This document shows positions 1 through 64,000 of a stretch of 64,000 bases of DNA, piece by piece (position 1 is the stretch's first letter; the number at the start of each line of letters is the position of its first letter). The translations under genes and the position numbers were made by a program. The DNA is from Candidatus Eutrophovita brisbanensis (GTDB taxonomy: Bacteria > Pseudomonadota > Gammaproteobacteria > Burkholderiales > Eutrophovitaceae). Under the pieces are notes generated by a model, which saw nothing but the letters and a program-made list of their open reading frames with translations, was not told where the DNA came from and ran no database searches. The DNA lies in NCBI GenBank assembly GCA_038147395.1, contig JAYQTM010000001.1, positions 1,885,508 through 1,949,507 on the forward strand. Reading direction: 5' to 3'.

Positions 1-338
1 AACTCACGCAATTGATCGCGAAGCACGTCTCCAACGGCGTAAAGATCTCCAGAATAATTATTTTCCTCTCGTAAAATACGGGCCAGCGAGTACCCGCGAC
101 CATCCGTAAACGAAAGAAATTGAATTGCAAGGTGATCGGGATAGGTATTCAAATCACCTGGCTCCTGGTCAACGCTCAACCATGCGCCCAGGGTATCTCG
201 TCTCGATTCTCGAGTATTCTCATCCAATGCCAGCCAATCGGCATAGGGGATAAATATACTGACTGAACCAAGGGGCTGCGTATCACCATCACTGATAGCC
301 CACGTCGAATCGACAACAATACGGTTTTTAATGTGCAC
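1..338 (-). CDS. DUF934-family protein (sulfite-reductase-associated), N-terminal part only; runs off the window edge
   Basis: Hand translation of the minus strand from GTG at 338 (overlaps the cysI stop by 11 nt) gives MHIKNRIVVDSTWAISDGD...FLSFTDGRGYSLARILREENNYSGDLYAVGDVLRDQLRE. I recall the FTDGRGYS..AR.LR / GDVL.DQL block as the DUF934 signature. A position directly downstream of cysI is typical. It is missing from the ORF track because it is open at the edge. Confidence 0.6.
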   Translation of the reverse strand, partial: MHIKNRIVVDSTWAISDGDTQPLGSVSIFIPYADWLALDENTRESRRDTLGAWLSVDQEPGDLNTYPDHLAIQFLSFTDGRGYSLARILREENNYSGDLYAVGDVLRDQLRE

Positions 339-1986
339 TGTAGACTCGCTCCTTGAATGGTTCGATACCGACTCGCTCCACAAAGTCTGAAAAACGTTCT
401 TCCTCTGAATCTCTGCGTTCCACGTAAACTCGCAGTAAATTCTCGACCACTTGCGGGATATCGCCTCTAGGGAATGATTTTCCAATCACTTTGCCGATCG
501 ATGCATTAAGACCTTGGCGGCCACCAATAGTGACTTGATACCATTCCTCGCCGTGCTTATCGACACCCAAAATTCCAATATTTCCGATGTGATGGTGTCC
601 GCATGAATTCATACACCCCGAGATATTCAATTCAAGTGGGCCGATGTCATGACAAAAATCCAGGTCATCGACTCGTTCCTGAATCGCCTTAGCAACCGGT
701 ATCGCAACTGCATTTGCAAGGGAGCAAAAATCTCCCCCAGGACATGCAATGACATCGGTCACTAATCCGATGTTCGGACTACTCAACCCGAGTTGCGTAA
801 GCTCTCTCCAAACCAACTCAACCTCCTTATTTTGAACATGGGGTAACACTAAATTTTGTGTATGAGTTACCCGAATTTCTCCAAAACTGAAGCGATCAGC
901 GAGCTCTGCAACAGCGTCCATCTGACTGGCCGACAAATCTCCAGGCGGTGAGCCCGTTTTCTTCAGTGACGCGTAGACCGCGCTATAGCCATTGACTCGA
1001 TGAGGTTTTACATTTCGATTAGCCCAGGTTTGATATGCCAAATCGTCATTTAAATGCACTAAATCTTCAAACGATACGAAATCCTCATTATTGAATTGAT
1101 ACGTCGAGAATTGCCGCTCAATCGATTGAATGTGCGCACTATTAAGTGGAGGGACGCTCACTCGCGTCTTAATAAATTCCTCTTCGACCTTTTCCGCGAA
1201 TACAGATGGTGTTAATTCCTTTACCAAGATCTTGATACGTGCTTTGTATTTGTTATCTCTCCTGCCATAGCGGTTATAAACTCGCATGATCGCCTCGAGG
1301 TAACTTAGTAAGTGCGTCGAAGTCACAAAGTCTCGGATTGAATGTCCGATAATCGGCGTCCTACCCAATCCACCGCCAACAAATATTTCGAATCCGACTT
1401 CGTCGTTATCACCTTTTTTCGCGATGATACCGATGTCGTGAAGCTTCACTGCAGCGCGGTCAACAGATGATCCACTCACGGCGATTTTAAATTTCCTGGG
1501 TAGATAGCCAAACTCTGGATGTAGCGTCGACCACTGCCGTATGAGCTCACACCATACCAACGGGTTCACAACTTCATCCACGGCAACCCCCGCTAGCTCA
1601 TCAGTCGTGACATTACGAATGCAATTACCGCTGGTCTGAACTGCATGCATTTGAACTTCGGCAAGTCGGGACAATACGTCGGGTACTTTCTCAAGAGAAA
1701 GCCAGTTAAACTGAATATTCTGTCGAGTCGTGAAGTGTCCGTAGCCTTTATCAAAATCACGTGAAATGCTCGCGAGCGCTCTCAACTGTCGGGAAGACAG
1801 TAACCCGTACGGTATCGCCACACGAAGCATTGGTGCGTGCTTCTGGATATACAACCCATTTTTAAGGCGTAGAGGCCTGAAATCATCTTCGGAAAGATCT
1901 CCACTGAGGTACCGATTCATCTGATCACGAAATTGAACTACTCTTTGATTGACTATTCGCTGATCGTGTTCTTGGTATGCGTACAT
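328..1986 (-). CDS. cysI: assimilatory sulfite reductase hemoprotein (NirA/CysI family, siroheme/4Fe-4S)
   Basis: 573-aa ORF. The likely true start is ATG 1986 (MYAYQEHDQRIV...), because the upstream extension overlaps the preceding permease gene. Cys cluster motifs ACPGGDFCSLA and SGCMNSCGHHHIGNIGILG are present. A DUF934 gene follows. Confidence 0.85.
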   Translation of the reverse strand: MYAYQEHDQRIVNQRVVQFRDQMNRYLSGDLSEDDFRPLRLKNGLYIQKHAPMLRVAIPYGLLSSRQLRALASISRDFDKGYGHFTTRQNIQFNWLSLEKVPDVLSRLAEVQMHAVQTSGNCIRNVTTDELAGVAVDEVVNPLVWCELIRQWSTLHPEFGYLPRKFKIAVSGSSVDRAAVKLHDIGIIAKKGDNDEVGFEIFVGGGLGRTPIIGHSIRDFVTSTHLLSYLEAIMRVYNRYGRRDNKYKARIKILVKELTPSVFAEKVEEEFIKTRVSVPPLNSAHIQSIERQFSTYQFNNEDFVSFEDLVHLNDDLAYQTWANRNVKPHRVNGYSAVYASLKKTGSPPGDLSASQMDAVAELADRFSFGEIRVTHTQNLVLPHVQNKEVELVWRELTQLGLSSPNIGLVTDVIACPGGDFCSLANAVAIPVAKAIQERVDDLDFCHDIGPLELNISGCMNSCGHHHIGNIGILGVDKHGEEWYQVTIGGRQGLNASIGKVIGKSFPRGDIPQVVENLLRVYVERRDSEEERFSDFVERVGIEPFKERVYSAH

Positions 1987-2011
1987 GACGTTATGAATGA
2001 TTGCGTATTTT

Positions 2012-2788
2012 CTAAAAAATGAGAGCAATTCCGACAGCGAATAAAACACTGCCGATGACCCACTGGAGTGCCACCTCTGGAATTTTGTGAGCGACTAAGC
2101 TGCCCACAATGACTCCGGGTATTGATCCCAACAAAAGCGTAAACAGCAAGGAATAATCTACGGAGCCTAGAAAGGCATGACTTACCCCCGCGACAAGCGT
2201 TAGTGGGACGGCATGAACGATATCGGTGCCGGCGAGGTGATTTGCAGGAATACTTGGGTAGAGGATTAACAATGCGGTCACTCCGAGTGCTCCAGCACCG
2301 ACAGATGTCAAGGTGACCAAAACACCCAAAACTGCACCAAGTAGTAACGTCGCAATTAATATCTTTTGACTGCGTGTACTGGACGTCGGTATAAAAGAAC
2401 CCGATAAAGCAATCAAACGTTTTCTAAATACGAAACTAACGGCTGTCACGCAGAGCATGAAGCCTAAAGTTTGGGTAATCACACTTGAGGTTTGGGAAGA
2501 GACATGCGTCGGCCCCAAAAAATAAATCGATGTCAAAATCGCAGCAGGCAGACTACCCAACGCCAGTAGGGACGCCAGCTTCCAATTGATTGAGCCTAAC
2601 TTACCCCGGAATATGGAACATCCCGTCTTGGTAAGACCTGCATACAACAAATCGGTGCCTACAGCCGTCGCCGGAGGCACTCCAAAACCCATAACAAGCA
2701 AGGGCGTCATCAAGGATCCACCACCAACCCCTGATACGCCAATGATGAGGCCAACGAGTAACCCAGAAACGACAAACAAGAAATCCAT
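2012..2788 (-). CDS. TauE/SafE (DUF81) family anion/sulfite-type permease
   Basis: Polytopic membrane protein with the repeated G-rich motifs VSGVGGGSLMTPLL and TSVGAGALGV. Start probably ATG 2788 (MDFLFVV...). Confidence 0.75.
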   Translation of the reverse strand: MDFLFVVSGLLVGLIIGVSGVGGGSLMTPLLVMGFGVPPATAVGTDLLYAGLTKTGCSIFRGKLGSINWKLASLLALGSLPAAILTSIYFLGPTHVSSQTSSVITQTLGFMLCVTAVSFVFRKRLIALSGSFIPTSSTRSQKILIATLLLGAVLGVLVTLTSVGAGALGVTALLILYPSIPANHLAGTDIVHAVPLTLVAGVSHAFLGSVDYSLLFTLLLGSIPGVIVGSLVAHKIPEVALQWVIGSVLFAVGIALIF

Positions 2789-2882
2789 CCAACAATCCTT
2801 CACATGCGAGCGACGGATTGTGAACGACTTATTATATTATTTGAAGTAATTTAAAATAATATTGATATTCTTATTTGATATT

Positions 2883-3686
2883 TTAACGTGATAGTGACTT
2901 CAACTCGTTGATCCCCTCAGTCAGAGCCGATTGCAAAAGCATAGAGTCGACGCCAAAAGCGAACATCCTAAAACCCCAGTCCCAATACTGCACACTCCAT
3001 TCGGAGGAGGCAGACATACACCCCAAAGCCTTTCCACTCCTCTTTGCAGCATTTGTAATTTTTTCAATTGCCTCAATATATTTTTTGTGTTCGAACTGAC
3101 CGGGTATACCCAAAAAATTCGATAAATCAAAATGTCCAAGCCAGATGACATCAATACCCGGCACTGCAGCTATTTCCTCAACGTGACTCAACCCCTCTTG
3201 GGTCTCGATCAACGCCATAACCAAAACATTGTCATTTGACGACTGAATGCTCTCCGACACATTCCCGTGCTTATAATCATCTGCTGCAAATCCAAATGCA
3301 GCCCCTCTTCTCCCATGAGGTGGATACTTTGTACAGGAGACTATGAATTCTGCTTCTTCGGCACTCCCCACCATGGGCACCATGATTCCCTTCGCCCCAA
3401 GGTCTAATGCCCTAGAAATGTACTGATACTGGTTCGCTGGCACTCGACACATTGGTGTCAGATCGATCCCTCGACATAGAGCGATCTGAGTCTTTAAGGT
3501 CTCATATCCAGTCCCCGCATGCTCCATGTCAAAAAGCAAAAATTCAGCGCCTGAGGAACGTACAATTTGGGGCAAACCTGGAACTAAAAACTCCCAACCA
3601 AAAGTTCCGAAAGAAGCCTCTCCACTAAGCAGCTTTTGTTTTACTTGATTCTTCGTCACACCAACCTCCATTGAATGTGTGGCCAA
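2883..3686 (-). CDS. HpcH/HpaI-family class II aldolase (2-keto-3-deoxy-acid aldolase type)
   Basis: 267 aa. The FDMEHAG..., CRVP..., ALDLGAKGIMVPMVGSAEEA...YPPHGRRG pattern is typical of HpcH/HpaI aldolases. Confidence 0.75.
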   Translation of the reverse strand: MATHSMEVGVTKNQVKQKLLSGEASFGTFGWEFLVPGLPQIVRSSGAEFLLFDMEHAGTGYETLKTQIALCRGIDLTPMCRVPANQYQYISRALDLGAKGIMVPMVGSAEEAEFIVSCTKYPPHGRRGAAFGFAADDYKHGNVSESIQSSNDNVLVMALIETQEGLSHVEEIAAVPGIDVIWLGHFDLSNFLGIPGQFEHKKYIEAIEKITNAAKRSGKALGCMSASSEWSVQYWDWGFRMFAFGVDSMLLQSALTEGINELKSLSR

Positions 3687-3706
3687 CCTTAGACTCTTTG
3701 AAACGA

Positions 3707-4462
3707 TTACATGGCGACACTGAATCCGCCATCAATTGTCAAAACGTGCCCGTTAATGTAGGCAGCCTCCTCGGAGGATAAAAATACTGCAGCGGCACCA
3801 ATTTCTTCGACTGCTCCCCATCTCCCTGATGGAACACGATCACACACCCAATTATTGAACTCTTTATCTGAAATTAACGCTTCATTCATCTCGGTCGCAA
3901 AGTACCCAGGAGCAATTACATTAACCGTAATACCTGCCCCACCAAGCTCAACGGCTAACTGTCGCGCAAGCGCGTGTACACCACCCTTAGACGCAATGTA
4001 TGCAGATATCGTGGGACGACCCATATTTGCCGTAATGGAGCCTGTGAAAATAATGCGCCCCGACTGCCTGGATTTCATACCTGGAGCAACACTCTTTGCG
4101 AGCGCCCAAACCCCACCCAAATTGGTGTCGATGACTCTCCGAAAATCAGAGTCAGAAAAGCTTTCGATAGTCGAACGATGCTGTATCCCCGCGTTAGCAA
4201 TCAAGACATCGATTTTCCCCAGCTTTTTTAATAACGCGTCGATCGCCATCTGACGCTCGTCAGTATCGGAGACATCAAACGGCACCACCTCCGCTTGAAA
4301 CCCTTGCTCCTTGAGTTCATTTGATCGAGTAATCAAGGTCTTCCTATCTCGCCCATTCAAACAAACTGTAGCTCCCTGCTGAGCGAGTGACTTTGCCATA
4401 CCCCAACCCAAGCCTCTCGATGCTCCAGATATCAACGCAACTTTTCCATCAAGCCGAAACAT
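3707..4462 (-). CDS. short-chain dehydrogenase/reductase (gluconate-5-dehydrogenase/FabG-like)
   Basis: Cofactor motif ISGASRGLGWG and catalytic YIASK. ATG 4462 is preceded by GGAGGTGAT. The longer ORF start at 4540 runs through the upstream terminator. Confidence 0.8.
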   Translation of the reverse strand: MFRLDGKVALISGASRGLGWGMAKSLAQQGATVCLNGRDRKTLITRSNELKEQGFQAEVVPFDVSDTDERQMAIDALLKKLGKIDVLIANAGIQHRSTIESFSDSDFRRVIDTNLGGVWALAKSVAPGMKSRQSGRIIFTGSITANMGRPTISAYIASKGGVHALARQLAVELGGAGITVNVIAPGYFATEMNEALISDKEFNNWVCDRVPSGRWGAVEEIGAAAVFLSSEEAAYINGHVLTIDGGFSVAM

Positions 4463-4500
4463 ATCACCTCCACACGTTTTCAAAATACTAGAGCGCAGAT

Positions 4501-4527
4501 AAAAAACGCCGCTTAAGCGGCGTTTTT
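4501..4527 (-). terminator. rho-independent terminator after qor (symmetric, could act on both strands)
   Basis: AAAAAACGCCGC-TTAA-GCGGCGTTTTT. A perfect GC-rich stem flanked by A and T runs, 17 nt downstream of the qor stop. Confidence 0.8.
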
Positions 4528-4543
4528 CAGAACACAACAAACG

Positions 4544-5515
4544 TCAGGGTTTAAATACTGTTGATCCCGTCGTTTTTCTTGCAGCAAGATCTTTATGCGC
4601 TTGCACCGCATCCGAAAGAGCATAGCGCTGATTGATTTCAATTTTTACCTTACCTGATTTGATCACGCTGAATAAGTCCTTCGCACCCGCCTCAAGATCC
4701 GAGCGCTGCGCCGTGTAAGTCATGATCGTTGGTCGACACAAATAGAACGAACCTTTGGCCAAAATGTTCACGTCGACATCTTTCACAGGTCCAGATCCGT
4801 TACCAAATACAGCAAGCAGACCGCGCGGCTGCAAACAATCCAGAGATCCCTGAAAGGTATCTTTTCCTACTGAATCAAACACTACCGGAACGCCACGACC
4901 TTTCGTAATTTCTCGAACCCTATCCGCAAAATTCTCCTTCGAGTAATTAATCGTGTGGTGACAACCATGGGCCTTGGCAATTTTTGCTTTGGCATCAGAT
5001 CCGACCGTTCCGATCACTGTCGCTCCGAGCGCATTTAGCCACTGGCATGCGATCAAGCCCACACCACCCGCTGCCGCATGAAAGAGCACCGTCTCACCCT
5101 TTTGGACTCGGTATACCCTGCGAATCAACATCTGTACCGTCAATCCTTTCAGCATAACCGCCGCGGCCTCGTCATCAGAAACACCCCGAGGAACTTTCAC
5201 CAACTTTTCTGCTGGCATGACTCTTTCTTCTGCATACGCTCCAGTTGGGCCACCGGCATAAGCTACTCTATCTCCAGGCTTCACGTGTGAGACACCCGCA
5301 CCGACTGCCTCGACGACACCTGCACCCTCGAGACCGATCCCACTTGGCAATGGCAATGGATAGAGACCAGATCGATGATACGTATCAATAAAATTGAGCC
5401 CTATGGCTGTGTGCCTAATCCTTGCTTCACCACGCCCTGGTTTACCCACCACGACATCCTCAAAAGACAACACTTCCGGCCCACCGGTTTTGTGAAACTT
5501 TACTGCTTTAGTCAT
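4544..5515 (-). CDS. qor: NADPH:quinone oxidoreductase (zeta-crystallin type MDR)
   Basis: 323 aa. Qor-like N-terminus MTKAVKFHKTGGPEVL... and nucleotide motif AAAGGVG. Confidence 0.8.
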   Translation of the reverse strand: MTKAVKFHKTGGPEVLSFEDVVVGKPGRGEARIRHTAIGLNFIDTYHRSGLYPLPLPSGIGLEGAGVVEAVGAGVSHVKPGDRVAYAGGPTGAYAEERVMPAEKLVKVPRGVSDDEAAAVMLKGLTVQMLIRRVYRVQKGETVLFHAAAGGVGLIACQWLNALGATVIGTVGSDAKAKIAKAHGCHHTINYSKENFADRVREITKGRGVPVVFDSVGKDTFQGSLDCLQPRGLLAVFGNGSGPVKDVDVNILAKGSFYLCRPTIMTYTAQRSDLEAGAKDLFSVIKSGKVKIEINQRYALSDAVQAHKDLAARKTTGSTVFKP

Positions 5516-5535
5516 AAAACGCTCCGATTTGATTT

Positions 5536-6036
5536 CTATCTGACAAATTGATTAACAAAATCCGCTCCAAGCCCAACCTCCTCGTAGTGGGCCTGACACA
5601 TTTCTAACTTCGTAAAAACGTCCTCGTACCCTATCGTGCTCCCCTTTTCATCGACATAAATCATGGCACCGTTGACATTGAACATCGTGATCATTTCTTC
5701 AACACCCTCGTCAACGACAAGAGTGTGAACTTCTCCTGGGGGCTCATAAACAAATCCACCCTGCTCTGCGACCCAGTCATGCTCCAAGTAATGCCAGCGA
5801 CCCTTAATCACGTACCCATAGACAGCCATCGGATGTCTGTGGCGAGATAGAACACCACTTTTTCGAACACGAAGTAAATTAAACCAGCCACCACTGACAG
5901 TGTTTAACATCAAAGGACGAAACCATACACCAGGCGCCTGAGGCACCCAAACTCGTTCGTCATCTGGAACAGCCTGGGTCACAATCTCTGCTTGCATACC
6001 AAGCGCCGACAACATATTCATATCCGCTGAATTCAC
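5536..6036 (-). CDS. cupin-fold protein, 2,4'-dihydroxyacetophenone dioxygenase-like family
   Basis: 166 aa. Cupin His motifs SRHRHPMAVYGYVIKGRWHY...EPPGEVHTL. Confidence 0.55.
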   Translation of the reverse strand: MNSADMNMLSALGMQAEIVTQAVPDDERVWVPQAPGVWFRPLMLNTVSGGWFNLLRVRKSGVLSRHRHPMAVYGYVIKGRWHYLEHDWVAEQGGFVYEPPGEVHTLVVDEGVEEMITMFNVNGAMIYVDEKGSTIGYEDVFTKLEMCQAHYEEVGLGADFVNQFVR

Positions 6037-6090
6037 TTACTCGGACTCCTTAATCAGTTTGGAAAAATGATGCTCGAGAGACTCTCTTAG

Positions 6091-7308
6091 CTACGAACTC
6101 TTCTCGATGAAGTTTTTTATCTGCGGGTAGATGAGCGATCTAAACTTTCGGCCGCTGAAAATACCGTAATGCCCAACCCCTTTTGCGAGTAAATGTTTCC
6201 GCTGTCGCTTAGGAATATTGGAACAAAGTTTCTGGGCAGACTCGGTCTGTCCATTACCGGATATATCGTCTAGTTCTCCCTCGATCGTAAATAGCGCCGT
6301 ACCTTCAATCGCGGATGGTTCAACCAACTCGCCACCGATTTCCCATTTACCCTTTGGTAATAAAAATTCCTGAAATACAACTCTCACCGTATCTAGATAA
6401 TACTCCGCGGGCATATCTAAAACTGCGTTGTACTCGTCATAGAACTGTCGGTGTGCCTCCGCACTGTCCTGATCACCCTGCATGAGGTGTTTATAAAACT
6501 CCCAATGAGCATTTAGATGTCTATCAGGATTCATTGCCATAAAACTGGCGTGTTGCATGAATCCCGGGTACACGCGCCGCGCAAACCCCGGATAGTTCTG
6601 CGGCACGCGCATGATCATCTGGTTGGCAAACCACTGATGAGAATGTTGGTCAGCGAATTGATTGACTGCAGTAGGGCTCAACCGCGCATCGATTGGACCA
6701 CCCATCATAATCATTGATTGAGGGCTTTCTTTCTCTCCATTACTGGCCATCAACGAAATTGCAGCGAGCACAGGAACCGTAGGCTGGCACACTGACATGA
6801 CATTGAGCTCTGGGGCCAGAGCTCTGATGAACTCTCGGATGTAAGCAACATAATCATCCAAACTAAAGGCGCCCTCTGAAAGCGGGACCATCTTGGCATC
6901 AACCCAATCCGTGACCCACACATCGTGATCAATAAGTGCGGTGCGTACAGTGTCTCTCAACAAGGTCGCAAAGTGTCCAGACAAAGGCGCAACAATTAAG
7001 AGTTTCGGCCCCTTATTTTGAATATTTTTTTCAAAATGAATTAACTTACAAAAAGGCTTATCGACAACGATGTGTTTGTCCACCGAGACCTCTTCTCCAT
7101 TAACGGATACCGAGTCAATGTCCCATTCAGGCTTGTGATAGCGTTGCATCAGGCGAGTGAATAACTCGGTGTTTGCGGTGATGGTTCGCGTCAGAGGCAG
7201 CGTATGAAATGGATTATAGGGACTCGACACGGTCTCTTTAATCAATCCAGCTGCAGCGACAGCTGGCGCGAGCAATGAACGCTGGAGCTCGTGGAACGCG
7301 TATAACAT
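6091..7308 (-). CDS. phaZ: intracellular polyhydroxyalkanoate depolymerase
   Basis: 405 aa. Characteristic N-terminus MLYAFHELQRSLLAP... and overall pattern of intracellular PhaZ as I recall it. Confidence 0.75.
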   Translation of the reverse strand: MLYAFHELQRSLLAPAVAAAGLIKETVSSPYNPFHTLPLTRTITANTELFTRLMQRYHKPEWDIDSVSVNGEEVSVDKHIVVDKPFCKLIHFEKNIQNKGPKLLIVAPLSGHFATLLRDTVRTALIDHDVWVTDWVDAKMVPLSEGAFSLDDYVAYIREFIRALAPELNVMSVCQPTVPVLAAISLMASNGEKESPQSMIMMGGPIDARLSPTAVNQFADQHSHQWFANQMIMRVPQNYPGFARRVYPGFMQHASFMAMNPDRHLNAHWEFYKHLMQGDQDSAEAHRQFYDEYNAVLDMPAEYYLDTVRVVFQEFLLPKGKWEIGGELVEPSAIEGTALFTIEGELDDISGNGQTESAQKLCSNIPKRQRKHLLAKGVGHYGIFSGRKFRSLIYPQIKNFIEKSS

Positions 7309-7410
7309 GAGAATCCCTTTTATTTTATGTTCTTGCTATTTTCTCAGAAAATAATGACATCATCCGACCAAAACAATCTAACCAAAATTTGTGTTGGTCC
7401 GAGTCATTGA

Positions 7411-8412
7411 CTAAATCGAAAACGGCTCATCCATTGCACTTATTTGCTCGCGAATGTGATTCATGTGCTCTTCCCAAAATCGTTGAGTCGAAAACCATGG
7501 AAACGCGGTTTGAAACGCAGGGTCGTTCCAGCGGTTTGCTAACCACCCAGCATAATTAATCATGCGCAGTGTCCTTAATGGCTCTATCAATAGAACTTCG
7601 CTGTAGTCAAAATCTCGAAATTGCTCGTAGCCTTTTAAAATCTCCCGAAGCTGTCTTTGCATGGATTCTCGATCTCCGGATAAGAGCATCCATAAGTCCT
7701 GGATTGATGGACCCATCACTGAGTCATCGAGATCCACAAAGCACATCGTGTCGTCCGAGACCAATACATTGCCAATGTGACAGTCTCCAAGCAAACGGAT
7801 ATCTCGAGAGTCACCACGGCCAGAAAATCGATCCTGAATTTCCGAAAGCGCACGCTGAATTAGCCCATCATAGACGTCTGACAATCCCTCTGGCAGATAT
7901 CCAGACGCCAACACATCCCTAGATGGTCCAAATCCAAACTGTTGCACATCGATTTTGGGCCGCACGTCATATCGACGAATCGATCCTTTGAGATGCGTCC
8001 TGGCAATCAATCGCCCCATCCATCTCAAAACTGAATCATCCTCTAAATTTGGTGCTCTTCCCCCGACTTTGTCGAAAACAGAGAACATGAAATTCCCAGC
8101 CTCAAAAATGGACCGCTCTGATCGACACAAAGGTGGCACAACCGGGATTTCATCGTCAACGAGCTCAAAAGAAAAACTATGCTCTTCTAAAATTTGCTCT
8201 TTTGACCATCGCCCCGGTCGGTAGAATTTAACAACGATATCGAACTCTCGATCTTGCTCATAAACACCCACTTGGTAGACGCGGTTCTCGTAACTGTTCA
8301 AAGGAAACAACTTGCCAGTCGTTTGCCACCCGTTAGCATCCAACCCATCTAGGATTAACTCTGGGGTCAACGCGTCATAGGGAGCATTCTCACCAAGTGA
8401 TTTCATTTTCAA
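7411..8412 (-). CDS. srkA: stress-response Ser/Thr kinase SrkA (YihE/RdoA)
   Basis: Collinear with E. coli YihE: LNSYENRVYQV, VKFYRPGRWS..QILEEH, LLGDCHIGNVL, FVDLDD...GP.IQDLWMLL, AFPWF. Confidence 0.85.
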   Translation of the reverse strand: MKMKSLGENAPYDALTPELILDGLDANGWQTTGKLFPLNSYENRVYQVGVYEQDREFDIVVKFYRPGRWSKEQILEEHSFSFELVDDEIPVVPPLCRSERSIFEAGNFMFSVFDKVGGRAPNLEDDSVLRWMGRLIARTHLKGSIRRYDVRPKIDVQQFGFGPSRDVLASGYLPEGLSDVYDGLIQRALSEIQDRFSGRGDSRDIRLLGDCHIGNVLVSDDTMCFVDLDDSVMGPSIQDLWMLLSGDRESMQRQLREILKGYEQFRDFDYSEVLLIEPLRTLRMINYAGWLANRWNDPAFQTAFPWFSTQRFWEEHMNHIREQISAMDEPFSI

Positions 8413-8462
8413 AATCTACCTGACAAACCAGCACACGTACTCTTCGAGCAACATATCGCGAA

Positions 8463-9146
8463 CTAACGAGGATACGACCCGGCATTAACATCAAGAGTCG
8501 TTCCGGAGACATAGACAGGGCTCGTCGACCCGAGCCAAAACACCGCATCAGCAACTTCATCAGGTAAGCACGGCCTTTTGCAATGCACGCTATTCATCAC
8601 CGACGTTTTACGAGACTCGGGCAGTTGTTCGTACATCTCTGTCAAAGTAGGGCCGGGAGCTACGGCGTTGACGAGCACACCGAACTGGCCTAGGTGAGCC
8701 GCATAGCTCTTGGTCAGATTAAGTAACGCAGCCTTCGTCGCCCCGTACCATAAATCCGGATGTCCAGTAAACGCGGACACGGAGCCCACTGACACAATGC
8801 GGCCTGATTTTCTCGCGACCATTTGAGGTGATACAGCATCAATTAACTTAGCCGGCGCCAGCAAGTTGACCTTGATGATCTCCTGAATATGATGCTCTGG
8901 GATCTGATCAATCGGATCACAATAGAGCACCGCCGCGTTGTTAATCAAAACATTGATCTCTCCGAGTGATTGAACCAGATTTGAAATCCCCTCTACATCA
9001 GTCAGATCATAATCAATACGCGTACCAATTACGTCATTCTTGAATTCTTTATCTAATGAAAAAACATTCCAATCGTGTGACAAGAATTTTTTAGCGATGG
9101 CAAATCCGATACCTCGGCCTGCCCCTGTGATTAGAACGTTAGACAT
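8463..9146 (-). CDS. short-chain dehydrogenase/reductase
   Basis: 227 aa. TGAGRGIG cofactor motif, NNAA, catalytic YGATK. Confidence 0.8.
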   Translation of the reverse strand: MSNVLITGAGRGIGFAIAKKFLSHDWNVFSLDKEFKNDVIGTRIDYDLTDVEGISNLVQSLGEINVLINNAAVLYCDPIDQIPEHHIQEIIKVNLLAPAKLIDAVSPQMVARKSGRIVSVGSVSAFTGHPDLWYGATKAALLNLTKSYAAHLGQFGVLVNAVAPGPTLTEMYEQLPESRKTSVMNSVHCKRPCLPDEVADAVFWLGSTSPVYVSGTTLDVNAGSYPR

Positions 9147-9161
9147 TTAAATCGACCTTGA

Positions 9162-10196
9162 TTAACTTTCGAGTTGAACCATATTGGTACCTTCATTCGA
9201 CACCAACTCGTAACGAGCAACGCGCGCGTCTGTTAAAAATTGATTCACAGCACCCAACACTGTTTGCCCAAACTCATACGGTGCAATAGGGTAGCTGTAG
9301 ATGCGATCAAATGTGTCATCGAATACCGAAGAAATGCGGACCACCATCACGTCTGCAGCGGTGATATCGATAGATACGTCTGGCTCGCCAATTCTAGGTC
9401 TTGCATATTTCAGCGCATTGCTGATGAAGAGTTGAAAGCCGATCTCTCTCACCGACCAATAGCCTTGCTCCATCGCCATGAACGGTGTTTTTAACGGTCG
9501 TGGGATCGCTAGTACGGAACAATCGCTTGTCGTCAGTTGTTGGCTAACCTCCTTAGCAAAGTCAGCCCCCCATCGACCGATATCACCCGATGCGGAGAAG
9601 ATACTGGGCGCTTGCTTCGGGTTAAGCACTGCACCAAATAGGAATCGTAAATGAGCAGATTCTGAGTTTTTTTTGATTTCCAACGGCACGGGTGGAAAAT
9701 CAATAATTTGGTCATCTTCGTTGGTACTCCTCGCACCACCTCCCATCCAGTCATTAAGGGGATACTGATACAGCGCGTCGTAGTCCGTCAAAGCATTGGA
9801 CAAACCAAAATTCTTGCAGTGGCCAAGCACACCTTTGTCTTCTAAAAGCTGATTCAATTTAGCCGGTTCAGTTAGTACTGATGGTAGCACTGTATCCTTC
9901 GTCGCCCCGAGAATCAGGACCACTGGCAGAGCAAAAAGCTCTAACGTGAATGTCTCATCTATAGGCCTTGAGCCAATCATTTCATCGACTTGACCACGAA
10001 TGTACGTACCGGCCTCCGGGGTAGTCGGATACCATGCCGCCTGTCGGATCGACTGTTCGTGACCACCTCCGACGAGTTCATTCAATCTGTGCTGCAACAT
10101 ACGGTCAGCAACGGTTGCACATTCCAAGTCGCTAGCAGCAGTCTGAATGATCTCTGTTATCACCTTTAGATCTGCACTCGTGTGATGATTAAGCAA
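9162..10196 (-). CDS. conserved hypothetical protein (possibly DUF2863-like; unverified)
   Basis: 344-aa ORF with no TM segments, signal peptide or motif I can assign. It sits 15 nt from the SDR gene on the same strand. Confidence 0.4.
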   Translation of the reverse strand: MLNHHTSADLKVITEIIQTAASDLECATVADRMLQHRLNELVGGGHEQSIRQAAWYPTTPEAGTYIRGQVDEMIGSRPIDETFTLELFALPVVLILGATKDTVLPSVLTEPAKLNQLLEDKGVLGHCKNFGLSNALTDYDALYQYPLNDWMGGGARSTNEDDQIIDFPPVPLEIKKNSESAHLRFLFGAVLNPKQAPSIFSASGDIGRWGADFAKEVSQQLTTSDCSVLAIPRPLKTPFMAMEQGYWSVREIGFQLFISNALKYARPRIGEPDVSIDITAADVMVVRISSVFDDTFDRIYSYPIAPYEFGQTVLGAVNQFLTDARVARYELVSNEGTNMVQLES

Positions 10197-10367
10197 AATT
10201 GATTACCCGTTGAAAGACTAGATAGGATTAAATTTGATCAGATACAATTGTAACGGCGAATCCCGATACACACCGTTTCTGACTAATACTTATGGACAAG
10301 TTGTCACAACCAGAACGTTACGATCGTCCGACCTGACATTCAATGACATGAGCCATCCTGTCCCATC

Positions 10368-12071
10368 ATGAAGCGCACACTTCTTCGCATGCTTCCATCG
10401 ATTCAGTGGATAAAATCGTATTCACGAGAAGACTTCTCAGGTGACTTGATCGCCGGCATCATCACCGCGATTTTATTAGTCCCACAGGGTATGGCATTCG
10501 GCATTCTCGCCGGCCTACCTGCCCAAACGGGACTGTACGCCAGCATCTTGCCGCCCATCGTCTACGCAATTTTTGGAACCAGCCGAACACTAGCGGTAGG
10601 TCCTGTGTCGGTCGCAGCCATCATGGTGGCGCAAACACTCGCGTCGCTCCCTGAGACCGTTCATCCACTCAATGCAGCGCTCACGATGGCTGTTTTAAGT
10701 GGTGGCGCCCTCCTGATATTCGGATGCCTTCGGTTTGGTAAGGTAGCAAACTTCATGAGTCACTCAGTGCTATCGGGATTTACCAACGCTGCTGCCATTC
10801 TGATCATCCTCAGCCAGCTACCTAATTTGATTGGGTTTTCCAAACCACAGCACATTTCTTGGCAGTCAGTTACTCAAGAGATCGAACTCGGTTTTCAACT
10901 TAATTCGGGCATCACCTTATTGATCGGTCTACTTAGTGTTGTCTTTCTAGTTTTCTGCACTCACAGTCTGATTAACCTTCTTTGTAAACTACATGTCCCT
11001 CGCTCAACAGCGACGCTCCTCTCGCGAGCAGCACCACTCGCCATTGTGTGCTTGTCGGCGGTCTCTGTGTCGAGCTTCAATCTAGAAAATGTCAAAGTAG
11101 TCGGCTCCATTCCTGCGGGATTGCCTCAATTTGACCTTGCCATACCATCGATTGAGGTATTGAAACTCCTACTCATCCCCTCGATACTGATCGCGCTGAT
11201 TGGTTATGTGGAAAGCATATCGATTGCTAAAACTTTAGCGAATAGACACCGACAAAAAATCGATACAAACCAAGAATTAATTGCCTTGGGTGTTGCTAAT
11301 TTATCCGCTGGAATATCTGGGGGTATGCCAGTCGCGGGTGGTTTCTCTCGCACCATGGTTAACTACGCAGCGGGGGCAAAAACTCAACTCGCGGCAATTA
11401 TCACCGCGATATTGGTCGGCGCGGTCGCACTTTTCTTCACCCCACTGTTACAACACATCCCCAAAGCCGCGCTCGCCGCAATCATTATTGTTGCTGTCAC
11501 AAAGCTAATCGATATTAAAGGGGCATGGAAAATATGGCGCTACGATCGAATAGATGGTCTGGTGCTCCTCACAACAACGACGGCGGTCCTTTTCCTTGGA
11601 ATTGAAGCCGGCCTCGCAATTGGCGTGGGATTCTCCCTCACAAGCCTATCCATCAGAGCTGCCAAACCACATGTTGCGGTCATGGGTCGAGTCCCACGTA
11701 CAGAACATTTCAGAAATATCCTACGTCACGATGTGGAGACGTGGCCCCATTTACTTTTCATTCGTGTAGACGAAAATTTAACGTTTGCTAACGTCGCATT
11801 CCTCGAAACTTTAACTGCAGACTACCTGGTTACAAATAACGAGGTGAAGCATATTATTTTTGTTTTCAGCAGCGTCAATATTATTGATAGCTCCGCGCTA
11901 GAGGTATTAGAGCGAATGATTGAGACAACGAAAGAATTAGACGTCACCATCCACCTATCAGACGTAAAAGGTCCTGTCATGGACAAATTAAAGACAAGCC
12001 ACCTGATCGAATTGTTACGTCCTGGAGGTGTTTATCTGAGCGCGAATGAAGCTGCCGAAACACTCAAGTAA
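10368..12071 (+). CDS. SulP-family sulfate/anion permease with C-terminal STAS domain
   Basis: 567 aa. Multi-TM N-terminal part with SulP pattern (GLYASILPPIVYAIFGTSR..AVGPV) and a soluble STAS-like tail. Confidence 0.85.
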   Translation: MKRTLLRMLPSIQWIKSYSREDFSGDLIAGIITAILLVPQGMAFGILAGLPAQTGLYASILPPIVYAIFGTSRTLAVGPVSVAAIMVAQTLASLPETVHPLNAALTMAVLSGGALLIFGCLRFGKVANFMSHSVLSGFTNAAAILIILSQLPNLIGFSKPQHISWQSVTQEIELGFQLNSGITLLIGLLSVVFLVFCTHSLINLLCKLHVPRSTATLLSRAAPLAIVCLSAVSVSSFNLENVKVVGSIPAGLPQFDLAIPSIEVLKLLLIPSILIALIGYVESISIAKTLANRHRQKIDTNQELIALGVANLSAGISGGMPVAGGFSRTMVNYAAGAKTQLAAIITAILVGAVALFFTPLLQHIPKAALAAIIIVAVTKLIDIKGAWKIWRYDRIDGLVLLTTTTAVLFLGIEAGLAIGVGFSLTSLSIRAAKPHVAVMGRVPRTEHFRNILRHDVETWPHLLFIRVDENLTFANVAFLETLTADYLVTNNEVKHIIFVFSSVNIIDSSALEVLERMIETTKELDVTIHLSDVKGPVMDKLKTSHLIELLRPGGVYLSANEAAETLK

Positions 12072-12104
12072 TCGATAGACACATCTGGACTGTCACGCAA
12101 CACC

Positions 12105-12701
12105 ATGAATTTTCTCGCTCATCTTTTTTTTTCGCCAGATGACCCCGATTGGCGGTTGGGCGGATTACTGGGTGATTTTGTGAAAGGACCGATAAATAAC
12201 GACGTCACTGGTCAATATCCAGAGCGGGTCGTATCTGGAATACAGCTTCATCGTTGCTTGGACGTATTCACCAACAGCAACAGCCATTTCAAAATCAGCG
12301 TATCTAGAATAAGTAAAGAAGATAGACGTTACGCTCCTGTTTTAGTCGACATGTACTACGACCATCTTTTGGCAACACATTGGTCAATTTACTGTAAGGA
12401 GAACCTCGACACATACGTCACTCGGGTATACCAAGAATTATCAAATCAGTTGGTGCCTGTGCCACCGAACTTTAGTTTGGTGGCGAATCGTATGATCCGT
12501 GAAAACTGGTTGGAATCTTACGAGACGATTGAGGGTATCGGGTTAGCAATTGATCGCGTCGGCAGACGACTCAAACGAGGAAACGCGTTACTTGGCACCG
12601 TCCATCACCTGAGGGAAAATCTTGATGCTTTCGAACAAGACTTTCATCACTTCATGAGTGACGCTCTACCGTTTGTCTCAGAAACGATACGCCGTCTTTA
12701 A
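12105..12701 (+). CDS. acpH: acyl carrier protein phosphodiesterase
   Basis: 198 aa. N-terminus MNFLAHLFFS...GDFVKG matches E. coli AcpH (MNFLAHLHLA...DFVRG). Confidence 0.75.
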   Translation: MNFLAHLFFSPDDPDWRLGGLLGDFVKGPINNDVTGQYPERVVSGIQLHRCLDVFTNSNSHFKISVSRISKEDRRYAPVLVDMYYDHLLATHWSIYCKENLDTYVTRVYQELSNQLVPVPPNFSLVANRMIRENWLESYETIEGIGLAIDRVGRRLKRGNALLGTVHHLRENLDAFEQDFHHFMSDALPFVSETIRRL

Positions 12702-12722
12702 CTGTTCCCTGATACGACTGAC

Positions 12723-13433
12723 TTAGTGGCCATGCCACTCGTTGCCCATCATTGCGCGCAGGGCCTGGGACTTGAACTCTCTTCGATACAGAACGGTAAT
12801 CACGAACAACGTAGCCACAATAAACAAAATGGGATTCACAAACCATGTGAGTACCGACAAGCCGAAGTAGTACGCCCTCAAGCCATCATTGAACGTATTT
12901 GACGCTTCACTAGCCATATCCGCACCGCGTCTCACAAACTCAGACAGTACACTTGGCTCAGCATCTGGCTCTGGAGCAGAGCCGACCATCACAGAACAAA
13001 ACGTATGCTGGCGTAGCGACCACGTAAACTTAAAAAATGCGTAGACGAAAATCGCAAGCAGTAGGATGATTTTATAATCCCACAGTAAATTGTCATTTCT
13101 AACTGAAAACGGCAGCTCAGACAAAAATTCAATCGCACGATCAGCAGTACCCAAAAGAGCAAGCAAAGCACCCAAAATCAGGATCGTGGTAGAGGCGAAA
13201 AAAGTCGCTCCATTTGACAGTGTCAAAATAATATTCGCGTCAACTATCTTGAGGTCCCTCTTTATCGTTCCTGACCACCAATCTTGTCGGGTACGCGCCA
13301 TGACGCTCATCAAACTTGGCATACCGTTTTTCGCGGCTTTGCTCGCAAACAGATGATAACCAATCCATCCTGTAAAAAACGTGATGAGCGCGACGTAATC
13401 AGACAAAGAAAACGGCAAATATTCGATTTGCAT
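12723..13433 (-). CDS. DUF599-family membrane protein
   Basis: 236 aa with several TM segments. The R.DWW...I.R pattern is what I recall for DUF599. Confidence 0.5.
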   Translation of the reverse strand: MQIEYLPFSLSDYVALITFFTGWIGYHLFASKAAKNGMPSLMSVMARTRQDWWSGTIKRDLKIVDANIILTLSNGATFFASTTILILGALLALLGTADRAIEFLSELPFSVRNDNLLWDYKIILLLAIFVYAFFKFTWSLRQHTFCSVMVGSAPEPDAEPSVLSEFVRRGADMASEASNTFNDGLRAYYFGLSVLTWFVNPILFIVATLFVITVLYRREFKSQALRAMMGNEWHGH

Positions 13434-13548
13434 AACTATTTAGTCACCTCTTTCGGGCCTCAAACTGCGCCATTATAACCGCACGACCCCAACACATTAC
13501 GCCTGTCACGCGTATACTATTTCTTCGTTCAAATAAAAGGCGAGAATC

Positions 13549-14358
13549 ATGGGTGCTACTGAATCTGTTGAATTAAGTACCAGTGACAAAATTTTACTGC
13601 GCGAGAACTCTCAAGGTGTCGCGACACTGACATTAAATCGACCTAAATCGTATAACGCGCTTTCTGAAGAAATGCTTAAAGCGCTTCAGGACGAACTGAA
13701 TGCGATAGAGGCAGACGACACGATCAGGGTCGTCGTTATTGCCGCCAATGGTCCCGCTTTCTGTGCCGGACACGATCTAAAGCAAATGCGATCCAATCCG
13801 AGCAAAAAATATTACGATCAACTATTCGCGACATGCAGTGACTTCATGTTGTCCCTGATGAGAATTCCGCAACCCGTCATCGCAAAGGTACACGGCATGG
13901 CAACTGCCGCAGGTTGTCAGCTGGTCGGTACTTGTGATTTGGCTATCGCCTCTGAATCCGCGAAATTTGGAACCTCTGGTATTAACTATGGACTCTTTTG
14001 CTCGACACCAGCAGTTGCTGTCTCAAGAAATGTACCAAGAAAAAAAGCCGCAGAACTATTATTCACCGGAGAATTTATCGATGCGACCACTGCCGCATCG
14101 ATCGGACTCATCAACAAAGCGGTCGAAGACACGCAACTCGATGCAGCAGTAATGGACATGGCTGAGTTAATCATTCGAAAATCTTCAGTTGCTGTCGCCA
14201 CTGGTAAGAAGATGTTGTATCGACAAATCGAAATGGGTATTGACGACGCTTACAAGTACGCAGCGGAAACCATGGCGTGCAACATGATGGCTTTTGATGC
14301 TGGTGAAGGAATCGATGCGTTCATTCAAAAAAGGACGCCGAAATGGAAACACGAGTAA
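13549..14358 (+). CDS. enoyl-CoA hydratase/isomerase (crotonase) family protein
   Basis: 269 aa. Crotonase oxyanion region AANGPAFCAGHDLK and a second GMATAAGCQLV segment. Confidence 0.85.
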   Translation: MGATESVELSTSDKILLRENSQGVATLTLNRPKSYNALSEEMLKALQDELNAIEADDTIRVVVIAANGPAFCAGHDLKQMRSNPSKKYYDQLFATCSDFMLSLMRIPQPVIAKVHGMATAAGCQLVGTCDLAIASESAKFGTSGINYGLFCSTPAVAVSRNVPRKKAAELLFTGEFIDATTAASIGLINKAVEDTQLDAAVMDMAELIIRKSSVAVATGKKMLYRQIEMGIDDAYKYAAETMACNMMAFDAGEGIDAFIQKRTPKWKHE

Positions 14359-14427
14359 CGCAAGAATACCCGAGCCAGTGTTACAGGCTCGCCATTTGAA
14401 ATAATCTGCGCCTGAACCTGTAGACGT

Positions 14428-14988
14428 TTATCCCGGCGCGTGTCCTTTCTCGCGTGTCGGTTGGCGAACCTTTTGCCATTCCACAAAGTACACAGTCGAG
14501 GACACAACCAGCGTGACTAAAAGCAACGTCCAGAGCACGCTAGTGAACTGGATGAATGTCACGATACCAGCAGGCTGTGCGATCGCAAACGCGATACTCA
14601 AAAACGCAAGAGCCGCGTGAGATTTACCCCAAAAATTAGCCGACACTCGAGCCTCTTTCAGTTTTGTGTCTAAAAGCCCAATTCCGAGCATTACAATGTC
14701 TCGAAAGACTAAGGGGATACCGACCCAAACCGGAAGCAACCCATGCCAAATTAAAATAGATGCACATGTGATGACGAGCATCTTGTCGGCTACGGGATCA
14801 AGCAGCGCGCCGGTTGTTGTTGTTGCATTAAATCTTCTCGCGATATAACCATCTAACCCATCTGAGATCCCGACCACTAAAAATAGCCAGAAAGCCGAAT
14901 GGTAGTCATGGTTAGATAACATGATCGCTAGGAACGGAACAGTCAAAAGTCGCCCCAAGGTGATCATATTTGGCACGTGACGAATCAT
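14428..14988 (-). CDS. CDP-alcohol phosphatidyltransferase (PgsA-like)
   Basis: 186 aa membrane protein with DGLDGYIARRF...GALLDPVADK (the D-G-x2-A-R...G-x3-D-x3-D motif). Confidence 0.8.
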   Translation of the reverse strand: MIRHVPNMITLGRLLTVPFLAIMLSNHDYHSAFWLFLVVGISDGLDGYIARRFNATTTTGALLDPVADKMLVITCASILIWHGLLPVWVGIPLVFRDIVMLGIGLLDTKLKEARVSANFWGKSHAALAFLSIAFAIAQPAGIVTFIQFTSVLWTLLLVTLVVSSTVYFVEWQKVRQPTREKGHAPG

Positions 14989-15069
14989 AATGCTGAACCT
15001 ATCGATCAGGACAAAGTTACGCGATCAAACTCCAATATGTCCAAACTGTATCCCTTGCAATCATTACGA

Positions 15070-16983
15070 TCAAGACCCTGGCGACAAATCAAGAATTAAC
15101 TTGTTGAGTCGACCGACAAACGCCGCGGGATCATTTAACGTACCCCCGTCCGCGAGCATCGCTTGATCAAAGATAATAGAACTCCAATCAGAGAATCGCT
15201 CATCATCTGACTCAGAAGCCATTTTGCGTACAATCGGATGATCTTTATTGATCTCCAAGATCGGGTCAGTGTTCGGCACTTCTTGTCCCGCAGCCTTTAA
15301 CATGCGAGATAAATTCATACTCATTTCATTTTCATCCGCGATCAGACAAGATGGCGAATCAACCAAACGGTTGGAGACCCGCACATCCTTAACTCGACCA
15401 CTGAGCGCTTCTTTCACGCGTTTTACAAGATCCGCATTGTCGTCGCCTTCTTGCTTTTCATCACTCTTCTCATCACCATCACTCAGCTTGCCTAGATCTA
15501 AATCGCCCTTAGCAACCGACACGAGCTTTTTGCCATCAAATTCAGGTAGGTTTGAAGTAACCCACTCATCAACCCGGTCAGAGAGCAGTAATACTTCAAT
15601 ATCTTTTTTTCTGAAAATTTCTAGATGTGGACTTGATTTAGCCGCAGCGTATGACTCCGCCGTGATGTAATAAATTTTGTCTTGCGCCTCCTTCATTCTC
15701 GAAACGTAATCCGCGAGGGACACGGTTTGGTCAGGCGTGTCGCTAGAGGTCGTCGCGAATCGCAGTAGCTTCGCAATACGATCTTTGTTTGACCAGTCTT
15801 CGCCAACCCCTTCTTTCAACACTCGACCAAATTCGTTCCAAAAAATCGTGTATTTTTCTGGTTGATTCTCTGATAGGTCTTCGATCAGACCCAATATTCG
15901 ATTGATACAACCCTTTCGAATTGCCTCAACGTCTTTTGATTCCTGTAAGATTTCTCGCGACACATTAAGAGGCAAGTCACTGGAATCCACAACACCTTTG
16001 ACAAACCTTAGATAGGCAGGCAGCAGCTGCTCCGCGTCGTCCATAATGAACACTCGCTGAACATAAAGTTTTAAACCATGGCGGTGTTCTCTGTCCCATA
16101 AATCAAAAGGTGCCTTTGCTGGGATATATAGAAGTTGGGTGTATTCGCTGCGGCCTTCTACTCTCGCATGCGCCCAAGATAGCGGCTTCTCCGCATCGTG
16201 AGATATATGTTTATAAAACTCCTCGTACTGCTCTTCGGTGATGTCACTTTTAGCGCGTGACCAAATTGCAGACGCCTGATTGATCTGTTCGAGCTCGTCT
16301 TTTACGACGAATTTATTCTCCTTCTCGTCCCACTCCTCCTTCGGCATGAATATTGGAAGATTAATGTGATCGGAGTAGCGTTGTGCGATGGACTTGAGTC
16401 GATAACTCTCAAGAAACTCGTCCTCACCCTCTTTTAGATGTAGCGTGATGTCTGTACCGCGCGTCGACTTCTCACTCGCCTCAATGGTAAATTCACCTTC
16501 ACCGCTTGATTCCCACTTAACCGCATCGCCTTCTAATAGATCAGCGCGTCGGGAAACAAGAGTCACCTTATCTGCCACAATAAACGAGGAATAAAAGCCA
16601 ACCCCAAATTGACCGATCAACTGCGCATCTTTCGCCTGATCTCCGGTTAACTTACTAAAGAATTCCTTCGTGCCCGACTTCGCAATCGTGCCAATGTTCT
16701 GTATCACCTCATCGCGCGACATACCAATGCCATTATCCGAAATGGTCAATGTTCTCGCTTCTTTATCGACTGTTAGATTAATTTTAAGGTCCGGGTCATC
16801 ACCAAAGAGCGACTTGTCTGTCAGCGCCTCGAAACGCAACTTATCACTCGCATCTGATGCGTTCGAAATAAGTTCTCTGACAAAAATCTCTTTATTCGAG
16901 TAAAGAGAATGGATCATGAGTTTGAGTAGTTGACTCACTTCCGTCTGGAATCCAAGAGTCTCTTTGTTCGCTGCCTCTGACAT
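15070..16983 (-). CDS. htpG: molecular chaperone HtpG (Hsp90)
   Basis: [15 protein letters not shown] and GQFGVGFYS motifs. Start ATG 16983 ([16 protein letters not shown]) aligns with the E. coli HtpG N-terminus. Confidence 0.95.
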
Positions 16984-17023
16984 GTCAAATTTCCTTATAT
17001 TGCTCAATACCGATGATCTTTGG

Positions 17024-17051
17024 ATATCGGGGTAAAAATGAATAATTCAAG
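17024..17051 (-). promoter_or_regulatory. sigma32 (RpoH) heat-shock promoter of htpG
   Basis: Minus strand reads CTTGAA-13 nt-CCCCGATAT, about 40 nt upstream of the htpG ATG. Consensus from memory: CTTGAA-13/14-CCCCATNT. Confidence 0.7.
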
Positions 17052-17087
17052 CCTTAACGACAAAACCGATCAAAATATTCTGAAACG

Positions 17088-17624
17088 CTATAGAAATTTC
17101 TTAGCCCAAAATATGGCAATTAGTGTTTTCGCATCCTGTATCCGACCATCCAATGCCGACTCATATAGCTCGTTGAACGGCACGGTGAAGGTCTCAATAA
17201 ACTCCTCATCATCGAGAGATTGGCCAACCAAAGTGAGATTTCGAGCCAAAAAAACATGGATTCGCTCATCCGAATAACCGACACAAGGCATTAACGTGCC
17301 CAATTCAATCCAATCGTTTGCGGAATATCCGGTTTCTTCAGCTAACTCTCTTTTTGCTGCGTCAATGGGTGACTCATCCGCATCAAGCTTACCCGCTGGT
17401 AATTCATCAATGACTTGGTTAACTGGATAGCGAAACTGTCGCTCCATTAGGACAGAACCGTCCTCAAAAACAGGCACAATCAAAGACGCACCAGGATGTT
17501 TTATGTATTCTCTACGCGAGTAGTTTCCATCTGGTAATTCAACTGTGTCTTCAAAAACATGAAGCAGTGCACCGCTGTAGACCTTCTTGGATTTGCGTCG
17601 CTTCTCCGTGAGCGCGTCACTCAT
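17088..17624 (-). CDS. NUDIX hydrolase (ADP-ribose pyrophosphatase type)
   Basis: Nudix box GKLDADESPIDAAKRELAEETGY. Overlaps the nuoN stop by 4 nt. Confidence 0.8.
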   Translation of the reverse strand: MSDALTEKRRKSKKVYSGALLHVFEDTVELPDGNYSRREYIKHPGASLIVPVFEDGSVLMERQFRYPVNQVIDELPAGKLDADESPIDAAKRELAEETGYSANDWIELGTLMPCVGYSDERIHVFLARNLTLVGQSLDDEEFIETFTVPFNELYESALDGRIQDAKTLIAIFWAKKFL

Positions 17625-19081
17625 GACAAATAACGCAGGGAACTCGAAATTAATTGCTCACAAAAAATTAAGCTCCAACCGGGCATGATTCCGAGTACGA
17701 GCAATGCAAGACCATTAGCGGTGTATAACACCCCTCCAGTCACGTTCTTGGTGTACACGCCATCCCGCGGCTCATCGAAATACATCAACTTGACGATTCT
17801 CAAGTAGTAATAGGCGCCAATCAAAGAGGCAATGACCGCAATCACCGCAACTTCAACGTAACCGGAAGAAACAACCGACTGTATGACGTGCAGCTTCGCC
17901 CAAAACCCTACGGTTGGTGGGATGCCAGCCATGGAGAACATCACGATGAGTAGTAAAAATGCAATCCAAGGATGAGTTTTACTCAAACCACTGAAATCAG
18001 TCAGATCCGTTATCTCCTGATTATCGCGAGACAGGACCAATATCACACCAAAGCCTGCTAGGGCCATGACGGCATATGTGATCACGTAGAATAATGCCGA
18101 GCTGTAACCCGAAAGGGTGCCAGTCATGAAACCAATCAACAAAAAGCCCATGTGAGCGATTGTCGAGTATGCGAGCATTCTCTTAAAGTTCGTTTGAGCG
18201 ATCGCAACAACATTACCAAGCAATAAAGAGGCAATCGCAAGTAAAAGTAACATCTGCTGCCAGTCGACGTGTAGCGACTCATGGCCCATCGCCTCAGCGA
18301 CCAACCTAACGATGAACGCAAAGGCGGCAAGTTTCGGTGCGGTTCCGATGAGTAGCGTCACAGAAGTCGGAGAGCCTTGATACACATCAGGTACCCACAT
18401 GTGAAATGGAACAGCACCTAGCTTAAACCCAACTCCTACGATAATAAATACGAGGCCTACTCTAAGTAGATTCGTATCAACATGCCCCGACGAAATGGAC
18501 GATACGATCGCCCTGATATCCAGGTTTCCTGTAGCGCCATATAGCATTGACATCCCGTAGAGCAACATGCCCGATGCAATCGCCCCCAAGATAAAGTATT
18601 TGATTGCAGCTTCTGAACTCGCGCCAGAGTCTCTTCGCAACGCAACCATCGCGTATAAACTCAAACTGAGTAACTCAAGGCCAAGGTATAAAGCGACGAG
18701 ATGATTGGCGGAAATCATCACCATCATTCCGAGTGCCGCGAATAACGTGAGCGTGAAATACTCCCCTTTAAATAGCTCTCTCGGCCCTAAAAATACAGCT
18801 GAGTACTTCAAGCCCGCAGACAAGAGTAAGCAAACACAGATTTTTAAGGCTGTGCCCAGGTCATCGATAACAACCAACCCACTCATGATCTCGGTGGGTT
18901 GCATTCCGAAAAGGCCTAATGCCAATACAGCAGACAAAAGCAACACCGCTTGCGTCAACAAATAGGAATAGTGCCTCTTCGACTCAGACAGAAATAGGTC
19001 CACAACCAAGACGATACTGACCCCGACCAATAAGAAAACCTCAGGTATGAGGAGGTTGAGTTCATTTAATTGGAATCCCAT
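17621..19081 (-). CDS. nuoN: NADH-quinone oxidoreductase subunit N
   Basis: 486-aa polytopic antiporter-like protein, last gene of a collinear nuoA-N cluster. Confidence 0.9.
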   Translation of the reverse strand: MGFQLNELNLLIPEVFLLVGVSIVLVVDLFLSESKRHYSYLLTQAVLLLSAVLALGLFGMQPTEIMSGLVVIDDLGTALKICVCLLLSAGLKYSAVFLGPRELFKGEYFTLTLFAALGMMVMISANHLVALYLGLELLSLSLYAMVALRRDSGASSEAAIKYFILGAIASGMLLYGMSMLYGATGNLDIRAIVSSISSGHVDTNLLRVGLVFIIVGVGFKLGAVPFHMWVPDVYQGSPTSVTLLIGTAPKLAAFAFIVRLVAEAMGHESLHVDWQQMLLLLAIASLLLGNVVAIAQTNFKRMLAYSTIAHMGFLLIGFMTGTLSGYSSALFYVITYAVMALAGFGVILVLSRDNQEITDLTDFSGLSKTHPWIAFLLLIVMFSMAGIPPTVGFWAKLHVIQSVVSSGYVEVAVIAVIASLIGAYYYLRIVKLMYFDEPRDGVYTKNVTGGVLYTANGLALLVLGIMPGWSLIFCEQLISSSLRYLS

Positions 19082-19113
19082 GTATGTCTTAGCCTTTACG
19101 TCTCGTCACAGGG

Positions 19114-20601
19114 TCAATACTTCGTGACATTCACCAAATCGATTAAGTGGTCAACCGAAACACCGATGATCTCGGTAAATGGATATGGGTAGACACCCAT
19201 TCCCAGAACGATTAACGCGAGAACTCCGAGCAACACCTTTTCACGTAGGTTGATATCTGTGAGCTCACCGACCTTTTCATTGCCAACTTCACCAAAAACA
19301 ACTCGCTTGTACATCCATAAGGAATAACCCGCACCGAGTATCAAGGTCATCGCAGCAGCGAAGGCAAACCAAAAATTCACCTCCATCGCACCCATAATGA
19401 CAAAAAACTCGCCAATAAAACCACTCGTACCGGGCAGACCTGCATTTGCCATCGCGAATAGTAAAAATAAGGCGGCAAAAACAGGCATGGTGTTGGCAAC
19501 ACCACCATAGTCCGAGATCTGTCGAGAATGTAAGCGATCATACAAAACACCAACACAGAGGAATAAGGCGCCTGAAATGAACCCGTGAGAAATCATCTGA
19601 ATAACAGCGCCTTGAATGCCTTGGGCGTTAAACAAAAATATGCCTAGCGTCACAAACCCCATGTGAGATATTGAAGAGTAAGCAATCAGTTTCTTCATAT
19701 CACGCTGAATCAAGGCAACAAATCCAATGTATACGATGGCAATGAGAGACAGACCTATTACAAGCGGAGCTAACTCTCGTGCCGCGTCTGGGACAATCGG
19801 GAGCGACAGACGTAAAAATCCATACCCTCCCAACTTCAACATGACGGCGGCAAGCACGACCGACCCCCCTGTTGGGGCTTCAACGTGTGCATCAGGAAGC
19901 CAAGTGTGTACCGGCCACATCGGTATCTTTACAGCAAAAGCTGCAAATAACGCCAAGAATATGAGTATCTGAGCTTTGTGCGGAATCGCCACAGCATAGA
20001 GATCCTGCAACGAAAAACTGCCCCCAGCGAGACGATACAGATAAATCAGTGCAACTAGGGTCAACAGTGAGCCAGCAAGCGTGTAGAGAAAAAATTTGAT
20101 CGCGGCATAAACCCTATTGGGACCACCCCAAACGCCCACGATAATAAACATCGGGATCAACGTTGCCTCAAAAAACACGTAGAACAACATGGCATCAAGA
20201 GAGCAGAAGACCCCATTCATCATCCCCGACAGAATCAAGAACGCCGCGTTGTATTGCGAGACGCGTTCTGTAATCACCTGCCATCCAGCCACAATCACAA
20301 AAATGGTCGTGACACAATTAAGCGCAATCAACAACAGGGAAAGCCCATCAATACCGAGGTGATAATAAATATTGAATGCGTCAATCCAATTGACTTTTTC
20401 TATGAACTGGAACGAGGTGACCTGTCGGTCAAAGTCAAGCCAGACTGGCACAACAACAGCCGCACCGAGCACAGCGCCTAAGAAGGAGACCCGTCGTGCC
20501 AACGCGTCTCGACCATTTTGTCCAATCAATAAAACTAAGGCACCAAAGAAGATTGGGAGCCAGATAATTATGGAAAGCGAGCCAAACATCGATGTGTCCA
20601 T
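19114..20601 (-). CDS. nuoM: NADH-quinone oxidoreductase subunit M
   Basis: 495 aa antiporter-like subunit. Position and sequence pattern (WLPDAHVEAPT) support the call. Confidence 0.9.
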   Translation of the reverse strand: MDTSMFGSLSIIIWLPIFFGALVLLIGQNGRDALARRVSFLGAVLGAAVVVPVWLDFDRQVTSFQFIEKVNWIDAFNIYYHLGIDGLSLLLIALNCVTTIFVIVAGWQVITERVSQYNAAFLILSGMMNGVFCSLDAMLFYVFFEATLIPMFIIVGVWGGPNRVYAAIKFFLYTLAGSLLTLVALIYLYRLAGGSFSLQDLYAVAIPHKAQILIFLALFAAFAVKIPMWPVHTWLPDAHVEAPTGGSVVLAAVMLKLGGYGFLRLSLPIVPDAARELAPLVIGLSLIAIVYIGFVALIQRDMKKLIAYSSISHMGFVTLGIFLFNAQGIQGAVIQMISHGFISGALFLCVGVLYDRLHSRQISDYGGVANTMPVFAALFLLFAMANAGLPGTSGFIGEFFVIMGAMEVNFWFAFAAAMTLILGAGYSLWMYKRVVFGEVGNEKVGELTDINLREKVLLGVLALIVLGMGVYPYPFTEIIGVSVDHLIDLVNVTKY

Positions 20602-20613
20602 TTCAATCAGGGG

Positions 20614-22572
20614 TTATCCAAATAGCCATATCGACACCAGTGCAAACGCACCAATAATCATCACAAAGGCATAGTGTGAGACGAAACCCGTTTGTAACTT
20701 TCTGACGGCTGTCCCCAAACGCCCAATTGCCCTAGCCGATCCATTAACAAAAATTCCGTCAATCAACCGGACGTCACCGACACTCCAGAGCATCGACCCA
20801 ATGCCACGAGCACCGCGCGCAAAGAACCAGTCATTAAAACGGTCAAGGAAGTATTTTTCCTCAAATAGCTTAATGACCGGCGACAAGAATTTGAGCCTCT
20901 GACGTTGATTGGGCGCATAAAGAAATAAAAACCAAGCGGTGAAGACTCCCCCCATTGCCAACCAAAACGGCGGCGTTTGGAAACCATGAATGCCCATCGC
21001 AACCCAACCATGAAAATGTTCGCCAAACTGAGCTAGTACATCATGCTGCGCGAATACAGTCACGACTTGGTCGAAATACCCACCAAAAAGTAGAGGTTCA
21101 ATGGCGTAGGCCCCACTGACAACTGACAAAACCGCGAGAATAACGAGCGGGACCCAGACGACAGCTGGAGACTCATGAGGCTCATGGTGGTGCGACCCAT
21201 GTGAACCATGTCCTCGATGCTTACCCTCAAACACAAGAAAATACATTCGGAAGCTATACAGTGCGGTCACGAATACACCAGAGAGCACCGCGAAATATGC
21301 GAAGCTTGAACCACTAATATTGGAGAAGTGAACCGCCTCGATAATGCTGTCTTTTGAATAGAATCCAGAAAGAAACGGAAATCCGATCAACGCCAGCGAA
21401 CCGATCAGGGATACGAACCAAGTAATCGGCATTTTCTTACGCAAGCCGCCCATATGTCGCATATCTTGATCGTGGTGCATCCCGATAATGACCGAGCCCG
21501 CAGCTAAAAATAAAAGCGCTTTGAAAAAAGCGTGTGTCATCAGATGAAAAATCGCTGCCGAATACGCCGACACACCGAGTGCTACCGTCATGTATCCGAG
21601 CTGAGATAACGTGGAATAAGCAACCACTCGCTTGATGTCGTTTTGCACTAGACCAAGCAAACCCATGAACAAGGCCGTGATCGATCCGATGATCAACACA
21701 AAGGATAATGCAGTCTCCGAGAGCTCGAATAGTGGCGACATCCGTGCCACCATAAAAATTCCCGCAGTAACCATTGTCGCAGCATGTATCAATGCCGAAA
21801 TTGGCGTTGGCCCCTCCATGGAATCGGGCAACCAAACGTGAAGTGGAAATTGAGCAGACTTACCCATTGCACCGATAAACAAACAAATACAAATCACCGT
21901 AATCAGCGACCAATCAAATCCGACGAGGCCTAATAAACTTTGAGATGCTAATGCCTCCGAACCAGAAAAAACGGTCGCGTAATCAAGGGAACCAGCAAAC
22001 TTAAGTATGAGCGCAATACCCAACAAGAAACCAAAATCGCCAACTCGGTTCACTAAAAACGCCTTCAAATTCGCGTAAATTGCCGTATCTTTTTTAAACC
22101 AAAATCCAATCAACAAATAAGACACGAGACCCACTGCTTCCCAGCCGAAAAATAGTTGAAGGAAGTTGTTGCTCATGACGAGCATCATCATGGCAAAGGT
22201 GAATAACGAAATATAGCTAAAGAATCTTTGATACCCCGGGTCGTCCTTCATGTAACCAATCGTGTACACATGAACCATGAGAGACACACTGGTAACAACA
22301 ACCATCATTAAAGATGAGAGTTCATCAATCAAGAAGCCAACTTCAAATGGCACGCCGCCAATCACCGCCCATGTATATACGGTGCCGTTAAAACTATTTC
22401 CTTGAATTACATCCAAAAGGACATAGACCGAACTCACGAGCGAGACCAAAACTCCGAGAATCGTCACAGAATGAGCGCCTTGTCGACCGATCACTCGGCC
22501 CATCAGTCCTGCAATGAGCGCTCCAATCAATGGAGAGAGGGCAGCTAAGAGATAAATATTAATTCCGGTCAT
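20614..22572 (-). CDS. nuoL: NADH-quinone oxidoreductase subunit L
   Basis: 652 aa. WLPDSMEGPTPISALIHAATMV motif and position in the operon. Confidence 0.9.
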   Translation of the reverse strand: MTGINIYLLAALSPLIGALIAGLMGRVIGRQGAHSVTILGVLVSLVSSVYVLLDVIQGNSFNGTVYTWAVIGGVPFEVGFLIDELSSLMMVVVTSVSLMVHVYTIGYMKDDPGYQRFFSYISLFTFAMMMLVMSNNFLQLFFGWEAVGLVSYLLIGFWFKKDTAIYANLKAFLVNRVGDFGFLLGIALILKFAGSLDYATVFSGSEALASQSLLGLVGFDWSLITVICICLFIGAMGKSAQFPLHVWLPDSMEGPTPISALIHAATMVTAGIFMVARMSPLFELSETALSFVLIIGSITALFMGLLGLVQNDIKRVVAYSTLSQLGYMTVALGVSAYSAAIFHLMTHAFFKALLFLAAGSVIIGMHHDQDMRHMGGLRKKMPITWFVSLIGSLALIGFPFLSGFYSKDSIIEAVHFSNISGSSFAYFAVLSGVFVTALYSFRMYFLVFEGKHRGHGSHGSHHHEPHESPAVVWVPLVILAVLSVVSGAYAIEPLLFGGYFDQVVTVFAQHDVLAQFGEHFHGWVAMGIHGFQTPPFWLAMGGVFTAWFLFLYAPNQRQRLKFLSPVIKLFEEKYFLDRFNDWFFARGARGIGSMLWSVGDVRLIDGIFVNGSARAIGRLGTAVRKLQTGFVSHYAFVMIIGAFALVSIWLFG

Positions 22573-22578
22573 GAATTA

Positions 22579-22884
22579 TCAACCCTTCAGCCCGCCAATG
22601 TCCTCGACATTGATCGATCTTAAGTTTCTGAACAACACAACCAGAATGGCAAGACCAATCGCTGACTCAGCAGCAGCAACCGTTAATATGAAAAATACAA
22701 ATACTTGTCCTGAGAGGTCATTCAGATAATGAGAAAAAGCGATGAAGTTGATGTTCACAGCAAGCAACATGAGTTCGATCGACATCAAAATGATGATGAT
22801 ATTTTTTCGATTCAAAAAGATACCGGCGATACTAATCGAGAATAAAACAGCGCCCAGAACGAGATAGTGGGAAAGCGTGATCAT
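22579..22884 (-). CDS. nuoK: NADH-quinone oxidoreductase subunit K
   Basis: 101 aa with 3 TM segments. ATGA overlap with the end of nuoJ. Confidence 0.9.
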
Positions 22885-23502
22885 TGCGACTTCTCCACTG
22901 GATCTTTTTCTACAGGCATAGAAACAATCTTGAGGCGATCTGACCGCTTTACGATAAATTGTTTGCTCGGATCAATTGCCTTGCTGTCCTTTCTCTGTCT
23001 CAAGGTCAGTGCGATTGCCGCCACGATTGCCACTAAAAGAATCACTGCGGCAAGCTCGAAAGCATAGAGATACTCGGTGTACAGCAACCGGCCGAGCTGA
23101 AGTGTGTTGCCCTCGTCAGTCATCGAGCTCGCAATCGATGGTGCTGCTGAGAAGATTTCCTCGCGGCCTCCAAGCAAAACAATCATTTCTGCAAGCAACA
23201 CTCCTGCAACAAAGAGTGCGGGTAACAAAGTAGTTCCAATAGCCTTCACGCATTTTGTTCAAGTTGATGTCTAACATCATCACGACGAACAAAAAAAGCA
23301 CCATCACAGCACCAACATAAACCAGTATCAGGGAAATCGCCAAAAACTCCGCGCGCAACATGAGCCAAATTGCAGCACATGTAAAAAATGCAAGGACGAG
23401 CGCCAGCGCAGAATGAACAGGATTTCTGGAGAAGATGACACACAGACCGGCGCCAACGATAACCGCAGAAAACACATAAAACGCAAACATCTCGTAGTCC
23501 AT
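22881..23502 (-). pseudogene. nuoJ: NADH-quinone oxidoreductase subunit J, interrupted by a 1-nt frameshift
   Basis: Two overlapping ORFs. ORF 23116-23502 is NuoJ-like up to ...MMLDINLNKMREGYWNY. ORF 22881-23249 is NuoJ-like from ...LLPALFVAGVLLAEM... to the end. The frames switch at TACTTTGTTACC (plus-strand AAA at 23227-23229). Removing one T gives WNYLLPALFV. Confidence 0.8.
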
Positions 23503-23548
23503 TACGGCTTATCTCGCTTGTTTGACGATCGGATTAATTGAGAACAAA

Positions 23549-24046
23549 TCAACGGTATGCCGCATCATCGGTTTTATCTTTCGCAATTTGGGTTTCATAC
23601 CGGTCACCAATCGCTAGCAACATCTCTTTGGTGTACAACAAGTCACCGCGCTGTTCGCCGTGATACTCAAAGATACGGGTCTCTACGATCGAATCCACCG
23701 GACACGACTCTTCACAAAAACCGCAGAAAATACACTTGGTCAGGTCGATATCGTAACGAGTCGTGCGACGACTTCCATCATCTCGCTTCTCTGACTCGAT
23801 AGTAATTGCCATGGCTGGGCAAACCGCCTCACACAACTTACACGCAATGCATCGCTCCTCACCGTTCGGATATCGGCGCAGGGCATGCAGTCCCCGAAAC
23901 CTTGGACTTTGTGGCGTCTTCTCTTCGGGAAACTGAACGGTGATCTTTGGCTTAAAGAAATATTTAAGCGTGAGCATAAGACCTTTTCTCAACTCCGTGA
24001 GTAAAAAGGTTTTTGAGACGTCTCGAATAAATCCAAACATGATCAA
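23549..24046 (-). CDS. nuoI: NADH-quinone oxidoreductase subunit I
   Basis: Two 4Fe-4S motifs, [12 protein letters not shown] and [12 protein letters not shown]. Confidence 0.95.
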
Positions 24047-24062
24047 TATTTCCTCTGAACCC

Positions 24063-25088
24063 TTACCATGGCCACCAGGACATTCTCATCAATACACCAA
24101 CCAAAACGAGCCATACGATGGTGACTGGTATAAACACCTTCCAACCTAGCCTCATGATCTGGTCATAACGATAGCGCGGGAACGTTGCTCTAAACCATAA
24201 AAATAGGAAGAGCATCAGTGCCACTTTGACCGCCAACCAAATAAAGCCGTCCGCAATCCCCGGGATTGGGGATAGCCAGCCGCCGAGAAACATAATGGCG
24301 GCAAGTCCCGCGATAAGAATCATGTTCGCATATTCGGCGAGGAAGAAAACAGCAAAGGCAGTGCCCGAGTACTCAACGTGAAATCCGGCAACAATTTCAG
24401 ATTCGCCCTCCGCGACATCAAATGGGGCTCTGTTTGTCTCAGCAACACCCGAGATAAAGTACACAACGAACATGGGTAGCAAGGGAATCAAATTCCAACC
24501 GAGTAAGCCATAACCCGTTTTTTGCGTCTCTACGATTTGAGTCAGATTTAAGCTACCGGACATCATCAATACACAAACCAAAGCGAAGCCCATCGCTATT
24601 TCGTAAGCAACGATTTGAGCACCGCTTCGCATGGCTCCGAGCAATGCATATTTTGAATTCGAAGCCCAGCCAGCAACGATCACGCCGTAAACGCCCATAG
24701 ACGTAATGGCCATGATGTACAAGAGACCAGCATCAATATTGGATAAGACCAACCCGTCAGTAAACGGCATCACGGCCCAAGCAGCCAAAGCCGGCATCAA
24801 AGAAAGCATCGGTGCCACCACGAACAAGAACTTGTTCGCTTTCGTAGGAATCACAATCTCTTTGGTAAGCAGCTTCAACACATCAGCAAATGGCTGCAAC
24901 AACCCCTTAGGACCAACTCGATTCGGCCCTATTCGGAGTTGGATGTAACCGATCACTTTTCTCTCAGCTAGAGTCAGATACGCCACACAAAGAATCACGG
25001 GCACTGCGATCGCGACGATTTTGATCAAAGTCCACGCGATATACGCCAAATCTTCACCAACCAAAGGAGAGAGAAAATCAAGAATCAT
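24063..25088 (-). CDS. nuoH: NADH-quinone oxidoreductase subunit H
   Basis: 341 aa membrane subunit with ETNRAPFD motif. Confidence 0.95.
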
Positions 25089-27445
25089 GCCGCGTCCACT
25101 CCCCTTTGAAGCGGCTCAATCGCGATCGATCCGAAGCTGCCACCGAGCGAACGTGATAAGGCAGAGTTCATCGGAATTCTCACACTGGATTGATCCAAGT
25201 TTGAGTCAACCGTCACGCTCGCCTCAATCGATGAACCCGCTTGGGTGATCCTCACCCTATCGCCAGCGGTCAGTTTTAAATCTTGAGCGACCGCATCGGA
25301 AACAGCGCATTGCACATCCATCGCATCAACCGTTTTTTGAAGCGATTTCGCTCGTCGAACGATTGCGTCCACAGAATATAACGGGACATCTGAAATCCGC
25401 TCTAACCCAACTGCTTGGTTGAAATCAATTGCAGCATCCGAATCATCCACCTCATCATTCATAGATAAACGGCTGGTTAATTCAGCCAAGTGAGGCGAGA
25501 GTGCCTCTCTAACGGCAGTGATATTTTCGAATTCGAACTGCTCAAGCCCAAGAATCCTCCCCAAAGCCGACAGTATTTTCCATGCCGGTCTCGATGAACC
25601 GAGTGTTGGCACAACGGGGCCAAACTCTTGGACAGCCCCACTCATGTTCACAAACGTGCCGTGAGTTTCTGTAAATGGTGAAACTGGCAGCAACACCGTC
25701 GCGTAGTCCGAGGCCTCACCTTTATAAGAAACTAACGAGACAACAGTTTTCGCTCGCGCCATAGCGGCTAGCGCCTCTCGCGGCATCTGCGTATCAGCGC
25801 TTAACTCAGCATGCAACACAAAGTATGCGTCCAAATCCGAATCGAACATCTGTTTCATTCCGAGGCCACCAGATTTTGGATAAAAACGAACAGCCTCGGC
25901 ACCAAGCGTATTCGCCCCCTCGGTCAGCAATCCGACTCGCGCACCCAGCATTTTGGCCAAGCGCCTGGCCAGCAACTCAATCTTCGATCTGTCGGGATGA
26001 TTGAGCGCCAACGCCCCGACAAAAATACCTTTTTTCTCCCCAGATACGAGCTCTCGTGACGCGCGCGATATTTCATCTGATACGTTTACTGCATCAAAGA
26101 CCTGTGGAAGACTGGCGTTGGTCATTGTCGCCACAGCCTTGACGAGCTGAGCCAAAACTAACTTCATGTTACTGGGCGCGGTGACGAGCTCCTGCGCCCG
26201 AGATGTTAATGGATGGCATCTCAAGGGATTTACAAAAATGAGTTGTCCATCTTGTTTCTCGACGGCTTTTCGCATTCGATACGCCAAAAGAGGGTGTTCT
26301 TTACGGATGTTCGACCCGATGACCAGTATCCTGTCGAGCGATTCAATTTCAGAAATCATCATCCCCAAATGAGGAATTGATCGACTTGCCGAGGAATCCG
26401 GATCAGCCTGCCTCAATCGATAGTCAAGGTTCTCCGAACCCAGCCCTCTGACCAACTGCTGCAGAAGGAATAGTTCCTCGGTTGTGGACTGAGCAGAGGC
26501 TAACGCACCAAACTTGTTCCCAGAACCGTTCTTAATATCAGCGAGTTCACTTTCAATATGTGCAAGTGCGACGTCCCAACTCACTTCTTGCCACTCGCCT
26601 GACCTCTTCAGCATCGGCTGAGTTAATCGATCCTCGACATTCAATCCCTCATATGAGAATCGATCTCGATCGGAAATCCAACATTCATTTGTGTCTGGAT
26701 TCTCATGCGGAACAACGCGAACAACTCGGTCTTGTTTGACTTGTGCGACGAGATGAGAACCAAGCCCATCATGCGAGCTAACCGTTCTACGACGTGCAAG
26801 TTCCCAAGTACGCGCTGTGTAACGAAATGGCTTTGAGGTCAATGCCCCAACCGGGCACACATCAATCATGTTCCCTGAAATTTCAGATTCAACCGTTGAG
26901 CCCACGAATGACATGATCTCTGAGTGCTCTCCACGGCCCGCCATGCCAAGCTCCATCACCCCGGCAACCTCTTGACCAAATCGAACGCATCGTGTGCAGT
27001 GGATACAACGAGACATCTCCTCTGCGGAAATCAGCGGTCCTAGATCTTTATGTCCAACAACCCGCTTACCCTCAGAAAACCTTGACCCAGTGCCACCATA
27101 TCCCACCGCAAGGTCTTGAAGTTGACACTCTCCGCCCTGATCACAGATCGGACAGTCTAGAGGGTGGTTAATCAAGAGAAACTCCATCACACTCTTTTGA
27201 GCGGTGCGAGCAAGGTCAGACTTTGTCGATACTTTCATTCCCTCCACGGCTGGAGTCGCGCATGCTGGTAGCGGCTTCGGCGCTTTCTCGACATCGACGA
27301 GACACATCCTACAATTCGCAGCGATCGAGAGCTCCTTGTGATAGCAAAAGTGTGGCACATGAATACCGAGCTCACGCGCAGCGTCCATCACGGTTTTACC
27401 TTGCTCGACCTCTACCGACTTTCCGTCAACCTCAAGCGTGATCAT
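25085..27445 (-). CDS. nuoG: NADH-quinone oxidoreductase subunit G
   Basis: N-terminal 2Fe-2S/4Fe-4S Cys motifs. Start taken as ATG 27445 (MITLEVDGK), which forms an ATGA overlap with the nuoF stop. Confidence 0.93.
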
Positions 27446-28749
27446 GCGTGCTCCACCAGGCATTTCTTATGTTGAACATGGTGTTCAAACTCATGCCGGA
27501 AATGTTCAATAAAACTCTTTACTGGAAGTGCCGCCGCGTCCCCTAACGCACATATTGTCCGTCCAGAGATATTGCTGGCAACGGACAGTAACTTGTCGAT
27601 ATCTTCCTCAGTTCCTTGACCGCTCTCAATACGCTTAACCATGCGATATAGCCAGCCGGTACCCTCTCGACACGGGGTACACTGACCGCAGGATTCCTCG
27701 TGGTAGAAATAAGAAAGTCTCAGCAGACAGCTCACCATGCAACGAGTCTCGTCCATGACGATCACCGCTCCAGACCCCAGCATCGAGCCTGCTTTGGCAA
27801 TCGAGTCGTAATCCATGTCCGTCGCCATCATGACGTCGGCCGGAAGAACAGGCATCGATGAGCCTCCAGGAATGACCGCCTTCAATTTTCTGCCGCCCCG
27901 CATACCACCTGCCATTTCAAGCAGCTCGGAAAAAGGCGTTCCAAGTTTGATTTCGTAATTTCCTGGAGTCTCAACATCTCCGGAAATCGAAAAAATCTTT
28001 GTACCACCGTTATTCGGTTTGCCCAGCGCTAAAAACTCATCCGCTCCTTGCAACATCAGTTGCGGAACCGCAGCAAAGGTCTCGGTATTATTAATGGTCG
28101 TGGGCTTCCCGTACAAACCGTACGACGCAGGAAACGGTGGTTTGAATCTAGGTTGGCCCTTTTTACCTTCGATCGACTCTAATAACGCAGTCTCTTCACC
28201 ACAAATGTACGCACCAAATCCGTGGTGTGCGTGCAATTCAAACGAAATATCAGAGTTCATGATTGAAGAACCGAGGTAACCTGCCGCTCTCGCCTCTTCG
28301 ATCGCCTCTTCGAAGCGCTCATAGACTTCCCAAATTTCTCCGTGGATGTAGTTGTAGCCCACCGTTGCACCCATCGCGTAACCGGCAATCGCCATGCCTT
28401 CGATCACACTATGGGGGTTGTAGCGCAATATGTCTCGGTCCTTGAATGTCCCCGGCTCGCCCTCGTCTGAATTACAAACGACGTACTTTTGCCCATCGCC
28501 CTTGGGCATGAAACTCCATTTCAAGCCCGTTGAAAATCCAGCGCCACCACGACCTCTTAGCGCTGATTTTTTGATTTCCGATACAACATCCTCGGGTGAT
28601 AATTTTTCAGAGATAATTTTTCGTAGTGCTTGATAACCCCCTCGCTGCTCGTAATCAGCGAGTCGCCAATTCAGCCCATCGATATCGCGCATGATAACCG
28701 CGTCTGGACCGTAGCTACCTTTAGGAAAAGGAACCTTTGACGTAATCAT
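27442..28749 (-). CDS. nuoF: NADH-quinone oxidoreductase subunit F
   Basis: 435 aa. GRGGAGF FMN/NADH motif and [12 protein letters not shown] cluster motif. Confidence 0.95.
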
Positions 28750-29240
28750 TTCGACTTCAACTCCGTGATTAACTCGACCAAATTTTCTGTTTCAATTCGC
28801 GTCTTCATTTCTCGATCATTGACGATGAATACGGGCGCGTCTCCACAAGCGCCCATACATTCAGCTTCTTTCAGAGTGAACATGCCATCACTGGTGGTCT
28901 CGTTGTAATTGATCCCAAGCAACTTCTGTAATTCACTCGCCACTTCGTTGGCACCCCTCAATGCGCACGGCAAATTGGTACATACCGCGATCTTGAATCG
29001 ACCAGGTTTATCTAAGTTGTACATCCCATAAAATGTCGCCACCTCCCACACCGCTATAGGACGCATATCGAGATATTCCGCAACGCTTTCAACGACATCT
29101 TTACTGATCCACCCCAACTCATGTTGAGCGATCGCAAGTGCTGCCATCACGGCAGAGGATTTTCGTTCGGGGGGATACTTGGCGATCTCCTTGTCGATCG
29201 CGCTGAAAGCGTCGTGACTCAGTCCAGTTGTTTCACTCAT
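28746..29240 (-). CDS. nuoE: NADH-quinone oxidoreductase subunit E
   Basis: 164 aa. CTNLPC...CMGACGDAP 2Fe-2S motif. Confidence 0.95.
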
Positions 29241-30490
29241 CGGTCAATTTCTCCAAACACGACGTCTTGAGTACCAATGATCGCGACCAAATCAGCGATC
29301 ATGTGTCCTCGAGTCATTTCGTCCATCGCCGACAAATGTGCAAATCCTGGCGCGCGTATTTTTAAACGATACGGCTTATTCGCACCATCTGATACCAAGT
29401 AAATACCAAATTCTCCTTTTGGAGCCTCCACAGCTGAGTACACTTCTCCAGACGGGACATGCATCCCTTCTGTAAAGAGCTTGAAGTGGTGAATCAAGTC
29501 TTCCATATTTGACTTCATGTCTTCGCGGCTTGGCGGTGCGACCTTAGTATCCTGGGTAATCACCGGACCAGGATTCTGTCTCAACCAGTCAATGCACTGT
29601 TTGATGATTCGGTTTGACTGCCGCATTTCCTCGACTCGAACTAAATATCGGTCATAGCAGTCCCCGTTAGTGCCGAGTGCCACATCAAAATCAACCGCAT
29701 GATAAGCGTCGTAGGGTTGTTTTTTACGAAGATCCCAAGCAACCCCGGAACCTCGAAGCATTGGCCCCGTAAAACCAAGTGCGATCGCTCGCTCAGGCGA
29801 CACAACACCGATGCCGACCGTGCGCTGTTTCCAAATTCGGTTATCCGTTAATAGCGTCTCGTATTCGTCAACTTTCTCTGGAAATCGATCGACGAAATCC
29901 TCGATGAAATCGAGCATGGACCCTTGGCGGTTCTCATTCAGCCGATTAATATCTTTTTGGTTTCTGAACTTCGATACTTCATATTGCGGCATCGAATCAG
30001 GCAGATCGCGATAAACACCGCCCGGACGATAGTACGCCGAGTGCAATCTCGCGCCAGAAACTGCCTCGTAGCAATCCATCAAATCCTCTCGCTCTCGAAA
30101 GCAATAGAGGAACATCGTCATAGCGCCCACGTCGAGTGCGTGAGCCCCAAGCCATAACAGATGATTCAAAATACGAGTGATCTCATCGAACATGACCCGA
30201 ATGTACTGAGCACGAATCGGCACCTCGGCACCTAGAAGCTTTTCTATCGCGAGTACGTATGCGTGCTCATTACACATCATCGACACGTAATCGAGTCGAT
30301 CCATATACGGTACAGACTGCAGGAACGTCTTGTGTTCAGCGAGTTTTTCCGTTCCTCGATGAAGAAGACCAATATGAGGATCAATCCTCTCAATCACCTC
30401 ACCATCAAGCTCTAGGACCAGGCGCAGGACGCCGTGCGCTGCCGGGTGCTGCGGCCCAAAATTCATCGTGTAGTTCTTAATCTCAGCCAC
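29237..30490 (-). CDS. nuoD: NADH-quinone oxidoreductase subunit D
   Basis: 417 aa. [16 protein letters not shown]-terminal signature. Confidence 0.95.
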
Positions 30491-30526
30491 GACAAATCAC
30501 CTCTAATTGATGGGTTCGAGATGACA

Positions 30527-31120
30527 TCAGTCGCCTCCCCCATAAGACTCTTCTCTGATGACCCTCGGCACAATTTCACGTGGCTCAATCGTGACTGGTT
30601 GGTAGATGACACGCTTTTCTACTGGGTCGTATCTCATCTCGACATTGCCAGATAGAGGGAAGTCTTTCCTAAGTGGGTGCCCCACAAATCCGTAATCTGT
30701 CAAAATGCGGCGCAGATCGGGGTGTCCTTCAAACACGATCCCAAACAAGTCGAACGCTTCTCGCTCAAACCAGTTGGCCCCAGCCCATAAGCCGACGACC
30801 GACTGAATGGAGGGCTGCTCGTCGTCACTACAAAAAACTTTTACACGAAGACGATAATTCAGATCCATCGACAATAAGTGATAAATCACGGCAAAACGAC
30901 CAGGATGCGAGCCATCGTGCCCCTGATAATCAAGGCCACATAAATCAACCAACTGAGTAAACCGGGTTTTGTCGCCGTCTCGAAGACGCTTCAAATTTTC
31001 AATAAGGTCCGAGTGGCCAAGGACCAGGGTGACCTCGTTCCTATCTACCGTCACCTCGAGGTCAGATCTCCCAAGTACTTCCTGTAATCCTAAGATCAAG
31101 TTGTCTGTTCGTACACTCAT
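30527..31120 (-). CDS. nuoC: NADH-quinone oxidoreductase subunit C
   Basis: Start taken as ATG 31120 ([11 protein letters not shown]...). The longer ORF start at 31237 overlaps nuoB. Confidence 0.9.
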
Positions 31121-31142
31121 ATAGCTAGATCGCCTATCAAAT

Positions 31143-31619
31143 CTATCTGGAGATCGTGTTCGTGCGCTTGATCTTGTTTTGAAGCTGAACGATACCGTAG
31201 AGCAATGCTTCTGCAGTAGGCGGGCATCCAGGCACATAAACGTCTACAGGGACGATTCGGTCGCAACCGCGAACCACGGAGTACGAGTAGTGGTAGTAGC
31301 CACCGCCGTTGGCACACGACCCCATCGATATTACCCAACGCGGCTCAGCCATCTGGTCGTAGACCTTGCGTAACGCTGGCGCCATTTTGTTGCATAGCGT
31401 TCCCGCAACAATCATCAAATCCGACTGCCGTGGACTGGGCCGAAACACAACGCCAAAACGGTCAAGATCGTACCGGGATGCACCGGCATGCATCATCTCA
31501 ACCGCACAACAGGCCAGACCAAAAGTCATCGGCCAAAGCGATCCTGTTCGTGTCCAGTTAACGACTGCGTCTACCGTCGTCGTCACAAATCCTTTTTCTT
31601 GAATTTCTTCAACTATCAT
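31143..31619 (-). CDS. nuoB: NADH-quinone oxidoreductase subunit B
   Basis: 158 aa. [11 protein letters not shown] and [16 protein letters not shown] motifs. Confidence 0.95.
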
Positions 31620-31626
31620 CTTTTGG

Positions 31627-31995
31627 TTAATCCCACTCTAGGGCGCCTTTTTTCCACTCATAGATAAAACCGACGACCAACAAAGCTAAAAAAATCATCA
31701 TCGCGATAAACCCAGTCAAGCCAATGTGATCTAGAGCCACCGCCCAGGGAAAGAGAAACGCAATTTCCAAATCAAAAATGATGAATAGGATCGCCACGAG
31801 GTAGTAACGAACATCAAACTTCGTTCTCGCATCTTCGAATGCATCAAAACCACACTCGTAAGGTGACAGCTTCTCGGGATCAGGCTTGTGCGATTTCAAT
31901 CCACGACTCAATATCGAACCAAGAAGCGGCAAGACGAGACCGATGGAGACACCGACAATTATGAACAGCAAAATAGGGAAATATTCTGTCAACAT
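31627..31995 (-). CDS. nuoA: NADH-quinone oxidoreductase subunit A
   Basis: 122 aa with 3 TM segments and YECGF motif. First gene of the cluster. Confidence 0.93.
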
Positions 31996-32088
31996 CTCTT
32001 ACATTTCATGAAACTAACTGGGAGTTGGTCCAACACACCACAAAACAGACCAAATCAGCCCAAAAAGATTCAGGTAAACAACAAATTT

Positions 32089-32173
32089 TGGTGCAGACGG
32101 CGAGAATCGAACTCGCACGACTTTCGTCACAGCCCCCTCAAGACTGCGTGTCTACCAATTCCACCACGTCTGC
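32089..32173 (-). tRNA. tRNA-Leu (anticodon GAG)
   Basis: Minus strand reads GCAGACGTGGTGGAATTGGTAGACACGCAGTCTTGAGGGGGCTGTGACGAAAGTCGTGCGAGTTCGATTCTCGCCGTCTGCACCA (85 nt). It has a 7-bp acceptor stem GCAGACG/CGTCTGC, anticodon loop TTGAGGG, a long variable arm, a TTCGATT T-loop and an encoded CCA. Confidence 0.92.
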
Positions 32174-32217
32174 ATCAATTCTTAATACTCTCTTAAACTG
32201 CGCGTCTTGCCGATCCC

Positions 32218-32559
32218 CTACTTGGGAATCTCATTCACTTTAGAGTCACTTGACTGCTCGACCGTTTCTGCCTCGGCACCAACTGGCGCCGTGATCGTCG
32301 CACCAGACATCACGCCGACAGAACGGGTGGCATCGAACTGAATGAAACTTAATCCAAGACTAGTCAGGAAGAAAATTGTCGCAAAAATCGCCGTCGCTCG
32401 GCTCAAAAAATTCGCTGATCCGCTCGCCCCGAACAAACTACCCGACGACCCACTGCCAAACGCCGCTCCCATATCAGCACCTTTGCCATGCTGCATGAGC
32501 ACAAGACCGATAACGCCTAGGGCTGCTATGACATGAATGATTAAAACTATAAAGTCCAT
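32218..32559 (-). CDS. secG: preprotein translocase subunit SecG
   Basis: 113 aa. Two TM segments with the G-rich loop GKGADMGAAFGSGSSGSLFGASG. Confidence 0.9.
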   Translation of the reverse strand: MDFIVLIIHVIAALGVIGLVLMQHGKGADMGAAFGSGSSGSLFGASGSANFLSRATAIFATIFFLTSLGLSFIQFDATRSVGVMSGATITAPVGAEAETVEQSSDSKVNEIPK

Positions 32560-32571
32560 AATATTTCGCTC

Positions 32572-33336
32572 TTAATTAACTGCCGCCGAAGCTGCACGAC
32601 AAATCGCTAAAAAATCCTCCGGGTTGAGAGAAGCGCCACCGATCAACCCGCCATCAATATCCTTTTGACCGAATAATGATTCCGCATTATCCGGTTTAAC
32701 ACTTCCGCCGTAGAGAATCCGCAGGGATTCCGCCACTGACGAGTCTTTTCGCTCAACCCTCTCTCGCAAAAATCGATGAACCGCCTGAGCCTCATCAGGT
32801 TTTGCAGTTAATCCTGTGCCAATCGCCCAAACTGGCTCGTAAGCGAGTACTGACCGACCAATGCCCGCCACACCGACGCATTCGATTGCTGCTTCGAGTT
32901 GCGCGCCGACAATCTCGAATGTTGAACCGGCTTCCCGCTCTTCTAACGTCTCGCCAACGCAGATTATTGGCTGGATATCAGCACTCAAGAGCGCTTTTGC
33001 TTTAAGTCCAACAAGCTCGCTCGATTCGCCATACAAACTTCTTCTCTCAGAATGCCCCACGATCGCGTAAGACACACCAAAATCAGTCAACATAGAGGCT
33101 GAAATCTCGCCAGTATAAGCCCCACCAGCATGTTCACTGACGTTCTGCGCACCCCATTTAACCCCAGAGCCTTCCAAAATTAATTGCGTTTGCCCAAGGT
33201 ATAGAAACGGTACACAGACACCAACGTCACAGGTTTCGCCCTCGACGCCACCGACCACACCACCCAAAAGGTCAGCGTTCGGTGTAAGAGAACCGTTCAT
33301 TTTCCAGTTCCCCACGACCAAAGGTGCTCTTCCCAT
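32572..33336 (-). CDS. tpiA: triose-phosphate isomerase
   Basis: [20 protein letters not shown] and [10 protein letters not shown] motifs. Start ATG 33336 (MGRAPLVV), or possibly TTG 33342. Confidence 0.93.
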
Positions 33337-34123
33337 AAACAACGCGTTGTAAAACCCGAGATTTTATAAACAACGCGTAAAACCGCCGGCGGGAGAATTT
33401 GTAGTCTTCAGTTTTTACTGCTGGTTTAATGAAAATAGTGGTTGTCTCGTTAAATTCAATCATTTCACCCAGATACATATATGCCGTGTAATTAGATACT
33501 CTGGCTGCCTGCTGCATGTTGTGAGTCACCATGGCAATCGTGTAATCCGTGGCTAACTCAACAACAAGCTCCTCGATCTTGGCAGTTGATATCGGGTCGA
33601 GAGCCGATGTAGGCTCATCAAGCAAAAGTACCTCAGGCTTAACAGCGATTCCTCGAGCAATACAGAGCCTTTGTTGCTGCCCCCCGGACAGGCTAAGACC
33701 GCTTTGCGTCAATTTGTCTTTAACTTCATCCCACAAGGCTGCTTTTCTCAAAGCCCACTCAACGCGCTCCTCCATGTCATAAGAGCTAAGTTTTTCGTAC
33801 AACCTGACCCCGAACGATACATTTTCGAAAATTGACATGGGAAACGGCGTCGGCTTCTGAAAAACCATCCCTATTTTGGCGCGTATTTGATTAATCACCT
33901 CTCCCTCAGCCCTGTGCCCAGGATACAAGTCAAACATTCTGTTCAACGTGCGAAGCAAGGTTGACTTACCGCACCCCGATGGGCCAATAAACGCTGTTAT
34001 TTTATTTTCAGGGATAGAGAGAGATACGTCTTTGAGGCCTTGAAAATCTCCGTAAAAAAAATTGAGATTTTTAATATCAAGTTTCGCAGACTCAATCGGC
34101 GTGATGGTGGCTGGATGTGTCAT
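33272..34123 (-). CDS. pstB: phosphate ABC transporter ATP-binding protein PstB, atypical and possibly degenerate
   Basis: Walker A GPSGCGKS, signature LSGGQQQR, Walker B LLLDEP and H-loop THNM are present. About 13 residues are missing between RAEGE and RAKIGMVFQ compared with E. coli PstB. The canonical C-terminus TEDYITGR(F/Y)G-stop is replaced by [12 protein letters not shown] plus a 34-residue readthrough that overlaps tpiA by about 65 nt. Confidence 0.7.
33335..33384. repeat. imperfect direct repeat at the pstB/tpiA boundary
   Basis: ATAAACAACGCGT-TGT-AAAACC at 33335-33356 and ATAAACAACGCGT-AAAACC at 33366-33384 (period 31 nt). The first copy starts exactly at the complement of the tpiA ATG. 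Confidence 0.85.
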
Positions 34124-34152
34124 TAGTTATGCAATGTTATCGTTTTGTAGGA

Positions 34153-34989
34153 CTAAATTTGTTTCTTTCTCGTCATAGATCTTGCGATGATGGATAAAAA
34201 CAGAACTGCAAAGGTGATGAGAAGCGCTCCTACCCAGGCTAGCGACTTCCAATCTTCAAATGGACTCATCGCAAACTGAAAGATGACTACAGGTAAATTT
34301 GCCATTGGAGAATCGAGATCGGATGTCCAAAATTGATTATTTAGCGCGGTAAATAGCAATGGGGCTGTCTCTCCACTGATACGAGCGATAGCTAGTAAAA
34401 CACCGGTGGTCACGCCCGCCTTAGCAGCCCGGAGGGTGACCATAAAGATGATTTTCCATTTTGGGGCCCCCAAAGCAGCTGCCGCCTCTCTTAGGCTATT
34501 TGGCACCAATAAGAGCATGTTATCTGTCGATCGCACGATCACTGGTATGGCAATCAATGTGAGCGCGAACGCACCCGCCCAGCCCGAAAAATGTTTCACG
34601 TTGGCGACGTAGATTGCGTAGATAAACAACCCGAGCACGATGGATGGTGCAGAGAGCAAAATATCATTCACAAATCGTGTTACCGGCGTTACCCAGCCCT
34701 TTTGCCCGTACTCAGCCAAATAAATGCCTGCCATCACACCAATTGGTATCGCGATAAAGATAGCAACTGAGACCATCAACAAGCTGCCAAAGATCGCATT
34801 CAATAAGCCTCCCGACTCGCCTGGAGGTGGAGTCATTTCAGTGAAAACCGCTATCGATATGCCATCGATCCCCTTAACAACTAAGGACGATAAGATCCAG
34901 AACAGAATTCCCAAACCAAGCACCATTGCGACCATGGATAGGATAAGTCCAACCTTGTTCGTGAGTAGCCTTTTTGTATATAGATCCAT
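34153..34989 (-). CDS. pstA: phosphate ABC transporter permease PstA
   Basis: 278 aa permease with [11 protein letters not shown] (EAA loop). Confidence 0.9.
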
Positions 34990-35003
34990 AACGCACCCGC
35001 CGT

Positions 35004-35963
35004 TTAGGCTCCCTCTTTCCTGGTGACTCGTAACAGGAATAGCTTCGCAACCGACAGCACTAGAAAAGTAATTCCAAACAAAATCAGCCCTAATGTGATG
35101 AGAGCCGACTCGTGTAGCCCGCTCCCAGCCTCAGCGAACTCATTCGCCAGAATGGACGCAATACTATTTCCAGGATTAAACAATCCCGTACTGAATTCGT
35201 AAGCGTTTCCAATCACAAAAGTCACAGCCATAGTCTCACCGAGAGCCCTGCCAAGACCGAGCATAATGCCGCCGACGACCCCCGACTTCGTATACGGAAG
35301 CACAACGTGCCTAACGACCTCCCACGTAGTTGATCCAAGGCCATACGCTGACTCCTTAAGGATGGCAGGTACAACATCAAACACATCTCGCATCACTGCA
35401 GCGATGAATGGGACCACCATGAATGCGAGTATTATTCCCGCCGTAAGAACGCCAATGCCCATTGGTGGGCCATCAAATAAGGGGCCAAAAATTGGAATCG
35501 GCAACAGCCATTCTTGAAGGTAGGGCTGAACATGATCTGCGAAAAATGGAGCAAATATAAACAGGCCCCACATGCCGTAAATAATACTTGGCACAGCGGC
35601 TAAAAGCTCAATCATGGTGCCGAGTGGAGTTTTGAGTCGCGCAGGACATAACTCCGTGAGAAAAATAGCAATTCCGAAACTTAATGGGATAGCAATCAGG
35701 AGAGCGATAGCCGAAGTTACCAGTGTCCCTAATATGGGATTAAGTCCTCCGTATTGATCCGTAACGGGGTTCCAGTCCGGGCTGACTAAAAATCCTGGCC
35801 CGAATTCACGAAAAACGGGGAGCGACCCAAGAATCAGGGAACCGATAATGGCTACAAGGATTCCGAGAACGGCGATAGCAAAGAAGCGAGCGGCGCTACC
35901 AAACAATATATCTTGCCGCCTGTTCCTTATTGTGATCTTGGATGCGTCGTTGGGGTTGAGCAT
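35004..35963 (-). CDS. pstC: phosphate ABC transporter permease PstC
   Basis: 319 aa permease with [16 protein letters not shown]-type loop. Confidence 0.9.
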
Positions 35964-36034
35964 AGTATTTTGTAAGCCGCTATCTCCAAGTCTTTGAATG
36001 TTAAATCTTAGCCAACGCGTCCATTCTAAATGAA

Positions 36035-36058
36035 CTCTGGGCCCCTCAGGGCCCAGAG
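36035..36058 (-). other. intercistronic stem-loop between pstS and pstC
   Basis: CTCTGGGCCC-CTCA-GGGCCCAGAG. A perfect 10-bp GC-rich stem with a 4-nt loop and no strong T run after it on the coding strand. Confidence 0.7.
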
Positions 36059-36090
36059 CTATTCTATCTACATAAGGATGTTACTACGGT

Positions 36091-36897
36091 TTACCAAAGA
36101 GGACTTCCTGAGGCGTCTTTGATCTCACTAGCCCACTTACTTCGTATATTCTCGACCACATTCTCAGGCATCGCGACATACGACAATTCGTCAGCCATCG
36201 CCGCGCCGTTATCGAAAGCCCATGAATAAAATGTCAACGCGGCTTTGACGCGCTCCGGATTATCGGGTGCTTTATAAACGATAATGAACGACGCACCAGT
36301 AATTGGCCAACTTTGCTCACCGGGTTGGTCAGTCAAGATCACGTAGTAACCGTCCGCGCCCTCCCAATCAGCGTTCGCAGCAGCGGCAGCAAACGTCTCA
36401 GATGAGGGAGCAGCAAAAGTACCAGTTTTATTTTTCAGGAGAACGTGGTTAAGAGCATTTTTTTTGGCGTAGGCATACTCAACGTAGCCGATACCTCCTT
36501 TGATTCTCTGAATGTATGCGGCAACGCCTTCGTTACCCTTACCTCCAACACCTGTAGGCCAAGCTACCGCTTTCCCAACACCAACCTGCTCTGACCATGA
36601 CTGACTGACTTTCGCTAAATAGTCGGTAAACAAAAAAGTGGTTCCTGATCCATCTGCCCTGCGCACTACCGTAATTTTTTTATTTGGTAGCGTTATGCCT
36701 TCATTTAGGGCGGCGATTCTTGGGTCATTCCAGTTTTTGATCACCCCAAGAAATATGTCGGCTAACACTGGCCCATCTAATTTCAAATCACCGGGTTTAA
36801 AACCCTCCAAATTGACCACCGGCACTACTCCACCGATTATCGCTGGGAATTGCATCATGCCAAACTCATCCAGATCGGCTGGCTTCAGAGGAGCATT
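36091..36897 (-). pseudogene. pstS: phosphate-binding protein PstS, 5'-truncated (about 80 N-terminal codons, signal peptide and promoter absent)
   Basis: Similarity to E. coli PstS begins abruptly at (D)APL...FQFP.IGGVV and then runs collinear to the C-terminus (VVRRADGSGTTF, GIGYVEYAYA, WPITG). The ATG at 36918 used by the ORF track lies inside glmM-derived sequence. Confidence 0.8.
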
Positions 36898-37945
36898 GCA
36901 GCGCAGATACAATTCCATCCCCCGTCGTATGTTTATCGAGACAGAGTATGTGGCCCGACCCCTCCCCCCCGGTCACCCATTGCTTTTCGACTAGCTTTTC
37001 GTGGACGTAGCGATCTCCCACTGCCGAACGAACGAAATCGATGCCCAACGAATTGAGCGCATTCTCGATCGCAAGATTCGTCATTAGCGTTCCAACCACC
37101 CCTTTGCCGTCATGCGACTTGCTCCTCGCGATCACATAAAGAAGCTGATCGCCATCGAATAAGCGTCCATTCGAGTCGATCATCATCAAACGGTCTCCAT
37201 CACCATCAAAGGCGACACCAAAGTCAGCTTTTTCACTGAGCACGGTTTTAATCAACGCCTCAGGGTGCAACGCGCCACAATCCCGATTGATATTCATGCC
37301 ATCTGGCTCGGCACCAATCACGACTACCTCTGCTCCCAATTCGCGAAATACGGACGGTGCAACTTGGTACGTAGCTCCATGCGCGCAATCTAAGACTATT
37401 TTTTTTCCAGTCAAAGAAAGTGTGTCAGGAAACGTCTGCTTGCAAAATTCGACATATCGCCCAGATGCGTCAGTGACTCGGCGAGCCTTACCAGTGTCTT
37501 GTGAATAGGGAAGATCTGTAGATCGATCTAAAAAGCCCTCGATCTCGAGCTCAATAGCATCAGGTAACTTCTTGCCCTCACTCGAGAAAAACTTGATCCC
37601 ATTATCTTGATACGGATTATGTGACGCTGAGATCACGATGCCCGCGTTTAATCGTAGCGCCCGAGTGAGATAAGCCACGCCAGGGGTAGGAATTGGACCA
37701 GCTAACAAAATATCGGCCCCAGCAGCTGCGAGACCAGACTGTAAGGCCGACTCAAGCATGTACCCAGAGAGCCGAGTATCTTTGCCGATCAATACGGTTG
37801 CCTTGCCCTCCGGTTTACCACTACCCCCTTTAGCAGCGAACACTTTCCCTGCCGCAAAACCGAGCCTCACCATAAACTCCGGAGTAATGGGGTCCTTACC
37901 AACTACACCCCGAATTCCATCGGTTCCAAAAAATTTCTTGGCCAA
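36866..37945 (-). pseudogene. glmM: phosphoglucosamine mutase GlmM, 3'-truncated (about 85-90 C-terminal codons absent)
   Basis: N-terminus [13 protein letters not shown], active-site SASHNP and metal loop FDGDGDR are present. Family similarity ends at ...[11 protein letters not shown] and is followed by CSSEASRSG-stop, which is read from pstS-derived sequence. Length is 359 aa against about 445 aa. Confidence 0.8.
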
Positions 37946-37962
37946 AAAATCACCTCTTACAC

Positions 37963-38799
37963 TTACTTGTGCCGCTCAAGCTCTCTCCATATCAGCAGCG
38001 CATCTTTGGTTTCGTTGACGTCGTGTACGCGTATGATATCGGCTCCTCGAATCGCTGCAAGAACAGCGGACGAAATACTGGCGCCCAAACGGTCCTTTGG
38101 GTCCGTTTTACCCGTAATGTGCCCTAACATGGATTTCCTCGACAGCCCCACCAACACAGGTAACCCATCGACTCGTATTTTTTCGAGGTTATTAAGCAAA
38201 GTGAGGTTGTGGTCTATCGTTTTTCCGAACCCGAAACCTGGATCGATCACGATACTCTCTCGAGATACCCCCGCATCAATCAAGACATTAACTCTATTGG
38301 CAAGAAAACGCTGCACGTCCGCTACGACATCATCGTACGTTGGTGCATCCTGCATGTCCTTGGGGGCACCCTTCATGTGCATCACACACACACCGATATT
38401 CTTAGTGGCTATTAGTCTCGCGGTTTCCTGATTGGCGACCCCGGTAATGTCATTGATCATGCAGGCGCCCTGATCCGCGACCTCATGCATCAGGGCCAGT
38501 TTATTGGTATCAACCGATACAGGAATACCCATTTTCACGAGCTCAGTGAGCACCGGTAACACTCGCGACCTCTCTGTCTCTAGAGTCACAAGTTCCGCGC
38601 CTGGCCGTGTCGACTCCCCTCCGATATCAATCAGGTCGGCCCCCTGCGCTACAAGACGCTCGGCGAGGGCAATTGCTTTGGCGGGGTCAATAAAGTCACC
38701 CCCATCCGAAAAAGAGTCGGGGGTGATGTTCACCACCCCCATGATGAGAGGGCGATCTAGGTCAAACCGAAATTCGCCGCAGACCAGTTGACGGATCAC
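37963..38799 (-). CDS. folP: dihydropteroate synthase
   Basis: 278 aa. [24 protein letters not shown] and GLSRKS motifs. Confidence 0.93.
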
Positions 38800-38846
38800 C
38801 AGTGCCTCTAGGCTATGGCGAGGATATCAATCTGGCGAAAACAAGG

Positions 38847-40739
38847 TTACGACTCCTCGGCAGGCCGAATCGTTGGCTCTGGGCTAGGCGTATCGGACGG
38901 CGGCTTTGGCTCACTGGAAGACTGGCTGGGCTTAGGTGGTCTCGGTGGTTTGCCGTCCATGATATCGTTCACCTGATCCGCATCGATGGTTTCCCAATCG
39001 AGTAACGCGGTAGCCATCGCTTCAACTTTATCTCGATTATCCTCAAGTAGCTTCCGCGCCAGGCCGTAGCGCTCATCAATAATTTTCCGAATCTCTGCGT
39101 CAACCTGCTGCATCGTTGCCTCGGATAGATTCTTTTGTGTCGTGACCGATCGACCTAGGAAGACCTCGCCCTCATTCTCACCATAGACCATCGTACCAAG
39201 CTCAGAGCTCATCCCCCACTGGGTGACCATTTTTCTTGCCATATCGGTCGCGCGTTCAAAATCGTTTGAAGCACCCGTGGTCATCTGGTCCATAAAGAGC
39301 TCCTCCGCAATCCTCCCTCCGAACAAGACAGAGATGTTTTGCAAAATCTGTTCTTTGTCCATACTGTAACGATCTTCCTGGGGAAGCTGCATCGTGACGC
39401 CTAGCGCACGCCCCCTCGGGATGATCGTGACCTTGTGAACTGGATCAGTTTTTGAAAGCAGCTTCGCAACCACCGCGTGACCAGACTCATGGTAAGCAGT
39501 ATTCTTCCGTTCATGCTCTGGCATCACCATAGAGCGCCGTTCCGCACCCATCATGATCTTATCTTTGGCTCGCTCAAAATCGTCCATATCAACAAGACGT
39601 TTACTCGCTCGAGCAGCAAACAGCGCCGCCTCATTGACCAAATTCGCAAGATCGGCACCCGAGAACCCAGGAGTTCCCCGCGCAAGAATATCGGCCTTCA
39701 CATCAGGACCAACAGGGACCTTTCGCATGTGCACCATCAATATCTGCTCACGGCCTCGGATATCTGGAAGTGGGACCACAACCTGTCGATCAAAACGTCC
39801 AGGGCGTAACAAAGCCGGGTCTAACACATCGGGGCGGTTCGTCGCCGCAATCACAATCACCCCGGATCCTGTCTCAAATCCATCCATCTCGACGAGCAAC
39901 TGGTTAAGAGTCTGCTCTCTCTCGTCGTTTCCGCCCCCAAGACCCGCACCTCGCTGTCGGCCAACCGCGTCAATTTCGTCGATAAATACAATGCAGGGAG
40001 AGTGCTTTTTAGCATTCTCGAACATGTCACGCACCCGCGCCGCGCCAACACCCACAAACATCTCAACGAAGTCCGAACCTGAAATCGAGAAAAAAGGCAC
40101 CTTCGCTTCACCGGCAATCGCTTTAGCCAAGAGAGTTTTACCCGTTCCTGGCGAGCCAACCATCAAAACGCCTCGAGGAATCCTGCCACCAAGCTTTTGG
40201 AATTTTCCAGGATCTCTTAAAAAGTCGACTAGCTCAGAGACTTCCTCTTTTGCCTCTTCGCAACCGGCTACGTCCGCAAACGTGACACCGTTATTGGTGT
40301 CATCAAGCATTCTCGCTTTACTCTTGCCAAATGAAAAAGCACCACCACGGCCACCACCTTGCATTTGTCTCATGAAGAAGATCCACACGCCAATCAATAG
40401 AAGCATGGGGAACCATGAGACGAAGATATTCATAAGCAGCGAGGGTTCTTCCTCAGGTTTGGCCTCAACGACAACACCTGCCTTTAATAAATCTGACACG
40501 AGCCACGGATCGGAAGGAGAATAGACGGTATAGCGCTGACCATCAGATTTTTGAACGCTCAAATTACGCCCGTCAATTGTGACACCTGCAACACCACCCG
40601 TATTCACATCTTGAATGAAACGTGAATAAGGTACAGAACTTTGTTGCTGGTGCCTTGCGCTGAACTGGTTAAACACCGTCATCAGCACAAGAGCGATAAC
40701 TAACCAGACTGCAATATTCTTAACCGTATTATTCAACAC
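38847..40739 (-). CDS. ftsH: ATP-dependent zinc metalloprotease FtsH
   Basis: 630 aa. Walker [12 protein letters not shown] region and HESGHA zinc motif. Confidence 0.97.
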
Positions 40740-40816
40740 TAACTCCTAATCGATGCATCAAACTGACTTAACTAGCCTGTATTTTAGACCTTTTCTCAAC
40801 ACACTTAAGGCAACGC

Positions 40817-41431
40817 TTACTTGATTTTGTTCAAACCAACTAAAAAAAACTCACTTGAGCGATCTCTAGAAGCTTTCGGTTTGAAACGTTGTGTGCGTTT
40901 GAAATATTGCTGCACTTGAGATTTGAATTCATCGGACCCCACGCCCTCAAAACACTTCACAACCAAATGACCATCCACCTTCATGTGACTGACAGCAAAA
41001 TCCAGCGCCAACTCGGCTAGGTTCAGCCACCTTGATTGATCAAGCACCTTAACACCACTTATATTGGGGGCCATGTCCGAAATAACAAGGTCGGCTAAAC
41101 GGCCACCCAATGCACCGGTTAGCTGCTCTTCGACACCGGAGTCCTGAAAATCACCTTGTATGAACGTAACCCCGGGCAATGGAGCCATCTCAAGTAAATC
41201 CAAAGCCACGACAACCCCATCCCCTCCGAGTTCTCGGGTAATGACTTGGCTCCACCCACCAGGAGCAGCACCAAGATCAACGACCACGCTTCCTCTGGAG
41301 ACGAGTGAATATTTTTGAATGATTTCGATTAACTTGAATGAAGCTCTCGATCGCCAACCGTCACTCTGCGCACGCTTCACGAACTCGTCCGACACGTGCT
41401 CTTGCATCCAAGTTTTTCTCGACTTTGCCAT
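40817..41431 (-). CDS. rlmE: 23S rRNA (uridine2552-2'-O)-methyltransferase RlmE (FtsJ)
   Basis: 204 aa. WRSRASFKL and DLGAAPGGWSQ SAM motif. Lies upstream of ftsH, as in many proteobacteria. Confidence 0.92.
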   Translation of the reverse strand: MAKSRKTWMQEHVSDEFVKRAQSDGWRSRASFKLIEIIQKYSLVSRGSVVVDLGAAPGGWSQVITRELGGDGVVVALDLLEMAPLPGVTFIQGDFQDSGVEEQLTGALGGRLADLVISDMAPNISGVKVLDQSRWLNLAELALDFAVSHMKVDGHLVVKCFEGVGSDEFKSQVQQYFKRTQRFKPKASRDRSSEFFLVGLNKIK

Positions 41432-41501
41432 GTTTAAAGAAAATGAATCTGTAGTTTCCGATTACAATACCCTGCTCTCACTTAACCAACTTCGCGAACA
41501 G

Positions 41502-41780
41502 ATGGACAACAAAACAAAAAAAGCTCTCAAAGCACGCGCCCACCATCTGAATCCAGTTGTCATAGTAGGTGATAAAGGCCTCAGCAAAGCTGTGCTTAAA
41601 GAAATAGATGTCGCTCTTAAAGCACACGAGCTAATCAAGATTAAACTACAAAGTGATGATCGAGAGGAGCGACGAGCGATGGGGGTAGAAATCTGCGACA
41701 AGCTTGCTGCGCACCCGATTGGCTCGATCGGAAAGATTGTCGTGATCTATCGTGAACACATCGAACCTGACTCCGAATAA
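41502..41780 (+). CDS. yhbY: ribosome assembly RNA-binding protein YhbY (CRM domain)
   Basis: From ATG 41502 (MDNKTKKALKARAHHLNPVVIVGDKGLS...HELIKIKL) it is collinear with E. coli YhbY. The longer ORF start at 41319 overlaps rlmE. Confidence 0.85.
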   Translation: MDNKTKKALKARAHHLNPVVIVGDKGLSKAVLKEIDVALKAHELIKIKLQSDDREERRAMGVEICDKLAAHPIGSIGKIVVIYREHIEPDSE

Positions 41781-41822
41781 CGACAACGCACAGACCCCCA
41801 GGCGATATTTTCGCAATCGAGC

Positions 41823-42296
41823 TTAGATATACCTCACACCAAGAATTTCGTACTCCCTGATCCCGCCTGGCGCATCCACCTCGGCAATATCACCCTCGAC
41901 TTTTCCAATTAGGGCCCGAGCTATCGGTGAACTCACAGAGATTTTTCCCTCTTTAATGTCAGCCTCATCGTCCCCAACGATTTGATAGGTGACCTCTTTA
42001 TCCGATTCTAAATCACATAAATCGACAGTAGCGCCGAAAACACATCTTCCATCGGCATCAAGAGTCTTGGGATCAATGATCTGGGCGTTCGATAACTTCG
42101 ACTCCAACTCCATGATTCGACCCTCGATAAACCCCTGGCGCTCTTTCGCGGCGTCATACTCTGCGTTCTCCGAAAGATCACCGTGTGCTCTTGCTTCTTG
42201 TATCGCCGCAATAACAGATGGCCGCTCTTCGGTCTTGAGCGAATGAAGCTCTTGCCGAAGTTGCTCTGCCCCCACCACTGTCAATGGAATTTTCAT
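41823..42296 (-). CDS. greA: transcription elongation factor GreA
   Basis: 157 aa. [18 protein letters not shown] motif. Confidence 0.95.
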
Positions 42297-42342
42297 CGTT
42301 GATATCCCCTACTTGGATAAGCCTTCACGAACACTCGTAAAA

Positions 42343-45300
42343 TTAATGTAGTTGTTGATGTGCACTTTGAACAGAACACACAGTCAATTCGGAAATCTTG
42401 CGAATCCCTGAAATGGCTGCTCTCGCACCCGCGAGCGTTGTGTAATACGTCACTCGCCCCTGTAACGCAGTTCGCCTGATAGAGTAAGAGTCCTGAATCG
42501 ATGATCTTGTGTCACCCACCGTATTGATGATCATCGCAATCTCTCCGTTTTTGATCATATCAACGATGTGTGGCCTACCCTCAGCAACTTTGTTCACTGC
42601 CACCACCTCGAGTCCGGCTTTTGCCAGCGAGTCAGCCGTGCCCCTCGTCGCAACCAGCTCGAATCCAGCGTCAATAAAAGAGCGGCCGATATCGATCGTT
42701 GCATCTTTATCCTCGTCACGCACGCTGATAAATACTTTTCCCTCGACAGGCATCAGCACTCCCGCCGCGAGCTGAGATTTCACAAATGCTTCACCGAAGG
42801 TGCTGCCTGTCCCCATGACTTCTCCCGTCGAGCGCATTTCCGGGCCCAAAATCGTGTCTACGCCAGGGAACTTGATGAACGGGAACACGGCCTCTTTTAC
42901 CGAGTAGTACGGAGGGATAATTTCCTCAGTCACGCCGATCGAAGCGAGCTTCTCACCTGCCATCACGCGGGCGGCTACTTTCGCTAATGGCCGACCGATC
43001 GCCTTAGAGACATAAGGAACTGTTCGCGACGCACGAGGATTCACCTCGAGAACATAGATCTCTCGACCCTTGACTGCAAATTGAATATTCATCAATCCAA
43101 TCACCTGCAAACCTTTTGCAAGCGCAACGGTTTGCTCGCGTAATTCGTCTTGCAAAGATTTGTCCAAGCTGTAGGGCGGTAGAGAACAGGCCGAGTCGCC
43201 ACTGTGAACGCCAGCTTGTTCGATATGCTCCATAATGCCGCCGATGATGACGTCCTCTCCATCGCAAATGGCATCAACGTCGACTTCAATGGCATCATTT
43301 AAAAACCGATCTAACAGAACAGGACTATCGTTACTCACTTTCACTGCCTCACTCATGTAACGCTCGAGGTCAGATTGTTGTCGCACAATTTCCATTGCAC
43401 GTCCTCCCAAGACGTACGATGGCCTGACGACCAAGGGGTAACCGATATCCTCGGCAAGTTTAAGCGCTTCTGCCGGGCTCCTGGCGGTTCTATTGGGGGG
43501 CTGCTTCAGTTGTAGCGAGTTAATCAATTGCTGAAAACGCTCTCTATCTTCCGCGGCATCAATCATGTCGGGACTTGTGCCGATAATGGGAACCCCTGCT
43601 TGATTCAATCCATCAGCAAGCTTTAAAGGTGTCTGCCCACCGTATTGGACGATTACACCCTGTGGCTTCTCGATCTCCACAATCTCAAGTACGTCCTCAA
43701 GAGTAAGCGGTTCAAAGTAAAGCCGGTTCGATGTGTCGTAATCCGTCGATACGGTCTCGGGGTTACAGTTAACCATGATCGTTTCGTAACCGACCTCACG
43801 GAGCGCGAGCGACGCGTGCACGCAACAATAGTCAAACTCAATACCTTGACCTATGCGGTTAGGCCCACCGCCCAAAACCATAATTTTTTTATTTGTCGTC
43901 GGCCTTGACTCGCACTCCTCTTCATACGTTGAATACATGTAAGCCGTCTTCGTGTCGAACTCAGCAGCGCACGTATCCACTCTTTTAAATACCGGCCGAA
44001 TGGATGATTCGTGCCTTAGGCGACGAACGTCGAACTCCGAGCAATTCAACAACGAGGCAAGTCTTCGATCTGAAAACCCCTTGCTTTTAAGCCGTCTTAG
44101 GTCTGATGGCTCTAGGTGATCCAGCGATTGAGACGTGAGGCCGTTCTCCTCTTTAACGATGTCCTCGATATACGCCAAAAACCAACGATCGATTTTTGTT
44201 GCCTGATACATGGCCTCTAAGGTCATCCCGAGTCGAAATCCGTCTGCAACAAACAGTATCCTTTCAGGACCAGGACTCGATATCTCGCCCTGAACGACCG
44301 TCAGGTCGTCAGTCCTGTTGTCCAGTCCATCGATTCCTATCTCTAGACCCCTAAGCGCCTTTTGGAATGACTCTTGGAACGTACGGCCCATCGCCATCAC
44401 CTCACCGACGGATTTCATCTGGGTCGTGAGCCGCGAATCTGCGTCAGGGAACTTCTCGAATGCGAATCGTGGAATTTTAGTGACCACATAATCGATGGTT
44501 GGCTCAAAAGATGCTGGCGTTTGGCCACCAGTAATGTCGTTTTTCAACTCATCGAGTGTGTAGCCAACCGCCAATTTTGCTGCGACCTTCGCGATCGGAA
44601 AACCAGTTGCTTTCGATGCTAACGCAGAGGATCGAGATACACGTGGGTTCATCTCAATAACGGTCATACGCCCGTTTTCTGGATTGATCGCGAACTGAAC
44701 ATTCGAGCCGCCCGTATCGACTCCAATTTCACGCAACACCGCAATCGAGGCATTACGCATGATTTGATATTCTTTATCGGTAAGGGTTTGTGCAGGAGCG
44801 ACCGTTATCGAATCCCCCGTGTGCACACCCATCGGGTCGAGATTTTCTATGGAACAGATAATGATGCAGTTATCGCTTCTGTCCCTGACGACCTCCATCT
44901 CGAATTCTTTCCAACCAATAACGGACTCCTCAATGAGTACCTCATTGGTTGGCGACGCATCGATTCCACGCTCAATAATGTCAACAAACTCTTCTTTGTT
45001 ATATGCAATTCCACCGCCCGTGCCGCCGAGCGTGAACGACGGCCTAATAATTGCAGGGTAACCTATGAGGGACTGGACCTGCATCGCTTCTTCTAAGCTG
45101 TGCGCGATCATCGATCTTGGACTTTCCAACCCGATCCGAGTCATCGCAGCTTTGAATTTCTCGCGATCTTCAGCTTTATCTATCGCCTCCTGAGTGGCGC
45201 CAATCATTTCTACGCCATACTTATCCAAGACACCATGCTTACTGAGATCAAGAGCACAATTGAGCGCCGTTTGACCACCCATCGTCGGCAAAAGCGCATC

Positions 45301-45549
45301 AGGCTTCTCGGAGGCGATGATTTTTTCCACGACTTGCCAAGTAATTGGCTCGATGTAGGTAACGTCGGCTAACTCCGGGTCCGTCATAATCGTAGCCGGA
45401 TTTGAATTAACCAAGATGACACGGTAACCCTCGTCTCTAAGCGCCTTACACGCTTGAGCGCCCGAATAATCAAATTCGCAAGCCTGACCAATCACGATAG
45501 GCCCCGCACCGATAATCAAGATGGATTTAATGTCTGATCTCTTTGGCAT
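42343..45549 (-). CDS. carB: carbamoyl-phosphate synthase large subunit
   Basis: 1068 aa with a duplicated ATP-grasp architecture. N-terminus [30 protein letters not shown]. Confidence 0.97.
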
Positions 45550-45563
45550 ATATGCTCGTCAAC

Positions 45564-46706
45564 TTAATTGGTTCTCGCTCGATCGATCTCAGAAATAAAC
45601 CGGTCAAACAAATAACTCACATCATGGGGCCCCGGACTCGCCTCTGGATGCCCCTGAAAGGAGAAGGCAGGGACGTCTGTCCTCTCTATACCCTGAAGAC
45701 TTCCATCGAATAACGAGACGTGAGTTGCCTTGACGTTGTCAGGCAACGAATTCTCGTCAACTTGAAATCCGTGATTTTGGCTCGTTATGAGTACTTGCTC
45801 CGTGCCAAGATCCTTCACAGGATGGTTCGCCCCATGGTGACCAAATTTCATCTTCTGAGTTCGCGCTCCGCTTGCGAGTGCGAGTAGTTGGTGACCCAGA
45901 CATATTCCGAACAAAGGGATCTTTAACTCGAGTAAACGACGAATGGCGCTGATCGCATAATCACAAGGCTCGGGATCCCCAGGGCCATTTGAGAGAAAAA
46001 CACCGTCTGGGCGAAGGGCGATGACGTTTTCAACCGGGGTCGTCGCTGGCACAACGGTCACCTTACAACCACGCGACACAAGCATCCGAAGAATATTGCG
46101 TTTGACGCCAAAGTCATAAGCGACTACGTGTCTCGATGTCTCGACTTTGGCAGCCTGATTATCGCCAAGTGCCCACTCACCTTCATTCCACTCATAACTG
46201 TTAGCACACGTGACCTCCCGAGCCAAGTCCATGCCTGCCAAACCTGGGAATGCTGAAAGTTGCGCTCGAAGGTCGCTTTCATCTTCCGCCGCCGGAGCGA
46301 TAAATCCAGCAAGTGAGCCTTTCTCTCTCAGAATTCGTGTGAGTCGACGAGTATCGATGTTTGCGATCGCCGGCACATCATATTTCGATAGCCACTCGCC
46401 AAGCGATATTTGTGAGCGGAAATTACTCTCGAGTAGCGGCATTTCCTTAATCACTAGTCCCGATGCTTGAGCCACCAATGACTCATGGTCAGCGTCATTA
46501 CACCCTACGTTCCCAATATGAGGGTATGTCAGGGTGACGATCTGTTTTTTGTATGACGGATCTGTGAGGATTTCTTGATAACCCGTCATCGAGGTATTGA
46601 AAACGACCTCTCCGAGTGCTGCGCGTGAAGCGCCGACGGAAACGCCTTTAAAAACGCTCCCATCTTCAAGCACTAAAATCGCTGAATCGGTATGGCTAGA
46701 CGACAA
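45564..46706 (-). CDS. carA: carbamoyl-phosphate synthase small (glutaminase) subunit
   Basis: 380 aa. GICLGHQ catalytic Cys motif. TTG start at 46706 preceded by GGAGG. Confidence 0.95.
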
Positions 46707-46756
46707 AATACCTCCGTAATTGGTGTTCGGGAAGCCGCATTAGGGATTACGCTTAC

Positions 46757-46793
46757 AAAAAGCGGGAGGGAGCTTATATCGCTACCTTCCCGC
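46757..46793 (-). terminator. hairpin plus T-run between dapB and carA (dapB terminator and/or carA leader attenuator)
   Basis: Minus strand reads GCGGGAAGG-14 nt loop-CCCTCCCGC followed by TTTTT (8 of 9 bp paired). Confidence 0.65.
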
Positions 46794-46800
46794 GTCGGAG

Positions 46801-46830
46801 ATTATACCTTCTGATCGAGCGTTCGATCAA
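46801..46830 (-). promoter_or_regulatory. candidate sigma70 promoter of carAB with overlapping palindrome
   Basis: Minus strand reads TTGATC-18 nt-TATAAT. The spacer region contains the perfect inverted repeat TGATCGA-N4-TCGATCA (46812-46829). Confidence 0.45.
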
Positions 46831-46862
46831 TTTTCACATTTGGATAGGCATAGTTTTCGATA

Positions 46863-47675
46863 CTAAAGGCCCAAAACGTCATTCATATCGTACAGACCAG
46901 GGTCACGCGTCGATAAAAACTTTGCTGCCCTCAACGCGCCAATTGCAAAATTACTTCGGTCCGACGCTTTGTGACTAATTTCGACACGCTCTCCCGTGCC
47001 CGCAAACATCACGGTGTGATCACCCACGATATCCCCGCCTCTCACAGTAGCAAAACCAATTGTGTGGTCTGCACGCTCCCCCGTATGTCCCTCTCGACCA
47101 TAAACAGCGCAATCAGCAAGATCTCTTCCCAAGACATCAGCAATCACCTCACCCATCTTGACCGCCGTACCGGATGGTGCGTCAACTTTATGTCGGTGAT
47201 GTGCTTCCACAATCTCGATGTCGTAACCTTCAGACAGTGCCGCAGCTGCATTTTTTAGTAAATTCAAAACCACATTGACGCCAACGCTCATGTTTGGAGC
47301 CATGACAATGGGTATCGACTGTGCCGCCGCTTCAATAGCCGACTTTTCCTCACCAGTGAATCCGGTCGTTCCAATCACCATCGCGACTTTGTGATCAACA
47401 CATTGCTGCAAGTGAACCAACGTGCCCTCAGGTCGAGTGAAGTCAATCATGACGTTCGAGGCAGCTGCGACATTAGCCACATCTGACGAGATTTCCACAC
47501 CTGTTACGAGTCCGAACGATTCTCCTGCATCTCGCCCAACGCGCGTATCTCCAGCCAACTCTAACGCGCCAGACAATTCCAACTCAGCATCTTGGCTGAT
47601 CGCACTGATGAGCGACCTGCCCATCTTCCCCGTCGCTCCACATACCGCAATTTTTATCTTAGCCATCGTCATCAT
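46863..47675 (-). CDS. dapB: 4-hydroxy-tetrahydrodipicolinate reductase
   Basis: [16 protein letters not shown] motif and [15 protein letters not shown] motif. The start could be any of three ATGs at 47675, 47672 or 47666. Confidence 0.93.
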
Positions 47676-47706
47676 CCTTGGTGCTCGTTGTTTTACTCAA
47701 TGATCT

Positions 47707-48030
47707 TCATTGTTCGGGGAGGTAATCGCCATCGATATCAGTCACTTTCCCATCTTCGAAAATCACAATCAGAGTTCTCTCGCGCGCAACATCCCCCCCG
47801 GATCCTTGCAAATACACATAGCCCCATTGATTGGGCTTTAACACATCGACTACTAAGGGGGAACCGAGGAGGTACTTAACCTGCTCTTGGCTCATTCCAA
47901 TTGACAGCTTGTTTATTTTTTCTCTCTCAATATAGTTACCCTGCCGAACTTCCAGCTCATGGGGTTTCAAAAAACAACCCGCGAGAACCGACGCACCGAC
48001 GAATACGAGAGCAAGCCTTAAACGATTCAT
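47707..48030 (-). CDS. bamE: outer-membrane lipoprotein BamE (SmpA/OmlA)
   Basis: 107 aa. Lipobox LAGC, then RQGN...KL..GMSQEQVKYLLGSP pattern. Divergent from fur, as in many proteobacteria. Confidence 0.85.
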   Translation of the reverse strand: MNRLRLALVFVGASVLAGCFLKPHELEVRQGNYIEREKINKLSIGMSQEQVKYLLGSPLVVDVLKPNQWGYVYLQGSGGDVARERTLIVIFEDGKVTDIDGDYLPEQ

Positions 48031-48103
48031 AATTAATTCACCTGGTAGTTTGCCCTAAGAATGGAGCAAAGACGTTATGATAGGACAACTAGGTTAGAAA
48101 AAC

Positions 48104-48544
48104 ATGACAATGAAAACTCCACAAGACCTGAAAAACATGGGGCTCAAGGCAACGCTACCCCGACTGAAGATCATTAACGTATTTGAAGCGAGCGGTGAAA
48201 GACACCTCTCGGCTGAAGACGTTTATCGTCACTTACTTGACGACGAAATGGATGTGGGGCTTGCCACCGTATACCGCGTCTTAACGCAATTCGAACAGGC
48301 CGGAATACTCATACGCCACCATTTTGAATCTGGGAAAGCGGTCTACGAGCTCGATCAAGGAGATCACCATGACCATCTCGTTTGTAACCAATGTGGTCGT
48401 GTCGAGGAATTTTTTGATGAAGAGATTGAACGCCGACAAAAGAAAATAGCCACTGATAAAGGGTTCAAAATTATCGGGCACTCGCTTCACATGTACGGCG
48501 ATTGCATCACCGAAAATTGTCCGCACAAAAACGAGAATAATTAG
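48104..48544 (+). CDS. fur: ferric uptake regulator Fur
   Basis: 146 aa. [11 protein letters not shown]..., HHDHLVC..CG motifs. Confidence 0.93.
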
Positions 48545-48570
48545 TCAGAAGTTGATCACATAACAGCCAG

Positions 48571-50229
48571 CTAGCTCCGACCTGCCTCCAATAACTGGCG
48601 GGCATGTGCTCTCGCTTCCTCCGTGACTGTGGCTCCAGCCAACATTCTTGCCACTTCACCAACTCGAGATTCGAAATCCAATAATTCGATCTCAGTAAGC
48701 GACGTGTTATTCGACTGAGACTTCAAAACACGCCAATGTGAGTGGGCCAGCGCAGCAACCTGTGGCAAGTGCGTGACACACAAGACTTGAGCGTTATCGC
48801 TGACCTCACGCAACATTCGACCAACCACCTCGGCAACAGCACCTCCTACTCCTGTGTCGACCTCGTCAAAGATAATTGTTGAAGTCGGCGCCTCTTTGTG
48901 CAGTACAGATTGTATGGCCAGTGATATTCGCGATAACTCTCCTCCGGAAGCGATCTCTCCGAGGGGTTTTGCTGCGACACCCGGGTTCGTCGCGACATAA
49001 AACGCTACTGAATCTAACCCACCAGCATCGGGGTGGTTTTTTTTATCGGCAGAAACCTTAAATTGAACCCCCTGCATCGACAAGTCAACAAGCGAAGCAT
49101 TAACCGCGGTCTCTAATTCGTGAGCCAACGTGGCTCTACGCTGACTCAGAGCCTCTGCGACCGAGTGATATTCATCAGCAGCCGCTTTCTCATTCACTTC
49201 CAACTCATCCAAATTCATTGTAATGAGAAGATCTTGTAACTCTCTCTCCATGTTTGACTTAACCGTTGGGAGATCTTCCGGTTTGACTCCAAGTTTCTTG
49301 GCAGCGCCATGAACTTCTGATATTCGCCGGTCCAACGCATCTATCGCATTAGGCTCCGCCTCCAATCCATCGAGATATCTCCTGACCTCACGATCAAGCT
49401 CTCTCGCGAGCACCTCAATAGACTCCGCTTCACTCGCGAGCTGTTTGACTGTGTGGTCAAAATCAACGACTTGGCTAAACTGCGCTCGAACTTGAGAGAG
49501 TGCACGACTGACTGTAGGTCCATCCCCATCCAGAATGTCCACAACCTGCCCCAAGCACGTTGTCAATTGAGACAAGTTACTCAGTCTTAAATGATCCTCT
49601 TGAGTTTTCCTCCACTCTTGTTTGTCGAAACGCAATGACTCCAATTCGTCCAGCTGTTCCGTCAATTCAGTGACGCGGCGATTCGTCGTTTCGTGAAGTT
49701 GCTTGGATTCCTCAAACTGGAGTTTGGCGGCCCGCCAAATTCTCCATAAATTGGACACTTGCTTCGATTGTTCCTCAAGCGAGCCGAACCGATCTAGAAC
49801 ACCAATGTGGGACGCCACCTCTAACAGCGAGTAATGCTCGTGCTGCCCATGAATATCGACCAAACTCCCAACAATCGTTTTCAGTTGTTTGATCGTCACA
49901 GGAGTCCCGTTAACCCAGGCGCGAGATCGGCCTGTCTTATCAATCGTCCGGCGCAGTATGCATTCTTCGGGATCTACATCGAGCTCAGAAAAGATACGTT
50001 TGACTGCAACGGAATTAGCAATGTCAAATTCTGCGGTCAGTTCTGCTTTCTCTGCTCCAGGCCTAACATACCCCGCATCAGCCCGCCCCCCAAGAATTAA
50101 TCCAATCGCTCCCAAAAGAATCGACTTCCCTGCGCCAGTTTCACCCGTCAGAACTGTAAAGCCGCCCCCCAGATCCAAACTCAGTTGTTGAATCAGGATG
50201 AAGTCCTTGATCGATAAACTAACTAACAT
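48571..50229 (-). CDS. recN: DNA repair protein RecN
   Basis: 552 aa. N-terminal Walker A LTGETGAGKSIL, long coiled coil, C-terminal ASGGELSR / FDEVD. Confidence 0.95.
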   Translation of the reverse strand: MLVSLSIKDFILIQQLSLDLGGGFTVLTGETGAGKSILLGAIGLILGGRADAGYVRPGAEKAELTAEFDIANSVAVKRIFSELDVDPEECILRRTIDKTGRSRAWVNGTPVTIKQLKTIVGSLVDIHGQHEHYSLLEVASHIGVLDRFGSLEEQSKQVSNLWRIWRAAKLQFEESKQLHETTNRRVTELTEQLDELESLRFDKQEWRKTQEDHLRLSNLSQLTTCLGQVVDILDGDGPTVSRALSQVRAQFSQVVDFDHTVKQLASEAESIEVLARELDREVRRYLDGLEAEPNAIDALDRRISEVHGAAKKLGVKPEDLPTVKSNMERELQDLLITMNLDELEVNEKAAADEYHSVAEALSQRRATLAHELETAVNASLVDLSMQGVQFKVSADKKNHPDAGGLDSVAFYVATNPGVAAKPLGEIASGGELSRISLAIQSVLHKEAPTSTIIFDEVDTGVGGAVAEVVGRMLREVSDNAQVLCVTHLPQVAALAHSHWRVLKSQSNNTSLTEIELLDFESRVGEVARMLAGATVTEEARAHARQLLEAGRS

Positions 50230-50252
50230 TTAGTTGATGGACGCATCTTAGT

Positions 50253-51116
50253 TCACATGGTCCCGGCCCATCGTAGCTTCTCTCTCAGCGTCGCAAAATA
50301 ATCATGTCCCAAAGGATGGACCAACTGGACTTTTTCCTTGGCAGCAGAAATAGAGAGTTGCTCGCCCTCCACGATATCAAGAGACGTGTGGCTATCAATG
50401 TGTACTCTCGCATCCGTTGCACCAGTGACTTTAATTGTCACACTGGAGTCACCTGGAATAACAATTGGTCGGTTAGACAGCGTGTGAGGACAGACGGGGA
50501 CCAAGAGCATGCAATCAATTGACGGAGCAATGATGGGTCCACCAGCAGAGAGAGCGTAAGCAGTTGAACCCGTCGGCGTGGATATCACAAGGCCATCAGA
50601 CCTCAGGTTATAGGCGAGGCGGCCATCGATCAACACCTCCATTTGCATCAAGCCTCCCCCGTGACCCTTGCCGATTGAAATATCATTCAGCGCCCAAACT
50701 TCTGAGCCCCCTCGCCCACCAATCTGTGTCTCCAGTAATACACGGCTATCAATTTCGTACTCGCCACGCACCACCGACCTAAGACTTTCCACCATGTCTG
50801 ACAGGGAAATATCGGCAAGAAACCCAAGCCTCCCGAGGTTGATCCCTAAGAGGGGAACCTTATGGGTCGCCACAGATCTGGCAAGGCTCAACAACGTTCC
50901 ATCTCCACCCACCACAACCACTAAATCAGCCCAAGCAACGGCCACCTCCACATCGGTCGAGTCAACATCAACGAGTCCCAATTCAGCCGCAGTTTCAGAA
51001 TCAACTTTGTACGAAATATTTTCTGCCTGAAAAAACGACATTAGTTGGTGTATCGGTTCGGAAACTTCAGTACTTCGATACTTTCCGACAATGCAAACCT
51101 TGGTGAATTTATTCAT
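50253..51116 (-). CDS. nadK: NAD kinase
   Basis: GGDGTLL motif and NLGRLGFL motif. Start taken as ATG 51116 (MNKFTKVCIVGKY), though the ORF is open to 51143. Confidence 0.9.
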   Translation of the reverse strand: MNKFTKVCIVGKYRSTEVSEPIHQLMSFFQAENISYKVDSETAAELGLVDVDSTDVEVAVAWADLVVVVGGDGTLLSLARSVATHKVPLLGINLGRLGFLADISLSDMVESLRSVVRGEYEIDSRVLLETQIGGRGGSEVWALNDISIGKGHGGGLMQMEVLIDGRLAYNLRSDGLVISTPTGSTAYALSAGGPIIAPSIDCMLLVPVCPHTLSNRPIVIPGDSSVTIKVTGATDARVHIDSHTSLDIVEGEQLSISAAKEKVQLVHPLGHDYFATLREKLRWAGTM

Positions 51117-51212
51117 TATTCCGCAGCAAATACTATTGGCCAATAATCATCGCAAATTTTGAACAAGAAGAAAAACTTAAATTGCTACTAAAAGTTTGTA
51201 GAATGTCATCAA

Positions 51213-52226
51213 ATGAATGAACGGTCCAAAATATTACTCAAAAGTCTTATAGAGAGACACATCTCGGATGGCCAACCTGTTGGCTCGAGGCAGCTTGCGA
51301 AGACCTCTGGTCTGGAGCTGAGTCCAGCCAGCATCAGGAATATCATGGCGGACTTAGAGGAGATGGGATTCATTGCCAGCCCACACACATCGGCTGGTAG
51401 AGTACCAACGCCGAGGGGATATCGTTTCTTCGTTGATTCACTTCTCAAAGTTCAACCCATTGATTCTATTGAACTTAATCAACTCGAAGGCCAATTTCAG
51501 CCTGACAGTACAAACCGTTTGGTCGCCACAGCATCTCAATTACTGTCAAATCTGACTCAATTCGCCGGTGTCGTGAAAGTGCCGAATCGCAGCAGTGCTG
51601 CATTTCGGCACATCGAATTTGTCTCCCTTTCAGAGAGGCGAATATTACTCATTATCGTGACACCTGATGGCGACGTGCAAAACAAAGTGCTTGAGTCTCC
51701 TCGCGGTTACACTGAGTCCGAGCTAACTGAGGCGAACAACTTCCTAAACCGTAATTTTGCAGGGATCAATTTTGACCAAATTCGGATCAAACTAGAATCA
51801 GAATTACGCCAACTCAAGGACAGTATCAGTCAATTGATGGGGCTCGCCCTATCGGCCGGTCAGGAAACGTCACAACAACCGAATGATTTCATCGTCTCTG
51901 GAGAGAAAAATTTACTCAGTGTTGCAGATCTGTCAACAAACATAGAGAAACTTCGTGCCTTGTTTGACATGTTTGATAAAAAAACGGGGATTCTGCAACT
52001 TCTTGATAACAGCGAAAACGCGGCTGGAGTCCAAATATACATTGGCGGTGAATCCGGGCTCGTGCCCATGGATGAATGCAGTGTTGTCACTGCACCCTAC
52101 GAGGTTGACGGTCAAATCGTAGGCACAGTTGGAGTCATTGGTCCGACTCGGATGGCCTATGAGCGCGTGATACCGATCGTAGACATAACCGCGAAACTTT
52201 TATCTGGAGCTTTGTCTCAGAACTAA
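51213..52226 (+). CDS. hrcA: heat-inducible transcription repressor HrcA
   Basis: 337 aa. N-terminal winged-helix region ...PVGSRQLAK...[28 protein letters not shown]. Confidence 0.92.
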
Positions 52227-52246
52227 ACACCAGCGCGCTTGAAACC

Positions 52247-53350
52247 ATGCGACTTTCAAAAGAACCTCCGTACGCACACGGCACCTTACTAAAAACGGGA
52301 GTGTTGCTCGTCAATCTTGGGACACCTGATGCGCCCACAAAAAAAGCGCTCCGACGGTACTTAGGAGAATTCCTTTGGGACGCGCGAGTCGTCGAAATCC
52401 CCAGGGTAATTTGGTGGTTTATTCTCAACGGAATCATTCTCAACGTGAGGCCAAAGGCCTCAGCGGAAAAGTACGCTACAGTCTGGACAGAGTCGGGCTC
52501 ACCGTTGAGGGTCTTCACTCACGCACAGGAAAAAATGCTCCGAGAAAGTTTTAAAACGAGCGGATACAAAAATATACGCGTCGAGTCCGCAATGCGGTAC
52601 GGCAGCCCCTCTGTGTCATCAAAACTTGAGGAAATGAGAGCTGATGGATGTGACAAGATCCTCGTCGTGCCGATGTATCCTCAGTACAATTCGAGCACGA
52701 CCGGCAGCGTCTACGATGCGGTTTTCGCTTACCTATCGAAAGTTCGCAATCAACCTGGCTTAAGATTAATCAAACACTTTCACGATGATTCGGGGTATAT
52801 CGACGCGCTTGCGGAGCGGGTAACGTCTTACTGGGATAAACACGGAAAGCCAGACAAACTAGTCTTGTCTTTTCATGGCGTTCCAAAATTCAGTCTACTT
52901 AAGGGTGATCCGTATCATTGTGAGTGTTACAAGACCAGTCGCTTACTCTCAGAGAAATTGGACTTTGACGCGAGCAACATCATCACAACATTTCAATCTC
53001 GGTTCGGACGCGCCGAGTGGCTCAAACCCTACACGATCGACACCATTAGAGACCTTGGGATTGAAAAAACGCGTCGAATCGATGTCTTCTGCCCCGGGTT
53101 TGTTGCAGATTGTCTCGAAACACTCGAAGAGATCGACGCCGAGAACAGAGAAGAGTTTGAAAAACATGGTGGGCAAGAATTCCATTTCATCCCATGCTTA
53201 AATGATTCGACAAAATGGATTGACGCCCTCACCAATATTTGTACCAAGGAACTTGGTCATTGGCTAAATGACCATGAGGCTCAAACTGCTCAAGAAAAAG
53301 AATCGAAAATCAGCCGCTCTGAGGCATTAAAATTGGGCGCGAGTAATTGA
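52247..53350 (+). CDS. hemH: ferrochelatase
   Basis: 367 aa. VLLVNLGTPDAPT, PMYPQYNSSTTGS, FSFHGVP motifs. Confidence 0.93.
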   Translation: MRLSKEPPYAHGTLLKTGVLLVNLGTPDAPTKKALRRYLGEFLWDARVVEIPRVIWWFILNGIILNVRPKASAEKYATVWTESGSPLRVFTHAQEKMLRESFKTSGYKNIRVESAMRYGSPSVSSKLEEMRADGCDKILVVPMYPQYNSSTTGSVYDAVFAYLSKVRNQPGLRLIKHFHDDSGYIDALAERVTSYWDKHGKPDKLVLSFHGVPKFSLLKGDPYHCECYKTSRLLSEKLDFDASNIITTFQSRFGRAEWLKPYTIDTIRDLGIEKTRRIDVFCPGFVADCLETLEEIDAENREEFEKHGGQEFHFIPCLNDSTKWIDALTNICTKELGHWLNDHEAQTAQEKESKISRSEALKLGASN

Positions 53351-53358
53351 GCTGACCG

Positions 53359-53934
53359 TTACATAAGTAAGAGCCCCTCGGCTCGCCCAAAGTCAGTTTC
53401 CTCTTCGTATCTTCGCTTTCGTTCCAGATACTTATCCTTAACGGCTCGAGCCTCACGATCGATTAGAGCCTGGAGTGCATCACAATCAGATTGAGTCGGA
53501 ATACTTGTAATGACTCTTTCTGCTTCGCTTGCAGCATCGCGTGCTATTTTCTCCTGCTTCTTCTCAATTTGATCAAGATTCCTGAGAAATGTAGCCCACC
53601 GCTCACGTAATTCTTTCGTCCCTTCCTTCTCACCTCTCCATATTGGTCGAGTATGGGTGACTCCGAGTGAGACTAGGGCTGACTCCACTGAGCAATCTCG
53701 ACCACTGTCGAGCTTCTTGAAGCGCCACTGAAAATCCCATTTTGTTCTCGCAGGATGACGATTGCCGTCCGCGGCGACTGGCCCTTTTCTCTTCATCTCA
53801 GCACCGAGAACAAACGCCGATTGTCCATGGATGCTGTATTTGCTGGAGCCAACGTGAACGACCGGCTCAGCATTGAGCGGACCCATAGCGAAGGTTGCGG
53901 CCACAGAAGCGACAATAATCCTAAAAATACTCAT
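53359..53934 (-). CDS. secreted hypothetical protein, DUF922-like (unverified)
   Basis: 191 aa. N-terminal signal peptide MSIFRIIVASVAATFAMGPLNA. The Y.I.G.S...L...M...GP...T.W...WRF...C.V.S..V...VT.T.P.W...LR.RW..FL..L pattern resembles what I recall of DUF922 (COG5661). Confidence 0.45.
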   Translation of the reverse strand: MSIFRIIVASVAATFAMGPLNAEPVVHVGSSKYSIHGQSAFVLGAEMKRKGPVAADGNRHPARTKWDFQWRFKKLDSGRDCSVESALVSLGVTHTRPIWRGEKEGTKELRERWATFLRNLDQIEKKQEKIARDAASEAERVITSIPTQSDCDALQALIDREARAVKDKYLERKRRYEEETDFGRAEGLLLM

Positions 53935-54010
53935 TGAATTCAGATGTATAACTCAACATTTAATCTAAAATTTTAGCGTAACAGAAAAATATAAAAAAAA
54001 TCCAAACACC

Positions 54011-54038
54011 CTTGAAATAAACAAGATCGCCCCAATTT
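54011..54038 (+). promoter_or_regulatory. sigma32 (RpoH) promoter of grpE
   Basis: CTTGAA (54011-54016), 13 nt, CCCCAATTT (54030-54038), 40 nt upstream of the grpE ATG. Confidence 0.75.
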
Positions 54039-54078
54039 ACCGTTGTTGGTGCGTAAAAAGATTAGGAGATCTTTGTAA

Positions 54079-54651
54079 ATGAGTAACAAAGAACAAGAAT
54101 CAGCCGATCATAAAGACAACTCTCCAGGGCCGGCTGAGGTCGCGTCAGAAACGCAAGATATCACTAACGAGACTCCCGCAAAAACGTTAGATGAGGTTCA
54201 AAACGAACTTGATAAGGCGGTCGAAGAGCTAAACAATGCGAAGGAGGAATGGCTGCGGGCCAAAGCTGAGACGGAAAATATTCGCAAAAGAGCCGAATCG
54301 GATGTTGCGGCTGCCCACAAGTATGCATTAGAGCGATTCTCCACTGACCTACTCTCGGTGAAGGATAGCCTTGAAGCTGCAATGCAGTCTGAGAATAATT
54401 CCGTTGACTCAATCAAAGATGGTGTTGATTTAACTTTGAAGCAATTAGTTAAAACTTTCGACACCTTCGGAATCATTGAGGTCAATCCGGTTGGTGAGAC
54501 ACTTGACCCACACAAACACCAGGCCATGAGTGTCGTTGAATCAGACCAAGCACCCAACACGATCGTTAGTGTGTTCCAAAAAGGTTATCTACTCAACGAC
54601 CGGCTGATCCGGCCAGCATTGGTCAGTGTTGCGAAAGCCAAAGACCAGTAA
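54079..54651 (+). CDS. grpE: nucleotide exchange factor GrpE
   Basis: 190 aa. Acidic N-terminus, RA.AE.EN.RKR motif, FDP..H.A C-terminal motif. Confidence 0.95.
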
Positions 54652-54655
54652 TCGT

Positions 54656-54683
54656 ATTGAAAAAAAAATAATCACCCCAATTT
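54656..54683 (+). promoter_or_regulatory. sigma32 (RpoH)-type promoter of dnaK
   Basis: ATTGAA (54656-54661), 13 nt, CCCCAATTT (54675-54683). It has the same -10 element and spacing as the grpE promoter. Confidence 0.65.
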
Positions 54684-54719
54684 AATGAATAACAAAACTC
54701 GATTTTAAGGATAAACAAC

Positions 54720-56648
54720 ATGGGTAAGATCATTGGTATCGATTTAGGTACGACAAATTCATGTATCGCTGTCATGGACGGTGGTAAGGCGAAAGTTCTC
54801 GAAAACGCGGAGGGTGCGAGGACAACCCCCTCAATTATTGCGTATACAGACGATAACGAGGTATTGGTTGGAGCTCCCGCGAAGCGACAAGCGGTCACAA
54901 ACCCAAAGAACACACTCTATGCAGTCAAACGTTTGATCGGCCGACGCTTTAAGGACTCTGAGGTAACAAAAGCCATTGGCAATTCTCCATTTTCAATTGT
55001 TGAAGCAAAAAACGGAGATGCTTGGGTAGAGGTGCTCGGGAAACAAAGCGCCCCCCCTGAGATTTCGGCTCAAGTCCTGATGAAAATGAAGAAAACTGCA
55101 GAGGATTACCTTGGAGAGACAGTCACCGAAGCCGTGATTACTGTGCCAGCATATTTCAATGACTCACAGCGGCAAGCGACTAAGGACGCAGGGAAAATTG
55201 CCGGTCTGGACGTCAAGAGAATCATCAACGAACCAACCGCTGCAGCGCTAGCGTTTGGCATGGACAAAAAACAGGGAGACCGAAAAATCGCGATCTACGA
55301 TCTCGGTGGTGGCACCTTCGATGTCTCGATCATCGAGATTGCCGAAGTTGATGGCGAACACCAGTTCGAAGTGCTATCGACGAACGGAGACACCTTCTTA
55401 GGTGGGGAAGACTTTGATCAAAGAATTATCGACTACCTCGCTGACGAATTTAAGAAAGATCAAGGCGTTGACCTACGAGGTGACGTGCTTGCGTTACAAC
55501 GATTGAAGGAGGCTGCTGAAAAAGCAAAAATCGAACTGTCCTCCAGTCAACAAACTGAGGTTAATTTGCCATATGTCACGGCGGATGCCTCTGGCCCCAA
55601 ACACTTGAATGTAAAAATTACTCGTGCGAAGCTCGAGAGCCTCGTTGACGATCTTGTGGCACGCACGATCGAGCCATGTAAAATCGCCATCAAAGATGCC
55701 GGCGTTAAAGTCAGCGACATCCAAGACGTGATTTTGGTCGGTGGTATGTCGCGCATGCCCAAAGTACAAGAGACCGTCAAGAACTTCTTCAACAAAGAGC
55801 CACGGAAAGACGTTAACCCTGATGAGGCTGTTGCACTCGGCGCTGCGATACAGGGAGGCGTATTACAGGGTGACGTGAAAGATGTCCTCCTGTTGGATGT
55901 CACCCCACTGTCACTGGGTATCGAAACGCTCGGTGGCGTGATGACGAAACTGATTGAAAAAAACACAACGATCCCGACCAAAGCAAACCAGGTGTTTTCA
56001 ACAGCTGAAGACAATCAGACTGCGGTAACCATCCACGTTCTACAGGGCGAGAGGGAGATGGCAAAGGATAATAAATCTCTTGGCCAATTTAACCTATCTG
56101 ATATCCCCGCTGCTGCCAGAGGAATGCCACAAATTGAAGTCAACTTCGATATCGATGCGAATGGCATTCTAAATGTGACTGCGAAAGATAAAGCGACCGG
56201 AAAAGAGAGCAAAATCACCATCAAGGCGAACTCTGGCTTGTCGGACGAAGAGATCGAAAAAATGGTGAAAGATGCTGAAGCGCACGCCGATGACGACAAA
56301 AAAGCTCGAGAGCTGGTGGACGTAAGAAACCAGTGTGACTCTCTCATCCACAGCGTCAAGAAAACTCTGGCTGAAAACTCAGATAAAGTGGAGGACGCAG
56401 AGAAAGAAACCATCGAGGCTGCAATCAAAGACGCGGAAGAGGCGCTAAAGAACGGTGATAAAGCTGACATCGAAGCTAAGTCTCAAGCGCTCGCAGCCGC
56501 CTCCCAGTCGATCGCAGAGAAACTCTACGCGAACCAAGAGAGCGAAGGCTCTGACTCAAATGCCCAAAGCGGTACTGCAGGATCTGATGAAGGGGACGTA
56601 GTAGATGCTGAATTCGAGGAAGTGAAAGACGACAAGAAAGACGCATAA
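54720..56648 (+). CDS. dnaK: molecular chaperone DnaK (Hsp70)
   Basis: 642 aa. [29 protein letters not shown] signatures. Confidence 0.98.
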
Positions 56649-56672
56649 CTTGATTCGTCATTTTTAGAACAA

Positions 56673-56707
56673 AGTGGTTGGAGTCGTCTGACTCTCAGCC
56701 ACTTTTT
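56673..56707 (+). terminator. imperfect hairpin plus T-run between dnaK and dnaJ (partial terminator/attenuator)
   Basis: AGTGG..GGAGTC-GTCT-GACTCT..CCACT followed by TTTTT. The stem has an internal mismatch and a bulge. Confidence 0.55.
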
Positions 56708-56736
56708 GTTCGCCAAAACAAAAGATCTAAGCAGCT

Positions 56737-57861
56737 ATGGCCAAAAAAGATTACTACGAAGTATTGGGTGTAAATCGAGACGCGAGCGACGGTGACCTCA
56801 AGAAGTCATATCGTCGTCTTGCAATGAAATTCCACCCTGACAAAAATCCTGATAATCCGAAGGCAGAGGAACAATTTAAAGAAGTTAAGGAAGCATACGA
56901 GATGCTTTCCGATCCGCAAAAACGTGCTGCTTACGACCAGTATGGCCACGCTGGGGTTGACCCATCATCTGGAATGGGTGCGGGCGCTGGCGGATTTGGC
57001 GGATTCTCAGATGCCTTTGGCGACATTTTCGGTGATATTTTTGGTGGTGGTCGAGGCGGCGGTCGATCTAACGTCTACCGCGGATCTGACTTGAAATACA
57101 ATTTAGAAGTATCCCTAGAAGAGGCGGCCAAAGGGACGGAGACGAAAATTCGTATTCCCGCATACGACGAGTGCGCAAAGTGCCACGGTTCGGGTGCAAA
57201 ACCTGGGACAGAGCCTGTGACGTGTAACACGTGTCGAGGACAAGGTCAGGTTCGGGTCACGCAAGGTTTCTTTTCTATTGCCCAAACCTGTCCGGACTGC
57301 CATGGCAGCGGAAAAGTGATCAAAACTCCGTGTGGCGACTGCTCTGGTCAAGGAAGAATCAAAAACAACAAGACACTTTCCGTAAAAATTCCTGCGGGAG
57401 TCGATCAAGGGGATCGAATCAGGTTATCGGGAGAAGGCGAAGCGGGAGTGAATGGAGGTCCTTCCGGTGACCTTTACGTTGTCGTCAACATCCGAGAGCA
57501 TGACGTATTTACTAGAGACGGTAACAACTTACATTGTGAAATGCCCATTAGCTTCAGTACAGCGGCACTTGGAGGTGAAATTCAAATTCCAACGTTGGAT
57601 GGCTATGCCAAAATCAAGGTGTCTCCCGAAACTCAAACGGGAAAAATTTTTAGGTTAAGAGGTAAGGGAATCAAGGGAGTTCGCAGCAGCGCATTCGGCG
57701 ATCTGATGTGCCATGTCATCGTCGAAACACCTGTCAACTTGACCGAGCGACAAAAAGAACTGCTATCGGAATTAGAACAAATCAACCAATCTGACAACGA
57801 GAGGCACAATCCAAGAGCAAAATCTTGGATGGATAAAGTAAAAGATTTCTTTGACGCTTGA
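56737..57861 (+). CDS. dnaJ: molecular chaperone DnaJ
   Basis: 374 aa. J domain with HPD, G/F-rich region, four CxxCxGxG zinc-finger repeats. Confidence 0.97.
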
Positions 57862-57866
57862 CGTCG

Positions 57867-59242
57867 CTAAGCTCTACGCCAGGTCGTTTTACCAGCGCTA
57901 TCCTCTAAAGTGATTCCTGCGGCGGTCAATTCGTCGCGCAGACGATCAGCCTCTTTAAAGTCTTTCTTGGATCGAGCTTCGTCTCGGGCGACGATCATCG
58001 CGTCAATCTCCTCAGACGACATTTCAAGGCCCTCACGAGACTGTAAAAACAGAGCGGGCTCCCGATCAAGCAGACCCAGCTCCGCCGCCAGTGCTCTTAG
58101 CAAATAAGCCAGGCTCACATCCCCGCTTCGGTTCAACTCACTGACGATATCAAACAACACGGAAATAGCCTCTGGCGTATTAAAGTCATCATCCATCGCC
58201 TCTTTGAACCGGTGTGCAAATGCGTGTTGCCAATCAATCGTCAAGGATCCTTGGGAAGGGGATCGAAATCCTTGAGAGCTGTGTACATTCGAGACAAGGC
58301 AAGACGCGCATCTTCTAAATGCTTATCCGAATAGTTTAATGGACTCCTGTAGTGCGCTCTGAGTATAAAAAACCTTAAAACTTCAGGATCAAATTTATCC
58401 AGGACTTCTCTGACAGTGAAGAAATTTCCCAAAGACTTGGACATTTTTTCGTTATCTACTCGAACGAAACCATTATGCATCCAATATTTCACAAAACCTG
58501 CACCATGGGCCCCCTCGGACTGGGCAATCTCGTTTTCGTGGTGTGGGAATTGTAAATCTTGCCCTCCACCGTGAATATCAAAGTACTTACCCAGATACCT
58601 TTCGCTCATCGCAGAGCACTCGATGTGCCACCCAGGGCGACCATCCCCCCATGGAGAGGGCCAGCTGGGCTCACCTGGCTTGGTTGTCTTCCACAAAACG
58701 AAATCCATGGGATGCTTTTTGGCCAAATCGACTTCGACGCGCTCACCCGCTCTAAGATCCTCGAGGGTCTTGCCAGATAACCGTCCATACTTTTCAAACA
58801 AAGAGACTGAGTAGTAAACATCGCCTGACTCACCCACGTATGCATATCCTTTGTTAATCAACGTTCCGATTAACTCGATCATTTGAGGGATATTCTCCGT
58901 CGCCTTAGGCTCAATGTCGGGGCGAACTACCCCGAGGGAGGCGGCGTCTTGATTCATCGCATCGATAAAACGACTCGTCAACTGCTGATATGTCTCTTCG
59001 TTATCTCGAGCTCTAGCGATAATTTTGTCGTCAATATCTGTGATATTTCGAACATAAGTGACGTCATATCCCGATGTTTCAAACCATTTCCGCACCATGT
59101 CGAACACAACCATCACTCGAGCATGACCGACGTGGCACAAGTCGTAGACTGTCATACCACAGACATACATTCGAACCGAGTTTGGCTCTATCGATTGGAA
59201 TTCTTCTTTCTGGCGGGTAAGTGTATTGAAGAGTTTCAACAT
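57867..59242 (-). pseudogene. cysS: cysteine--tRNA ligase, interrupted by a 1-nt frameshift
   Basis: ORF 58241-59242 (333 aa) carries HVGHAR and KMSKSLGN and ends ...[12 protein letters not shown]-stop. ORF 57867-58244 (125 aa, in a different frame) continues with (L)TIDWQHAFAHRFKEAMDDDFNTPEA... Together they total about 458 aa, a normal CysS length. The switch is at AAGGATCCTTGACG (58241-58250). One extra T (CCT TTG) would restore the frame. Confidence 0.8.
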
Positions 59243-59489
59243 AATTTGCGTTTAACAACAAACGATCTCACAGAGATAGTCCATTAAGGGTTTCCATGGC
59301 TCTGCTGGCTCAAGCGACAACAGGTTACAGCAAACAAATAGGTTTTGCCGAGCGCATCTATCAAGTTTTGGTCGAGAACACAGCAACTTCCTTTCTGTTA
59401 TCGTGGAGTCTTAGTGTGTGATCCGACAGCGAACACTCGCTAAACCAAATCACCCACATTGTTACCACTCAAACATAGAAAGATTTGAT

Positions 59490-59990
59490 ATGAGCACCAA
59501 AGTGAAATTATCAACGTCAATGGGCGACATTGTCGTGGAACTGAATGATGCTGACGCGCCGCTAACTACAAAAAATTTTCTCGATTACGTTGACGCTGGA
59601 TTCTACAATGGGACGATATTTCATAGAGTCATCAATGGATTCATGATTCAAGGTGGCGGCATGGACTCAAACATGAGTGAAAAGACGACTCAGTCACCGA
59701 TACAGAATGAAGCTACGAATGGTCTCAAAAATGACTGCTACACGATCGCAATGGCCAGAACAAATGAAGTTCATTCGGCGACCTCTCAGTTCTTCATTAA
59801 TGTCGCTAATAATGACTTTCTCAACTTCTCATCCGAAACCCCTCAAGGTTTTGGATACTGTGTTTTCGGTAAGGTTGTGGAAGGTGAATCAGTTGTTGAC
59901 ACAATTAAAATGGTCGAAACTGGATCGCACGGATTTCATCAAGATGTTCCCAAAGACGTCGTTCTAATCGAGAGCGCCGAGCGCGTCTAA
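59490..59990 (+). CDS. ppiB: peptidyl-prolyl cis-trans isomerase (cyclophilin, cytoplasmic PpiB type)
   Basis: Start ATG 59490 ([18 protein letters not shown]). [14 protein letters not shown] and SQFFIN motifs. Confidence 0.9.
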
Positions 59991-59991
59991 A

Positions 59992-60732
59992 GTGCAGATG
60001 TTGGTCGGGTCACAATTTTTTTTTATATCTGACCTCCATCTCTCGGATCCTAGTGATTCTAAGACTCAAATATTCCTACACTTCCTAAAAAGCTTGCGTG
60101 GGAAAAGCGCGCAGCTTTTTGTATTAGGGGATTTGTTTGACTACTGGATTGGTGATGACGATATCGAAAATCCGCTCTTCCAGAAAACCACCAGTGAACT
60201 TAAAAACACGACAGCATCTGGAACTCCAATTACATTCATCAGGGGGAATCGTGATTTCCTCATTGGAGATGCATTTAGCTCTTTGACTGGCGTCGAGATC
60301 GCGCCAGATTTTTTGGTAGTTGACATCTTCGGGACAAGAACTCTACTGAGTCACGGAGATCTCTTGTGTACGGACGACATCGACTATCAAAAAATTCGTC
60401 ACGTCGTGAGGTCGAAAGAATGGATTGAGGACTTTTGCAAGTTACCGCTATCGGAGAGACGAATGAGAGCCAAAGCTTACCGACAAGAAAGCAATACCGC
60501 GAAAAGCGAAAAATCGGATCTCATCATGGACGTATCACAACACACCGTAGAGGAAACTTTCAATCAATGGGGTTGTAGTCTCATGATCCACGGACACACG
60601 CACCGTCCTGCCAGACACGAACATTTCATAAACGGTCATAAACATGAACGATTTGTACTCCCAGATTGGGATAATAAAAGGGGCGCTCTACGATTTACCT
60701 CAGAGGGTTTGAGTGAAATTTCGCTGAGTTGA
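59992..60732 (+). CDS. lpxH: UDP-2,3-diacylglucosamine diphosphatase
   Basis: 246 aa. Calcineurin-like motifs ISDLHL, GDLFDYWIGDD, GNRDF, HGD, GHTHRP. Start GTG 59992 or ATG 59998. Confidence 0.9.
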   Translation: MQMLVGSQFFFISDLHLSDPSDSKTQIFLHFLKSLRGKSAQLFVLGDLFDYWIGDDDIENPLFQKTTSELKNTTASGTPITFIRGNRDFLIGDAFSSLTGVEIAPDFLVVDIFGTRTLLSHGDLLCTDDIDYQKIRHVVRSKEWIEDFCKLPLSERRMRAKAYRQESNTAKSEKSDLIMDVSQHTVEETFNQWGCSLMIHGHTHRPARHEHFINGHKHERFVLPDWDNKRGALRFTSEGLSEISLS

Positions 60733-60739
60733 CGATCGT

Positions 60740-61927
60740 CTATATTCTCGCCAAGGCATCCTCAAGATCCGATTGTAAATCAGCGACCCCCTCTAAACCG
60801 ACCGCGACTCGAATCAAACCTTCGGTGATCCCAGCGGCTAGTCGATCACTCTCAGGGACCCGACCATGAGTCGTCGATGCAGGGTGCGTAATTGTGCTGC
60901 GTGTATCCCCTAAATTTGCAGTAATCGAGATTAGTTTGACGTTATCAATCAAACCCCACGCTCGCTTTCTATCCCCGACATCAAATGACACAATGCCACC
61001 ACCGCCAGTTTGTTGCTTTCTTGCCAATTCATACTGCGGATGAGACGCTAACCACGGGTAGAAAACTCGAGTGACTTTGTCGTGATTTTCTAACCAAGTC
61101 GCGATATTGAATGCTGATTTGGCGTGTGCTTCCATTCTCAGCTTTAACGTCTCAAGTCCTTTGAACAACACCCACGCGTTAAAGGGTGATAAGGTCGCTC
61201 CGGCCGTTCTCAGGAATGCTCTCACCGGCTTCTCCACGAGATCGCTCTTGCCGACAACTGCCCCACCTAAAACACGTCCTTGCCCATCCAAATACTTAGT
61301 CGCGGAATGCACCACGATATCGACACCGAAATCTAGTGGTCTTTGAAACACCGGAGTACAGAAACAATTGTCCACCACCGTAATAATGTCCCGTTTTTGC
61401 GCCAGACTGACCCAGTCTCGCAAGTCAATTATCTGCATCAATGGATTTGAAGGTGTTTCGAGAAAAAATAAGCGGGTTTTATCGGTGACCGCATTATCCC
61501 ACTCGTCAACGTCAGACGAGTGCACGAACGTCGTATGAATTTGAAACTTTCTGAGAAAATTCGAAAATAGTTGGCGACTTGCGCCGAAAATATTAGCCGA
61601 TGCAACAATATGATCGCCAGACTCCAAAAGTGACATCACCACCGCGAGTATTGCCGACATTCCTGAAGACGTTGAAATGGCAACATCCCCATTTTCCAAT
61701 GCAGCTAAACGCTCTTCAAACATCTCAAGACTAGGATTTGTATAGCGAGAGTAAACCATCCCATCAGCGTCACCCGAAAACCGCTCGGCGGCTTCCTGGG
61801 CATTGCTGAACACAAAACTTGAGGTCAAATACAGCGCTTCCGAGTGCTCGTTAAACTGGCTTCTCTTCGATCCAGCCCGTACAGACAAAGTCTCAATCTC
61901 GAATTCTGTATCACTATCTTGGATCAT
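60740..61927 (-). CDS. metZ: O-succinylhomoserine sulfhydrylase (Cys/Met-metabolism PLP enzyme)
   Basis: 395 aa. PLP-lysine region HSATKYLDGQGR. Lies downstream of purF, as in Pseudomonas and Burkholderiales. Confidence 0.85.
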   Translation of the reverse strand: MIQDSDTEFEIETLSVRAGSKRSQFNEHSEALYLTSSFVFSNAQEAAERFSGDADGMVYSRYTNPSLEMFEERLAALENGDVAISTSSGMSAILAVVMSLLESGDHIVASANIFGASRQLFSNFLRKFQIHTTFVHSSDVDEWDNAVTDKTRLFFLETPSNPLMQIIDLRDWVSLAQKRDIITVVDNCFCTPVFQRPLDFGVDIVVHSATKYLDGQGRVLGGAVVGKSDLVEKPVRAFLRTAGATLSPFNAWVLFKGLETLKLRMEAHAKSAFNIATWLENHDKVTRVFYPWLASHPQYELARKQQTGGGGIVSFDVGDRKRAWGLIDNVKLISITANLGDTRSTITHPASTTHGRVPESDRLAAGITEGLIRVAVGLEGVADLQSDLEDALARI

Positions 61928-61965
61928 TTCCCATCACTCCTGTTCGTCTCGTTTTTAGCTACCCC

Positions 61966-62000
61966 TAAAAACAAAAAACTCGCTTCAAACTAAAGCGAGT
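61966..62000 (-). terminator. rho-independent terminator in the purF-metZ spacer (purF terminator and/or metZ leader attenuator)
   Basis: Minus strand reads ACTCGCTT-TAGTTTG-AAGCGAGT followed by TTTTTGTTTTT. It has an 8-bp perfect stem and sits 39 nt upstream of the metZ ATG. Confidence 0.75.
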
Positions 62001-62073
62001 TTTTAGACTACGATACGCTTTAGCTGGTATTTTTTACGCGCCCGCAAGCTGATAATCAAATCGGCGCGTTTGG

Positions 62074-62102
62074 ATCCTATCTTTGGTTGCTGCAAAAGTC
62101 AA
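62074..62102 (-). promoter_or_regulatory. candidate sigma70 promoter for metZ
   Basis: Minus strand reads TTGACT (62102-62097), 17 nt, TAGGAT (62079-62074). Confidence 0.45.
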
Positions 62103-62126
62103 GGTAGCCTTTTCCTTTACACAATA

Positions 62127-63650
62127 TCAAGCAATATTGGCAATCGCACCTTCCTCATCTTCATCAGCGTTTAGGATATGCGTAATTTTTTCATCATTAC
62201 GTTCTCCCTCGACTTCAGATAAATACTCTGACGTGATATCTCCAGTCACGTATTCACCAGTAAAACATGATGTCTCAAACCTCGAAACATCCGTATTGAT
62301 TGACGCACAGTCGCTAATTAGATCTTCGATAGACTGATAAATGAGCCTGTCAACACCGATCTCCCGAGCCACTTCCTCCTCATTGCGACCAAATGCAATC
62401 AACTCTTTAGAGCTTGGCATGTCAATCCCGTAAACATTAGGGTATCGAACGGGTGGTGCCGCAGATGCAAAAAATACCCTCTTTGCCCCAGAATCTCTTG
62501 CCATTTGAACAATTTCCCTACTGGTCGTACCTCGAACAATCGAATCATCAACCAACAATACATTTTTGCCCTTAAATTCAGAGGCAATAGCATTTAATTT
62601 CTGTCGGACAGACTTTTTCCTGACCTCTTGGCCGGGCATGATGAATGTACGCCCGATATATCTATTCTTGATAAAACCCTCTCTGTAGGGAACACCGAGG
62701 CCTTCCGCAATTTCCATCGCCGATGGTCGACTCGAATCGGGAATTGGGATCACAACATCGATAGACAGATCGGCATGCTCTTGCTTGATCTTCGCGGCCA
62801 GGCTTGTTCCCATTCGTAGTCTCGTTTCGTGCACGGAGATACCATCGATAACTGAATCGGGCCTAGCTAAATACACAAACTCAAAAATGCAAGGTGAAAT
62901 CTGACACGAATCTGCACAAATTTTAGAAGCCACGCTTCCATCATTCGATATAAAAATCGCTTCCCCAGGAGCAATGTCGCGGACGTACTGAAAACCAAGA
63001 GTATCCAACGCAACCGTTTCGGACGCGACTAAGAATTCGTCGCCAGACTCGGCTGAAGATCTTGATCCGTATACTAGAGGACGGATTCCGTACGGGTCCC
63101 TGAAGGCAATCAGACCGTAACCAGCTATCATCGCAACCACGGCGTAAGCGCCCCGGACTCGATTATGAACTCCCGTAATTGCCGTGAATATTGCCTCAAC
63201 CGTCAAATTAATACCAGCACTGGCCTTTTGTAACTCATGTGCAAACACATTAAGCAAAATCTCAGAATCAGAGTTTGTATTCACGTGTCTCAAGTCTTGA
63301 CGAAACAATTCCTCCTTCAGTTTCTGAGAGTTAGTCAGGTTACCGTTATGTCCGAGTACGATACCGAAAGGAGAGTTCACATATAACGGCTGCGCCTCAT
63401 CAAACGCATTCGCAGAACCGGCAGTCGGATACCGACAATGCCCAATACCCGAATTGCCAACCAACGCTCTCATATTTCGAGTTCTAAACACATCACGAAC
63501 AAGGCCGCCTGCCTTGTGGATATGAAAATTTGAACCATCAGCCGTCACGATGCCCGCGGCATCTTGTCCCCTGTGCTGCAGCACCTGAAGTCCATCATAT
63601 AAAAGTTGATTAACCGGTGACTTCGCTACCGCTCCAAGCAGACCACACAT
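62127..63650 (-). CDS. purF: amidophosphoribosyltransferase
   Basis: 507 aa. N-terminal MCGLLG (catalytic Cys after Met removal), PRTase motif LLVDDSIVRGTT. Confidence 0.96.
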   Translation of the reverse strand: MCGLLGAVAKSPVNQLLYDGLQVLQHRGQDAAGIVTADGSNFHIHKAGGLVRDVFRTRNMRALVGNSGIGHCRYPTAGSANAFDEAQPLYVNSPFGIVLGHNGNLTNSQKLKEELFRQDLRHVNTNSDSEILLNVFAHELQKASAGINLTVEAIFTAITGVHNRVRGAYAVVAMIAGYGLIAFRDPYGIRPLVYGSRSSAESGDEFLVASETVALDTLGFQYVRDIAPGEAIFISNDGSVASKICADSCQISPCIFEFVYLARPDSVIDGISVHETRLRMGTSLAAKIKQEHADLSIDVVIPIPDSSRPSAMEIAEGLGVPYREGFIKNRYIGRTFIMPGQEVRKKSVRQKLNAIASEFKGKNVLLVDDSIVRGTTSREIVQMARDSGAKRVFFASAAPPVRYPNVYGIDMPSSKELIAFGRNEEEVAREIGVDRLIYQSIEDLISDCASINTDVSRFETSCFTGEYVTGDITSEYLSEVEGERNDEKITHILNADEDEEGAIANIA

Positions 63651-63704
63651 CCTCAGTCCCCTAACGTTGGTGAGAACAACATTATAGTTCTTCGCTCAAA
63701 TTAA

Positions 63705-64000
63705 TCACTGTCCAGAAATCCCCCATTCGATATCTGGAATTTTCGGCTGCAACAGTGAGGCAACAACTTCGAAGGGGGCTCGCAATCGGGTATCACTCCA
63801 CTCTGTTGAGTGTGATAGGTCAGTTGTAGTGACGACGATCACTGCAACCGAACAAATTAGAACCCCACGCAAGAACCCGAATACCGAACCCAGCAGTCGA
63901 TCCATCCCTGTTAAAGCTGTCGACTTCACAAATTTGGAGATCTTGACACCAATAAAATGGAGCAGGAACAGTGAGAGCACTAAAATAACTACGAATGCTG
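63705..64000 (-). CDS. cvpA: colicin V production protein CvpA, C-terminal part; runs off the window edge
   Basis: The membrane-protein frame stays open to the window end (hand-checked upstream of the GTG at 63980: ...AFVVILVLSLFLL). GMDRLLGSVFGFLRGVLI motif. Lies upstream of purF. Confidence 0.8.
   Translation of the reverse strand, partial: AFVVILVLSLFLLHFIGVKISKFVKSTALTGMDRLLGSVFGFLRGVLICSVAVIVVTTTDLSHSTEWSDTRLRAPFEVVASLLQPKIPDIEWGISGQ

Follow-up and report, generated by a model that had tools for sequence, protein, structure and literature searches.

The truncated glmM and pstS genes that are fused in contig JAYQTM010000001.1 (assembly GCA_038147395.1) are, with a probability of about 0.85, an assembly artefact, namely an error of haplotyping or strain collapse in a metagenome-assembled genome (MAG) that was presumably built mainly from long reads. 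The 64,000-nt stretch of this contig that was analysed, referred to below as the window, was compared with near-identical contigs from the same population. On this sequence comparison, the fusion point appears to be a misjoin at the edge of a strain-variable pst cassette, at which the contig passes from one haplotype to another.

The glmM ORF of 359 aa (36866..37945, minus strand) matches domains I, II and III of the PGM_PMM family in Pfam, the third reaching only profile position 99 of 115, and PGM_PMM_IV (PF00408) was not found in this ORF. The pstS ORF (36091..36918, minus strand) is read in a different frame, and its PBP_like_2 match begins at profile position 81 of 267. Alignment to near-identical intact loci places the breakpoint at 36895/36896 (minus strand CTGCAA/TGCTCC), with a single ambiguous base of microhomology. 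The identity to glmM ends after codon 350 (window position 36896), and pstS starts from the next base, at codon 79/80. The retained glmM codons 1-350 (nt 1-1050; 36896..37945, minus strand) are colinear with the intact glmM of the relatives, while the pstS 3' part extends from codon 79/80 to the stop codon (36091..36895, minus strand). The two parts are in different frames, and thus the GlmM ORF ends with an out-of-frame tail, CSSEASRSG followed by a stop codon (36866..36895, minus strand), that is derived from pstS DNA. From the glmM start to the pstS stop, the window measures 1855 nt, versus 2503 nt for the intact B-type contigs L082 and L092. The 648 bp absent at the junction comprise the last 300 nt of glmM, a 112-nt spacer and the first 236 nt of pstS. 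The first-pass annotation of this DNA had described a glmM lacking its 3' end joined to a pstS lacking its 5' end, with a breakpoint at 36895-36898 (CTGCAA and the following bases) and a loss estimated at 0.6-0.7 kb; the ORFs, the Pfam matches and the alignment confirm the fusion and its position, and the measured loss falls within the estimated range.

The genes around the junction are arranged in the order rlmE-ftsH-folP-glmM'-'pstS-pstC-pstA-pstB'-tpiA-secG-tRNA-Leu-nuoA. Downstream of the pstS remnant, pstC (35004..35963, minus strand; 319 aa) and pstA (34153..34989, minus strand; 278 aa) are intact and of the B type described below, and the exact PstC protein is present on at least 23 other contigs. 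They are followed by a pstB remnant (33400..34123, minus strand), the ORF of which reads on into tpiA and codes for 283 aa. A scrambled stretch that comprises the end of pstB and the pstB-tpiA spacer (33337..33399, minus strand) separates the remnant from tpiA (32572..33336, minus strand), which has an intact coding sequence and is cleanly colinear with all of the relatives from its ATG.

The relatives, about 30 contigs from ENA, JGI, NCBI and Logan with 97-99% nucleotide identity to the window, were gathered by a protein search with the 359-aa ORF and by exact-protein look-ups, including FolP, PstC, TpiA and NuoK. A scan of GlmM in one genome per species gave only relatives with identity of 65% or less, which were uninformative for the junction. 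The relatives are colinear with the window over 12.3-49.3 kb. In those reaching the locus, glmM codes for 449/450 aa and pstS for 346 aa, and the spacer between them measures 112 nt in the B-type and 218 nt in the A-type; among the returned contigs that carry the exact window PstC, all that extend upstream encode an intact pstS and glmM. The comparison with related genomes at glmM-pstSCAB, which the first-pass annotation had proposed, revealed the intact glmM, spacer and pstS in about 30 near-identical contigs. The only relative with a damaged locus is the contig designated L114, and its breakpoints differ from those of the window.

The N-terminal catalytic part of GlmM, with the SASHNP serine loop and the DGDGDR metal site, is present in the window, and residues 1-350 are 98-99% identical to full-length homologues. 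The domain IV loop R-x-SGTEP-L-x-R, which is RQSGTEPLIR in intact B alleles and RRSGTEPLLR in intact A alleles, was found neither in the GlmM ORF nor in the rest of the window. A functional GlmM has the four PGM/PMM domains in one chain of about 445-450 aa, and the window ORF does not encode such a chain. The PstS remnant starts with APLKPADL (codon 80) and has lost the signal peptide and the first ~78 residues, including the GAGATFPYP, SIGSGAG and DFGASD segments of the intact B-type PstS. The missing 648 bp, the GlmM C-terminus and the PstS N-terminus do not occur elsewhere in the window. If the sequence were real, the consequences would be those foreseen in the first-pass annotation: a GlmM without domain IV, a PstS without the signal peptide and N-terminal phosphate-binding residues, and pstCAB genes without a promoter of their own.

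In this population, the block comprising the glmM 3' end and pstSCAB exists in two non-homologous forms, A and B, and its flanks are shared at 97-99% identity. Contigs of the A-type (L081, L086, L087 and L102) encode a different PstS, a PstC of 463 aa (DUF3708), a PstA of 436 aa (DUF3333) and a PstB of 280 aa. The corresponding proteins of B-type contigs (L082-85 and L092-101) comprise 346 (PstS), 319 (PstC), 278 (PstA) and 261 aa (PstB). The locus therefore consists of two subpopulation-specific sequences between conserved flanks. The A and B alleles are 97% identical over glmM nt 1-1052, and from nt 1052 nucleotide homology is absent until the middle of pstB; at the protein level, GlmM of the two types is about 99% identical at residues 1-350 and only about half identical beyond. 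The divergence begins directly after ...GCGCTGCAAGT, where A-type contigs continue with GTTATCTCTGCATTAC... and intact B-type contigs with GTCCTATCCGTTTTATGC..., and this point is 2 nt past the window breakpoint. Two unrelated pst operons that are swapped along with the final 100 codons of glmM represent a real natural polymorphism of a known kind, and cassette swapping clearly happens in this population. The polymorphism is of modest interest in its own right, with non-homologous pst operons at one locus and the exchange boundary within an essential gene.

Two short-read scaffolds, L088 (GCA_038113155.1) and L089 (GCA_038111875.1), which belong to the same NCBI assembly series as the window, terminate exactly at CTGCAAGT, the A/B divergence point. 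These ends are an assembly-graph branch point at a strain bubble. Other scaffolds of the series contain 100-N or 10-N gaps in or near the locus. In a further assembly of the series (protein accessions MEL00293xx and MEL00309xx), the B-type pstCA genes are placed on a small contig of their own, which is uninformative about gene order in the source genome.

Comparison of the flanks with the two types shows that the junction coincides with a switch from an A-like to a B-like haplotype. Over the 450 nt to the left of the junction, the window differs from A-type contigs at 0-2 positions and from B-type contigs at 7-12, and the sequence to its right is B-type, with 4 mismatches in 805 nt to the B-type contig L099. 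Consistently, A-type contigs carry the exact FolP and TpiA of the window, and B-type contigs carry its exact PstC. Since the B-linked glmM SNPs are absent on the left side, the junction is not a simple deletion in a B-type genome. The join is thus located at the edge of the variable region together with a haplotype switch, and the right edge of the region is damaged as well.

The sister assembly L114, a 463,555-bp contig of the same assembly series (GCA_038142805.1, JAYQKR010000008.1), breaks after CTGCAAG, 1 nt from the window breakpoint, and rejoins at pstS nt ~88 (~237 in the window), with about 499 bp missing. It then keeps 2999-3001 nt of the B subtype of the window, after which 775 bp, including most of pstB, are gone up to a point 40 nt upstream of tpiA. 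In the window, a block of 3003-3004 nt is preserved and, after a 39-bp gap, another of 493 nt. Therefore, the ~3.0-kb blocks of the two assemblies are offset by about 150 nt; the left boundary recurs and the right boundaries differ. The window and L114 do not descend from a common damaged ancestor, because no lesion is common to both. Near-equal blocks with shifted ends are unlike the outcome of independent mutations and resemble that of a procedure working in pieces of fixed size. Speculatively, the ~3.0-kb and ~0.5-kb block lengths may reflect an overlap or window parameter. A 500-bp polishing-window grid would be an attractive candidate cause, but it does not account for two assemblies in which such a grid begins at the divergence point.

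Analysis of the remaining part of the cassette and of the window revealed further lesions, all of them indels and most of them at the cassette, which had not been reported in the first-pass annotation. An in-frame deletion of 39 bp in pstB (33892/33893) removes FNGRNILNKKEDV, a segment of 13 residues whose length is the same in the A and B alleles, and a 3-bp deletion is located at 33412/33413. The last 20 nt of pstB, including the stop codon, are scrambled, so that the ORF continues into tpiA. The pstB-tpiA spacer is contained in a stretch of 63 nt versus 128 nt in the relatives, and differs from theirs by 10 or more small indels and by a deletion of 41 bp across the right-hand A/B boundary; a 12-mer, ACGCGTTGTTTA, is duplicated in the scrambled region. 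The sequence lost upstream of tpiA includes a promoter-like element TTGACC-N18-TAAAAT, in which TTGACC is a -35-like box, and an AGGGG ribosome-binding site, both conserved in every relative of the A and B types. Outside the cassette, two essential genes carry 1-nt indels: a private additional T at about 23230, missing in 10 of 10 relatives, splits NuoJ (206 aa elsewhere), and a private loss of a G at about 58262 splits CysS, which is a protein of 458 aa in about 50 relatives (97-100% identity). L114 in turn has homopolymer indels, T8 to T9 and G7 to G6, the latter within glmM. Together with these, the nuoJ and cysS frameshifts are indicative of consensus errors from long reads. If it were taken literally, the sequence would inactivate glmM, pstS, pstB, tpiA expression, nuoJ and cysS in a lineage that is otherwise under strong purifying selection.

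The junction was not reproduced in independent assemblies. A 25-mer spanning it had no matches in the JGI metagenome contigs, a set that contains intact relatives, and the same was true for a 26-mer spanning the pstB deletion. No record of the exact 359-aa, 275-aa or 283-aa products was found among about 15 billion proteins, and none of about 5.8 billion clusters contained a protein with the CSSEASRSG tail end. The joins present in L114 differ from those of the window.

The proposed sequence of events is as follows. The assembler would have followed the A-type flank up to the last base shared with B and would then have continued inside the B-type cassette, losing 648 bp; the other edge of the bubble would have been mishandled too, resulting in the pstB lesions and the scrambled region upstream of tpiA. 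A long-read assembly is the presumed source of the contig, and the error would presumably have been introduced by a particular software step. Several features count against an artefact. The junction is located 2 nt before the last shared base and not exactly on it, and dense small indels such as those upstream of tpiA, or a duplicated 12-mer, are unusual in a consensus that has been polished. On its right side, the 648-bp gap ends (pstS nt ~237) where there is neither an A/B alignable block nor a known contig end. Alignment-guided merging of A and B assemblies was rejected as the origin of the join, since there is no A/B alignable block at pstS nt ~237 and homology resumes only in the middle of pstB. 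In principle, two assemblies with one B subtype and damaged cassettes could represent one real lineage.

A real deletion or recombination in a minority genotype is unlikely. In this scenario, B-type DNA entered an A-type cell and was integrated by homology-facilitated illegitimate recombination or a related mechanism, with a truncated cassette and the loss of the glmM 3' end as the result; the cell lives by means of a second glmM or a PGM/PMM paralogue, or represents a dead-end genotype captured in a few long reads. The 1-bp microhomology and the imperfect similarity at the join (GCGCTGCA-A versus GAGCTTCAGA) are frequent at illegitimate joins, and cassette swapping in this population also speaks for such an event, as does the B subtype of the window and L114, of which no intact copy was seen in other contigs. 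However, two lethal events would have had to occur independently, each no more than 2 nt from the A/B homology boundary, with a chance of roughly 5/1350 apiece for a random site in glmM, and both events would also have to keep about 3.0 kb. The window and L114 share no lesion and hence no common inactivating ancestor, and the tpiA side, the supposed homologous anchor, is scrambled too. The 39-bp and 41-bp deletions show no microhomology, glmM, tpiA expression, nuoJ and cysS would all have been hit in one genome, and the junction was found nowhere else.

In a more specific form of this scenario, which is decidedly unlikely, alternative pst cassettes would be exchanged between strains at a true recombination hotspot, the conserved GDGIVSALQ/V coding site of glmM, and the window and L114 would be real abortive one-sided (illegitimate) exchanges captured on single long molecules. 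If so, they would provide a direct view of unsuccessful allele replacement among marine betaproteobacteria in a wild population.

Gene loss in an eroding, host-dependent genome, with the pst operon and glmM as decaying pseudogenes, is very improbable, even though several lesions are clustered in one operon and further frameshifts are present in the window. The relatives, at 97-99% nucleotide identity, keep all of these genes intact. Private substitutions are rare, 14 in about 30 kb of coding sequence, and 12 of the 14 are synonymous, which is indicative of strong purifying selection. No excess of private substitutions was found in the pst remnant when it was examined for pseudogene decay: pstC has none, and pstA, the pstS remnant and pstB have one each. 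At least five private indel events are located within 3.6 kb of the cassette, versus only three private substitutions there. An old pseudogene would have gained substitutions, and a young one would not carry five separate deletions. In addition, none of the lesions is common to L114, and in its gene density the window matches a streamlined genome of a free-living organism. The first-pass annotation had left the choice between real loss in an eroding genome and an assembly collapse or chimeric join; the former does not agree with the intact relatives and the few private substitutions, and the latter is favoured by the divergence point, the haplotype switch, L114 and the lack of recurrence. Finally, the possibility that the short GlmM and the N-terminally short PstS are functional conserved variants is almost certainly wrong and was rejected: all close GlmM homologues (eight protein clusters 98-99% identical to the 359-aa ORF) have 440-450 aa and all four domains, including PGM_PMM_IV, the exact product and its tail are missing from the protein and cluster searches described above, the short PstS lacks the signal peptide and the conserved segments listed above, and nothing was found in favour of this possibility.

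The fused genes, being most likely an assembly artefact, matter little as biology, and their importance is mainly in quality control. In assessments of gene content, this single-contig MAG would seem to have no functional glmM, pstS or pstB and only broken copies of nuoJ and cysS, so that reconstructions of its metabolism or inferences of genome reduction could be led astray. The locus also illustrates clearly how nonexistent joins arise in long contigs from a strain-variable cassette, and how contigs from the same population expose them without recourse to the reads.

Long-read metagenome assemblers have been reported to produce contigs from all or part of two subpopulation-specific regions located between conserved flanks, as well as indels that no reads support and sequences with no counterpart in the reads (Trigodet et al. 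2025, bioRxiv 10.1101/2025.04.22.649783). The window resembles the haplotyping errors described by Trigodet et al. in that the locus is variable, a part specific to one subpopulation is joined to the flanks of the other, and spurious or broken ORFs are the result. It differs from their cases in that sequence has been lost (648, 39 and 41 bp, and others) and the variants have not been concatenated; moreover, their diagnostic is read clipping. A second likeness is to the contig breaks that strain variation causes at branch points of de Bruijn graphs: L088 and L089 end on the final base that A and B have in common, whereas the window runs on across the branch with a nonexistent join. Homology-facilitated illegitimate recombination in natural transformation would likewise join B-type to A-type DNA beside a homologous flank with minimal microhomology, but here the anchor side is not clean, the breakpoints of two assemblies fall on the homology boundary, the join destroys an essential gene, and no independent occurrence was found. 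Deletional pseudogenisation in the reduced genomes of symbionts also produces truncated genes fused at a deletion and promoterless downstream genes; unlike in those genomes, there is no sign of relaxed selection at this locus, no lesions are shared, and near-identical relatives are intact.

The interval between glmM and tpiA is occupied by either of two non-homologous pst operons, which take the same locus when positions 33337-36896 of the window are compared with near-identical relatives: the A-type allele is present in contigs L081, L086, L087 and L102, and the B-type allele in L082-85 and L092-101. The A-type operon encodes long PstC and PstA proteins with DUF3708/DUF3333, while the B-type operon encodes short, E. 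coli-like versions of both. The left boundary of the exchange lies within glmM, past codon ~351; consequently, GlmM proteins of the two alleles are ~99% identical over residues 1-350 but only about half identical over the last ~100 residues. The alternation of pst operons is a natural polymorphism of this population.

In the window, the B-type cassette is retained as two blocks of 3003 nt (~3000; 33893-36895) and 493 nt (~500; 33400-33892), followed by a scrambled spacer 5' of tpiA (33337-33399). This spacer contains two copies of ACGCGTTGTTTA, a repeat pair capable of forming the hairpin ACGCGTTGT...ACAACGCGT, and retains neither the conserved TTGACC-N18-TAAAAT element nor tpiA's AGGGG ribosome-binding site, which explains why another tpiA start is chosen by gene callers.

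The glmM-pst locus is also damaged in the sister long-contig assembly GCA_038142805.1 (JAYQKR010000008.1, here L114; 11829-14944), in its own version that differs from that of the window. Its glmM is cut off at CTGCAAG| and is additionally frameshifted by a G7->G6 change. The locus lacks two stretches of DNA, of ~499 bp and 775 bp, and keeps ~3.0 kb of the B-type cassette as a block of 2999 nt (~3000; L114:11905-14903). A T8->T9 indel occurs in the yhbY region of the same contig. The regular block lengths of ~3000, ~500 and ~3000 nt may be the trace of an assembler or polisher parameter.

Two further minus-strand genes of the window are split by private single-nucleotide changes. The nuoJ gene, whose product has 206 aa in relatives, is broken into ORFs 23116..23502 and 22881..23249 by a +1 T insertion at ~23230 (CTAC[T]TTGTT), found in none of the 10 relatives aligned across this region. 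The cysteine--tRNA ligase gene cysS is cut into ORFs of 333 and 125 aa (58241..59242 and 57867..58244) by a 1-nt deletion at ~58262 (GATCCC[G]CTTCCC); its homologues (97-100% identity, n=~50) are 458 aa long.

At the edges of the variable cassette or close to them, short-read scaffolds of the same assembly series break off or contain N-gaps. Contigs L088 and L089 end at or near a cassette edge, L104 and L106 end ~240 nt into tpiA, and in L086 the A-type pstS region is interrupted by a gap of 100 N (10937-11036). Small contigs assigned to Halieaceae or Rhodospirillales bins hold B-type pstCA fragments of the window's organism, which suggests that the cassette has been mis-binned.
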